NCBI GenBank assembly: GCA_950097015.1
Contig: CATNEN010000038.1
Location: 496,001 to 560,000, forward strand
Reading direction: 5' to 3'
From: Macrostomum hystrix
Lineage: Eukaryota > Animalia > Platyhelminthes
DNA: 64,000 nt
The notes beneath the pieces were generated by a model. It had not been told where the DNA came from and ran no database searches. It was given only the letters and a program-made list of their open reading frames with translations. Position 1 is the first letter of the stretch. Each line of letters opens with the position of its first letter. Of this stretch, positions 1 through 64,000 are shown piece after piece. The position numbers were made by a program, and so were the translations under genes.

Positions 1-601
1 GGGTGTCTAACTACCTGTTAGACAGAGTGTCCCTAACTACCTGTTAGACAGTGGGTGTCTAACTACCTGTTAGACAGAGTGTCCCTAACTACCTGTTAGA
101 CAGTGGGTGTCTAACTACCTGTTAGACAGAGGGTCCCTAACTACCTGTTAGACAGAGGGTCCCTAACTACCTGTTAGACAGAGGGTCCCTAACTACCTGT
201 TAGACAGTGGATGTCTAACTACCTGTTAGACAGAGGGTGTCAAATTACCTATTAGACAGAGGGAGTCTAACAACCTGTTAGACAGTGGGTGTCTAACTAC
301 CTGTTAGACAGAGGGTCTCTAACTACCTATTAGACAGAGGGAGTCTAACAACCTGTTAGACAGTGGGTGTCTAACTACCTGTTAGACAGAGGGTCTCTAA
401 CTACCTATTAGACAGAGGGAGTCTAACAACCTGTTAGACAGTGGGTGTCTAACTACCTGTTAGACAGAGGGTCTCTAACTACCTATTAGACAAAGGGTGT
501 CTAACAACCTGTTAGACAGAGGGTCCCTAACTACCTGTTGGACAGAGGGTGCCTAACTACCTGTTAGACAGAGGGTCTCTAACTACCTGTTAGACAGAGG
601 G
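1..601. repeat. 26-bp tandem array with palindromic unit (GTCTAAC-TACCT-GTTAGAC), truncated by window start
   Basis: Unit ctaactacctgttagacagagggtcc repeated about 23 times with variants. Confidence 0.95.
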
Positions 602-1066
602 TAACAAAGATGCTTAACGAAAAAGTGCTTTGCCAGAAAGAGTAAGATCGTTACAAATTTAGCGCTAATCTTGCTATCTTACAGGGCGTCGCTTTTTGTT
701 CATTGGTTTTTCCCTTCTCTCAAGCCCAACCTTAGCAGCTGAGTACAGTGCTCAGAGTTAATTAAAACGAGCTCCGTCACAGAGTCCACAAGGTCACGCT
801 CCTGAATAGCGACTCGAGCTGAGGGGATACAGAAAAGGTCTAACACAATTTTGATGAATTCGGCTGATTAATTCCTAGGCCGGCTAAAAGGAAAGTAATT
901 TTTTAAATTTGTACTCTGACTGCTTAGCTGATTACCAAGACACAGATTAACTTCTGATGGACTCCAAAAACAAATCATTTTCTGATTTTCAGAAGCCCTG
1001 TCTCTATCATTATTAGGGCCGCTAGATGGTAAAAACTAGAATATCGATATCACAGACACTCGCTCA

Positions 1067-1310
1067 CTAACAGGTAGTTAGACACCCACTGTCTAACAGG
1101 TAGTTAGACACCCTCTGTCTAACAGGTAGTTAGACACCCACTGTCTAACAGGTAATTTGACACCCTCTGTCTAACAGGTAGTTAGACTCCCTCTGTCTAA
1201 TAGGTAGTTAGACATCCACTGTCTAACAGGTAGTTAGGGACACTCTGTCTAACAGGTAGTTAGGGACCCTCTGTCTAACAGGTAGTTAGGCACCCTCTGT
1301 CTAACAGGTA
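1067..1310. repeat. Inverted copy of the 26-bp array (about 9 units)
   Basis: ctaacaggtagttagacaccc... is the reverse complement of the 1-601 unit. Confidence 0.93.
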
Positions 1311-1830
1311 CTTTGTCAGCCACTGTTAGACGAACGCATTAAGTCCAATTCTCCCATCTCTGTTATTCGGGTGGGGCAACTAAAGCTGGGAAGACACTCT
1401 GGAGATGCCCTTTGGGGATTTGAGTATTGAAAGGCGACACCCATGGAGATTAGCGCCTCGCCCTGCCGTCCTGCCTTGACGAGAAATTAATTATGAAAGA
1501 ATTAAAGAAATGAACAGCGCATTTTCTGATTTCCCTGCAGACAAAGATTAATGTCGAATTAATATATCGTTCAAATTATCTACTTTTCTCTCGTCAGCAA
1601 TATTTATTTGACATAGATTCACCGTTTGACGATTCGTCCAATCAGAAACGGCGACGTTAACCCCTCTTACCCTTTCCAATCAGCCCAGCCAATAGGAGAT
1701 TGACAACGGCTCTAGAATGGAACCTGAGGTCGATCAATCCTCAAACCGAACCGACTGAAATCAGTAGATGGTCGATCCAGTCGCTTAGAAACGCCGAGAC
1801 ATCTCACCCCTGTCCTTCCCACCGGGAAAG

Positions 1831-2196
1831 GGGGTCGGTGGCAGAGCGGTTCACGCGTTTGCCTCTCGCACCACGGTCCTAAGTTCGATTCCACTGCGAG
1901 GCCACATTTATTTGGGGCGCAGCCGCGGAGATAAGGCTTGAGGGCTTGTCGTGCAATTTACGCCCTTGTGGGCCAACCTCCAAGGCACAGTGAAATGTAC
2001 ACTGCCTGACGATGAGAAAGTCAGGGCAGATGTACACACCTGTGTGAGCATATGCCTGCGTACAGTATCTGTGTGCGTGTGTGCTCAGGAGTTAGCGAAA
2101 TGGGTAGAATTGGCTCCATGCTGGTTGCGGGTTTAGTGTCACTAAATGATGTGCCATTGCCCGCAGCCCTCCTGCAATTATTATTAATATTATTAT
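1831..2196 (+). mobile_element. tRNA-derived SINE
   Basis: A-box-like tggcagagcgg, B-box agttcgattcc (about 1882-1892) and a (tta)n tail. Related partial copies at about 7700-7815 (+, body) and 59199-59258 (-, head). Confidence 0.75.
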
Positions 2197-2321
2197 CCCA
2201 CCGGGAAACTTCTAGATTCCAGTCGGTTTGGTTCGAGCATTGAGCACGGGCTTCATTCTGGGGTCTTTAGTGGACCCTTTACACCGCATTTTCACCGACC
2301 CCTGCCCTACTCGCATTGCAG

Positions 2322-5300
2322 AGTGGTCGCCAAGAGTCTCATTGAAGGTCAGGCAGTTGAGCCGGAGGAATTCGACGAGGTGACGATCTATTTCAGCGAT
2401 ATTGTCGGCTTCACAACCATCTCAGCTTTGAGCACACCGCTGCAGGTTGTTGACCTGCTGAATGATCTTTACACAATGTTCGATGCAACTCTCGAAGAGT
2501 ATGATGTTTACAAGGTAAGAAAAGCTCATTCTGACAATTGGGACCAGTGCATCTGGTACAGAAATAGAACAAAAGAAGTGATTAATAATTGAAGCAACAC
2601 ACCAGAGTGACACACCTGAAACACACCAGAGTGACACACCTGCAACACACCAGAGTGACACACCTGCAACACACCAGAGTGACACACCTGCAACACACCA
2701 GAGTGACACACCTGCAACACACAGAGTGACACACCTGCAACACACCAGAGTGACACACCTGCAACACACCAGAGTGACACACCTGCAACACACCAGAGTG
2801 ACACACCTGCAACACACAGAGTGACACACCTGCAACACACCAGAGTGACACACCTGCAACACACAGAGTGACACACCTGCAACACACCAGAGTGACACAC
2901 CTGCAACACACCAGAGTGACACACCTGCAACACACAGAGTGACACACCTGCAACACACCAGAGTGACACACCTGCAACACACCAGAGTGACACACCTGCA
3001 ACACACAGAGTGACACACCTGCAACACACCAGAGTGACACACCTGCAACACACCAGAGTGACACACCTGCAACACACCAGAGTGACACACCTGCAACACA
3101 CAGAGTGACACACCTGCAACACACCAGAGTGACACACCTGCAACACACCAGAGTGACACACCTGCAACACACCAGAGTGACACACCTGCAACACACAGAG
3201 TGACACACCTGCAACACACCAGAGTGACACACCTGCAACACACAGAGTGACACACCTGCAACACACCAGAGTGACACACCTGCAGCACACCAGAGTGACA
3301 CACCTGCAACACACCAGAGTGACACACCTGCAACACACAGAGTGACACACCTGCAACACACCAGAGTGACACACCTGCAACACACAGAGTGACACACCTG
3401 CAACACACCAGAGTGACACACCTGCAACACACCAGAGTGACACACCTGCAGCACACCAGAGTGACACACCTGCAACACACCAGAGTGACACACCTGCAAC
3501 ACACCAGAGTGACACACCTGCAACACACAGAGTGACACACCTGCAACACACCAGAGTGACACACCTGCAACACACCAGAGTGACACACCTGCAACACACC
3601 AGAGTGACACACCTGCAACACACCAGAGTGACACACCTGCAACACACCAGAGTGACACACCTGCAACACACCAGAGTGACACACCTGCAGCACACCAGAG
3701 TGACACACCTGCAGCACACCAGAGTGACACACCTGCAACACACCAGAGTGACACACCTGCAACACACAGAGTGACACACCTGCAACACACAGAGTGACAC
3801 ACCTGTCCCAAATCTCTCATTTTCCTCACGCAGGTGGAGACCATTGGTGACGCGTACATGGTGGTTTCAGGCCTGCCAACTCGCAACGGCAATCGCCACG
3901 CTGGTGAGATTGCAACCGTGGCGCTGGACCTGCTCTCCCGCTGCGGCACCTTCACCATTCGCCACATGCCGGACATTCCACTGAGACTGCGCATTGGCCT
4001 GCACACCGGCAGCTGCGTGGCCGGGGTCGTCGGCCTCACCATGCCCAGGTGCAGCTATGACCCATTTCGTTGTGACCAATTTCTTTATGAAATAGATTCC
4101 TAAATGACCTGATTCCTAGATGACCTGATTCCTAGATGACCTGATTCCTAGATGACCTGATTCCTAGATGACCTGATTCCTAGATGACCTGATTCCTAGA
4201 TCACCTGATTCTTAAATGACCTGATTCCTAAATGACCTGATTCTTAAATGACCTGATTCCTAAATGACCTGGTTCCTAGATGACCTGATTCCTAAATGAC
4301 CTGATTCTTAAATGACCTGATTCCTAGATGGCCTGATTCCTAGATGACCTGATTCCGAGATGACCTGATTCCTATATGACCTGATTCCTAGATGACCTGA
4401 TTCCTAAATGACCTGATTCCTAGATGACCTGATTCCTAGATGACCTGATTCCTAAATGACCTGGTTCCTAGATGACTTGATTCCTAAATGACCTGATTCC
4501 TAGATGACCTGATTCCTAAATGACCTGATTCCTAAATGACCTGATTCCTAAATGACCTGATTCCTATATGACCTGATTCCTAGATGACCTGATTCCTAAA
4601 TGACCTGATTCCTAGATGACCTGATTCCTAGATGACCTGATTCCTAGATGACCTGATTCCTAGATGACCTGATTCCTAGATGACCTGATTCTTAAATGAC
4701 CTGATTCCTAAATGACCTGATTCTTAAATGACCTGATTCCTAAATGACCTGGTTCCTAGATGACCTGATTCCTAGATGACCTGATTCCTAGATGACCTGA
4801 TTCGGAGATGACCTGATTCTTAAATGACCTGATTCCTAGATGGCCTGATTCCTAGATGACCTGATTCCTAAATGACCTGATTCCTAAATGACCTGATTCC
4901 TAGATGACCTGATTCCTAAATGACCTGATTCCTAGATGACCTGATTCCTAAAAATGACCTGATTCCTAGATGACCTGATTCCTAGATGACCTGATTCCTA
5001 AATGACCTGATTCCTAAATGACCTGATTCGCAGATGACCTGATTCCTAAATGACCTGATTCCTAAATGACCTGATTCCTAAATGACCTGATTCCTAGATG
5101 ACCTGATTCCGAGATGACCTGATTCCTAAATGACCTGATTCCTAGATGACCTGATTCCTAAATGACCTGATTCCTAAATGACCTGATTCCTAGATGACCT
5201 GATTCCTAGATGGCCTGATTCCTAGATGACCTGATTCCTAGATGACCTGATTCCTAAATTAAATGATTCCTAAATGGCCAGATTGTTAAATGACCTGATT

Positions 5301-7024
5301 CCTAGATGACCTGATTCCTAGATTACCTGATTCCTAGATGACCTGATACCTAAATGACCTGATTCCTAGATGACCTGATTCCTAGATGACCTGATTCCTA
5401 GATGGCCTGATTCCTAGATGACCTGATTCCTAGATGACCTGATTCCTAAATAAATGATTCCTAAATGGCCAGATTGTTAAATGACCAGATTGAATTGTCA
5501 GTAATCGACAATAATTGAAAAAATTCAGTGCAATTTTTGGCCAATAAAAATGTACGAATGAGCCACAACTCATCAGGTACTGCCTCTTCGGCGACACCGT
5601 GAACACTGCCAGCCGGATGGAATCCACTGGGGCCGCGTTTCGCATCCACGTCAGCCCATTCACCAAAGCCGTGCTGGACGACCTTGGCGGCTACCGGCTG
5701 CAGCCGCGGGGCCAAGTTGAACTCAAAGGCCGCGGCATGGTTGAGTCATTCTGGCTGGTCGGCAAGGAGGGCTTCGAGAAGCCGCTGCCAGAGCCGCCGG
5801 AGATCTTGGAGGGCGCCGACAATCACGGGTAAGTGACACAGAGTGACACCCAGTCCCAAGCCAGAGTGACACCCAGTCCCAAGCCAGAGTGACACCCAGT
5901 CCCAAGCCAGAGTGACACCCAGTCCCAAGCCAGAGTGACACCCAGTCCCAAGCCAGAGTGACACCCAGTCCCAAACCAGAGTGACACCCAGTCCCAAACC
6001 AGAGTGACACCCAGTCCCAAACCAGAGTGACACCCAGTCCCAAGCCAGAGTGACACCCAGTCCCAAACCAGAGTGACACCCAGTCCCAAACCAGAGTGAC
6101 ACCCAGTCCCAAACCAGAGTGACACCCAGTCCCAAACCAGAGTGACACCCAGTCCCAAAACCAGAGTGACAACCCAGTCCCAAACCAGAGTGACACCCCA
6201 GTCCCAAAACCAGAGTGACAACCCAGTCCCAAACCAGAGTGACACCCAGTCCCAAAACCAGAGTGACAACCCAGTCCCAAAACCAGAGTGACACCCCAGT
6301 CCCAAAACCAGAGTGACACCCAGTCCCAAACCAGAGTGACACCCAGTCCCAAAACCAGAGTGACACCCAGTCCCAAACCAGAGTGACACCCCAGTCCCAG
6401 AACCAGAGTGACAACCCAGTCCCAAACCAGAGTGACACCCAGTCCCAAGTCAGAGTGACAGCCAGTCCCAAGCCAGAGTGACACCCTGTCCCAAGCCAGA
6501 GTGACACCCTGTCCCAAGCCAGAGTGACAACCCAGTTCCAAACCAGAGTGACACCCAGTCCCAAAACCAGAGTGACAACCCAGTCCCAAACCAGAGTGAC
6601 ACCCCAGTCCCAAAACCAGAGTGACACCCAGTCCCAAACCAGAGTGACACCCCAGTTCCAAACCAGAGTGACACCCCAGCCCCAAGCCAGAGTGACACCT
6701 CAGTCCCAAACCAGAGTGACACCCAGTCCCAAGCCAGAGTGACAGCTGATCCCATCCTACTGGTGAAGCCCCAACTCGAATCTTTTTAGCTTGGCCTCTC
6801 TGGGATTGAAGAAGCCGCCCACCCAGGTAGCTGCAGTCCAGTCTCCGACTCCGTCGCCAGTTCCGCGATCTTCACTCGGTCGCCGACCAGTCTCAGCAAG
6901 GGACAACAGCAAGCGGTCAGAACCAGCTGATCCGAATGGAGACCGCACAATGGTCAGTCCGACTGACGACCTGTCCTCAGCTGGCAGCATTCGCAACGGC
7001 AAAAATTTGGCACCGGTGGAGTGA
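2322..7024 (+). CDS. Receptor-type (natriuretic peptide receptor/GUCY2-like) guanylyl cyclase, catalytic domain and C-terminus; 5' exons lie outside the window
   Basis: Exons 2322-2514, 3834-4048, 5577-5828, 6790-7024 with phase-consistent GT-AG sites. Motifs [55 protein letters not shown] (E and C residues give GTP specificity). Confidence 0.95.
2594..3805. repeat. 24/23-bp intronic minisatellite (gcaacacaccagagtgacacacct)
   Basis: About 50 near-perfect copies filling the cyclase intron. Confidence 0.97.
4096..5460. repeat. 16-bp intronic minisatellite (gattcctagatgacct)
   Basis: About 85 copies with a/g variants. Confidence 0.97.
5833..6744. repeat. 23-25-bp intronic minisatellite (ccagagtgacacccagtcccaag)
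   Basis: Starts immediately after the splice donor and shares CCAGAGTGACAC with the 2594-3805 array. Confidence 0.97.
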
Positions 7025-7815
7025 AAATTGTCTGAATATAAATTCATTGAATTTTTCTAGTCGTTCACTGGCAGATTCTCCTACTTCAAGTAGAAATGAA
7101 GGCAAGTGGTTGTATTTTTTTAAGTCACGATTTACAATTTCTCGAATTTGGAATGCGAATATTGACAAATTATTTTCATTAATTTTATTGGAATTTTTTG
7201 TGAAGGTCTCAACTAAAAATTTAATATGAGTTTGACATTGTAATAATTTATTATTTATTCTACAATCAATTTTGCATGTTTAAGTTCTCTGTGTTTCATA
7301 TGCTTGTACCTACTAATCGTATTTTAAATTGCTTTTTTCGTTGTAAAACAGCAATAATTTACACAAAAGTTATATACTTGTTCTGCATTCTGTGGGCTGT
7401 CTTTCAATCACTCTCTTTAGATATTCGTTATTTTAATATTTCGTATTTTTTAAGTAAAATAATAATTATTCGTGTAAGTATAAGTAACTAGTGGTTGTTT
7501 TAATGTGCAAAAACATTTACTTTTTGTTAACTCATTGCACGCAAAAATTGTGTAGTTATTTTTACAGTTTACGAATTGACATGTGCAAAAAATGTTTTAA
7601 CTTAATCAATGTAATACTAGATTGTCATTTGACCTTTTCTTTTATATTTCGGAGCAGAACTGGAGGAGCCTCTCTCACCAAGGCTGCACATTCATTTGCA
7701 GGGGTCCTCGTCACGGAGAGAAGGCTTTGGGTGCTTGTCGTACAATTTTATGTCAGCTCTGTTCACTGTACACTGTCTGAAAATGAGAATGGTGTGCTGG
7801 CTGCGGGTCCTAGTT

Positions 7816-9500
7816 GGGGGCGAACGTAGTATTGAGCCGCGAGGCGCGAAGCGCCGAGCACCGAGGCCCCGGCAGAGGCCGAGGGGCGAAATCGGAGTGA
7901 GCCCCACCTAAGATCCAGCGTACGTACTGAGATAGAAAACACCTCGAAAATCACGCATTTTCAAAGTATATTGGGCGCCATTTGAGACTGCCTCAACCGT
8001 TTGCCTCGCGGGTGGTGTCGTTGGGTAGGTAACTTATAGGGTTATCTGATTTATGGCGGTTGGTTGCCATGTCAACGGAAAACTGCCATTTTTGGAAATC
8101 GATCTTACGCAAACTCATTTCCAGCGCTCATTTTTTCTGGCACGGAGAAAAGTTGAGACACAAAAGTTGCGGGCAGGCCTGGCCCAGGCGAGGTAGGAAA
8201 GCGATTTTTTAATTTCCTCATAGTTTATGGTAAAAGTGCAAAAAACATACTTTTTGGTACTGCTTTTTTGGGTTACATTTTCCAGCGCAGCTCCCCAAGG
8301 GCTGAATCGATTGTCACGCCGGTGGTGTCGTTTTTTCTACTCGGTGAGTTCTTTCCAGCGAGGTGTGAGTCAACGGACTGCAAGTGTACCGCGCGCCTGA
8401 TATCTGATGAAGCAAGTGTAAAATCTGGCGCAGCCAGATTTTACACTTGCGTGCTGCACGATACTGCAGCTGAATGGCAGGTAGTTGCACTGCGCAAGTG
8501 GTGTCAAAAATTCGGCACGGATGCCTGCTACACAACGCTATGCAAGGCGACTCTATACGATGCACGGTTATCAAGCAGTACTTGGAAATGCAGTGCAAAA
8601 CGTGCATTTTTGCCGTTTTCTCGAAAATGCATGCCGACCTTGGTGGAGTCAAAAAAATTTTTTCGAAGACAAACAGTAGGACAGCTTAGCCGCAAGCAAT
8701 GTAGTGTGCACAACATTAGGGCACATGACATACTGAGTCGGCGTTGATAAAAGTACATCGCAAGTGTACTAAAAGTACATAAGTGCACATGCACTTTAGT
8801 GAAAAATTAGTATTTTTCTCCTTTTGACGCGCGCATTTCGCGAAATCCGGCTCCGAATTTGTCGAATGGTGCGTCAATCTACTGGAAATATTGTTTTGCG
8901 TCTAACAAGATATTGCGCGCACCTTTCGGCCCTACCCGGGCTGAGAAAGTCGATCCACCCAGACTAGGGAAAGGTCGGGTTCGGGACCGGTGCAGACCTT
9001 GCTGTGCTCAAACCTACAGCTGGAGGCGAAAAGGGCGTAATTCTCCTTGAGCTTGGTATTGAAAGATGCACATTCCATGTGGGTATATGGGAAAAATACT
9101 GCCGTCGCTACACGTATTACCTGTTAGGATTAGTACCTGAAAATGTAATTATGCACAGCATGTACATTGTGCATATTTGTGTGTACTTTTGTGTATAAGT
9201 CTGCGAATTATTGATGGATTTGAGCGCGGATGGCTTCAATCGACGCGGAATGTTGTCTACATTCCAACGACATGTCACACGGCTAGATTGGTTAACGTGT
9301 GTCGTGTCTGGATCCTATTGAGTACATGAAGGTAAGGGGTACAAATTTTGGACACTATCATTTTTGAAGCATCCGTTATTTGCTATTGAAAGATTTTGCA
9401 AGTTCCGATGATGATAAACAGTATCTGTGGTAGTTAAACTTTTTGTGGTTGCTTCCCGTTTGGCAAGCGGTTTTCATTTTGATGATTAAATCCTAAATGA
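7816..9500. mobile_element. Possible non-autonomous DNA transposon (boundaries uncertain)
   Basis: Abrupt CpG-rich non-coding block starting with gcgaggcgcgaagcgccgagc inside AT-rich DNA. No TIR or TSD confirmed. Confidence 0.3.
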
Positions 9501-10525
9501 TTGCTACTTTTTTAGTTTTTTCAATGATAAACCGACCGCCTTGCAGAAAATGCTTGCGTCGAGATTTTTGAATAGCTTTTATTAAAACAAGTGCATATTC
9601 AGTTTGTGCATTTTTAGTGCATCTAAATGCAGGAAGGAATGTAGCAGTCAGTAGAAATCCCTTTATGTTGTATTCGCTTTTAGCGCACGAGTTTTGTTGA
9701 TTGAACGTTTTATTTCTACTTTGTTGCTGGAACGCGGTCGCCTCGAATTCAAAATCCTATCCCGCAGTGCAATTATTTTTATTTAGTTACTTTTTCATAT
9801 CTGCTAATTGTATCTTTGCTTATTACCCATATTTGATCCTGTACACATTTAAGTAGGGTAATGCTTAACTGCATTAAACAAGGTCACTTTTTTATTGGCA
9901 AAATATGTTCACTCAGATAAATGACAAGTGAAAAGTGGAAAAATCCACCCATTCCATTCATTAATTCCACCCATTCCATTCTTATAATGGCAGCCTGCAA
10001 CACCATGAAAGATGCATCATGCAAGCCGACTATATCTATAAAACTATGATATAAATATATCAACATATTCTGATTTCTACATGTTTGTATCATATAAATA
10101 AAGTGTTCAACTTTTTGCCTTAATGTTTTAAGTTTTAATAGTAATGTATGTTTCCAATTATTCTTTTCTGCATCTTAATGTATGCTGATCAATGGCATAC
10201 ATGTTACTTGTAAGTGTTTGATGTAGATTGTATTTTTATTATTATTTTTCAAATCTTTCGATGTAAATAAACCTTATCAATGAATTATATTAAGGAACTT
10301 ATTTTATTAGTATGTTAAATGTTCTTTTTATCCTTCATGTAATAATTAGTAGTTTTCTTTTAAATTTGTAGTTATAACATTTGTTTTAATTTTCTCCGCC
10401 ACACCAATCTTTTTAGATAAATAGGAGCGATTTTCACGTCATCAAATATAACATTGTCTTTGGCGATAAAAATATTCAACATAAAAAGCCATTTTAACTA
10501 GTGTTTCTGAAATTAATAACTTCGT

Positions 10526-10809
10526 GTTTATTATTTGAACGAGGATTAGAACTGTATTAGTTCGATCCAAATTTGAACTGTACTGCAGTACTAGTAAAAT
10601 AATTGATAAGTTATATCAACGTATTGTTGATTTAGCTAAGACGTATTGTCTTTATTTAGGATATATCAACGTATTGTTGATATAATTAAGGCGTATTGCC
10701 TTACTGTTTAGAGTGTATTACTCAAGACAGATAACTATATTGAAATCATACGTAATGTATGATCAGTAAAGTATAAGTATACAATTCCCGACTGTATTAA
10801 GAAGGAATT
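10526..10809. other. Array of about 8 short hairpins sharing a GTATT loop
   Basis: gaact-GTATT-agttc, atcaac-GTATT-gttgat, aagac-GTATT-gtctt, tatatcaac-GTATT-gttgatata, taaggc-GTATT-gcctta, ctgtttagagt-GTATT-actcaagacag, atcatac-GTAAT-gtatgat. Confidence 0.85.
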
Positions 10810-10842
10810 CCCACTCCTCCAGTCTACTGATCGTGGCTACTG

Positions 10843-10929
10843 GGCAACTTCAATCCACCGCGCAAAGCCCCGGAAGACTGGAATTAGAATATTAGGGAGT
10901 GCCTTACCGCTCGGGCACATTCAGCTACC
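10843..10929 (-). other. Degenerate tRNA-Leu-like sequence (SINE head or tRNA pseudogene)
   Basis: Minus strand GGTAGC..TGCCCGAGCGGTAAGGCAC..TCCAGTCTTCCGGGG..GGTGGATTGAA resembles the tRNA-Leu 5' end, D arm and variable arm. No intact cloverleaf. Confidence 0.5.
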
Positions 10930-12168
10930 ATAGGTAACACGTACTTACTCACGTGAGACCAAAATTACAAAACATAGAAATTAGGGCAAATAAAAACCGC
11001 ACAGCAAGAACGACTGCTACATGTTGCATTTTACTGACTGCTTCTTTGACTGTTTAATGTGTTTGTCTGTGTGTTTTGTATTTTGCTGGAGCATTGCATT
11101 TATGTTGCAACTTGCCTTTGCAACATCGTTTTTCTATATTTTATCTTTGGTTGTACCAATTGCCAAAATTTATAATAAATGGATAACAATGTAAGCAAGT
11201 CAAGTTTATTGTCTGCTCTTTGTTGTTTATTCTGCTCTTTGTTGTTTGTTCTCCGATATATATATCGGAGCGGGAGCTGGGAGAGCGAAGCAGGAAAGCA
11301 GAAAGGCGATACAAAGTCGCTACAAATCTATTGTAAATTTAGGCTGCACCATTACCTTGCCTCTACCCCCACGCTGTTCGCCCCCACGTAAAAGACTGCA
11401 GTCTTCTTACTAACTAGTGTTACCCACGCTAATAACGAGCAAGCCTGTCTGTATACCTATATCCTCTACGTCGCCAAAAACAATACTCGTCATCGCCTAC
11501 TATTACCGTCATTGTCTGAGTGCTACCGCTACACAAATCTTCACCGTGTGTCGTTATTTATTTCACCTGTGTCCACACCGAGAGCGTCTCAGGCGAATAG
11601 TTGCAGACAACAAATTAACTGCGAGTACAATGCCTTCACTGCAAACTACAATACTTCAGATAAGGTTTACACCTTAACAATACCAAAAGCATACAAGTTA
11701 AAAAATCGGTCTTATACTCGTATTACAATTTATTGAACGAAAAAGTTGTTACATATTACACATTTAATGTTTCTCATTAATTGTATTATACATTTAATGT
11801 TTACGTAGAGATAAATAAAGAAAAATTAAAAGGCTCAAGCAATTAACAGCAACATCACTGTCATAATCATAATTTTATTCTTTTATTTGATTCCCTCTGC
11901 CCTGTACCTTTCGTGAGCAATCAATTTAGACTCATATTTTCAACTCTTCTGCACTTCCATGCACAGCAATTTTTGTTAATAAGCATGATTATTATGATTA
12001 TTAATATATTTTGAACAAAAGAGCAATAAGCACCTGTAATGATAGTAAGTACATAACAATAATAACAAGCAATTTCAAAGTCACTTGTTGCGTCCCCACA
12101 GTCCATGGACAGAACGGTCAGTTGCACTTCCGATCCCATTACTTTTATCGTTACATTTTTCTTTGACT

Positions 12169-13078
12169 TTATTTACTCTCCAGACCCACGCTCTTCAGCT
12201 TTCTCTCCAACTCAGCGATTCGCTCGTCCTTGTCCTGGAGTTTACTCTGCATCTGCTCAATCAGCTCGTCCTTGTTAAGGTCCTCCTTGAAGAACTCCAA
12301 CGCAGTTTCCAGGGCCTCCATGGCTTCCTTGTCCAGCTCGATCTGCCCTGCCTTGTCGCTGTTGCTCTTTAGACTTTTGGCTAGCACGCCCAGCTCTTCG
12401 GCGCCACTGACAATTTTTCGGGCCTGCTGTCGCATTTCCATCACGTCGAGGCCCGACTTGACGGCCAAAGCGGCACCCGCAGCAGCTCCAGCGATAGCAG
12501 CTCCATGCAGCAACCCAGCCAGCTCCGCCAGTGAAGAAGCCGAGCACAGCGCAGATCCCGATGCCAACACCTCCAACAGCAGCCTTGTTTCGATTTTTGT
12601 CAGCCTCCCTGTTCTTGGCTTCCGCCCTCTGTCTCTCCTGAGCCTCTAGTACAGTCGCTAGCTGCTGAGCACTTTCCAAGTTGCTCGCAAGGTTGTTGAA
12701 AGCGATAGAAAAGCTCTGCGAGATAGTGTGCATCTTCGTCAGCTTCTCAGATAACTGCTCAATAACTTTGGGTGGGATGCTGCTGTCTTTTATACTGTCA
12801 CGTAGGAACTTGTCGAACTCGATAATTTCTCTCCCGAAGTTCTCAATTTCACTCTCGAGTTTTGCTGATGAGAAGATCACTTCAGTCAGTACTTTCTTCA
12901 GCTCTTCTAGTTTTGAATCGCCAGGAAGATCGATGCTATTTACCATTTCCGCATATTTCTTTGCCTCCTCCGTGACCCTGTAGAGCTCTGTGCTGTTCTG
13001 CCGAATCGTCTTCATCGTCTTGAGGGCATCTCCAAGGCCGCCCAGAACATGACCTATTTTGCCCAGCTTCTCCGCCAT
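12169..13078 (-). CDS. Intronless alpha-helical protein (about 300 aa) with central Gly/Ala-rich hydrophobic hairpin, ApoL/ClyA-HBL pore-forming-toxin-like; frameshift at about 12505
   Basis: ORFs 13078-12275 and 12576-12169 join at ...GFFTGGAGWVAA|GAAIAGAAAGAALAV... The C-terminus is coiled-coil. TATA-like ttataaa at about 13170 and AATAAA signals at about 11875-11888 on the minus strand. Confidence 0.7.
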
Positions 13079-15269
13079 GTTGATGCGACAGCTGACCAGG
13101 AATTAAAGGAGAATGGCTTTCTCGTCCGTGTTGCAGGTTCCAGACCTGTTTGAGTGGTCAGTGATCATTTATAAGCAACCGTGTTTTGGAACAGCTGCAG
13201 CTTATTGGCTGATCCTGCATCGGCACCTGGGTCTCAGCTTGTACATCGCATGGGGGAACTTCGGTTTTGAGAGTGTACAATGAAGGAGAATGGCTAAGTG
13301 CACGAAATGGCAAAGTGCTCATTTGTACGTCCAGAGTAGTGGGGTGACTGGGTAGTCTTTACCGATGGAGCTCGGGACCATTGTACGGCTTGCATAGATA
13401 AGCACATAGTCACCTAATTACTCGCATTTACCCTGCCTTGCATACAGAAAAACCCAGTTGCATATCATTTCTTGGCTCAATAAAGTGCATTAATGTAAAG
13501 AGCCCAAAAACTGAACTTCGGTTTTTGTGCTTCTGTCTGCTAAAATTGCGGGTTTGCACTATTATTGCCAGCATGTGATTTTGAATCAATATAATAAATG
13601 AGAAAAATGAACTCAGTTTAATTACGGACTGAATTCGAGACCCGGAGGAAACAGAACAGGATATAAACACACTTCAAAAGTGAAAGGAAAAACTGAAAGC
13701 ACATGCCGTAATACAAATGTTGTCAATTTGTTATTTAAATGACTTTGAGCGGCAAAAGAGTCGATATTGCAAGACAATTGATGCATTGTCAAAGAATCAG
13801 CAAAAATATTTTATGTCTATGGGCCAAAACTTCCTGCAATGACCTTGTCTTTTTTACTGTGTCTAATTTTTTGAGTCTATGGGCATCCACTGAAATTTAT
13901 CCATGGTATATTCCTGCACTTGTAGACGCACTCGTGTCACCAAAGGATGCGCCAGTGCACACAGCCCCCAGCAAACAATGTTTTTTTTTGTTATATGCAA
14001 AAGTTTCATTCGTCTTTAAGTGCAAATTTCAAACATGTTTTCGTATAAGTTTTTTTCCTTAATTTGCAAGCCAAAAAGCATATATATAAGAGTGACAATC
14101 TGCAAGTTGTAATTAAATATGGAAGTTTTTTATTTGTTTTTTTATTATCTAAAACTGTAGTTTTTTCTCTAAATTAAAGTTTGAGAAATGAAGATAAAAT
14201 ACAAGTAATTAACGTACTCGTGTTTAACAAACTAATTCACAGTTAACAGTAGACAGTTAACAAGGATTCCCCCCCCCTTTGACACATTTTTCGTTCTGCA
14301 CCCGAACGGAGCAACGCAAGCACACGAAACTCAAGAACACGGGCCAACTTTTTGTTGCGCATCTTCTGAAACAATAATCAAGTCGCCAGCTCTTCAGACC
14401 GTCGCGATATTCAATGTTTCTGGCCGAAGGTCCGATTTTTTCTATAAGCGCTAGTATACGAAGTATTTCATACTCGTACAACCCTATAAACTCGTACATG
14501 AATTTGCACTGCGCCTCAGTGCGGCCTTGCCAGGCCATCAAAATTGATCAGCATGTCACCCGAATGTGCCTGCACCATCTCCGTCTTCGGTGGTCACCTA
14601 CCTTTATCTAGACGGACTGCTAGACCTTCAAGGGACTGCAACAGGTGAAACTATAGGCCACACCTAACGCGGATTTCTCCAATTTCACTGTTCAAACCTA
14701 AATATTAGGCGCAGCTCGACCACAGTGCACCATCGCCTAGTCTGTCAACCAATCAACCAGTCACCACCCAACGCTGTTAGCATTCAGGCGCTGCCAAAAC
14801 ATTTTTCAGCGGCAAAATGACTTGGTAGTTCTACTGTTCATGTGAGCGATTGCGACAATACTCACCACTTATTTCTGTGCCTGTCTTGTTAAGGGGTCAG
14901 TCTGGGCTATCAAACCCGTCTGAGTGCATTCCGTCGCCTTGGTAACAGTAAAAAACTCCAGATAAAATGACGAGTTAAGACTTTAAGTTGAGGTTTTCGC
15001 ACTAAATGTCGCACATTATGCGAACTTTGAATTATTCATGGCTTTTATAAGAAATTATTGCGCAGGTGCAATAAAATACAAAACTTGTTTTAACGGGTGC
15101 TCACCTTCACTTAGCATATTATTAGTTTGTTTGAATATATCTGGCTTGTCGAATTAATCTGATGCATAAACTTTGTATCAGAATTTTACAGTATTATTTT
15201 GTGTTTTAAATAATAACACGAATCAACTTAACCTCTTGGAGTGACTTACGGCTCATTTCCTATTCAGTC

Positions 15270-17164
15270 GTGGCTATACCCCTCAGCCCAAATCCATTGT
15301 GGCTACCCCTCAGCCCAAATCCATTGTGGCTACCCCTCAGCCCAAATCCATTGTGGCTACCCCTCAGCCCAAATCCATTGTGGCTACCCCTTAGCCCAAA
15401 TCCATTGTGGCTACCCCTCAGCCCAAATCCATTGTGGCTATACCCCTTACCCCAAATCCATTGTGGCTATACCCCTTACCCCAAATCCATTGTGGCTATA
15501 CCCCTTACCCCAAATCCATTGTGGCTACCCCTCAGCCCAAATCCATTATGGCTATACCCCTTACCCCAAATCCATTGTGGCTATACCCCTTAGCCCAAAT
15601 CCATTGTGGCTATACCCCTTAGCCCAAATCCATTGTGGCTACCCCTCAGCCTAAATCCATTGTGGCTACCCCTTAGCCCAAATCCATTGTGGCTATACCC
15701 CTCAGCCCAAATCCATTGTGGCTACCCCTCAGCCCAAATCCATTGTGGCTACCCCTCAGCCCAAATCCATTGTGGCTACCCCTCAGCCCAAATCCATTGT
15801 GGCTACCCCTCAGCCCAAATCCATTGTGGCTACCCCTTAGCCCAAATCCATTGTGGCTACCCCTCAGCCCAAATCCATTGTGGCTATACCCCTTACCCCA
15901 AATCCATTGTGGCTATACCCCTCAGCCCAAATCCATTGTGGCTATACCCCTTACCCCAAATCCATTGTGGCTATACCCCTCAGCCCAAATCCATTGTGGC
16001 TACCCCTTACCCCAAATCCATTGTGGCTACCCCTCAGCCCAAATCCATTGTGGCTATACCCCTTACCCCAAATCCATTGTGGCTATACCCCTTACCCCAA
16101 ATCCATTGTGGCTATACCCCTCAGCCCAAATCCATTGTGGCTACCCCTCAGCCCAAATCCATTGTGGCTATACCCCTTACCCCAAATCCATTGTGGCTAT
16201 ACCCCTCAGCCCAAATCCATTGTGGCTACCCCTCAGCCCAAATCCATTGTGGCTATACCCCTTACCCCAAATCCATTGTGGCTATACCCCTTACCCCAAA
16301 TCCATTGTGGCTATACCCCTCAGCCCAAATCCATTGTGGCTACCCCTCAGCCCAAATCCATTGTGGCTATACCCCTTACCCCAAATCCATTGTGGCTATA
16401 CCCCTTACCCCAAATCCATTGTGGCTATACCCCTTACCCCAAATCCATTGTGGCTATACCCCTTACCCCAAATCCATTGTGGCTATACCCCTCAGCCCAA
16501 ATCCATTGTGGCTATACCCCTTACCCCAAATCCATTGTGGCTATACCCCTTACCCGAAATCCATTGTGGCTATACCCCTTACCCCAAATCCATTGTGGCT
16601 ATACCCCTCACCCCAAATCCATTGTGGCTACCCCTTACCCCAAATCCATTGTGGCTTTACCCCTCACCCCAAATCCATTGTGGCTACCCCTCAGCCCAAA
16701 TCCATTGTGGCTATACCCCTTACCCCAAATCCATTGTGGCTACCCCTCAGCCCAAATCCATTATGGCTATACCCCTTACCCCAAATCCATTGTGGCTATA
16801 CCCCTCACCCCAAATCCATTGTGGCTACCCCTTACCCCAAATCCATTGTGGCTTTACCCCTCACCCCAAATCCATTGTGGCTACCCCTCAGCCCAAATCC
16901 ATTGTGGCTATACCCCTTACCCCAAATCCATTGTGGCTACCCCTCAGCCCAAATCCATTATGGCTATACCCCTTACCCCAAATCCATTGTGGCTATACCC
17001 CTCACCCCAAATCCATTGTGGCTACCCCTTACCCCAAATCCATTGTGGCTATACCCCTTACCCCAAATCCATTGTGGCTATACCCCTCAGCCCAAATCCG
17101 TTGTGGCTATACCCCTTACCCCAAATCCATTGTGGCTACCCCTACCCCAAATCCATTGTGGCTA
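15270..17164. repeat. 27/29-bp minisatellite (gtggct(at)acccct(cag/tac)cccaaatccatt), G-tract rich on minus strand
   Basis: About 67 copies with two main variants interspersed. Confidence 0.97.
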
Positions 17165-17513
17165 CAGGCGCTTTTGTTAGTAACTCACTGCATGGAAACA
17201 AGGATTTCGTTTCGACAAAATAATATATTTATATATTTATTTATTTATATATATTTAAATAGATTCGATAAGAAATTTCTGCTAAATATCGCATTCTCAT
17301 TAAAGCAGAATGTTTCACATGCTTTGGTTCAGCATAAATAAGTTTATATTATTTCATTTGTTGAGAAATAATGCTAATTAGTCCTTGTATGTTATATATA
17401 GTTTCTTATATTTTGGCACCATTTTTGCATTACGTCAATAAGACATTAAACTGACACTGTCACTACATACATTTCTTGAGAAATTTTTAAATAACTGACA
17501 TTTGATTTCTAGA

Positions 17514-18629
17514 CAGTCAGTCAGTCAGTGTCAGTCAGTCAGTCAGTGTCAGTCAGCCAGTCAGTCAGTGTCAGTCAGTGTCTGTCAGTGTCAGTGTCAG
17601 TCAGTGTCAGTCAGTCAGTCAGTCAGTCAGTGTCAGTCAGTGTCAGTGTCAGTCAGTCAGTGTCAGTCAGTGTCAGTCAGTGTCAGTCAGTGTCAGTCAG
17701 TGTCAGTGTCAGTCAGTGTCAGTCAGTCAGTCAGTCAGTCAGTCAGTCAGTGTCAGTCAGTCAGTCAGTCAGTGTCAGTCAGTCAGTCAGTGTCAGTCAG
17801 CCAGTCAGTCAGTGTCAGTCAGTCAGTCAGTCAGTGTCAGTCATTCAGTGTCAGTCAGTCAGTCAGTCAGTGTCAGTCAGTGTCAGTCAGTGTCAGTCAG
17901 TGTCAGTCAGTCAGTCAGTGTCAGTCAGTGTCAGTCAGTGTCAGTCAGTCAGTCAGTGTCAGTCAGTGTCAGTCAGTGTCAGTGTCAGTGTCAGTGTCAG
18001 TCAGTCAGTGTCAGTCAGTGTCTGTCAGTGTCAGTGTCAGTCAGAGTCAGTCAGCCAGTCAGTGTCAGTCAGTGTCAGTCAGTGTCAGTCAGTCAGTCAG
18101 TCAGTGTCAGTCAGTGTCTGTCAGTGTCAGTGTCAGTCAGAGTCAGTCAGTGTCAGTCAGTGTCTGTCAGTGTCAGTGTCAGTCAGTCAGAGTCAGTCAG
18201 TGTCTGTCAGTGTCAGTCAGTGTCAGTCAGTCAGTGTCAGTCAGTCAGTCAGTCAGTGTCAGTCAGTGTCTGTCAGTGTCAGTGTCAGTCAGAGTCAGTC
18301 AGTGTCAGTCAGTGTCAGTCAGTGTCAGTCAGTGTCAGTCAGTCAGTGTCAGTCAGTCAGTCAGTCAGTGTCAGTCAGTGTCTGTCAGTGTCAGTGTCAG
18401 TCAGAGTCAGTCAGTGTCAGTCAGTGTCAGTCAGTGTCAGTCAGTCAGTCAGTCAGTGTCAGTCAGTGTCAGTCAGTGTCAGTCAGTGTCAGTCAGTGTC
18501 AGTCAGTCAGTCAGTGTCAGTCAGTGTCAGTCAGTGTCAGTGTCAGTGTCAGTCAGTCAGTCAGTGTTAGTGTCAGTGTCAGTCAGTGTCAGTGTCAGTG
18601 TCAGTCAGTCAGTCAGTCAGTGTCAGTCA
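17514..18629. repeat. Compound (TCAG)n/(TCAGTG)n microsatellite
   Basis: Direct inspection. Confidence 0.97.
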
Positions 18630-18931
18630 GGAAGTCAGCCACAAAAAATTAAATAAATGACTTTTTTTGTTGGTTGACAGCTTTAGCGACTATGTTGTAG
18701 CCTCTTAATATTTTATTTATTTTATAAGTTTGTCAGGGTCGCAGATGCCAATAAGTAGAAAGTACATTATAACAAGATAAATTTCGGACATCAATTTCCA
18801 CTTTCAAATCAGATTAAAAGTAAAAAAGGTATTGGTTGAGTTTGAAAAGAAATAACTAATTAAACTGGCGAGTTTTATTCAGTTGAAACCTCGCTGACAA
18901 TCTCGTATTGAATTCGCATCGACTGGAGAAC

Positions 18932-21900
18932 TTAATCGGATCGCTTTCTGTGACGCTTCAGCAGATATTTGACGACTCCCCAGAGTAGCACAGCCAACGC
19001 GATGGACCAGAATGCCACGATGCAGGCAATGCCAATGTCCTGCCGAGTCTCGTAGTTCAGTGGGCAGTCCTCGACCTTTTCCTTGTCTGATAGATTTGAG
19101 TACGAATGTCGGAGATCTACCCTCGATTCTAGATAATCCCTTGCTTAATCTAGATAATCCCTTGCTGAATCTAGATAATCCCTTGCTGAATCTAGATAAT
19201 CCCTTGCTGATTCTAGATAATCCCTTGCTAATTCTAGATACTCCCTTGCTAAATGTAGACAATCCCCTTGCTAAATCCAGATAATCCCTTGCTGAATATA
19301 GATAATCCCTTGCTGAATCTAGATAATCCCTTGCTGATTCTAGATAATCCCTTGCTAAATTTAGACAATCCCCTTGCTAAATCTTAATAATTCCTTGCCG
19401 ATTCTAGATAATCCCTTGCTGAATCTAGATAATCCCTTGCTGATTCTAGATAATCCCTTGCCGATTCTAGATAATCCCTTGCTGATTCTAGATAATCCCT
19501 TGATAAATGTAGACAATCCCCTTGCTAAATCTTAATAATTCCTTGCCGATTCTAGATAATCCGTTGGCCGATTCTAGATAATTTCTTGCCGATTCTAGAT
19601 AGTCCCTGTCTTAATCTAGAAAATCCCTTGCTAAATATATATAATCCCTTGCGGATTCTAGATAATCCTTTGCTAAATCTAGATAATCCCTTGCTGAATC
19701 TAGATAATCTATTGGCCGATTCTAGACAATATTTTTTCGGTTTAGATAATCTTTAGGCACTCACAGTCGTGCGTAGCGTTTTGCCCGCCGCTGAATGTAG
19801 TTTTAGCCATGTTAATCTGCACTGCCAGCAAATCTGATCTGAGGCAAGTGCCGTTCTCAGCTTGACACATCGGTAGCGCGAGCTCAACCGGGCAGTTGTA
19901 CTTCCAGTCGGTTTTCACTTGGAAGTGAGGAAATCTTGGCGGCCGGACAATGAAAATCAGCGGAATACCTTGACGACGAGGCAAATGTGGGGTACGTCTG
20001 GGTTTTGGCCATAGACAAAATTGGCTGAAGATCTCAATCGAATTCGCACAGGATTGGAGAGGAGAGAGTGGACAGAGAAAGAGGAGAGAGCGACAGAGAG
20101 AAAGTATAGAGTGACAGAGAAAGTAGAGAGTGACAGAGAGAAAGGAGAGAGTGACAGAGAGAAAGTAGAGAGTGACGGAGAGAAAGGAGAGAGTGACAGT
20201 GAGAAAAGAGAGAGTGACAGATAGAAAGGAGAGAGTGACAGAGAAAGTAGAGAGTGACAGAGAAAGTAGAGAGTGACAGAGAGAAAGTAGAGAGTGACGG
20301 AGAGAAAGGAGAGAGTGACGGAGAGAAAGGAGAGAGTGACAGAGAGAAAGGAGAGAGTGACAGAGAGAAAGGAGAGAGTGACAGAGAGAAAGTAGAGAGT
20401 GACAGAGTTAAAGGATAGTGACAGACAGTGACAGAGAAATTATAGAGTGACAGAGAAATTATATAGTGACAGAGAGAAAGAAAGAAATTATTTTAGAGCG
20501 TAAAACACAGTAAACAATTTTCTCCATTTTTTAAAGATCTTAACTGTTTTGCGGCAATGCTGTAATGTTGCAATGCACTGTACTGTATTTTCAGCTCATT
20601 ACTCACAGATAGAAGGGTTATACAAATGGCATAGCTGCATATGCAGATTGGCTCTTAAAAAGGCACAGCATCGAATAGACCTAAACTCCAGGTGGTCTTA
20701 TCAAGAGTTACTTTGTAAAAGCTGCAGCCCTTTCTGCTAATCTGAGCAACTGAACTGCATCAGCAGGCAGAGATAAAGAGTGATTCAAGGGCTACGCCTG
20801 ATGAGATAAGCCAGCAGTTTGTCCTGAGGTCGCAGAAATGTTTCTGCACCGAAGTTGCGAAGGGGCATCTAATCTGACCAAGGTTTTTTTATATCTTCTG
20901 GCTAGGCTTGATCAAAGCTAAGTTTTCTGTATGAGCAAACGCACCCAATGACAGGCTGAGAATGAACTGTTCTATGACTATTTTATTTGAAATGATAACA
21001 GTTTGTTAGATTTTAGCCGAAGTACACAGCACACGTTCGCCTACGGTTGTACAGAATCAGTACCCTCAACAGTTGGAACTACTACAATGCACTACCAACA
21101 CATGTATAATGTCACCACTATTCTAGACTACAACAATGAGTTAAAACACATTAAACAGAATGCCAGTTAGTTATTACCGGTAGAAAAAACAACGAGGGGT
21201 ATTTCAAATACCCACAGCCTACTTCACGATAGCCCCCAAACCTAATGACCGACTTTTTTGAAAGTCCTTCAAATAGATTAACATTTTTCGCCCTTAATAA
21301 TCCGCTCACTTTTAAAGCCGTATGACATCATATCTTGACGTCATCGTCAATATATTCAGCTATTCTTGTCCAAAAACCTATAGTGACAAGGAAGACAAAA
21401 TTTCTCTGTACAAACCTTTTATGCCGAATTAATATTGGTTCAATAGTATAGTAATTAACAATATTATCGAGACAATATAATAAAATGACGGTATGAAATT
21501 TTGTGAGCAGAACCTTCGTGTTTTAGGATCGAGGTAACGAAAATAGAAAAATCTGCCTTTGAAATACACCTGCTGTTGGAAGCATATACACTGGTGGAAG
21601 CGTAACTTAACTTACCAGTTAAGTTCGTCAAATCAGGGTTCGATGGATTAAATTTTGCTGTCAGAGTAAATTCTTCAATAAATCGCCTGAAACCATCGCC
21701 AGATGATCTCATATCCAGGTCCAATTCTAGGCTACTGACAAATGACGGCACATCTTGAACCACCTGGAAGCTATAGTGAACCGACTTTAGCGTGTCGTTG
21801 GTTTCAGTCTTGATGAGATTGGCTGTAGCGTTTGAGATGATCAGCTGTAAAATTTTTGTAACAGTAACATAAATACGAAAGTCGAAATCCTGGCTGGATT

Positions 21901-22413
21901 GTTTATATTTGGTAAAAAAGTTACATTTTTGCGAAAAAAAAGCAAGTTACATTTTAATTGGAAAGTACATGCATAAGCTAATATTGCATATTTGTAGTAA
22001 TCAATTAAATCCCATAATTCAAAGCTTACAGTGTTCTTTGTTGCACCTTTCACTGTGAAATTAACACTCAGAGATGTAGCCAAGTAGAATTTGTTGCTCG
22101 GATCGTGAACCGTGACATTAATTGAATGCAGTGATCCTGGATTCGAATTAAAGCGATGTTAAAGTGATAGTGGTGTTTTAGTGTATTCTATATGACCCAC
22201 CATGGCCCAGCATTAGTTAAAAGTGAAGTACCATAATTAATAAATTACATTTAACATTTCTAGAAAAACTAGCGAAAGAAAAATAAGAAGAACTAATTTT
22301 GTTCTGCTTGAAAGTATCAGAATGGACAAGGACTCGATAGACAACATGTTTTAAAGTTGAAATAACTCACCGATCACCGCAAATAAGCATAAAACCATTA
22401 AAAAAGTCTTCAT
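18932..22413 (-). CDS. LAMP-like type I membrane glycoprotein (signal peptide, one luminal domain, TM helix, short basic tail)
   Basis: Exons 22413-22371 (MKTFLMVLCLFAVI), 22136-22030, 21844-21616, about 19968-19765 (acceptor uncertain; ..KTDWKYNCPVELAL..LLAVQINMAKTTFSGG..) and 19086-18932 (YKEKVEDCPLN..IGIACIVAFWSIALAVLLWGVVKYLLKRHRKRSD*). Intron phases are consistent. N-glycosylation sequons include NVT, NFT, NAT, NDT, NLT and NGT. Confidence 0.75.
19128..19728. repeat. 21-bp intronic minisatellite (tctagataatcccttgctgaa)
   Basis: About 28 degenerate copies in the last intron of the LAMP-like gene. Confidence 0.95.
20057..20480. repeat. Purine-rich 19-21-bp repeat (agagagtgacagagagaaagg)
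   Basis: Direct inspection. Confidence 0.9.
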
Positions 22414-22909
22414 GATTATTTAGTATAACTTTTGACACGTTTTTTAATCGCTCGTTCTTCACAACTTTGAATAGGACGCATCAATTTATCGCGAATTGGC
22501 GAAGGCTCTTATATGTCAATAGGGTATGTTTAATTTAGCTAATGTAGTTTGCTTGGATTAAAAAGCACTGAAATTTAGGCTATTTAGTTTAAATACCGTT
22601 TATTGCTTTAGTTCTAATATTAGCACTAGTACTTTGTTTAAACAGTTGTTTTCATTTAAAATTTGCGAAGTAAAGCCGCTGTGAAGCCGGATGGACCTAA
22701 GAAACTGTTCTAGGTATCTGACTGAATATAAATTATATCGTTTATTGTTTTACAAGACAATTATAAGGGAATCTGTTGCAAATAAAAAACATAGGTTCTG
22801 AAAGGATAGGAGAAGAAAAATAAATACAATTAATAGTTAGCACACTATACGGATTAGTGGATTACATATCTAATAGTATAATACCTCACAGCTATTTTTT
22901 AACATCATA
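22414..22909. promoter_or_regulatory. Probable bidirectional promoter region between the LAMP-like gene and PSMB1
   Basis: Divergent ATGs at 22413 (-) and 22910 (+), about 500 bp apart. Confidence 0.5.
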
Positions 22910-25900
22910 ATGTCACTCTTCCAACCTGAGCACTGTCCTACTAATGCAGTAAGTGACAGCATGCAACATGCAAGAGGTGGCTTCAGTCCTTACAGTGCAA
23001 ATGGAGGGTAAGAAATTTGATGGCTTGCTATTAATGGTTCACATCTGATTAGGCCTAGCTTAGCTACCTGGAAAGAAGGACTCTCAAGTTTTAGTTTTGT
23101 TTTTAATTTTGATCTACTAAATATTTTCTGTGTAGCTAATATTAAAAGACTATATCTTTATTATTATGCATAAACAATATTAAGCTATGTATTTTTTGTA
23201 GAAACTATAGTATAGTTTTTATGTTAGCTGTTGCCTGTAAATACTTTTACTGGGTAACAGGACAATTCGGTAACAGACAATTCGGTAACAGACAGTTCGG
23301 TAACACCACAGGACAGTTCGGTAACACCACAGGACAGTTCGGTAACATATCAAGGGACAGTTCGGTAACAATTGATTAAACTGGATCGGAAGGGTTTTTT
23401 GCGAAGTTATTTTATATTTAGTTCGGTAAAGTTACAAAGTAAAATCAAAAGTAAAATTGCATGTTACATATTTCACATTTGGGCGTCAAATAAAAAATAA
23501 AACGTTAAAACTAAAAGCTAAAACTGAAACTGAACTGAAACTAAGACTGAAACTGAAACTAAGACTGAAGTCAAAGAAAAACATGTTACTTAGCGACAAT
23601 GTACCGTGCTGCGGCCCGCAAAATTTGATTTGCCGTTTTCGTCCCAGCCTGATACTCTGCCCAATACTGAAAGATCTTCGCCTCCTTTGACTGATGAGCG
23701 CGTCTCTGATAGCGGCAAAGTCTCTCCTGGGACACCAGCTTCGCCTGGAGAGAGGCCACCCTTGCCTCATTGAAAAGGAGCGCAGCTAGCTTGTAGAAGC
23801 CAAGGTTACCGCTTCGCGCCCTCTGATTGAGTCGATTGTGATAACCTTCCGGGCCATTGTTGGTTCGAATGCTACGGTTGAAAACGCTAACTTCGTCGAG
23901 CTGCCAGACATGACTGTGGATCCACGTGTTAGTGATGTATTCACAGAGTGCGCTCAGCTGCTCATTTTCTACTGCCTGTTGCAACTCCAAGAACTGAGCT
24001 TCCATGCGATTGCCAGGCAGAAAAGGGAGCGCCATTAATTTTTGGCAAAAGGCTCGGACTGTCTCATTGTTAGCATATGCCACTTGTAGGCCCAATGACT
24101 GCACTTGCTGCCAAATGGCTTGGGAGTAGTGGAAGTTGCAACCATGTCGCTTAACTTCCGGAAAAACTGACCTGACAGCTCTCCACATCGCTGCTTCAAA
24201 GTCGAGTCTGATGCTGATGAGCTGGCAGTCAGGAAGCATGTCTTTCAGAGCCTGTAACACTCGCCGGTAGTCCCGCTTGCTCTTGCCAGACATGAGAATG
24301 AATACCAAAGGTATTTGCTTGATGGACTCGTTCCGGCGTACATAGCCATGGAAGATGTAGAGCTGCAGAAATGGCTCCTTCACAACAAAAAATGTTCCGT
24401 CACCATACCACTCTTTACATTGTCCCAGCAGCTATAACTGTACATCGCTTGCAAAGATAAAGTGGCGTCGCCCATTTTCCTCAATGCGGACCTCACTTCA
24501 AAGAAAATTGTCTGGCAGTGCATCCTCGTGAACTTGGAAAAGCAGATCTCGTGGTTCGATGGGGCGCAGTGCAGCTCGCGCTCTATTCCCAGCTTTCGCA
24601 AGCAATTCTAGCTTTGGCAACTGCGGCAAGCCTTGTAACTTGTCTTCATTTTCCAGCATGAGTTGTTCGGCGATTTCAGCTGCTGGCTTGAATATCTCCT
24701 GTCGAGCTTGATCACGCACATCACGAACAATCTCTCTTCGCATCGATGGTTGTCCGACTGGCTGGCAGGTGTGCTCGCTCCTGCCAGAGGTGTATACACC
24801 ATTTGCCTCAATAGCGGAAGCAGCACATTTAGTGTTCGTGTTTCGGATTGTGCATCTCCAGTATGTTCGGTCACCACGACTGAACTGTCGACTGTAACTG
24901 AATCCATCAGAGCGGACCAGAATGTCCTTCCCCTTCTCAGAAGCACGTGGAATGAGAGTGAAGACAATAGGCACTGCTTGATGTGCTATAACCTGTGGTG
25001 GAGCATCTTCATCCATAGAGCTCTCTATATCGGCAGGGTGTTGTGGCTGCAGATCTGGTCGTAGGTCAACTTGAGCGAGCTCTATTTCCTCATCAGAAGA
25101 GCTCTCCATGGGGACATCCTGCTGCTGCTGTTGTTGTTGTTGATGATGATGCAGTTGCTGCAGTTCATGTTGATGCTGATGCGGTTGCTGTTGCTGATGC
25201 TGAGGCTGTGGTTGTGGTTGTGGTTGCCGGCAGTTGTTGCATCTCCATTGAAAGCAATCAAGTTGCTGAAGGGCACGGTACTCCAGCTGGCTGATGCCAC
25301 TGCCACAAGTGCGGTGTTGCCAGCAGTGACACTCATCGCATTGTAGACCTTGTTGTAGCCTACGTATGTCGTTGAAACAAACGACGCAGGCCGCGTGGTT
25401 CATGGTTCAACAATGTTACAATGTTTCTGATTCATGTTGACTGTTGAGGTATTTAATTGTGCTTTGTGACTGTCTACACTGTACTTCCCAACACTGTACT
25501 TGCCAATGCACATTACGTTCTTGCATTAGTCATATTTTAGCCCCATGTTCACCGTGCGGCTGTCCCCACAACCCTATTTTGCTGACCCTCTGCCATCTTG
25601 CATATAATACAATTCTTGTATATTGATATCAATGCTATAATAAATCGTATTTCAGCAGCCAACTAGCACACTTAAGGCCCATTCATACAGTCATCAAGTG
25701 AGGCCAAATTTTGTGTGATCACACAATTTGCACTAATTTTTCATCCCTTTGTACATCCCTTTGAACAAGCTTTTACCCTACTTGCACACTCTAAATGACG
25801 TGTCAGTTTCAGATACATCAGTAACATCAGTCAGTTGTGTCCTAGCAACGATAGTAGATACATTGTTAGAACAAACCTAGATTGTTTTTATTGACTTTCA

Positions 25901-28900
25901 ATTGTTACCGAACTGTACCCGGTGTGTTACCGAACTGTCTCTTGTATGTTACCGAACTGTCCTTGAGTGTTACCGAACTGTCTGTTACCGAACTGTCTGT
26001 TACCGAACTGTCCTGTATTCCTTTTACTGGCACTCATTTATTTTTGGTTGTTATTTATTTTTGCTGAAGCAAAAAATCCAAAGTTTTTATGTTCAGAATT
26101 TTTTTCCTGCTTAATTATTACATTGAACATTTACATTTACATTACATTTATTTTAGTACTATAGTATTTTTATCCTAGGGCTAATTTAGTATTATATTTT
26201 TATTCCCACTAACTCCACTCCACTCCACTCCAAGTTTTCTTGGTGCTTCTCTCATTAATATTGCTCTAAAGATTTTTTATACCAAATACATGTCTGTCAT
26301 TTATTATATGTCTGAATTCTTACTAAAGTCTATATAAACTGTACATCTAAGTAATTTCAATAATAATGCAGCCAAAATTGTTGTTAGGTTTTATTAGAAT
26401 TCATTTCTAAGAATGTATTTATGTTTTTAATAATACTATCTAAGCAGCATAATTATTAGGTATTTTTGTAGTGTATTTAGTTAGTCTGGTAACATGTTTA
26501 GTTATTCTTGCCAATATAATTTTTTGCTTTATTTACAACAGCTGCAAAAAGCAGGGAAAACACACTTTAAATGAGAATATCTAAAAAAGTAGTTGACAAA
26601 TTTGTGTGTCTAATGTGTCATTTTGTAGCAAGGATATGCAATGTTAGCAGTATCCTATGAAATAATTGACCCATACCTTTAGGTGAGGCATAAATAGGAT
26701 CATATGATGCATCTGAAAAACCATCAGAACACACTTTAAAGTTTATTCAGTAGCAAATCATTGGCAAAACTAATCATCCTGCATTTTATTTTAATGCAAA
26801 GTTTGGCATCAGAATCGGGCATACAATCTGGCTCAGGAGTTCCTGTTTTTGTTTTAACTTTTGCTTTGAGTGAACAATGTCAGGGAACACATGCATTTTT
26901 GGTAGAGTTCATAAAATGGAGTGTTTTTTGTTATACTTTGTACCAAAGACAATGCAATATTTTGTTATCTTTTGTTATACTGAAAATCTGTAAAAATAAT
27001 TTGAAACCTTGTTTTCTAAGAACTATGGCCATGGCCACCTAAGTAATTAATGTACAGCAGCTTGAACAAAGCTTGACACACTAGGTACATGTTGCTGACT
27101 AGCTAGTGGCTCTACTGTGGGTTGTATTGCTAAAGTAAAATGGCAAGCAGTGCAGCTATAATCAAATGTTGGCAAGAGTTTGAGTTGGCAGTACTGCTCT
27201 CCGCTTACACCAATTTGACATCTTGAATGTTGCCATAGCTGGAACAATGATCACATTGATGATCACAAATAAATCTAATCTAAAAGTATTTGTTATAATC
27301 CTAAATATGCCTCTTTTAAATTATATATTGTAGCAAATTCTTTATATTGACCACATGGTACTAAAAGCAGTTTCCTCCCCAAAAGCTGTACCAAAATGCA
27401 TGGCACCCTAAATAAATAAATGTAAATATAAATCAATTTATAATTACAAAAAGCTACTTCATCTCTTAGACTTAACCTACTCTAGCATTATAGTTGATTG
27501 AAAGAATTATTAAGTTAATTCTACCCCTATGCTGTCAATTGTTTATTTATTTATAGTTGGTAAATCAGGACTGATATTTGGCACTTAATTTTAGTATAAG
27601 TCTTTTTTAATACAAAGAATAATGCAAAATAGCCCCATATTCCTAATGTCATCTTGACTTGACTGTCTTTTATATATGGGCTAATTTCATGAGATGACGG
27701 TCATTTTGTTGGTGTACATAATAATCATTATTTGTACCAAAGACAAACTAACTTGAGACTTTGTATGTTCTATATTGATGGGCGTGACCTCTAGATTAAG
27801 ATAATATACATTTTAAAGTACTTTTATTTACTGTGTTAATGTAGCAGACAGAAACTTTCAATCATGGTCATTTTTTGTGAAAGTTGACATATTCACATTT
27901 TCAATGTAAGTTCAAAATTCCTGCAAATCAGACAAGTTTTTGTCTCAATCAGTCATTCGTTGTAGTAAACAATAGCTAGATAAACAGGTATAAACAAATT
28001 TCGCATGTTAGTAGCCAGTTTTAAGTGTGTTGGACATTTTTTCTTAGATGACGGTTGTTGGACTGACTGTCGTTTGTTTCAGAAAACGACCATCATTTTT
28101 AAAACAGCATAAGGAATCTATCTATTTTAGATAATATCTGGGTTTTAAGATTGTTTATAACTAATATTAGTTCTAATAAAAATATTTAATGCTTTTCTAA
28201 CCATAAAATTTATTACACTAATCTCACATTTCATATAAAACCTATCATGTACTTGTACCTTTAAGAAAACATAAACTTCAAGATTGTCTGACTCAATAAT
28301 CATAAAGATGGCTAATCAGTTAATAGAGAGAATAGTGCATGAAACAATTAAATAAACCAATGGCTTAGTATGACTTAACAAAAAAGAGAATTTATTTTAA
28401 GGCATATAAAAAAAGAATAACAGTATCTCTTAAAGGCTTGAATTCCAAGAACATGTATTGTCTTTAAAATTGACACAAGAAACTTTCACCAGAGAAATTT
28501 ATTAAAAATACACAACTTGAGAACAGTACTGACATAGTTAATTGTATGAATTTTATCAAATTTATGAAGAAATGATAGTACTAATGTTTTCTGAATATAT
28601 ACAGGTTTTAAGAATGCCAGGAAATGATGGTCGTTGGGTAACTTAGCAGGGTTTTTTAAGCATATTAAACTTATCACATGCTAACAAAAAAGATAATTTA
28701 ATTTAGATTTTTAGGCAAAGAAAATATTTTAGCAAAAAAATCACTTCACAAGCCTTTTGAACTTGGTATAACAACTTTTCATAAAAAATGATGGTCGTTT
28801 TTAACACATTACAAAAGCAAAGCCCAAACTTTTCTATTTCAGTTTTTGGATATAATAAAGTAAAGTTATTTTTATATTTATATTCTCTGAGTTAAATTTA

Positions 28901-30416
28901 AGACTAATTAGTTGCTTCATGAAAACTAGATTCACTTTTTATAATGTCCTGTGGAACATTAAAATGATTGTAGGGGTACTATGATCAAAACAAAAAATAT
29001 AAACCTAAAGGTAGATAAATATGTTAACAACTACTGGAACATAAAACCATATATAATTTTGTACATTGTCCCATTGATGACCTTCTCATAGAATTACCCT
29101 ATGGACAGTATATAATATATTGTAAAGAGTTATATTTTTATATAAATATGCAACTTTTATATAAAGTTACCATAATGGCTCTGTCTATTGGTAATAATTC
29201 GCAGAACCCTTCTGGGAATCGCTGGCGAGGACTACTCCCTAGTGGCCTCTGACACTCGTCTATCTGATTTTGACTACTACATGATTCACTCGCGCCGTCA
29301 TCCGCACATCTGGGAGATGACACCCAGCGTCATGGTTGGCGGTGTCGGCTTTCAGGTTCGATTCTGGCTGCTGCAAACTTTTTATTTTTTGACTGAGGCC
29401 TATTGTCTCACCGATAGTTGGTCATTATCTTGTAGTGAAAAAACTTAAAGGATCAGATGATAGAGTAACAGCTGCCCTGAAGTATCAGATGAAAGAGTAA
29501 CAACAGCCCTGAAGTATCAGATGATAGAGTAACAACAGCCCTGAAGTATCAGATGATAGAGTAACAACAGCCCTGAAGTATCAGATGAAAGAGTAACAAC
29601 AGCCCTGAAGTATCAGATGATAGAGTAACAACTGTCCTGAAGTATCAGATGATAGAGTAACAACAGCCCTGAAGTATCAGATGATAGAGTAACAACTGCC
29701 CTGAAGTATCAGATGAAAGAGTAACAACAGCCCTGAAGTATCAGATGAAAAAGTCCTGATAATTTATCCATACAGGGCGACTGCCTGACCTTCATGAAGA
29801 TGATGCAGACCAAAGTGAAGATGTACCAGTACGAGTTCGGCCGCAGTCCTGACACCTCGGCCATCGCCCAGATGATTTCAATCGCTCTGTACAATCGTCG
29901 ATTCTTTCCCTACTATGTCTATAACATGGTGGCCGGCCTCGATTCCGATGGTCGGGGCGCCCTGTACACCTACGATCCAGTTGGCTGCGTCGAGCGAGAA
30001 ATGTACCGCGCTGAGGGCAGCTCAGCGGCCATCGTGCAGCCATTCTTGGACAACCAGATTGGCCGCAAGAATCAGGGCGATGTTGCTGGACCCGGTTTGT
30101 TCTTCGTTTTAGTTTTATGGCCTTCCCAGATCTTTACAGTAACAATTCTCTCATATTCTATTGTTGATAGACTCATCTATTCTTTCTGATCCCTAGATCA
30201 ATTCAGTTATCCCCTCAAACCCCCAAATCTCAACTGAGGTATGCTTTGCCCACCGCAGGACTCCTTGCGCTACCGAAAGAAGACGCCATCAAGCTGGCTC
30301 GCGACATCTTCATCAGCGCTGCTGAGCGGGACACCTGCTGCGGCGACGGCGTTGTTGTTAAGGTAATCACCTCCGCCGGCGCCGAGAGCTACAGCTTCCC
30401 GCTGCGACGCGACTAA
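22910..30416 (+). CDS. PSMB1: 20S proteasome subunit beta type-1 (beta6)
   Basis: Exons 22910-23007 (..FSPYSANGG), 29205-29355 (TLLGIAGEDYSLVASDTRL), 29776-30094 (LYNRRFFPYY..YTYDPVG..QPFLDNQIG) and 30259-30416 (SAAERD..GDG..LRRD*). Phases are consistent. Confidence 0.95.
23253..26020 (-). mobile_element. Mutator-superfamily (Phantom-like) DNA transposon in PSMB1 intron 1
   Basis: 9-bp TSD CTTTTACTG at 23244-23252 and 26021-26029. TIRs are built from tandem (gac)agttcggtaaca subrepeats (23253-23370; inverted 25902-26020). Internal transposase present. Confidence 0.93.
23586..25403 (-). pseudogene. MULE transposase (PHD finger, polyQ, FLYWCH zinc finger, DDE domain) with two in-frame stops
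   Basis: ORFs 25403-24498 and 24383-23586 are in the same frame, with stops TGA 24498-24500 and TAG 24432-24434. Motifs CVVC..CDECHCWQHRTC..CNNC, YWRC..C..H, WYGDGTF, LDFE, GCNFH and RTNNGPEGYH. Confidence 0.9.
29452..29750. repeat. 32-bp intronic minisatellite (ctgaagtatcagatgatagagtaacaacagcc)
   Basis: About 9 copies in PSMB1 intron 2. Confidence 0.95.
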
Positions 30417-30914
30417 CTCTAACTTGAGAGTTTCTGGGATCTGATCCCTAATTAACTTTTACCTGTTGACTAAGCCCCCAATGTCCCAGTGTACCGTCGT
30501 GCCCTTTCTGCGTTTCTCTTAACTCCCTTATTTTAGTCTCAATATTCTGGCTATTCTCAATTCAATATAAAATAAGTAGGAGATAAGTTAATGCTCAAAA
30601 ATGGGATCCTAATTCTGAAAAATCCTCATGTTAAAACTCGCGCCTACATGAATTATCGTTTGTTCTCTAATGTCAAGCTAATGCCAGTTGAATTTGAAGC
30701 AAATAAGTGGGATCCACTAATTGCTTTGTAAAACTTATAGGATTGCTAAGTTTGACACGCGCAAGGTTTCATAATATACAGAAAGGCGACAAGCTTCTTA
30801 AGTAGTACATTTATGTTCGCCTAGACCTGTTGTTTCTAAACAATGCTGTTGCTGCAATGTTTGCAACCCCTACTAAATATTCTATGTTGTTTTGTTGCTT
30901 TATATATTTATTAC

Positions 30915-31648
30915 AACCGTAACTTCTCACGACTGCAACCATAACTTCTCACGACTGCAACCATGACTTCTCACGACTGCAACCATAGCTTCTCACGACT
31001 GCAACAATGACTTCTCACAGCTGCAACCATGGCTTCTCACAGCTGCAACCATGACTTCTCACGACTGCAACAATGGCTTCTCACGACTGCAACAATGACT
31101 TCTCACGACTGCAACAATGGCTTCTCACGACTGCAACCATAGCTTCTCATGACTGCAACCATAACTTCTCATGACTGCAACCATAGCTTCTCACGACTGC
31201 AACAATGACTTCTCACGACTGCAACAATGGCTTCTCACGACTGCAACCATAGCTTCTCACGACTGCAACAATGACTTCTCACAGCTGCAACCATGGCTTC
31301 TCACAGCTGCAACCATGACTTCTCACGACTGCAACAATGGCTTCTCACGACTGCAACAATGACTTCTCACGACTGCAACAATGGTTTCTCACGACTGCAA
31401 CCATAACTTCTCACGACTGCAACCATAGCTTCTCATGACTGCAACCATAGCTTCTCACGACTGCAACAATGACTTCTCACGACTGCAACAATGGCTTCTC
31501 ACGACTGCAACCATAACTTCTCACGACTGCAACCATAGCTTCTCATGACTGCAACCATAGCTTCTCACGACTGCAACAATGACTTCTCACGACTGCAACA
31601 ATGGCTTCTCACGACTGCAACAATGACTTCTCACAGCTGCAACCATAG
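30915..31648. repeat. 22-bp minisatellite (gactgcaaccatagcttctcac)
   Basis: About 33 copies. Confidence 0.96.
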
Positions 31649-33120
31649 CCTCTCTCAGCCCCATCCATAGCCTCTGTCGGGTACAAATGCTTCAATGTGC
31701 ACAAGTTTTACCAACCGATCCTATAGGGCCTACTTTTAGTAGTTCAAAGAAGATATATGACATGAATTTTCGCTAACACTCACAAAATGAAAATTGTAAA
31801 ATTTTGCCACTTGATCGAGATGTACAGCCAGATGTACAGCTGGCAGCTATTGCACAGCGCTCAGGAATTAAGTATCAAAGGCTACATGCTCGCAGCCTTA
31901 GGAATTCAATAAGTCAATGACAAACCGACAGTAGTTTTGCGTACTGCAAATACTCGTAGACTTTCTAAAACTTAAACAAATCACAAAATTATTCAAAATT
32001 ATTTTTCGTAAGTGTAATGAATGTAGGACATCTATACCGCATAGTTACGAGCCTACACAAAATAAATTATCTTTCAAAGACAGCTACATTTACAGTCTGC
32101 GTGTCGCCTTAGGGAACATTTACAGAAGCACAGCAAATACCGTTATTAGCTGTAAGTAAGTTAAGATCCCTGCTGCATGTTGGACGCGTGCACTGCATGT
32201 TAATTTAGTATTATTGACCATTTATAAGTGATTAACCGAGATTTAGGTAAAAATCCTAAGCAGTACTTGTCTGCTACTGTATGCAGATAGAATGCAATTG
32301 ACGCGTACAATACAGCAGGCTACCTAAGCGAAAGAATTTATGGCGAAATTTTGATATTTTTAACTGAAAAATTCTCTTCTGTGTTCTAAGAAAAACACGA
32401 AATTCTAGATGCAATTACAAGGTGTAGAGAGGATCTTTCTTAGAAAAAAACTGTGTACAGCTCTTCAGAAACTGCGTTGCGCCAGTTTATTGCGGCATAA
32501 TATGGCATCAAAAGAAACTGTGTGCGAAAATTGTGCACCGAAGAATAGAGAATTGTCTTTTCCGGCAGAAATTAGCCTCTTATTGTGCGCAGAAACAAAG
32601 AATGTCAGGTAAAACCTGCGAAATTGAATTAATTGGAAACACTTTATAAGGTTGAAAATACTTGTGTACGAGTACAATGAATAGCCAAAATGCCTTGATG
32701 GCTACTGTAGGATTATTACCCGAAGTTTCTAAACATGGAAGCAACTCACCTTTGTAGGCAATCAAATACGAAGTCTGCTTAAATAAATCACAAATTTGCT
32801 CTTCCAATGAAACTTCCTAAAGCGCAAATAGCTTTGATAGCAACTCCTAAATATGATTAAGTGCTGAGCTTCGCGAATCACTCTTCGCTCGTATTCGTAT
32901 GCTTTTCCCACACGTTATAAAAAAGTGCATGTAAGCTAATATAAAACCACTCTAGGTAAAGTATTTCCGTAATTATATCATCCTAAACTTGATTGAAAAT
33001 GTTTTACGTGCTGTCGATAATGGTACAGTACCTGCGGTATTGAAAGTGCACAATTGTACAGCTTTACTGCGTTCATAGTTAGTTCCAACTGCCTGAGAAA
33101 GTAGAAACTCATTATAGTAG

Positions 33121-35420
33121 CTATGCAAAGCTGCTGCTAGGCAGTTGGTACTGCTGTATTTCGCGCAGCAAATCCTCGTCATCGTCGTCGTCGCCATCTT
33201 CGTCGCCTGTCTCCTCGAACTCTACCCCGCCAAACACCGGCTGCTGAACTTCGAAATCATCGTCTATGTACAGATCGTCCGATGCTGGCGGATAGAGTCC
33301 ACTAGCGGCCGCGGCGTCAAAAGTGGTGGGAGCGGTGGGGTGGGATGGACTGCAGAGCTGCTCAGTATGTCTCCCTGCTGTATGTTGCTTAGTTGGATAT
33401 GGAAGCAAAATGCTGTTGCTTTTTACAGGACTGTTGTTTGCGCTTCTGCTGCCACCGTCGGAAACAATCAGCTGACGCTGTTGATACGCTGCTGCGTGAG
33501 GAGGCAATGGCGGCGGTGGTGGTGGCGATCTTGGCGGAGTCATGTCTGAGCTTGATCGATCCGAAGCTGTTGACAGCAGTGTCGAGCTGTTGTCATCGCC
33601 GGTGCCTGGAGTCTTCTCTCGCTGAACTATTCGCCTGCGCTGGATCTGTACAGGCGGTGGCTGCCTCTGTTGCCTTGACTGTTGCTGCTGCTGTTGATGA
33701 GGCCTCTTTGGCTCGGTTACCAACTCCTGATCGCTGCTGATTGTCAACTCAGAGGGGGAACCGTTTGTGGAAGTGGGTGGGCCTGCTGCAGTTGTTGTCT
33801 CGCAATCTTTATTTACGGAGATGGGAATTTCGTCAATGTCGGACAAGATGAGAAAGCGGTCAGTGGTGAGCTCGGAGTCGCTGCACACGGCCTGCCGGTT
33901 GAGCCTGGCTCGGTATCTGTCGAGCTTCTCCCTAGCGCGCAAAAATGTTTCCAAATCTACGGCTACAAGCGTTGCGCCTGCGCAGATGGCGCTGCCTACA
34001 GTGGCTGTGAGATTGAGCACCGATTGTTCCCGACGATTGCGCACCTCTGAGTTGGGTCTTGAGCTCCGCTGCTGTCGCTCAGGCCTGTTCGCCGTGTTGT
34101 TACCGATGGTGGAGCAGCCGGTGAATTCCAGTGTGTAGTAGTTGCTTCCGCCTCTGCAGCCAGGACGGCAGACTTCCTCGCCAGCCAGCTGATAGGCTTT
34201 GTCTGCCGCACCGTCGCAGGAGCTGGCTACGGCAGCCGCGGTTGCAGCGATGGTGCAGTCGGGTGGGCAGCACATCACAGGCGGACACTGAGAATGCGTG
34301 CAGGAGTCCCCTGTAAGTCGCGTCACAGCGTTCTGTAAAACAGCGTTCAGTCGATTTGCAGCCGTTGATGTCTTGCTGCCGGCAGGCAGGCCTGGCGTCT
34401 GCTGCTCCGTTGACCGCTGGTGAAGGTACTGCGGATCGATGGTCTGAGTGAGCATCGACACTAGCGCAGTTGTCAGCTGTTGGTTGACTCGCTCAACTTC
34501 AGAGAGGCGCTCCCTCAGGTAGGTGCACTCTTCAGTGAGATTCTGAAATGTTCAGACTCAGAATTGAGTTTTACAAAGTTCGCTAGCGTGACAATGTCTC
34601 CCTGAGGTCACCCACCTTCTGGATTAGCGTGTTCTGGATCATTTGATTGGCTAGCTCGTCAGTGAATCTGCCAGCCTGCAGCAGCTCCTGTCGGAGCAGG
34701 CCGTTCTCCCTCTCCAGGCTGGAGAGCCGCTGCGCACAGCCCACCTGCTCCAGTCGGTCCAGGCGGCCATTCAGCTGGCTTCGATGGCTGTCGCCGTCCT
34801 GTTGACATTGACAACGGTTCGTAAACGACAAAGTGAGTCCTATATGTTGCATAGTGCTTTTAGTCTCCGCGCTGTTCGAGCGAATCAACTCAATCACAGA
34901 TAGCTTCAGCAGAACTAATTACCTGGTAGCTCTGCTTAATCCCTTGGCACTCCTTCTCCAGCAGTTCCAGTCGCTTGATAGCGTCATCGAATCGTCCGGA
35001 GAGGCTGAAACAGCGAAATTCCACAGAATTTAACGAGGAAATTCATGCGTAAAGCTACCTTTTTCTGAATATTAGCTGGCTAATTAAAACAAAAAAGCTG
35101 CTACGTCTCGTGAATCTTTAACCTTGTTTTAATCAGCAAGGTGGAGTCAGGTGCCAAGCTAAGCTTATTGCTCTCGTCTAATTATTCATCATCCGCAGCA
35201 TCACGTGCTTAATCTACAGGTAAGTATGCACTTACAGTTTGCCAGCCTCCTGGGACTTTTTCAGCTGCAATCGAACCTCCTCGGCAGTGGCTGCTGTCGC
35301 AGCTGCCGTTTGAGCAGTGCTGGCGTGCTCAGAGTAGTACTCAGAGCTTGCGCCGCCGTTGATGCTGCTGTTGCTGCAGACTGACGCATGCAGCTGCGGC
35401 TGAATCACCGGACGCTTTCG
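33121..35420 (-). CDS. NCKAP5/NCKAP5L-like coiled-coil protein with long low-complexity C-terminus (3' exons)
   Basis: Exons 35420-35236, 35004-34923, 34798-34616 and 34542-33121, with consistent phases. Spliced TDELANQMIQNTLIQK|NLTEECTYLRERLSEVERVNQQL resembles the recalled NCKAP5 motif DEVANQVVQALLTQKDLREEC. Confidence 0.75.
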
Positions 35421-35827
35421 CTGTAACGAGCAAAAGCACACGAGCTGTGTGATCAGTCGAGCGAGGAAATTGTATTCGCCTCCTGTTCCGCTTAGCCTTC
35501 GTGAAATTTTAGTGCAACCAATGAGCTGCCTCACTGTTGAGTCCCAGAATCTAAATTCACTAAAGCGATCCTGTTTTCATTAGTATCGCTTGAGTTGGCA
35601 GCCTGGAGGGCAAGGCTCGCCATGATCAAGACTGCCAGCTTTGAGGATCAAGTTCTTTTCACATTATGAGGCCGAAAAGTTCAACAAAGCACGGATTTGT
35701 GCATTGCTCATTAATTTTATCTATCTCTTTTTGTTCACAGCTACATTTCTTAGTCAACGAGATTTTAGTCTTCTTAGTTTGTCTGACTTTCTGTGTGTAT
35801 CTCTGCACTTCTGTGTCTCACCCCCGC

Positions 35828-36120
35828 TTCTCTGTCACTCTGTCACTCTGTCACTCTGTCACTCTGTCACTCCATCATCTTGTCACTCTGTCACTCTGTC
35901 ACTCTGTCACTCCGTCACTCTGTCACTCCGTCATCTTGTCACTCTGTCACTCTGTCACTCTGTCATCTTGTCACTCTGTCACTCTGTCACTCTGTCACTC
36001 TGTCACTCTGTCACTCTGTCACTCCGTCATCTTGTCACTCTGTCACTCTGTCACTCTGTCATCTTGTCACTCTGTCACTCTGTCACTCTGTCACTCTGTC
36101 ACTCTGTCACTCTGTCACTC
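35828..36120. repeat. 8-bp repeat (tgtcactc)n
   Basis: Direct inspection. Confidence 0.95.
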
Positions 36121-36719
36121 AGACAGGAAACAGAAGCAGAAGCAGCCAGCCGGCTTCAGCCTCCATTAGCGCCAGCCAGACATAAGCTCAACGAAGCGCG
36201 AGCTGACAGCTTTCCTATCCTACCACAACAGCCTCCCTGAACACCCCAATACCATTTGCAGTCATTAGCGCTGGCCTGCATCGGGTATGTTGTGGAGACA
36301 CACACACTGAGTAGGTAGATGCAGATTTACTACTGCAGTCGCGGAGCACGAGGATTTTGGGAGACCTCTCCTCACCCACCCACTTCCCACAAAAAGTGTA
36401 GCAACTCCCGTTCCGCGCGTCAGACTCTGGGGATGAGAAAAAGTTAATTCTGGCCCGCGGCGGTGGCTGGAGTAGAGTGGAGTCTTTCCGACTGCGCGGT
36501 TCAGTTTCGTCCTGTCTCGCATTCTCCCACTCTCCGTCTCCTGTTTCTCATCGACTTCAGCTCCCATACAGTGTGCTCAGTGCTTTCTGAGTACCCGTTC
36601 TCAGCTGATGGAAAACTGCCCTGTCTTCACGGCTCCTCTCTGCTAATTATAAAGTTCTTATCTACCACCATCTACTCCCCGGTCTCCATGCAGTTTTAAA
36701 CTCACTTTTTAACTTGTTT

Positions 36720-37945
36720 GTCTACTTCTCGCTTTCTATCTATCTACTTCTCGCTTTCTATCTATCTACTTCTCGTTCTGAATCTATCTATAGCTTCCCT
36801 CTGTATAGCTACTTCTCGTTCTGTGTCGATCTACTTCTCGCCCTGTATCTATCTACTTCTCGCCCTGTATCTATCTACTTCTCGCCCTGTATCTATCTAC
36901 TTCTCGGCCTGTATCTATCTAATTCTCGCCCTGTATCTATCTACTTCTCGCCCTGTATTTATCTACTTCTCGTTCTGAATCTATCTACTTCTCGTTCTGA
37001 ATCTATCTACTTCTCGTTCTGAATCTATCTATAGCTTCCCTCTGTATAGCTACTTCTCGTTCTGTGTCGATCTACTTCTCGCCCTGTATCTATCTACTTC
37101 TCGCCCTGTATCTATCTACTTCTCGCCCTGTATCTATCTACTTCTCGTTCTGAATCTATTTACTTCTCGCCCTGTATCTATCTACTTCTCGCCCTGTATC
37201 TATCTACTTCTCGCCCTGTATCTATCTACTTCTCGTTCTGAATCTATTTACTTCTCGCCCTGTATCTATCTACTTCTCGCCCTGTATCTATCTACTTCTC
37301 GCCCTGTATCTATCTACTTCTCGTTCTGAATCTATTTACTTCTCGCCCTGTATCTATCTACTTCTCGCCCTGTATCTATCTACTTCTCGCCCTGTATCTA
37401 TCTACTTCTCGTTCTGAATCTATTTACTTCTCGCCCTGTATCTATCTACTTCTCGCCCTGTATCTATCTACTTCTCGCCCTGTATCTATCTACTTCTCGC
37501 CCTGTATTTATCTACTTCTCGCCCTGTATCTATTTACTTCTCGCCCTGTATCTATCTACTTCTCGCCCTGTATCTATCTACTTCTCGTTCTGAATCTATC
37601 TACTTCTCGCCCTGTATCTATCTACTTCTCGCCCTGTATCTATCTACTTCTCGCCCTGTATCTATCTACTTCTCGTTCTGAATCTATCTAATTCTCGCCC
37701 TGTATCTATCTACTTCTCGCCCTGTATTTATCTACTTCTCGTTCTGAATCTATCTACTTCTCGTTCTGAATCTATCTACTTCTCGTTCTGAATCTATCTA
37801 CTTCTCGTTCTGAATCTATCTACTTCTCGTTCTGAATCTATCTACTTCTCGTTCTGAATCTATCTACTTCTCGTTCTGAATCTATCTACTTCTCGTTCTG
37901 AATCTATCTACTTCTCGTTCTGAATCTATCTACTTCTCGCCCTGT
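36720..37945. repeat. 22-bp minisatellite (ccctgtatctatctacttctcg / ttctga variant)
   Basis: About 55 copies, with an internal 241-bp higher-order duplication. Confidence 0.96.
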
Positions 37946-39653
37946 TTATCTGCCCCAGCAAGCCAAAACTGTATATTGCAAGCTTCGTGTCTCAGTTATA
38001 TATGTGAGTTGTGTTCAGCCACTCATATTCCCTTGAGTCCTCTTTAGCCCGCAGATCCCACAGACTGTTGAATGCCCGCGGACTAGAGCTTCGATCTGAA
38101 GTGTCTGCGAGGTCGCCCACTTCTGCCTGTCTATTCCCATTACGCTGAGCCTGCAGTCGACGGCTGCCCTACTCAGTTGAGAAGCCTACTCACAACCCTA
38201 CTCACCCCTACAGAGAGGAGGTGACACCGCAACTCAACTTCAATGCGAGACTTTCGCTACAGCTCCTCAATTCACTAATGAGTTTTCTCAATAGGCCTTC
38301 ACGGAAAAGTGAATGCTACGAAGCGCAATAGCTACTCCTGAATTTGGGTCTTTTGATTCTGCTGCTGATGCCGCATGTCTTGATACATGCCAGGGATTCA
38401 AAGAAAGTGACAGAGTCCTGTGATTCTATCCCTTTCTAGGGATTTAAGGAGAAAGATGTGGAGAAAAATTATGTATACAAATTGAGACCAGGCACCACTT
38501 TGACCACTCCCTGGGACCAGTGAGTCCAGGGAGAGAGAGGGACGGGAATTTGAAAATTTGGATGAATGAGGTGGAACAATTTATCAGACCAGTTCAGTCT
38601 TACCTGGAATCTGGAGAACATGCAAGGGTGTCTAGCAAGCTCTGAGCATGTCGCAGCACTGCAGCTCAACGGGGGACAACAGAAGCTTTTTAGTGGGAAC
38701 AGCTTTGTTGAGCTCTAGGATTGGTTTTAGATCAGTTGAGGCTTGGGCATTGCAAGCTTTTACGTTTCTCCCTTGAATTTCGTGTTCGCACAGTTAGGAT
38801 TCTCCCAGTGTGATGGGCCTTGTCCAGCCAATCCGGAGCAGTGCTAGGCCTAGTCTGCTTGCCAGTCACATTCCTGCCGCTGTACATGCAGGCCAACCCT
38901 GCCCACACCTACTAGTTAACCCCGCTAATCTGAAATGTAGCAATGGAAGGGGAGTGACTAGAGAAATAATTTCTTCCCCATCCACCCCACTTCCCTACCT
39001 AAAAATCTCCCATTTTAAAAACGCTGCACCGTGCAAACACACGCAACTGTTCCCATCCGGCCCATTGTGAGAGTTTCTCTGTTCGGCAAATGAAACTGGA
39101 TGACGTCACACTGCAGCAGAGTGACGGCCACAGCGGAACCCAGCCCACAACCATGAGGTCACAACTTGCAGCATTTCAACTTGCGATAGGAACAGAAACT
39201 GCCCCCGTCACGCGGTAGGAAACGCGATTCCCGACCCAAAATTGGTTTGGCGAAGGCGATAAAAGTAGGAAATCGGCCTGCGCGTGGGCGGCAGTTAATC
39301 CGAATGCACTTTTATGGATTTTAGCAGCCGCTAGATGTCTAACCGCCAATGACCATTTTAAAGAGATTTAAGGGGCATAAGGGCATTGGCTACAGTGCTT
39401 TAAAAATTTAGTTCACTTAAAAAATTATTGTTGCATTTTTTTTATTTCTGCTCACCGAAATTTCAGATTTTCCCAGCCTATTTTAAGGGCTCCGAATCGT
39501 GGATCTGGGATTTACTGGGCGTCGGGATTTCCTGACATGATATATTTCTTAGAAAATCCCCATATTTAGTTTTCTCCTACTTAGGGATATGCAATAGGCC
39601 TCGCTATTCCTTAATGCGGCATTTCCCGTAATTTAAGATTTCCCTCTTTAATT

Positions 39654-39973
39654 GATTATTCTTGCTATAAGATTATCTATCTAGTCACCAGGATTAACCC
39701 CAGATTATTCTTGCTAAAAGATTATCTAGTCACCAGGATTAACCCCAGATTATTCTTGCTATAAGATTATCTAGTCACCAGGATTAACCCCAGATTATTC
39801 TTGCTATAAGATTATCTAGTCACCAGGATTAACCCCAGATTATTCTTGCTATAAGATTATCTAGTCACCAGGATTAACCCCAGATTATTCTTGCTATAAG
39901 ATTATCTAGTCACCAGGATTAACCCCAGATTATTCTTGCTATAAGATTATCTAGTCACCAGGATTAACCCCAG
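39654..39973. repeat. 45-bp tandem repeat, about 7 copies
   Basis: Unit gattattcttgctataagattatctagtcaccaggattaacccca. Confidence 0.95.
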
Positions 39974-39984
39974 GGTTAGAGAAT

Positions 39985-40230
39985 TCGCATTCCTTTGCTA
40001 TTGGGTCGGGGTTCGATTCCTGACTCCGCTGAAATAACTGGCGTCCTTTAGCAACAAGACACTTTAGTCTGCGTTGCCTTTTTCATCTAACTGTTAAAAG
40101 GGTACCAGCATCAAATGGGATAATTAAGGGCGGGTGTGGCGTCCCCCCAGTCCATGGACTGAACAGCCGTACGCAGACTTCAGATGGCTGCGACTGTGCG
40201 GTCGGCTGCACACCTGGCCCGATAAGGCAG
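39985..40230 (+). mobile_element. tRNA-derived SINE fragment
   Basis: B-box ggttcgattcc at about 40010, followed by a CORE-like cctttagcaacaagacacttt and aaaagggtaccag segment. Confidence 0.5.
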
Positions 40231-41201
40231 GAATAACTAGTTAATATTTTTTGTTAGGAAATCTTTAAAATACGTGTCTCTGATTCTCGAAACCCCGAAT
40301 AAGAGATCTCTCATTTGATCTGCCCTCAGAACTGACAGACAGGACGCACACAAATCTTCACTGAGTACAGACTCAATGGCCCAGCCATCCAGCGAACTCT
40401 TCCCGGCGTCAATCGGTCTCTGAGATCCTAACGGTTTCATTTCCAGGGTCTTCCCCTCGGGTTTCGGTTGACAAAATTTCCAAATCTCTACCCGCATGCA
40501 CTTCTGCCTTCGCAATGCATCAAACTGCTCTCGTACGTGCGCGTTTGAGAATGGGACTCAGCTTCTATCGACCCAACTCAGCACATTTGATAGTCCTGCT
40601 CTATTGGGCACGGATTCAGCTGCTCTCCAACCTCACTTTGCTCATTCCCTCAGGCCGCAGACAAGATTAGATGAGCCAATAATTAATTACATTAGTAGAT
40701 AGGACTAACAGCCCGCTTGAGTTGAGTCTGATTTTTTTCATTTTAAGCCACTTGAAGACTGGCAAATCTACGAGTATAAAATCCTTAATTATCCCCGTTT
40801 GTAACAGGTAGTTAAAATACGAGCGTAATATACTTTCAGTGAGCTGAACAATTCCATTCTCGTAGTGAGCGCCGATAAACTTTCATTTCAAACTTTTTAA
40901 TTTGACAAATTTTTCAAACTGACCCCGTTGACCCTATCTACACTACTTGATTCATTAAATAAGTAGCCACAATAGTTTTTTTTCTGATTGTAAAGCATAA
41001 AAAACGAAATTCCATCTGCATCTCCAGCAACAATTTGACAGTTCCAGGTTCGATACAAAGTTATGGCTCTCCTTCGGTACTGCTTAGACCTGGCGCCTCG
41101 ATTCTCAATTCGAGTATTCTGTCTCATGAACCCGCGTCTCTGATTTCTGCTGTTTTGCATATCCCCCGTCTCACTAGTCTCTTCCGGTCTCATATTTTTC
41201 T

Positions 41202-41808
41202 TGTCTCATCTCTCCCCTGTGTCATCTCTCCCCTGTGTCATCTCTCCCCTGTGTCATCTCTCCCCTTTCTCAGCTCTCCCCTGTCTCCTCTCTCCCTGTG
41301 TCATCTCTCCCCTGTGTCATCTCTCCCCTTTCTCAGCTCTCCCCTGTCTCCTCTCTCCCTGTGTCATCTCTCCCCTGTGTCATCTCTCCCCTGTCTCATC
41401 TCTCCCCTGTGTCATCTCTCCCCTGTGTCATCTCTCCCCTGTGTCATCTCTCCCCTGTGTCATCTCTCCCCTGTGTCATCTCTCCCCTGTGTCATCTCTC
41501 CCCTGTGTCATCTCTCCCCTGTGTCATCTCTCCCCTGTGTCATCTCTCCCCTGTGTCATCTCTCCCAGTGTCATCTCTCCCCTGTGTCATCTCTCCCCTG
41601 TGTCATCTCTCCCCTGTGTCATCTCTCCCCTGTGTCCTCTCTCCCCTATGTCATCTCTCCCCTGTGTCCTCTCTCCCCTATGTCATCTCTCCCCTATGTC
41701 ATCTCTCCCCTGTGTCATCTCTCCCCTTTCTCAGCTCTCCCCTGTCTCCTCTCTCCCTGTGTCATCTCCCCTGTCTCATCTCTCCCCTGTCTCATCTCTC
41801 CCCTGTAT
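41202..41808. repeat. 17-bp pyrimidine-rich minisatellite (ctgtgtcatctctcccc); degenerate relative at about 44515-44690
   Basis: Direct inspection. Confidence 0.95.
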
Positions 41809-42224
41809 CCCCTTCCCGGCAGCACATCAAATGTCTAATTAAGCTTTAAGCATCGCGTCACCATGCTATATGTACGTAGAAGCGACGCAAAGATTGCTAT
41901 ATTATTATAGGAATAGTTTTGAGGTAACTCATTGCTGTCTAGCTTAAGGCGGAGGACAAGATTTGGAATTTGAGACAGCTGGACAGTCGCTGTGCTGTGC
42001 TAAGAAATCAATACTCCTACATGCTTATCTGGCTCTGCTGGCTCCGGGTAATGAGTTCCGGACACCTGACCTGGCGATGAGGCGGCAAGTTCGGATCAAA
42101 TTTTGCACTTCTACATACACCTAGCTGCTTAGCACCCCCATATACTCGTACAATATAAAACTCCTCATGTGAACAGTTTTGAATATGAAGAATATATGAA
42201 GACTATATGAAGACGATAAACTCG

Positions 42225-43016
42225 CTCATGTAGCCTGGTCAATTCCTATCAAACTGGTTCGCCCACAACCACTCATGTAGCCTGGTCAATTCCTATCAAA
42301 CTGGTTCGCCCACAACCACTCATGTAGCCTAGTCAATTCCTATCAAACTGGTTCGCCCACAACCACTCATGTAGCCTGGTCAATTCCTATCAAACTGGTT
42401 GGCCCACAACCACTCATGTAGCCTGGTCAATTCCTATCAAACTGGTTCGCCCACAACCACTCATGTAGCCTAGTCAATTCCTATCAAACTGGTTCGCCCA
42501 CAACCACTCATGTAGCCTAGTCAATTCCTATCAAACTGGTTCGCCCACAACCACTCATGTAGCCTAGTCAATTCCTATCAAACTGGTTCGCCCACAACCA
42601 CTCATGTAGCCTAGTCAATTCCTATCAAACTGGTTCGCCCACAACCACTCATGTAGCCTAGTCAATTCCTATCAAACTGGTTCGCCCACAACCACTCATG
42701 TAGCCTAGTCAATTCCTATCAAACTGGTTCGCCCACAACCACTCATATAGCCTGGTCAATTCCTATCAAACTGGTTCGCCCACAACCACTCATGTAGCCT
42801 GGTCAATTCCTATCAAACTGGTTCCCCCACAACCACTCATGTAGCCTAGTCAATTCCTATCAAACTGGTTCGCCCACAACCACTCATATAGCCTGGTCAA
42901 TTCCTATCAAACTGGTTCGCCCACAACCACTCATGTAGCCTGGTCAATTCCTATCAAACTGGTTCGCCCACAACCACTCATGTAGCCTGGTCAATTCCTA
43001 TCAAACTGGTTCGCCC
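42225..43016. repeat. 47-bp minisatellite, about 17 copies
   Basis: Unit ctcatgtagcctggtcaattcctatcaaactggttcgcccacaacca; ends 45 bp from a splice donor. Confidence 0.97.
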
Positions 43017-43060
43017 GATTTGATTCACACGAAACTAGGTGCAGTGCAAAGTCCTCTCAC

Positions 43061-43271
43061 CCTGGTTTGGCCAGCTCCTGCTGGTTCTGCGGCCTGCGTC
43101 GCCACTGACATTGTCGAAGCCCCGTTGCCGCCGACTCCGACTCCTCCTCCTTTGATGCTTGAAGGCGCAGCTTTGGATGACGTCGACGTCATTGATGTTT
43201 GATGTTTCAGTTGACGCTGATGATGTGGCGGCGGTGGCGGAGGTGGAGGCGGCACGAGCTGCAATTGCAGA

Positions 43272-43302
<31 letters not shown>

Positions 43303-43830
43303 AGCAATCAGCGAACGACAATGGGGCATCGTGAATCCACACTGGAGTCTGGCGCTGTGGGGCCGTATCGGGAAGCTCAAACACTCTGAACTGCTGCTGC
43401 TGCTGCTGCTGCTGTTGCCGTCTTTGAGGAAGCTGCGGTGATGCTACAGCACGAAACGCCCGGAGCAAACTGGGACTCGCTGGTGCAGCCTGCTGCTGCT
43501 GCTGCTGCTGCTGTCGATAGTCAGTTTGCGGTGGTGGCAGCTGATAGGAGTGCTGCCTGCTCGGAGATTTCTTCTGAGGAGAAGTTGGCGCCGATTGGGG
43601 GTAACTCAGAGTCTGAGACTGCTGCTGCTGATGCTGCTGATGATGATGATGGTTATAAGGTGGAGTCGTTGGTGGTGGCGGCGGCTTCTTTCCTCGAAAC
43701 GAGAACTTGGCCAGCATGCTGGGAGCTGGTAGATGCGACTGCTGGCGGTGGCCAAAGCCGGTTTGGTGGTTGTTGAAGCAGATTGGAGCAACTGTAGCCA
43801 CTGCTGGACTAGCCTGCTGCTGCTGCTGCT
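43061..43830 (-). CDS. Gln/Pro/His-rich coding exon, probably an upstream exon of the NCKAP5-like gene
   Basis: About 250-codon open frame ending ACC AGG|gtgaga (phase 0, matching the phase-0 acceptor at 35420). An upstream in-frame stop implies an acceptor at about 43830 or an internal ATG. Confidence 0.55.
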
Positions 43831-45671
43831 GGTGTATTTGTTTTCAGCAATGGCAGATTAACAAGCTGATGATTTAGAAGCAATTAGTGTCTGGCCGACA
43901 CCAGCTAAAGCATTTTGCGTGTGGTCTCAGAGTTGGCCTACTCGGACCCTGCCCTGCTGGTTTCTCTGTGTTCGCTACATTGTGTTTTTTCAAGCAGTTT
44001 TATACCTCTCTATGAGCTGCGGCCGCGGCAGTCATGGGAAGAGAGGTCTCTTCAAGTTCTGAGAGTCGCAGAGAGAATAACAGAGAGAGAGAAGAGTGCA
44101 CGAGAGACTCCAACCGCAAATTGGCTGCCTGTATGCAAGAAAAAATCTCTTAAGTATAAATTAAAGTTATCAGGAGCCGAATAAAAAACCAGATGGCTGA
44201 GAAAGCGAAAGAAGCGCCAACAGAGGTCAAGATACAGCAGCCAGGCCATTGTTGGGCGGTCTCTAGTGAGAACGAAAAGAATGGACAGCGTGGGAGAGAG
44301 CAGCCCCACCAACCTTCCTCCTCTCGGCCCTATTAACAATCTGCTTATAAAAGGCTGATGTGCTTTTTTCTCAGCTATCGCCAACTGTCAGGCTGGCCTA
44401 TAAGAATGTGGCCATTTAAAATGCCGCTGATCCTTGGCTTGGCGACTTGGCGACCTCCTTGTAACAAGCTAGCTAGGGCCCATCGAAACGCCCTTCTAAC
44501 ACATTCGCATCCTATTTCATCTCTGCCCTGCCTCATCTCTCCGACGTATCATTTATCCCCTGTCTCATCTCGCTTCTGTCTCATTTCTCTGATGTCTCCC
44601 CTGTCTCGTCTCCCCTGTCTCATCTCTCCCCTTTCTCATTTCTCTCCTGTCTCATTTTCACCTGCCCTTTCAGTTCCCTGTCTTGTCTCTTTCTTGCTGC
44701 CGACCAAGCTCAAATGTTCATTCTGATTTGCTGTTCAGACAAGAATTTGAACTTCAAAACAGCTTTTGTGCAGAGAGCTCACAAATGATCCAGCTATGAG
44801 CTCCTGTGGGGGGGCAGTGGCAAGTGTGCACATATGCGGTGAGTCATTTACCTGCATGCGTCAGTGCTGTGAGGCTCTCCTGAGTTGCTTGAGCTAAGAG
44901 TATGGGTTGGGCTTGGCCAGGTCGGTCTAGAAAAGCTTGCTCACAGAAACTCAAATTGAGTTTGTCTCAGTTGAACTGCTCAATTTTTTTAGTCTGGACT
45001 CATTGCTGGCGTGAAATCGGTTCTGAGTAGCTAAATACAAAACAATTGTCTATTCTTATCGACTATCTAAGTCGGCGCCATAAAAGAAGAGCAAAAAACA
45101 TTGTATTAAGAAGACTTTAGTAACTCTGATACTTGACGACTTGTTCTGCCAAGTTCACAGTACACGAATTTATATACAAACAGAGTTTTGCATTGGCCGC
45201 ACTAGACCTTTGCTGCGCTATTTTCCCTACCTCTCTTCAGCTGTTCGCTTCCCTACCAGAACTCGCTTATGCCTGTTCAGTTTGTATTGCGCAGGTTAAC
45301 TAAAATCAGCCAATCCGCACGCGACATTCCTGCACAGACACGACCAATGAGGAACCCCTGGAATCACAGCCGCCCCCTCATTCACTCTGGCGATGACCTT
45401 TGCGTATTTTAGGCTATCCTGTCCTGGATCAGGGCGAACTGCAGGTAATTTACTCTGATGGCACCCAACTGTGGATGCAGGTGGCCTCACCTGCCTGCTC
45501 TCTGGGGTTTTCTTAGAAAGTGCAAAAAGTGCATCGGTAAAATAAACTTTCCTTTTGAAACTAATGTATTTTCCTCTCACTGACGATTCGTGATTAAACG
45601 TTTTGGTTTCAACTGTCTCGTATCCCCTCATAAGTGCCTCACATCGTCTCTTAGCTTTAAGATCACCTCTA

Positions 45672-46508
45672 AGTCTGTCTCAATCTGTCTCAGTCTGTCT
45701 CAGTCTGTCTCAGCCTGTCTCAGTCTGTCTCAGCCTGTCTCAGTCTGTCTCAGTCTGTCTCAGTCTGTCTCAGTCTGTCTCAGTCTGTCTCAGTCTGTCT
45801 CAGTCTGTCTCAGTCTGTCTCAGTCTGTCTCAGTCTGTCTCAGTCTGTCTCAGTCTGTCTCAGTCTGTCTCAGTCTGTCTCAGTCTGTCTCAGTCTGTCT
45901 CAGTCTGTCTCAGTCTGTCTCAGTCTGTCTCAGTCTGTCTCAGTCTGTCTCAGTCTGTCTCAGTCTGTCTCAGTCTGTCTCAGTCTGTCTCAGTCTGTCT
46001 CAGTCTGTCTCAGTCTGTCTCAGTCTGTCTCAGTCTGTCTCAGCCTGTCTCAGCCTGTCCCAGCCTGTCTCAGCCTGTCTCAGTCTGTCTCAGTCTGTCT
46101 CAGGCTGTCTCAGTCTGTCTCAGTCTGTCTCAGTCTGTCTCAGTCTGTCTCAGTCTGTCTCAGTCTGTCTCAGTCTGTCTCAGTCTGTCTCAGTCTGTCT
46201 CAGTCTGTCTCAGTCTGTCTCAGTCTGTCTCAGTCTGTCTCAGTCTGTCTCAGTCTGTCTCAGTCTGTCTCAGTCTGTCTCAGTCTGTCTCAGTCTGTCT
46301 CAGCCTGTCTCAGCCTGTCCCAGCCTGTCTCAGCCTGTCTCAGTCTGTCTCAGTCTGTCTCAGGCTGTCTCAGTCTGTCTCAGTCTGTCTCAGTCTGTCT
46401 CAGGCTCTCAGTCTGTCTCAGTCTGTCTCAGCCTGTCTCAGTCTGTCTCAGTCTGTCTCAGCCTGTCTCAGCCTGTTTCAGTCTGTCTCAGTCTGTCTCA
46501 GTCTGTCT
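45672..46508. repeat. 10-bp repeat (cagtctgtct)n
   Basis: About 83 near-perfect copies. Confidence 0.97.
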
Positions 46509-47216
46509 AATTGTACAGCTAGGAGTAATAATTAAGGTTCTCTTGCTTAGTGATACGAGTTGTTTTCCTGGCTGAGATTCGAACCCCTGACGTTTTGGTC
46601 AAGAGCCAACCGAACTAAAAACCTTTCACGTCCCCTCCAAGAGTACCTCTATTCTCTCCCTAGTTTGAAATTCGCTAATCTGTTAATTTCTGACAATTTC
46701 CCTGTCAGTTTACTGTTGAATTGATTCATCAGTTGTGGACTTCAACAGTGGAAGACACAGGACGCATAAAAGTGTGATTGAAGGCACCAGCGGAACCAGG
46801 TCAGGCGAATCGGAACGCTTAAAATGCTTTCAGGGTGAAAACCGAGAAAGGGTGAAAAACCCTTTAGAAGGATGCTGCTGTTGCTTGCCTGACGTGATGT
46901 TTGAACTGTTCAACTGAGGCAACTGAGGTTGTAAAAGAAGTGTTCGAAGCACAATAACTTTAACTTTGGTGCTGTAAAATCTGCAACAGCCTTGCATGAG
47001 GCCAATAAAAATATATACGAGCGTAGCTTGATCTGCGTGCAGCTGGACTGTCGTGAACCTGGCGACAACTCTATGACACCTCACCTAGTCAGGTGTCAGT
47101 TGTCAGTGCATCACTCAAGGCATTGTCGAGTCTATAATGGTATTTAATTAGCCGAACAATATCCATCTCCTCCGCCATGTCCTATTTTATCCGTGATCCT
47201 CAATTCCGTCATTCAC

Positions 47217-48050
47217 CCTCTGTGATCTCCTCCTCTTTGATCTCCTCCTCTGTGATCTCCCCCTCTGTGATCTCCTCCTCTGTGATCTCCCCCTCTGTGA
47301 TCTCCCCCTCTTTGATCTCCCCCTCTGTGATCCCCCCTCTGGGATCTCCCCCTCAGTGATCTCCCCCTCTATGATCTCCTCCTCTGTGATCTCCTCCTCT
47401 GTGATCTCCCCCTCTGTGATCTCCCCCCTCTGTGATCTCCCCCTCTGTGATCTCCTCCTCTGTGATCTCCTCCTCTATGATCTCCTCCTCTGTGATCTCC
47501 TCCTTTTTGATCTCCCCCTCTGTGATCTCCCCCTCTGTGATCCCCCTTCTGTGATCTCCCCCTCTGTTATCTCCTCCTCTTTGATCTCCTCTTCTGCGAT
47601 CTCCCCCTCTGTGATCTCCCTCTCTGTGATCTCCCCCTCAGTGATCTCCCCCTCTATGATCTCCTCCTCTGTGATCTCCTCCTCTGTGATCTCCCCCTCT
47701 GTGATCTCCCCCCTCTGTGATCTCCCCCTCTGTGATCTCCTCCTCTGTGATCTCCTCCTCTATGATCTCCTCCTCTGTGATCTCCTCCTTTTTGATCTCC
47801 CCCTCTGTGATCTCCCCCTCTGTGATCCCCCTTCTGTGATCTCCCCCTCTGTTATCTCCTCCTCTTTGATCTCCTCTTCTGCGATCTCCCCCTCTGTGAT
47901 CTCCCTCTCTGTGATCTCCCCCTCTGTGATCCCCCTCTGTGATCTCGTCTTCTGTGATCTCCCCCTCTGTGATCTCCCCCTCTGTGATATCCTCCTCTGT
48001 GATATCCTCCTCTGTGATCTCCTCCTCTGTGATCTCCCATTCTGTTATCT
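47217..48050. repeat. 15-bp minisatellite (ctctgtgatctcccc) with 285-bp higher-order duplication
   Basis: 47356-47640 is repeated at 47641-47925. Confidence 0.95.
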
Positions 48051-48495
48051 CCGCCTCTTGTCTCCCTTGTCATTATTTTTTAAACATTTTTAAATGTTCA
48101 ATCAAACATTTCCCTTCAGAAATTCTTTTATTGTACCCGCAGCAAAATTGCGCTCAAAATTCTCTGATTAGACAATCAGTTATGCACTTAGCTTTACAAG
48201 AGATTGAAGATATATAGAAAGGCAGTGAAATGCGACAATCTACCCGGGGGTAGCGAAGGTGTCACTGCGAAGCAATCCTCACAATTGCGCTCGATTGCAC
48301 TTACTGCAGGCAGTCGGGGCTTGCGTGGATCCCACACCAGAAAGCTGACGCATCTGAGAGGCAGCCAGCGTTACCCACCCACGCATCACCAACATCGCCA
48401 GTTCCATCAGGTTCTATAAGTTGAGGCCTGCATCCAAATCAAGCTTCAGTTCATGGCACTACTACCATAGGTTAGTATTTATGTTGATGAAGAGT

Positions 48496-48497
<2 letters not shown>

Positions 48498-48533
<36 letters not shown>
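48498..48533. repeat. (CAG)n microsatellite
   Basis: About 12 CAG units. Confidence 0.9.
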
Positions 48534-48536
<3 letters not shown>

Positions 48537-49279
48537 ACAGCAGGCGACAGAGAAAATAAACCGCTGGACCCCGGGATGCGAATTCAGTGTTTTGGTATTT
48601 GCGGTGGAGTGGAGCCTTGGCGGTGTCATTCTCCCAGCTAGCACGGAACACACCGACTTCCTTGCCTCCCCTGCATCCGATGTCGCTTCCTTATCCATCG
48701 AGTTCGTAAAATTGTTGCTGGCCAACTGACATTTCTGCGCCGAGTTCGTACTTAAACAAACAGAGGCGAGACCTCCAGCGCTGCACCGGCCTTACAAACG
48801 GGTGTTTATTTTTCTAATCATCGTGAGGCCGCAAAGTCCACAGATGGTTAGTACACTGCGCGAACCACCAAAACTGCAGGTGCTTCTGCGACAACCTCCC
48901 TAGCCATTTCCAGCTTTCCCTAATGACGCTTTGGGGCTGCTTTTATTATCATGAATCCCCAGGATTGCGACAAAAGTGAAGGATAACAAACTGACTGATT
49001 CGCAAGGCGGCATTCGTAGCCATCCCCACGAGACAGATGAGAGATAGGCCTATACGCTACACAAGCCACACTTTTAAGGCTCTACTGACATTTTCGAACT
49101 GCTAGGAAATGCATAAAATTAGATGGAAAAGGGGAAAACTGAAGGAGAACTGGGGTTGAAAGAATGCGTCTCAGGTGAATAACTATAATTATAACTGTTC
49201 ATGTTTTGCAATAAGGCGGAATCTAGTTGACAGGTTGCGCTGGTGTGAAAGTCCGTTTACTTGCTCTGTCACTGTGTAC

Positions 49280-50101
49280 CATGAATCGCTTGAGTGTACC
49301 GTGTATCGCTTGTGTGTACCATTTATCGCTTGTGTCTGCCGTGTATCGCTTGTGTGTACCATTAACGCTTGTTTGTTTCGTGTATCTCTTGTGCACATCG
49401 TGAATCGCTTGTGTTTTCAGTGTATCGCTTGTGTTTTCAGTGTACGCTTGTGTTTTCAGTGTACGCTTGTGTTTTCATCGCTTGTGTTTTCAGTGTATCG
49501 CTTGTGTTTTCAGTGTACGCTTGTGTTTTCAGTGTACGCTTGTGTTTTCATCGCTTGTGTTTTCAGTGTATCGCTTGTGTGTTCAGTGTATCGTTTGAAC
49601 TTTAGATTCGTTTGAACTTTAGATTCGTTTGAACTTTAGATTCGTTTGAACTTTAGATTCGTTTGAACTTTAGATTCGTTTGAACTTTAGATTCGTTTGA
49701 ACTTTAGATTCGTTTGAACTTTAGATTCGTTTGAACTTTAGATTCGTTTGAACTTTAGATTCGTTTGAACTTTAGATTCGTTTGAACTTTAGATTCGTTT
49801 GAACTTTAGATTCGTTTGAACTTTAGATTCGTTTGAACTTTAGATTCGTTTGAACTTTAGATTCGTTTGAACTTTAGATTCGTTTGAACTTTAGATTCGT
49901 TTGAACTTTAGATTCGTTTGAACTTTAGATTCGTTTGAACTTTAGATTCGTTTGAACTTTAGATTCGTTTGAACTTTAGATTCGTTTGAACTTTAGATTC
50001 GTTTGAACTTTAGATTCGTTTGAACTTTAGATTCGTTTGAACTTTAGATTCGTTTGAACTTTAGATTCGTTTGAACTTTAGATTCGTTTGAACTTTAGAT
50101 T
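49280..50101. repeat. Compound array: degenerate repeat of about 21 bp (gtgtatcgcttgtgttttca) followed by perfect 17-bp repeat (cgtttgaactttagatt) x30
   Basis: The unit switches at about 49590. Confidence 0.96.
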
Positions 50102-50487
50102 CTATGAATCATCACATTAAAAAAGCTTAGCTTTTTATTTATTCGCATTGCCTATCAACTTGAACTTCTTATCTTCTTCGTTCCTACTTAAAGTAGCTTT
50201 TTAAGGCTTACTTCTTGTTTCAAATATAAGATGATGTCCCAGCACACTTAAATGGAGGATCTAATATGGGGATCTATATAACAAACTGCTAATAGTCTAC
50301 AAAAAAGCTCGCAGAAAAGACGAACCTCCCTGCTATATCGTAAAAAAAGAAGCTAATAGAACTGATTTAAAACTAAAAGAAAAAATATTTGGTGACAAAA
50401 AAGGTCAGGAAGATGTTTGCAGTACAATATCTGGGAAAATAAATGTGTGTAAATCCGTTCACGGAGTTGGTCTTCTGCAATCAATGA

Positions 50488-50542
50488 CACTACTGGGAGG
50501 GAGAGCCTGTGCCGCTGCTGCCGCTGTTCCTTCACAATGTTG
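50488..50542 (-). pseudogene. Paralogous fragment of the decarboxylase last-exon 3' end
   Basis: cactactgggagggagagcctgtgccgctgctgccgctg..aatgttg matches 54695-54775. Confidence 0.75.
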
Positions 50543-50717
50543 TTGCTCTGTACACCGATGGCTCCGTGGGCGGCGACAGTCGTGCGGGAGGCGCGGACTG
50601 CATCGCCTTCCACAATGACTCGGAGACATTCAGGATTGCCGCCGCAGGGTAATTGTGCAGCTCGCTATGGATTTGATCGAGGACTTTAGATCTAACAGTG
50701 CGCTCATCCTGTCAGAC
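50543..50717 (+). mobile_element. Degenerate RNase H fragment of a non-LTR retrotransposon
   Basis: Plus frame ALYTDGSVGGDSRAGGA...IAAAG*LCSS, then a shifted frame AMDLIEDFRSNSALILSD (RNase H DGS and SD motifs). Confidence 0.6.
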
Positions 50718-50878
50718 TGGGCGGCGTCGTCCTCAGGCCTTGTGTAGCCCAGATGTGCGAACAGAGACACGTGCGGGAAAAAGTTTTGCAGCATCAATGC
50801 CCAGATGGCGTCACGATCATCTGGTCAAGCGATGCGGTAGCGAACGCCATCGATGACTCGGTCGATCGTTAGATTTTT
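50718..50878 (-). pseudogene. GNAT/arylalkylamine N-acetyltransferase-like N-terminal exon relic
   Basis: After acceptor ttttgccag: KNLTIDRVIDGVRYRIA*PDDRDAIWALMLQNFFPHVSLFAHLGY. Resembles the beta1-alpha1-alpha2 start of insect-type AANATs. TGA at 50825-50827. Confidence 0.4.
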
Positions 50879-51230
50879 CTGGCAAAAGCTCTTAGTGGAG
50901 CCTTTATTTCCTAGCTTAGCATCTCAGGCCCTTTGTAGTACAAAAGAGCTAAGAAACCAGTTTTTGCCTCAGGCTTTTGAGGTGGAGTTTAAGCTGTCTT
51001 ATTGCTTTAGTTCTAAGCATTCGTGAGGCTTGTGGACAATGACCAAAGCTTTGGAGCAACTGATCTCACCGTATGTAGTAAAATGTGTCATCGAAATGAA
51101 ATTATGAACTTTATAGCATAGCTTTTCTGCTTCATCTAAAGACAGACATTATGATCTGTTGTGCAACCTAATACACCTTAAAAATCGTTGATAAAATGAT
51201 GTGAAAAATGTTGCTCGCTCTGATGCTCGC

Positions 51231-54065
51231 TCAGAGTTTCCTTATGCGTAGCCACAGATAGCCAGCCACTCGGGAGATTGTTAGAAATAAAATAACAATG
51301 ACAATGTTCCACCAGACAGGAAGCAGTGGGTCAGGAAAGTACTGGAGAATCTCGGCAGACGGAAACACAGTCTGGTTGTTCGCATTCTGCAAGGTGCCGT
51401 TCCGACAGCTCGGGTAGGTGCTAGTTAGTGTCGTAGAGCATCTGGCAGAGGTTCGGAAGTAACTAACTCAGTGGCGGACAATACCAGCAGCATCACCTTT
51501 TGAATCTATCGAACAGTCTATTGAGAAAACTTGCTGGGTGAAGCTGCAAGGAGCACTTACATAAAGTTAGCAGAGCTAAGCACCGTCAACTGCAGGCAGT
51601 AGTGGTAGCAGTAGCGAGTGAAGGACAGGTACTTTGCCCATTCCAGCCAGGCTGGGTAGGAAGTCGTCAGGTAACCGCCTGTTATTTGAGTGATCATGAA
51701 AATCAACACTTTGAGCATTGTCAACGCAATAAAAAAGTGGCTTTAGTGGCTTTAGTGGCTTTAAAAAAGTGACAGTGTCAAACTTGCCGAAGAGCCCACA
51801 GAACATCATTAACGAGTAGGCAATGGTCATATTCGCCTGGGCATTGTCAGTCAGAATCGCGATGAAAGTTCCGAAGCTCTACAGCATATCAGCAAAAAAA
51901 TACGGGTAGTTAAAAATATTTTCAGTTGAAAAATTTGCCAATTGTCGCGAATCAGGTCACCTGAAAGGCCAGGTTGTTGATGAGGACGCCAAGAACGAAC
52001 GGAGCGTACTCAGATCCGCTGCCTAGTCCGGCGATCCAGTAGATCAGGGTAAGCGACACCAATGGTGACATAATCAACAACGGCATCTCCGTGACCGTCT
52101 TTGCGGAGTAGTATGCCCCGATTTGATACATGCCTGCGCGTCTCTCGTGCTTTACTATCGCAATGTCCTCGTGCCCTGGGCCGGGGACATATTGGGGAAA
52201 TTACATTGAGATCGCAGTCAGAGCTTAACATGCGAAATTTTAATGCAGCTGCTCACATGAAGCAATGGCTTCAAGAAGTGGTCGATAGCTCATGTTCCAC
52301 ACGATAAAAAAAACCTGCAATTTGAGAATTATCGCATTGCGAATAGTCAATGTGGAAATGTAGCCCTTGGAAATCAGCAAAGAAGCAAAGTGTCTGCTCA
52401 CACATCCCAGTATGTCACTGACGTGCTCTTCCGTGCGTGCGATGCGCAGCCACAGCAGGCAACACATCAGTCCCACAAGCAATGTCTGGATCACTCTCAG
52501 TGTCGATACGGAGCGGCTGCGTTCCAGATGGAAGCCGCGAACGATCAGCGCTTTCAGCTGGCGGCTCCAGCTCACGCTGTTCTCATTGCTCGGTTTTACA
52601 TCCGATGGCCAAGTCGCTGATGGCTCAAGTGATTTCGCTGCACTGTCGCTACAGCCTACGGTCTCGTCAATGTCGTGAGCGATATCTCGATTCTTGAGAT
52701 CAGAGAATCTGGCGCCCTCTTGGATGATACGTGACTTACTACCAGCTGCGCTTCTCACAATCTCCACTGTGGATAAAACGGTCATTGTGCACTAATTATT
52801 TTTAGTTCTAACCCGCAGTCTACGATTCGGTTTTGAAAATCGAAGCCTATCATTGAACTGTTTGATTCCGAACTGCAGAGTGAGTCGTGTTACGCTTATT
52901 TTAAATAAGGGATATTTTAAAAGGAAATAAAATATGAGAGCTGGTGCATTGCCTCATTTCGATGTGTACTGAACACTTACGCATAAAATCTGCCGGATTC
53001 CAGTGCTTCTGAAAAGGCACACCGATGCCCTCAAAATAGTCGACCATGCCGCTGCGCTTGCCGCTATACGAGATGCGACCATCGGTCAGAAGTAGCAGGT
53101 CCTCGAAACTGTAGAAAACCTGCGACGATGGCTGGTGAATGCTAGCGATGACAATTTTGTTGCCAAGCCTTGACCATCGGCCCAGCAGTTGGACCAGAGT
53201 CATGGCCATGCTCGAGTCGAGGCCAGAGGTTGGTTCGTCCAGCAGCAGCACGTCTGGATTGCGCAGCAGCTCACACGCAATGTGGGCTCGCTTTTTCTCA
53301 CCTCCGGACAGCCCGGGCATTGTGATGTCGCCCATGACTTTAGGAGAATGGTGGCACCGATGTGGCTACGATACGAGTCATTTTTTTACAATATCGAATT
53401 CAAAATATCAAAGCATCTCACCCGTGTCCATACATTTCTTCAGTTCCAGTGTGCTAATCACATCTTCGATGCGATTCCTTCGCTCCACGTCGGTAAAGGC
53501 ATCCGGCAGCGTTACTTTAGCCGCGAACTAAATTAAGGAGAACGGTAGGCTTTCGTTGGAACCTAATAACAGCTGATTGTAACGCTATCCTAGTACGAAC
53601 TGAGATTAAAATGATTTAATGATCTAACCCATGTGAGTTACCTCAATGGTCTGCCTCAGAGTCAGGCCGGGAAAGAACACGTCCATTTGAGTTACGTAAC
53701 CGAAGGATTTCTGCAGCCTCCGACTGACCGGCTTGCCGCCCATCGAGATGCAGCCCCTGGTCGGGACCGACCGGCCAGACACGGCGTCCATGAGTGTCGT
53801 CTTGCCGGAGCCTTTTAAGTACCAGAAGAGCATTTATTCAAACTAATCTCTACAGATCAGACAAAAACAATCTTTCAGAAACTACAAAGTGAATATGGCC
53901 TAGAGTTCGCTCACCACTCGGTCCCATGACGGCTAGCAAGCAGCAGCTGCTGACAACTACGCTGACCTCATGCAGAATCTGCTTCTCGCCAGCGAAGACG
54001 CACAACCTGTCCACAGTTAGCTGTCTGGTAGCATTTGGTTCCATCGTAGCAACGTCTTGAAGCAT
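51231..54065 (-). CDS. ABCG-family half transporter (white/ABCG-like)
   Basis: Exons 54065(or 54044)-53915, 53811-53642, 53527-53422, 53337-52981, 52766-52402, 52314-52257, 52175-51961, 51878-51788, 51678-51561 and 51441-51231. Walker A GPSGSGKTT, signature LSGGEKKR, LLLDEPTSGLD, SIHQPS, NPADF and ERRAGMY; NBD-TMD order. Confidence 0.93.
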
Positions 54066-54696
54066 TGCCGAAGGGCTGATAAGTAACAATTATAATTCTG
54101 TATTCACAATATACGAGACTTGTCTGCTGATCTTCACAACGAAAGCCTCGAGGCTGCGGGAAAAGAATTGAGCAGTGTCTGCTGCATCCCCCAGACCTCT
54201 ATTCAACTACCCTGATACATGCATAACCAAAGTCGTCTTAACCCAAGGTCAACTTTCCTTAAAATATGATTAGACTTAACAATGAAATTAAGATGGTTCT
54301 AAGGACGACGTTTAAGACTATTTCTGAATACGAGTCAATTTTCGTTGTTATAGTATGTCATGCATTGTTGTGACGAAGGCATTCTTCTCAGCTACATGCC
54401 ATTTGGGGTAGCCGCTGCTAATATACAGAGAAGTATGCGGCTCTGGATGTCTATAATCCATTAGATAAATCAGCACTAAACTAATCGTCTACAAAACGAG
54501 CAATTAGAAAAGCGAACACTCGTTTCTTCTTCGTTCGAATAAAAACGAAAACCCTAATCTAAAACTAAAAGCAAATAAAAGTTTTTTAAGAAAATAATCA
54601 GGAAGATATAAAAAAAATCGGGGACAAAAAGTAAAGCAATAAAGCAGTTCAATGAGTTGTTCTTCGGTAGGCACACTTAGCACTGCACGCGTGCCA

Positions 54697-57600
54697 CTAC
54701 TGGGAGGGAGTGCCTGCGCCGCTGCTGCCGCTGCTGCCGCTGCAGCAGCAGTTGCTGTTCTTTTCTAAAATGTTGACCTCCTCTAGCATCTGGCTAGCGA
54801 TGTTGCTGATGACAGCGTAGCCAAAGTCAACGTCTGCCTCCATCGTGCGGTGCGAGCTGATGACGTAGCGGATCAAGTACTTGCCCTGCAGCATTGTGGG
54901 CACCATATGAATCTGGCCACACTTGCTCACACGGCTGAGCAGCTCCTCAGATCTGGCGTTCTCGCCCTGCAAAGCAAATGATAAAAGATGAAGGTATGAA
55001 CCATGAAAGCTATTTTCGTGTAAGAATGCACCTTGCATTTGGCCTCCAAGCTAGACCACCTATACCAGTCATTCCAGCTTGACCAGCCAGTCATCATAGT
55101 GTGACCAGCCAGTCATCATAGTGTGACCAGCCAGTCATCATAGTGTGACCAGCCAGTCATCATAGTGTGACCAGCCAGTCATCATAGTGTGACCAGCCAG
55201 TCATCATAGTGTGACCAGCCAGTCATCATAGTGTGACCAGCCAGTCATCATAGTGTGACCAGCCAGTCATCATAGTGTGACCAGCCAGTCATCATAGTGT
55301 GACCAGCCAGTCATCATAGTGTGACCAGCCAGTCATCATAGTGTGACCAGCCAGTCATCATAGTGTGACCAGCCAGTCATCATAGTGTGACCAGCCAGTC
55401 ATCATAGTGTGACCAGCCAGTCATCATAGTGTGACCAGCCAGTCATCATAGTGTGACCAGCCAGTCATCATAGTGTGACCAGCCAGTCATCATAGTGTGA
55501 CCAGCCAGTCATCATAGTGTGACCAGCCAGTCATCATAGTGTGACCAGCCAGTCATCATAGTGTGACCAGCCAGTCATCATAGTGTGACCAGCCAGTCAT
55601 CATAGTGTGACCAGCCAGTCATCATAGTGTGACCAGCCAGTCATCATAGTGTGACCAGCCAGTCATCATAGTGTGACCAGCCAGTCATCATAGTGTGACC
55701 AGCCAGTCATCATAGTGTGACCAGCCAGTCATCATAGTGTGACCAGCCAGTCATCATAGTGTGACCAGCCAGTCATCATAGTGTGACCAGCCAGTCATCA
55801 TAGTGTGACCCTACAGTTACCTCAAGCCGGAAAGCCACCAGCCCAAGCATCGGCTCGTTGACGATTTCGAAGCGCTGGTCGGCTCGAATCTTTGCCTCGA
55901 AGTAGCCGGCAAGCCGGATGGTCTGCGAAAGTTTTTTTCGCTGTCGATGCCAACTGATTCACAATGGTACTCTACATTATTTCTACAATATTATATTTCA
56001 AAGAGTTCGACCGATCCCACAATGGGTAAACAGCCCTTTTAGACATCCTGGGTCCTGTAACTAACAAACGCAAAGCTGACAGCTAACTCACGTTGCGAAT
56101 GTGAGCCTGAAGGCCTTCAACTCCGTGGCTTCGCAGCACGAACCAGAGCTTCAGCGAGCGAAACCTTCTGGTGAGTAGAATCTGCCAGTTCTACAGAGGC
56201 CGAGGTCAAAGCGTTTTCTGCCTCACACCGCCTTTCTCAGTCAATTTGTTGCAATGGCTTCAGGGGAAGCACAGATTCTCACCATAAAATCAGTGGCTGT
56301 GCCGCTAGCATTGTGCTTCAGGTACAGCGGCTCAACGCTGAGCGTTTTGATCAATTTTCTGCTGTCCCTCACCCTACGGAGGCGGAGGTGAAGGCTTCGT
56401 TGGAGAGCAGAGTTCACCCATTGACTGACCCGATAACTAGATCAGACGTGGCTCGGAGACCTGCAGCTGAACTCACCAAAAAGCAGAGCACTCCACAGTC
56501 ACCAGTAGCCACTTGCAGGGACAAATGACGATCGAATCGGCACTTTCAATGCCCTTCAACGGTTGGCGAAACTCCGGACAGATGAAGCTGTTGCCCGCGT
56601 ATGCGGCGTCGACGTGCAGCCACACACCGTGAGCCTCACCTGAGGAGGAGTGGTTGAGTTGACGTTTCTCTAGTGTGTGATGAAGCTAGTCTAGGAGCTC
56701 AGAGGTCGAGGCAACTCACACACGGGGCCGATCTCGTCCAGAGCGTCGAAGGCACAGATTCCGGTGGAGCCCAGAGTGGCACAAACGAAGAAGGGCTGCA
56801 GTCCGCGTCCTAGGTCCTCACAGATCATCTGCTCCAGTGCTGAGCCTCGCATTGCGTTTCTCTCGTCGCCAGGAACTTGACGCATCGGCACCAGCCCGAT
56901 GATGGCCGCCTTCAGTACCGATGAGTGCGCCTGTGCGAACAGGAGAGCTTTCAATATGTGAGTGAAAAAATATGTGGAAAATTTATTCGTCTACGCTCGA
57001 ACCTGATCCGAGCAGTAGGCCACGAGACGGCCGTTGATTTCGGAGTCGCTGAGTTCGTTGCGGTCGGGCCTCAGTCGGTACCGATCGATTGCCTGTCGGC
57101 GGGCCGTCAAGAGACTGACCAGAGTGGCCTCGGAGGCTGTGGACTGAGCGATTGGTTGTATGCGGACTTCTGAAATAACCCAAAGACTGCAATTCCCACG
57201 GCATTAATGCAAGCACACGCGATCAGAGAGTCTTACAGGGATTACTTACAGAACGTAAAGTCTGTACGTCAACAGAACGTAATCGTCAACATTCCTCACC
57301 ATTAGGCTGCCGCCTCCAAATCCTTCGCCGCTGCCATGCATAAAGTGCTCGGGCAGTCCCAGCATTCGAGCCAGCCAGTTCGTCACGATGATGTCCAGCT
57401 CAGTGCAAGCCGGCGACGTCGCCCACGTGCACGGAACTACGTTGAACGCGCTGGTGAGCATCTCCCCGAGCAGCGACGCCGGTGAATTGATCACCGGGAA
57501 GTACGCGTTCATTCTGGGACTTTGAAAGTGAAGAATCTGCGTGGGGGGGCATTTTCGAGATCTGATGTACCATTCCGAAAACTTTTTTGATAATGTTTTT

Positions 57601-57820
57601 CGCATCAGTCTAAACTCACCCCTGGCATGACGATGTTCTGGAAGTCAGCGAATATCTGGTCCCATTGCTCGCCGGTGTCTGGGGCCCGTTCCGGCAGCAA
57701 TGGCCGCATGTAGCCTGGCTCCACGTCTGGGTTCACCCGGTAGGCGCGAATGTTCTCCAGGTAGTCGGCGATGAAGTCAACCATCTCCTTGCCACGCTTC
57801 CGGTACTCGGTCAGGTCCAT
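54697..57820 (-). CDS. Group II PLP-dependent decarboxylase, histidine decarboxylase-like, with divergent active site
   Basis: Exons 57820-57620, 57536-57300, 57143-57003, 56930-56720, 56639-56477, 56373-56283, 56190-56092, 55922-55821 and 54966-54697. Motifs [45 protein letters not shown] Lys in CPCKWL, PLYL and [11 protein letters not shown]. Confidence 0.93.
55081..55810. repeat. Perfect 22-bp intronic minisatellite (gaccagccagtcatcatagtgt), about 33 copies
   Basis: Lies in the last decarboxylase intron, 10 bp from the donor. Confidence 0.97.
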
Positions 57821-59198
57821 GCGAATGGAAATGAGGCCCCAGGATTTGCTTTTGGGATTTACTAGGTTGCTTGTATTCTCAGGTTCTGTAAGACATTTTT
57901 TGAAGAATTCTTTAGTGTGCCAAACTTTTGCGGATTTGCTAATTAGCTTGAATTTAAGCATATAAACACTGCGTTGCTGCTTAAGTGCTAAGAAAAATAC
58001 ACACTAAACCTTTTCGATGAAGTGAAATTTTGTTAAATTTTGTGACTTTATCAGAAAAGTTTCGGAGTAAGAAAGTGCCGTTATAGTTAAACTTCATGTA
58101 AAATGTCGTCACATAGAAGAATTTGGCGAACAAATTTGAAAATATTGTTGAACTCAATAGTGAACTGCACTGTTCCAGTCGAATAAAAACTTCTTAAATT
58201 CACGTTTTGCGTGAGAATCTAAGTTTTCAATACAAAGGGGACTAAAATTCAGTAAATATTCGAAGAACATGCTTTTCCAAAGGTCACTCAAACATTCTGA
58301 TTGCGAACCCTTCTAACTGGAATTTGAAAACAATTGTCACAAGTCACACTTGGTTGAGATAAAAAGTGCTGATAGAATCGTTGGCTTGGGTTGGCTTGCG
58401 TGATGGGGATGTCGTGATGGTGATGGCGGAAGTCAGTAATTTGTTATATTTTTCCAAAGTGAGCCATGTTAACAGCCACCGAGGACTTACCGACTCTGAT
58501 TAGTTTGGGTTTCCGGTGTGTTGGCTGATATTTATATGAGATGTAAATAATTTTCTTGTTTGTATAGTTTGAGATAACTATAACTAAGGTCCAAAGTCCA
58601 AGAGTTGAGTTCGAAGGTTTGAGAAAGTTTTATAATGTCAGAGGTGCAAGGCTTCTGTCTTTTATATGGTGCACATATGGTGCACATAGCACTGGTGGGC
58701 ATAAAGATGGGAAAACTAAGGATTGGTCCTGAGAACAAGTAAAGCATGCTGTTAAGCTAAGAAGTGAATGACAGTAGAAGGTTAATGTGGTACGACTGTG
58801 GATAAGGTGCAGGGAAGGAAATGCGTCAGGGAATGCGTCATTCGGAGAGGCAGAAAGTAAATTCTGAGTATGAAGTGGTGCTGTAAAAGTGCGACTGGTT
58901 TTTTGGTTTCTGAGCTTCTGCAGACCGTCGATAAAAAGTATTTTGTTTGCCATGATGAAAGTGAAAACTTTCATCTGCGGAAAAGACAAGTGGATTTCGT
59001 TGAGTTAACAGACAGATTTGCTGCCAATTGATTGTTTGCAGAAGTTAAAATATTTTTTTGTTCTACTCGTTCGCTTAAATATCAGCGGAAATATACTAAA
59101 GTTTCGTATTGTTGGCTGGGGAGCATTCTCTAAACTATTTGCTGAAGGCAAATGATGTCTAGAGGTTAGATGTCTAGATAGGTCAAGTAGGTCAAGAA

Positions 59199-59258
59199 GT
59201 GGCCTCACCGCAGAATCGAGCTTAGGAACCTTGGTGCGAGAGGCAAATGCGTTAACCG
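59199..59258 (-). mobile_element. Truncated head of the same SINE family as 1831-2196
   Basis: Reverse complement cggttaacgcatttgcctctcgcaccaaggttcctaagctcgattc..gaggccac matches 1847-1904. Confidence 0.7.
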
Positions 59259-60797
59259 ACATTTTCAAGACTCATATCCGTAAATGATTGCATCCAAAGA
59301 CAGCACTGGCTTGTGGTAGTAAAAAACTCAGTGAAAAGATTTTTAAGATGCACACTGATAGCATACACTGATTTGAATGGTCTGAACTTTCTTTAATCCA
59401 AAATAAAATTGGTGTTCACTGTAAAACTATTGACATCTGCTATGAGCTAAACTACTGTGAGATTATGTCTAAACTACTAAGGGATAAGACTGGACTGCCA
59501 CAATAATGATCGTTAGCCACGATTGCGGCAGATTGGCCAACTTACCTGATAGAGTCTTACCTGAATGCTCTCAACTCGAATCCAGTAAGGAGCAGCCTAT
59601 AACTTTCAGGAAAATTCGGAAAGGATTTAAGACAAAAAAGTTATTTCGCTAAGAAAGTATTAAGAACCAAGAGCAGATGCTCATCCCATTGTAACTTTGA
59701 CATAGAAGCGTTCAAATTTTGCACGAAAAACTACTGCTACGGCTCGTAGCAGTTCATAGCAGATCAAGCCAATTCTCAACTAAATAAAAAATCAATTTTT
59801 TTCTGCTGTGTCGGCGAACAAGCCGACGCCACCCCGAGAAGAGGGTGGCACCTCGCACTGCTGTCTTCGACAGCCGAAGGCGTCCAACGGCTGCCGGACG
59901 GCCTGACAACGGCGGCGACGAGGTTCCGTCCCGTCGTGAACGTGCAGAAGACCGAGGTGCTGACTGTGCCGTATAATCTTCCTGCTGAGATTCTACTTCG
60001 AGATGACAGCGGCCACGGAACCCCGCTCCCGAGGTGTCGCGATGCACCGCGGGCCGCTCTACCGCGCCCTTTGACCAAATGCTCACGCGGAGGCAAGAAC
60101 GGCTGATCTGCCAACTGAGCACCGACCGCTGCCCATCACTGCGAGTTTTCCATCGGCGTCAAGATTGCACCTGCGAGCCGTTTTTGAGGTGAGGGCGAGG
60201 AGACGGCCGCTCCGCTCACCTGCTCATCGACTGGCCCACCCTGGCTCTTCACCGCTGCCGTCTACTCCGCGGCGGTGTTTGCCGACTTTTCAGCTGGGCT
60301 GAGCTTCCTCGATGAGGCGGGCGTCCTCTGATGCCCGGTGCCATGGGCGACAGCCTGAGCACGCCCGAAAACGAAGAAGAAGAAGGTGCCACCAGTTCGT
60401 TTACCTCGGCGGACTCGAGGCGAACGTTGGCGAAGATTCGGCGAGGCAACTTGGCAAGGCCTGGGACGCCATCCAATGCCACAATTTTTCTTTATCTCCC
60501 AAAATACTAAAAAATCACCATTAAAATAAAAAAATGCCTCAAACTTCCGCTCCTTCCGATGAAACAAATTCCAGAATCCCAAAACATCGGCATCGTCGAG
60601 ACGAGATATTCAACGATTCTCGTCGGGGCGTCTGATTGCAAAACCATCAATAAACATAAGTTTTCTGTTCACAAGATTTCATTTTGTAACCACGTCGGCT
60701 TTTATTGTTGATTCTGTTGTATTGATTATACCGTTAATTATTATATTATCTAACTGATCGGTTATTGCCATAGAGGTCTATACGGAGAAATTTTACT

Positions 60798-61562
60798 AGT
60801 ATTGCTTTTGTCGCACTATGTGGAACAGTGGACATGTAAAACGGAACGGCCCATGGAATTCTGCGGCCAAGCGTTTGAATTCACACGAGAAAGTAAGCCA
60901 TAGACAACTCAAATTGTCATGCTATGTCAGCCAGAATAGAAGGAACCAGATTAGATTTTATTTGCAGAAAGAATAAAAACAAGCAGAAACAGAACATTTT
61001 TCTGAGTTGCATTCAAATGAATCTTATTTTAAGTCTGAAATTGAAGCATCAAAGTTAAAAAATTTCAACCCCTAAAACATATGTCGCTGCAAACACAATC
61101 CAAACAATCGATTGCGGCGCAGCTCCCAACCAGCGCACTTGTCAGCAGTGATTGCTTGACCAACAGCTTCAGTCGCCTCTCGTTCAAGTAGCATGAATCT
61201 CCACTGCTCAAGTGTCACTCCTTCTGGTGGAACTTGCTCATCCTCAACCATGCCGGCTTCCGCCAAATGGTTCTTGAGATTTGACTTCAACGCAGAGTTA
61301 GCAAATGCGCTGTCGATCACGTACAGCAATTTGGGGCGCCATTGTTGCTTAACTGATCAAGCGAAAGAAAATGAAAGCGTGTTGTCTCTGTGAAAAGCTA
61401 AAATCGTTCCTTCTATTCTGGCTCATCGTTCCACATAGCATGACAATTTGAGTTGTCTATGGCTTACTTTCTCGTGTGAATTCAAACGCTTTGCCACAGA
61501 ATTCCATGGGCCGTTCCGTTTTGCATGTCCACTGTTCCACATAGCGCGACAAAAACAATACT
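60798..61562. mobile_element. MITE / non-autonomous element with terminal inverted repeats of about 150 bp
   Basis: 60798-60946 is the near-exact reverse complement of 61407-61562. TSD not clear. Confidence 0.85.
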
Positions 61563-62945
61563 TGCCTCCAGGGTCTTCGACAAGAGTCGCTGAATACCTC
61601 GGTATTTGAAATACCCCGTGCTCTTTCCTCAGGGGAAAATAGTATGGTCTTTCTACTGTTAAACCCTGAAGTTAAACCCTGAACTTAAACCCTGAAGAAA
61701 CCCTGAGTCTGAAGTTAATAATAGTGCGACTGAAATGTTTGACCTTATGCAGTGCCGAGTAAAATTTTAGCCGTCAGTCCTGTTACTAGAAAGACTGTTA
61801 AATGTGAACCCTAGCACTGCCAAAGGTCAGACACAGTCCTCGCAAAGCAAACTATTGCTTGCAGACAATTTGCATGCTGCCTTGACACTCATTGCACCTT
61901 GTTTTGTGTGTTTCATTTGTGAAACCTAATACATTCTGAGCAAAGACTCCACGTTCTCAGTCTTTTCAGGAAAACCACAGCTTTTGTGTGTTTCAATCTT
62001 CAGCAGCTGAAGTTGTGAGTTTCATAAATGCTTGAAACAAAAAAATCTATAGTGCTTTGTTGCTATTATTTGTGCCTAAACTTAAGCTTCGGTTTTTGTT
62101 TGTCCAGAAGCTCGGTTTCAATGGAGTCTTTTCAGAATAAACTATACTCACGTAGTGAGCTTAACTTTGAGACTTCAAGTTTATGCTTAAGACCCATTTG
62201 ACAGAAATTGGAACGAAAAAACGTTTTTAAGCGAAAGTTCAATGCTTCACAGACTCACTCTTCACACTACCTGATTACTCACAAGTCAACAAGCCATGTG
62301 AACGTGAATGATATATATTAGACCATGCTGCCAAATATAGAATATTTGTGATACCATATTGTCCTTTCATAAAGAATTCTGCTATTCGTACCAGCTCGCC
62401 ACAACGTGTTATGACAAAAATGGTCACTTGTGACCCCTGCCACAGCCCCGGCCGCGTGCTCAGCGCATCTGGTCCAGGTGCTCAGACGCATAGAACTAGA
62501 CTCTAGAATAGAATCAAGTTTATTTATCAGAATACTCTGCGCTCGGAAATATGTACAGTCGGGCACCGGTGCAGAGGCCAGCGTGTGCACTGTATGCTGG
62601 GTTTTTGTGCCGAAAAAAGGGCGAGACCGCGAGTTTCTCGGGGTGCGGGGTTGGTCATTCCAGCTGGCAGCTGAGGTGGTTGCGTCTGTATTGTCTGTTC
62701 AAGGTGCACGCTCCAATTGTGTGACAATGCTCACATGAATTCCAGTCCTGTGCAATCGGATGCTTTCGACTTATTAATAGCAGCCTCCCCAGTTGACCAG
62801 GGGAGGCGGTCACAGACGGTGAGCAAGAAGTCTAGGTCAAAAGGTCTCCTTGCTTGTCAGTATAAATTGTGTCGACAACAAGCCACCCTCTGAGCAACTT
62901 AAGGGCCGCTAGAGCTCAACGGTAATCATCAACCCTACTGTGAAA

Positions 62946-63526
62946 ATGTCTGAGTCCGAGGCGACTCCGAGCCCGAATCGCTGCGTTCGGGCGCTGAAGG
63001 CCGTGCTGCGCCACCGGGCTGTGATAGTCACATTTGTGGTGCCCCTGGCTCTTCTACCCTTGATTTTCTATATTGGAACCAAGGTTTGCCAGTTTGCTTC
63101 CAATCCTTGTGTCCTGAGAATTTTTTTACTCTTGCTTGATTCGCACATTTCGATTGGACCTATGCTGCCTCACAGGAAGCCAAGGCGGCCTTCATCATCA
63201 TCACGATGTCGTTCTACTGGAACTTCGAAGTGGTACCACTCGGCATCACGGCGCTGATGCCGGTGGTGCTGGTGCCAGTCCTAGGCATCATGCCCAGCAG
63301 GGACATCTGTCCCTCTTACTTTAAGGTGTAGTACTGGAATATACTGGAATAGTTATTTATGTTCCCGCATGCAGTTAATCCTGAACTTTTCTTAACCTAC
63401 CTTCTTGCAGGACTCAAACATGCTGTTTCTTGGTGGGCTTATTCTGGCGGTGTCCATTGAAGTCTGGGATCTGCACAAGAGAGTGGCTCTGAAAGTTCTA
63501 CTACTATGCGGTGTTCAGCCCAGGTG
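62946..63526 (+). CDS. SLC13 (Na+/dicarboxylate-citrate/sulfate cotransporter, INDY-like), 5' exons; continues beyond window
   Basis: Exons 62946-63083, 63176-63325 and 63411-63526: [70 protein letters not shown] tataaat at 62861. Confidence 0.93.
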
Positions 63527-63589
63527 GTGAGTGATAATGATGTGCTCTAATTTTACTAAAATATAGAATATTTAAAGCACTATTTGCGA

Positions 63590-63724
63590 GGGCCGCTTAC
63601 AGCTCAGTCTTGGGTAATTGAGAATTAAGTGTCTGGCTCGAGGACACATACTGTTTCCCCAGAGCTCAGATTCGAACTTAAGACTTCCGATTATGAGTCC
63701 AAAGACCTTACCACTGGTCACTCC
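63590..63724 (-). mobile_element. tRNA-derived SINE-like fragment in SLC13 intron
   Basis: Minus strand ggagtgaccagtggtaaggtctttggactcataatcggaagtcttaagttcgaatct shows A- and B-box-like motifs. Confidence 0.45.
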
Positions 63725-64000
63725 ATTAACTTCATCATATTTGGCATCAGCCCCTGTTTAAATTATGCTTACAATTCAGTATTAAGGGACTGCTTCGCCA
63801 GACTCAATCATGAGAAATGTCTAAGTTCAACTGAGAGTAAATTAGTCATATAAGAGCCTCATAATAAGTGAAACAGCAAAACATCACATTGTACTAGTAG
63901 CTCGTTATTAGTAAATCCAAAAAATTTCAAGATATACTTGTAATTCTGGTCCGATGTGCACAAAAATTGTTATTTAACTTAATGCCTTTGTTACCATGCA

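What the first reader, a model, noticed from the sequence alone, without database searches (positions are those of the whole stretch)
10526..10809. Array of about 8 hairpins with variable stems and an invariant GTATT loop
Seen directly: loops at 10554, 10621, 10643, 10671, 10693, 10715 and 10794 (GTATT), plus 10752 (GTAAT) and 10531 (TTATT). Nearly all are closed by a 5-11-bp stem of different sequence; the 10794 copy pairs only in its outer stem. One pair shows a compensatory change (aagac/gtctt versus aaggc/gcctt). This is a repeat of structure rather than of sequence, so repeat finders would miss it. Inference: it is a multivalent binding platform for an RNA- or ssDNA-binding protein, or a set of HUH-endonuclease-type origins, since GTGTATTAC in one hairpin resembles the TAGTATTAC stem-loop nonamer of CRESS DNA viruses. 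The mismatches I noted are T-G on the plus strand, which favours plus-strand folding.
Basis: partly seen in the sequence, partly recalled or inferred. Interest (0 to 1): 0.8.

Follow-up and report, generated by a model that had tools for sequence, protein, structure and literature searches.

The report
Same-loop hairpin array in flatworm repeat
A repeated, non-coding element in a flatworm genome carries seven short hairpins whose stems differ while the five-base loop stays almost fixed, next to a likely tRNA-derived block; the array likely acts as a multi-site protein dock on the element's RNA, but strand, expression and partner are untested.

Summary
The array is real. Six GTATT loops and one GTAAT loop sit on 4-9-bp Watson-Crick stems. 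They are the only 6 of 69 plus-strand GTATT sites in the window with such stems, and no shuffle comes close. The 10531 and 10794 copies are weak. The array is not unique. It lies in a non-coding interspersed repeat of a Macrostomum-type flatworm, at roughly 20-80 times single-copy depth in two runs. The local copy looks like an 803-bp insertion (10219-11021) with a 4-bp duplication. Other copies change the number of hairpin units and show paired stem changes; only the fourth loop base varies. Beside the array is a more conserved block that resembles tRNA-Leu in sequence on the minus strand (moderate support; no cloverleaf fold). The HUH/CRESS-origin reading fails its tests, and the strand is not settled. 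Best reading (40%): a multivalent protein-binding RNA module carried by a retroposon-like element. Rivals: Roquin-like decay hairpins, ssDNA sites, neutral palindrome amplification. No Rfam family, and no paper in the searches run.

The parts
10219..11021 (.). Likely extent of the local insertion (803 bp); starts TG, ends CA, flanked by TGTT at 10215-10218 and 11022-11025
   Evidence: Joint 10214->11022 with 4 shared letters in X3 (depth 371) and X2 (depth 3); an X2 contig diverges exactly behind 11021; junction letters. Insertion versus microhomology deletion is inferred.
10233..10249 (-). A-rich stretch on the minus strand, a possible retroposon tail; homology of two diverged relatives stops at 10249
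   Evidence: Sequence; X3 record 20 and X7 record 26 begin at 10249
10520..10544 (.). Weak hairpin around the 10531 TTATT; doubtful member
10543..10568 (.). Hairpin, loop GTATT at 10554, 5-bp stem plus outer stem
10610..10636 (.). Hairpin, loop 10621, 6-bp stem, T-T mismatch, then outer pairs; other copies have a 5' arm that repairs the mismatch
   Evidence: X3 loose end before 10615
10638..10652 (.). Hairpin, loop 10643, 5-bp stem; other copies appear to have 6- and 7-bp versions
   Evidence: insertions behind 10637 and 10651 with equal depth
10662..10684 (.). Hairpin, loop 10671, 9-bp stem (second copy of the 50-bp unit)
10687..10703 (.). Hairpin, loop 10693, 6-bp stem, A-T to G-C change relative to 10643
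10711..10723 (.). Hairpin, loop 10715, 4-bp stem plus outer stem; fourth loop base is G in one X2 contig
   Evidence: T10718G
10745..10763 (.). Hairpin, loop GTAAT at 10752, 7-bp stem
10783..10809 (.). Degenerate hairpin around the 10794 GTATT (outer stem only); replaced or deleted in other copies
   Evidence: joints 10720->10825 and 10767->10827
10834..10929 (-). Block resembling tRNA-Leu(AAG) in sequence, best in the D-arm; no cloverleaf fold; the most widely shared part of the family
   Evidence: X10 (organism D) matches 10842-10931
10930..10960 (.). Shared motif next to the tRNA-like block, with a CACGT/ACGTG hairpin (10938-10955); related letters in four runs
   Evidence: loose ends behind 10930-10933 in X2, X3, X7, X10
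10989..10994 (+). AATAAA 27 nt before the right end (fits the solo-LTR reading of the carrier)
   Evidence: sequence

Best explanation
The array is one module of a non-coding, multi-copy repeat in a flatworm genome and likely works as RNA, each short stem presenting the same five-base loop as a docking site for one protein, so that a transcript of the element would bind several copies at once. Shown: the hairpins, the repeat family, the variable unit number, the paired stem changes, the near-fixed loop (G-T-A-N-T on plus, A-N-U-A-C on minus) and the linked conserved block. Inferred: the carrier is a retroposon-like element read on the minus strand, running from a longer 5' region (cut off at 11021 in this copy) through the tRNA-Leu-related block and the hairpin array to an A-rich tail near 10240. 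Also inferred: the protein is the mobilising machinery (reverse transcriptase or nucleic-acid chaperone of a partner element) or a host protein that the element recruits or soaks up. Unequal recombination of the 50-bp two-hairpin unit would tune the number of sites.
For: Loops far more conserved than stems across five independent hairpin types: 46 of 50 versus 14 of 50. All loops point the same way. Multi-copy: X2 depth about 6 on unique flanks versus 111-476 over 10596-11000; X3 about 70-84 versus 1011-2165 (summed contig depth, a rough guide only). More units in other copies: loose ends before 10612 and 10615 and behind 10703 are further unit sequence. Paired changes: one in the window (10643 versus 10693). 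In other copies, +A behind 10637 and +TTA behind 10651 have identical depth in each of two runs (131 in X2, 382.8 in X3), which reads as one A-T pair added on both arms relative to the +TA form. An X3 5' arm turns the T-T mismatch of the 10621 stem into A-T where the 10671 stem has T-A. Both loop deviations hit base 4 (10752; T10718G). Hairpins stay linked to the conserved block in variant contigs (joints 10720->10825, 10767->10827). A tRNA-Leu(AAG) gene aligned end to end scores highest here among 4258 window tiles, and 0 of 20000 shuffles reach it. Longer relatives continue past 11021 and 10933. Precedent for a retroposon protein reading a pentaloop with an exposed fourth base: UnaL2 GGAUA (PMC1636434, passages).
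Against: No binding, expression or strand data. The strand test is neutral. The tRNA likeness is not secure: the tRNAs were fetched with a window-derived seed, the part outside the seed is not significant (201 and 262 of 2000 shuffles reach it), a profile of 35 tRNA-Leu gives E 0.74, a covariance model and Rfam find nothing, and a real SINE-like head at 1801-1960 scores almost as high (47.4 versus 49.0). Depth is lowest near the supposed tail (10219-10590), the opposite of a plain 5'-truncated retroposon unless that part has diverged below the 80% cut. TG...CA ends, the 4-bp duplication and AATAAA at 10989 fit a plus-strand solo LTR as well. Paired changes are phased by equal depth, not read from whole sequences, and number only about three.
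Confidence: 0.4

Rival explanations
1. The hairpins act on plus-strand transcripts as tandem decay elements: G-U closes a U-A-N triloop that a host Roquin- or Regnase-type protein binds, damping RNAs of the element (then likely a solo LTR, 10219-11021) or of genes into which it inserts.
For: On plus, all loops read G[UAN]U and the only variable base is the third of the triloop. This matches the relaxed CDE rule of YRN triloops with a preference for U at position 3, and tandem CDEs repress more than single ones (PMC6294493, passages). ViennaRNA closes G-U in the 10554 and 10715 hairpins. TG...CA ends, 4-bp duplication and AATAAA near the right end.
Against: In the same paper a G-U or U-G closing pair weakened repression relative to any Watson-Crick pair, so an invariant G-U is unexpected for a Roquin target. 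The one well-supported contig that runs past 11021 has no TGG-type primer site (primer-site rule recalled). The copy is 3.5 kb past the guanylate cyclase stop (7024).
Confidence: 0.2
2. The hairpins are single-stranded DNA or cruciform sites for a HUH endonuclease (Helitron or CRESS type).
For: DNA folding is as significant as RNA folding on both strands. Stems are nearly all Watson-Crick. A neighbouring repeat ends near a CTAG with a palindrome upstream (11388-11417).
Against: Only 1 of 8 loops continues as TATTAC and its AC is in the stem. No Pfam family in six read-through frames of 7800-11900. The insertion has TG...CA ends with a 4-bp duplication, not TC...CTRR without one (Helitron rule recalled). 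The array is internal, not terminal. Viral contigs gave 0, 0 and 2 chance hits for three family patterns.
Confidence: 0.12
3. No function: one ancestral hairpin was amplified in tandem inside a repeat, and template switching during replication keeps the arms complementary.
For: The 50-bp unit is a recent tandem duplicate and varies in number among copies. The genome is very rich in tandem repeats (53 rows). Arm-to-arm correction can mimic compensatory change (established knowledge). Organism D keeps the adjacent block but no contig matches the hairpins at 80%.
Against: Correction protects pairing, not the unpaired centre, yet loops are 46 of 50 identical while arms are near random at 14 of 50. 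No loop is inverted (0 of 46 minus-strand GTATT with a stem).
Confidence: 0.18
4. A family of Pol III non-coding RNA genes (tRNA-like head with an external promoter, followed by the hairpin array) that serves the host, for example as a protein sponge, rather than a mobile element.
For: Sequence next to the tRNA-like start is shared among copies and with organism D, as an upstream promoter would be. On minus only one T4 run (10596-10599) lies between 10929 and the T5 runs at 10483-10487 and 10468-10472.
Against: The B-box position departs from the recalled consensus at two key bases. The plus strand has no T4 run in that span either. The local copy sits at an apparent insertion junction, and some relatives share sequence well past 11021.
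Confidence: 0.1

Closest known systems
3'-tail stem-loop of LINE UnaL2 and its partner SINEs (PMC1636434, passages read)
   Same: Retroposon-borne hairpin with a five-base loop starting with G, fourth base exposed, read by the element's protein
   Different: One hairpin with loop GGAUA directly before a terminal UGUAA repeat; here seven hairpins, a different loop, about 300 nt from the nearest end
tRNA-derived SINEs (definition recalled)
   Same: Multi-copy, non-coding, tRNA-related block without the fold, possible A-rich tail, short duplication
   Different: Sequence upstream of the tRNA-like block is shared among copies; B box is poor; the body is a same-loop hairpin array
Roquin constitutive decay elements, tandem type as in UCP3 and TM2D3 (PMC6294493, passages read)
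   Same: Short AU-rich stems of free sequence; YRN triloop if G-U closes; tandem copies
   Different: Closing pair always G-U, which was suboptimal in that study; seven copies; carried by a repeat; strand unknown
CsrB/RsmZ sponge RNAs of bacteria and the METTL16-bound hairpins of the MAT2A 3' UTR (both recalled, no call)
   Same: Many hairpins with unrelated stems and one loop as multivalent protein sites
   Different: Different loop, host and genomic setting; analogy of architecture only
CRESS-DNA virus origin and Helitron ends
   Same: DNA hairpins; one stem-loop contains TATTAC
   Different: Nonamer not in the loop, no Rep, wrong termini, target duplication present

Membership tests
CRESS/HUH replication origin | Nonamer NANTATTAC displayed in the loop of a stem-loop | tested here: not met
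   Loops are 5 nt; 1 of 8 continues TATTAC, with AC paired
CRESS/HUH replication origin | Rep/HUH gene next to the origin | tested here: not met
   0 Pfam families in 6 read-through frames of 7800-11900; none among 11 window ORFs scanned; the rest of the window was not scanned
Helitron | 5' TC, 3' CTRR, no target duplication (recalled) | tested here: not met
   Inferred ends TG...CA with TGTT on both sides
tRNA-derived SINE | tRNA-related head | tested here: inconclusive
   Top of 4258 tiles, 0 of 20000 shuffles, but seed-biased; tail alone p about 0.10-0.13; HMM E 0.74; no CM hit
tRNA-derived SINE | Element starts at the head; upstream flanks unrelated among copies | tested here: not met
   Related letters behind 10930-10933 in X2, X3, X7, X10; an X2 contig matches to 11021
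tRNA-derived SINE | Intact A and B boxes, Pol III transcription | tested here: inconclusive
   D-arm/A-box region matches tRNA-Leu; T-arm/B-box region differs at several positions (alignments); transcription not testable
tRNA-derived SINE | 3' A-rich or simple-repeat tail followed by a target duplication | tested here: inconclusive
   A-rich 10233-10249 on minus, but 14 nt separate it from the 4-bp duplication
Solo LTR of an LTR retrotransposon | TG...CA ends with 4-6-bp target duplication | tested here: met
   10219-11021, TGTT/TGTT, empty-site-like joint; about 1 in 200 by chance per joint, 11 joints listed
Solo LTR of an LTR retrotransposon | Longer copies show a primer-binding site after the LTR or a purine tract before it, and a second LTR | tested here: not met
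   The one listed loose end behind 11021 shows neither; full copies unavailable; 0 hits for 6 motifs in 5 supplements of PMC12801592 (cells over 400 characters are cut there)
Roquin CDE | YRN triloop on a short stem | tested here: inconclusive
   Met only on plus and only if G-U closes; predicted in 2 of 8 hairpins
Roquin CDE | Located in an mRNA 3' UTR and repressive through Roquin | not testable with these tools
   No stranded reads or reporter data
L2-type 3'-tail stem-loop | Single GGAUA-type hairpin just before the terminal repeat | tested here: not met
   Different loop, seven copies, internal position
Any Rfam family | Match to a covariance model | tested here: not met
   0 at gathering score in 64 kb; only chance-level hits, E 1.4 and 7.3

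The most novel reading that the evidence does not exclude
A new class of animal structured RNA: a tRNA-derived domain fused to an expandable array of same-loop hairpins, spread by a flatworm mobile element and acting like a bacterial CsrB-type sponge that titrates a host silencing or RNA-decay protein, or seeds assembly of the element's particle, with unit number as the tuning knob.
Probability: 0.2. Interest if true: 0.8.

Novelty: new variant of a known kind. Interest (0 to 1): 0.5.

Why it matters
Mobile elements are known to carry single protein-recognition hairpins. An expandable array in which five unrelated stems hold one loop points to a multivalent, loop-specific protein and gives a ready bait to find it. 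If the partner is a host decay or silencing factor, this would be a transposon-borne RNA decoy in an animal. If it is the element's own protein, the array defines a packaging or cis-preference signal. The many natural copies in a lab-tractable genus make covariation and reporter tests cheap.

Tried and rejected
No whole genome is held, so family copies could be seen only through two contig lays (7 of the 11 listed runs laid: X2 twice, X3, X5, X7, X9, X10, X11). Their tables are cut (176-225 substitution rows and most pieces not shown), so no formal covariation statistic was possible. Expression: no RNA holder listed. X5 and X7 are of unrecorded kind; their cover looks transcriptome-like (X5 has one contig over 11891-13090; X7 has a 1517-nt contig holding 10669-10720 and 10825-10933), but contigs show neither strand nor level, so this is not used as evidence. 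Organism D has no cover on the hairpins at 80% likeness; this does not show absence. Relatives elsewhere: 0 matches in viral contigs for two patterns; 2 for a third, single 4-bp stems with no array; 0 in metagenomes for the D-arm 20-mer; none in phages and one 32-bp chance hit in plasmids; no second copy in the window; no look-alikes among earlier findings. Genome contigs was not scanned. Viral tRNAs as comparators: part outside the seed not significant (230 of 500 shuffles). A ribozyme or other known RNA: none in Rfam; the conserved block does not fold better than shuffles (z -1.12 and -0.40). Coding remnants: none. A longer LTR 9640-11021 (10-bp terminal inverted repeat, purine run before it) was considered, but contigs run across both points without the expected boundaries. 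3' UTR of the neighbouring minus-strand gene: unlikely, as poly(A) signals lie at 11874-11887, but not excluded. Literature: 10 full-text searches found no description of this element; three exact motifs occur in 0 papers. The library lacks most subscription papers, and repeat libraries such as Repbase and Dfam were not searchable. Papers seen: PMC12801592 (passages, supplement search), PMC1636434 and PMC6294493 (passages); others as listings only. The bacterial promoter scan was uninformative. The protein atlas gave no result.

Full report
Setting. The window is animal DNA, rich in minisatellites, with short-intron genes. Named relatives of a guanylate cyclase exon are mostly molluscs, flatworms and annelids, and all 8 relatives of the protein encoded at 12278-13078 (-) are Macrostomum lignano proteins at 25-44% identity. 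The host is therefore a Macrostomum-type flatworm. The finding lies in non-coding DNA between the guanylate cyclase gene (+, last frame ends 7024) and that gene. Six read-through frames of 7800-11900 match no Pfam family. No whole genome is held.

Observation. All listed loops are present. Six GTATT and one GTAAT sit on 4-9-bp Watson-Crick stems; 10531 and 10794 are weak. Only 6 of 69 plus-strand and 0 of 46 minus-strand GTATT in the window have a 4-bp stem, all six in this cluster, and no other same-loop cluster exists in 64 kb. Shuffles give at most 2 against 6 observed (5000 shuffles). After removing the duplicated unit and loosening the rule they give at most 3 against 5. Both strands fold far better than shuffles as RNA and as DNA (z -4.5 to -5.5), so folding does not name the strand or the molecule. 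Two hairpin pairs are an 85% identical 50-bp duplicate, leaving five independent stem types. Among these, arms share 14 of 50 positions and loops 46 of 50, and the closing pair is always pyrimidine-purine.

The array belongs to a repeat family. Eleven runs hold the stretch or part of it; seven were laid. In X2, unique flanks have depth about 6 while 10596-11000 has 111-476; in X3 the figures are about 70-84 and 1011-2165. Summed contig depth is only a rough guide, but it implies tens of copies. Loose ends before 10612 and 10615 and behind 10703 are further unit sequence, so other copies have more hairpin units. Joints such as 10413->10652, 10536->10653, 10720->10825 and 10767->10827 show copies in which parts of the array are missing or replaced. 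Diverged single-copy relatives exist (X3 record 22: 42 differences over 10653-10870).

Variation respects the structure, as far as it can be seen. In the window, one A-T pair of the 10643 stem is G-C in the 10693 stem. In other copies, +A behind 10637 and +TTA behind 10651 have the same depth in each of two runs (131 in X2, 382.8 in X3). Against the +TA form (149 in X2) this reads as one A-T pair added on both arms. An X3 arm variant replaces the T-T mismatch of the 10621 stem with A-T where the 10671 stem has T-A; the register of the outer pairs is uncertain by one base. Both loop deviations fall on base 4 (A at 10752, G at 10718 in one X2 contig). Two other arm variants (behind 10703 and 10720) show one arm only and cannot be scored. 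The tables are cut, so this is about three paired events, not a covariation statistic.

Ends of the local copy. A joint 10214->11022 with four shared letters (X3 depth 371, X2 depth 3) looks like an empty site, and an X2 contig leaves the window sequence exactly behind 11021. That defines 10219-11021, TG...CA, between two TGTT. This fits a solo LTR on plus (AATAAA at 10989), but the contig that continues past 11021 shows no primer site. It also fits a 5'-truncated retroposon on minus, with an A-rich stretch at 10233-10249 where two relatives stop matching, although depth is low near that end. A microhomology deletion in other copies is not excluded, since the joint 9665->11375 also shares TGTT. 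The carrier's class is unresolved.

The adjacent block. 10842-10931 is matched by contigs of a further organism (X10, organism D), which has no cover on the hairpins at 80%. On minus, 10929-10834 resembles tRNA-Leu. A pattern built from it pulled 127 metagenome loci, 116 with an ARAGORN tRNA over the motif, 120 of 123 genes being Leu(AAG) or Leu(TAG). One such gene aligned end to end scores best at this block among 4258 tiles, and 0 of 20000 shuffles reach it. Against this, the comparators were seed-selected, the part outside the seed is not significant (201 and 262 of 2000), a 35-sequence profile gives E 0.74, and the covariance model and Rfam give nothing. I put tRNA origin at about 60%, with the fold lost. 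Sequence upstream of it is shared among copies, so this is not an ordinary SINE start.

Mechanism. Fixed loops on interchangeable stems, all in one orientation, are what selection for a loop-reading protein leaves. Arm-to-arm correction would keep the pairing but not the loop (inference). A retroposon protein reading a pentaloop with an exposed fourth base is documented for UnaL2 (PMC1636434, passages). I therefore favour a multivalent RNA dock on the element's transcript (40%). On plus, the loops also read as G-U-closed UAN triloops, close to the relaxed Roquin CDE rule, but G-U closure weakened repression in PMC6294493 (passages), so I give that 20%. Neutral amplification gets 18%, HUH sites 12% and a host Pol III RNA family 10%. 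The HUH idea fails on nonamer position, missing Rep and element ends.

Novelty. No Rfam family, no relatives in viral, metagenome, phage or plasmid collections, and no description in ten literature searches or in five supplements of a Macrostomum LTR paper (long cells are cut there). Repeat libraries were not searchable, so the carrier may be catalogued under an anonymous name. Same-loop arrays noted by earlier agents are bacterial or phage and unrelated in sequence (unchecked notes). Verdict: real, probably selected, a new variant of a transposon-borne structured RNA module; partner, strand and expression are open. Interest 0.5.

Noticed in passing
window 12169-13078 (-): Gene of a Macrostomum-only coiled-coil family with a hydrophobic Gly/Ala stretch (relatives mostly 281-341 aa). 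Here it is split into two overlapping frames (267 aa and 158 aa) with a frame change near 12500. X2 and X5 contigs carry the same letters (0 differences); an X9 contig has 4 gaps. No Pfam family.
   Followed up: partly
window 1837-2070 (+) and about 7640-7790: Typical tRNA-derived SINE-like element with clear A- and B-box-like motifs at 1837-1893; a headless second copy appears to lie near 7640-7790 (X11 loose ends).
   Followed up: no
window 14280-14840: Very high-copy repeat (depth above 900 in X2 against about 6) with many internal deletions, held by all four runs of that lay.
   Followed up: no
window 11268-11420: Repeat block ending at CTAGT (11413-11417) after a palindrome. X3 and X10 copies carry 34 more bases at 11373 that would make a long hairpin, and X10 copies end at 11417-11420. 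Helitron-like end, untested.
   Followed up: partly
window 9300-9700 and 11375-11590: Multi-copy blocks joined to each other in many copies (joint 9665->11375, depth 90 in X2 and 882 in X3), with an element end near 11590. 9640-9649 is a perfect inverted repeat of 11012-11021.
   Followed up: partly
window 23586-25403 (-): Mutator-type transposase remnants: FLYWCH and MULE domains in two ORFs.
   Followed up: no
window 39160-39245 (-): ARAGORN calls a tRNA-Gly(ACC) that Rfam does not support; probably spurious.
   Followed up: partly
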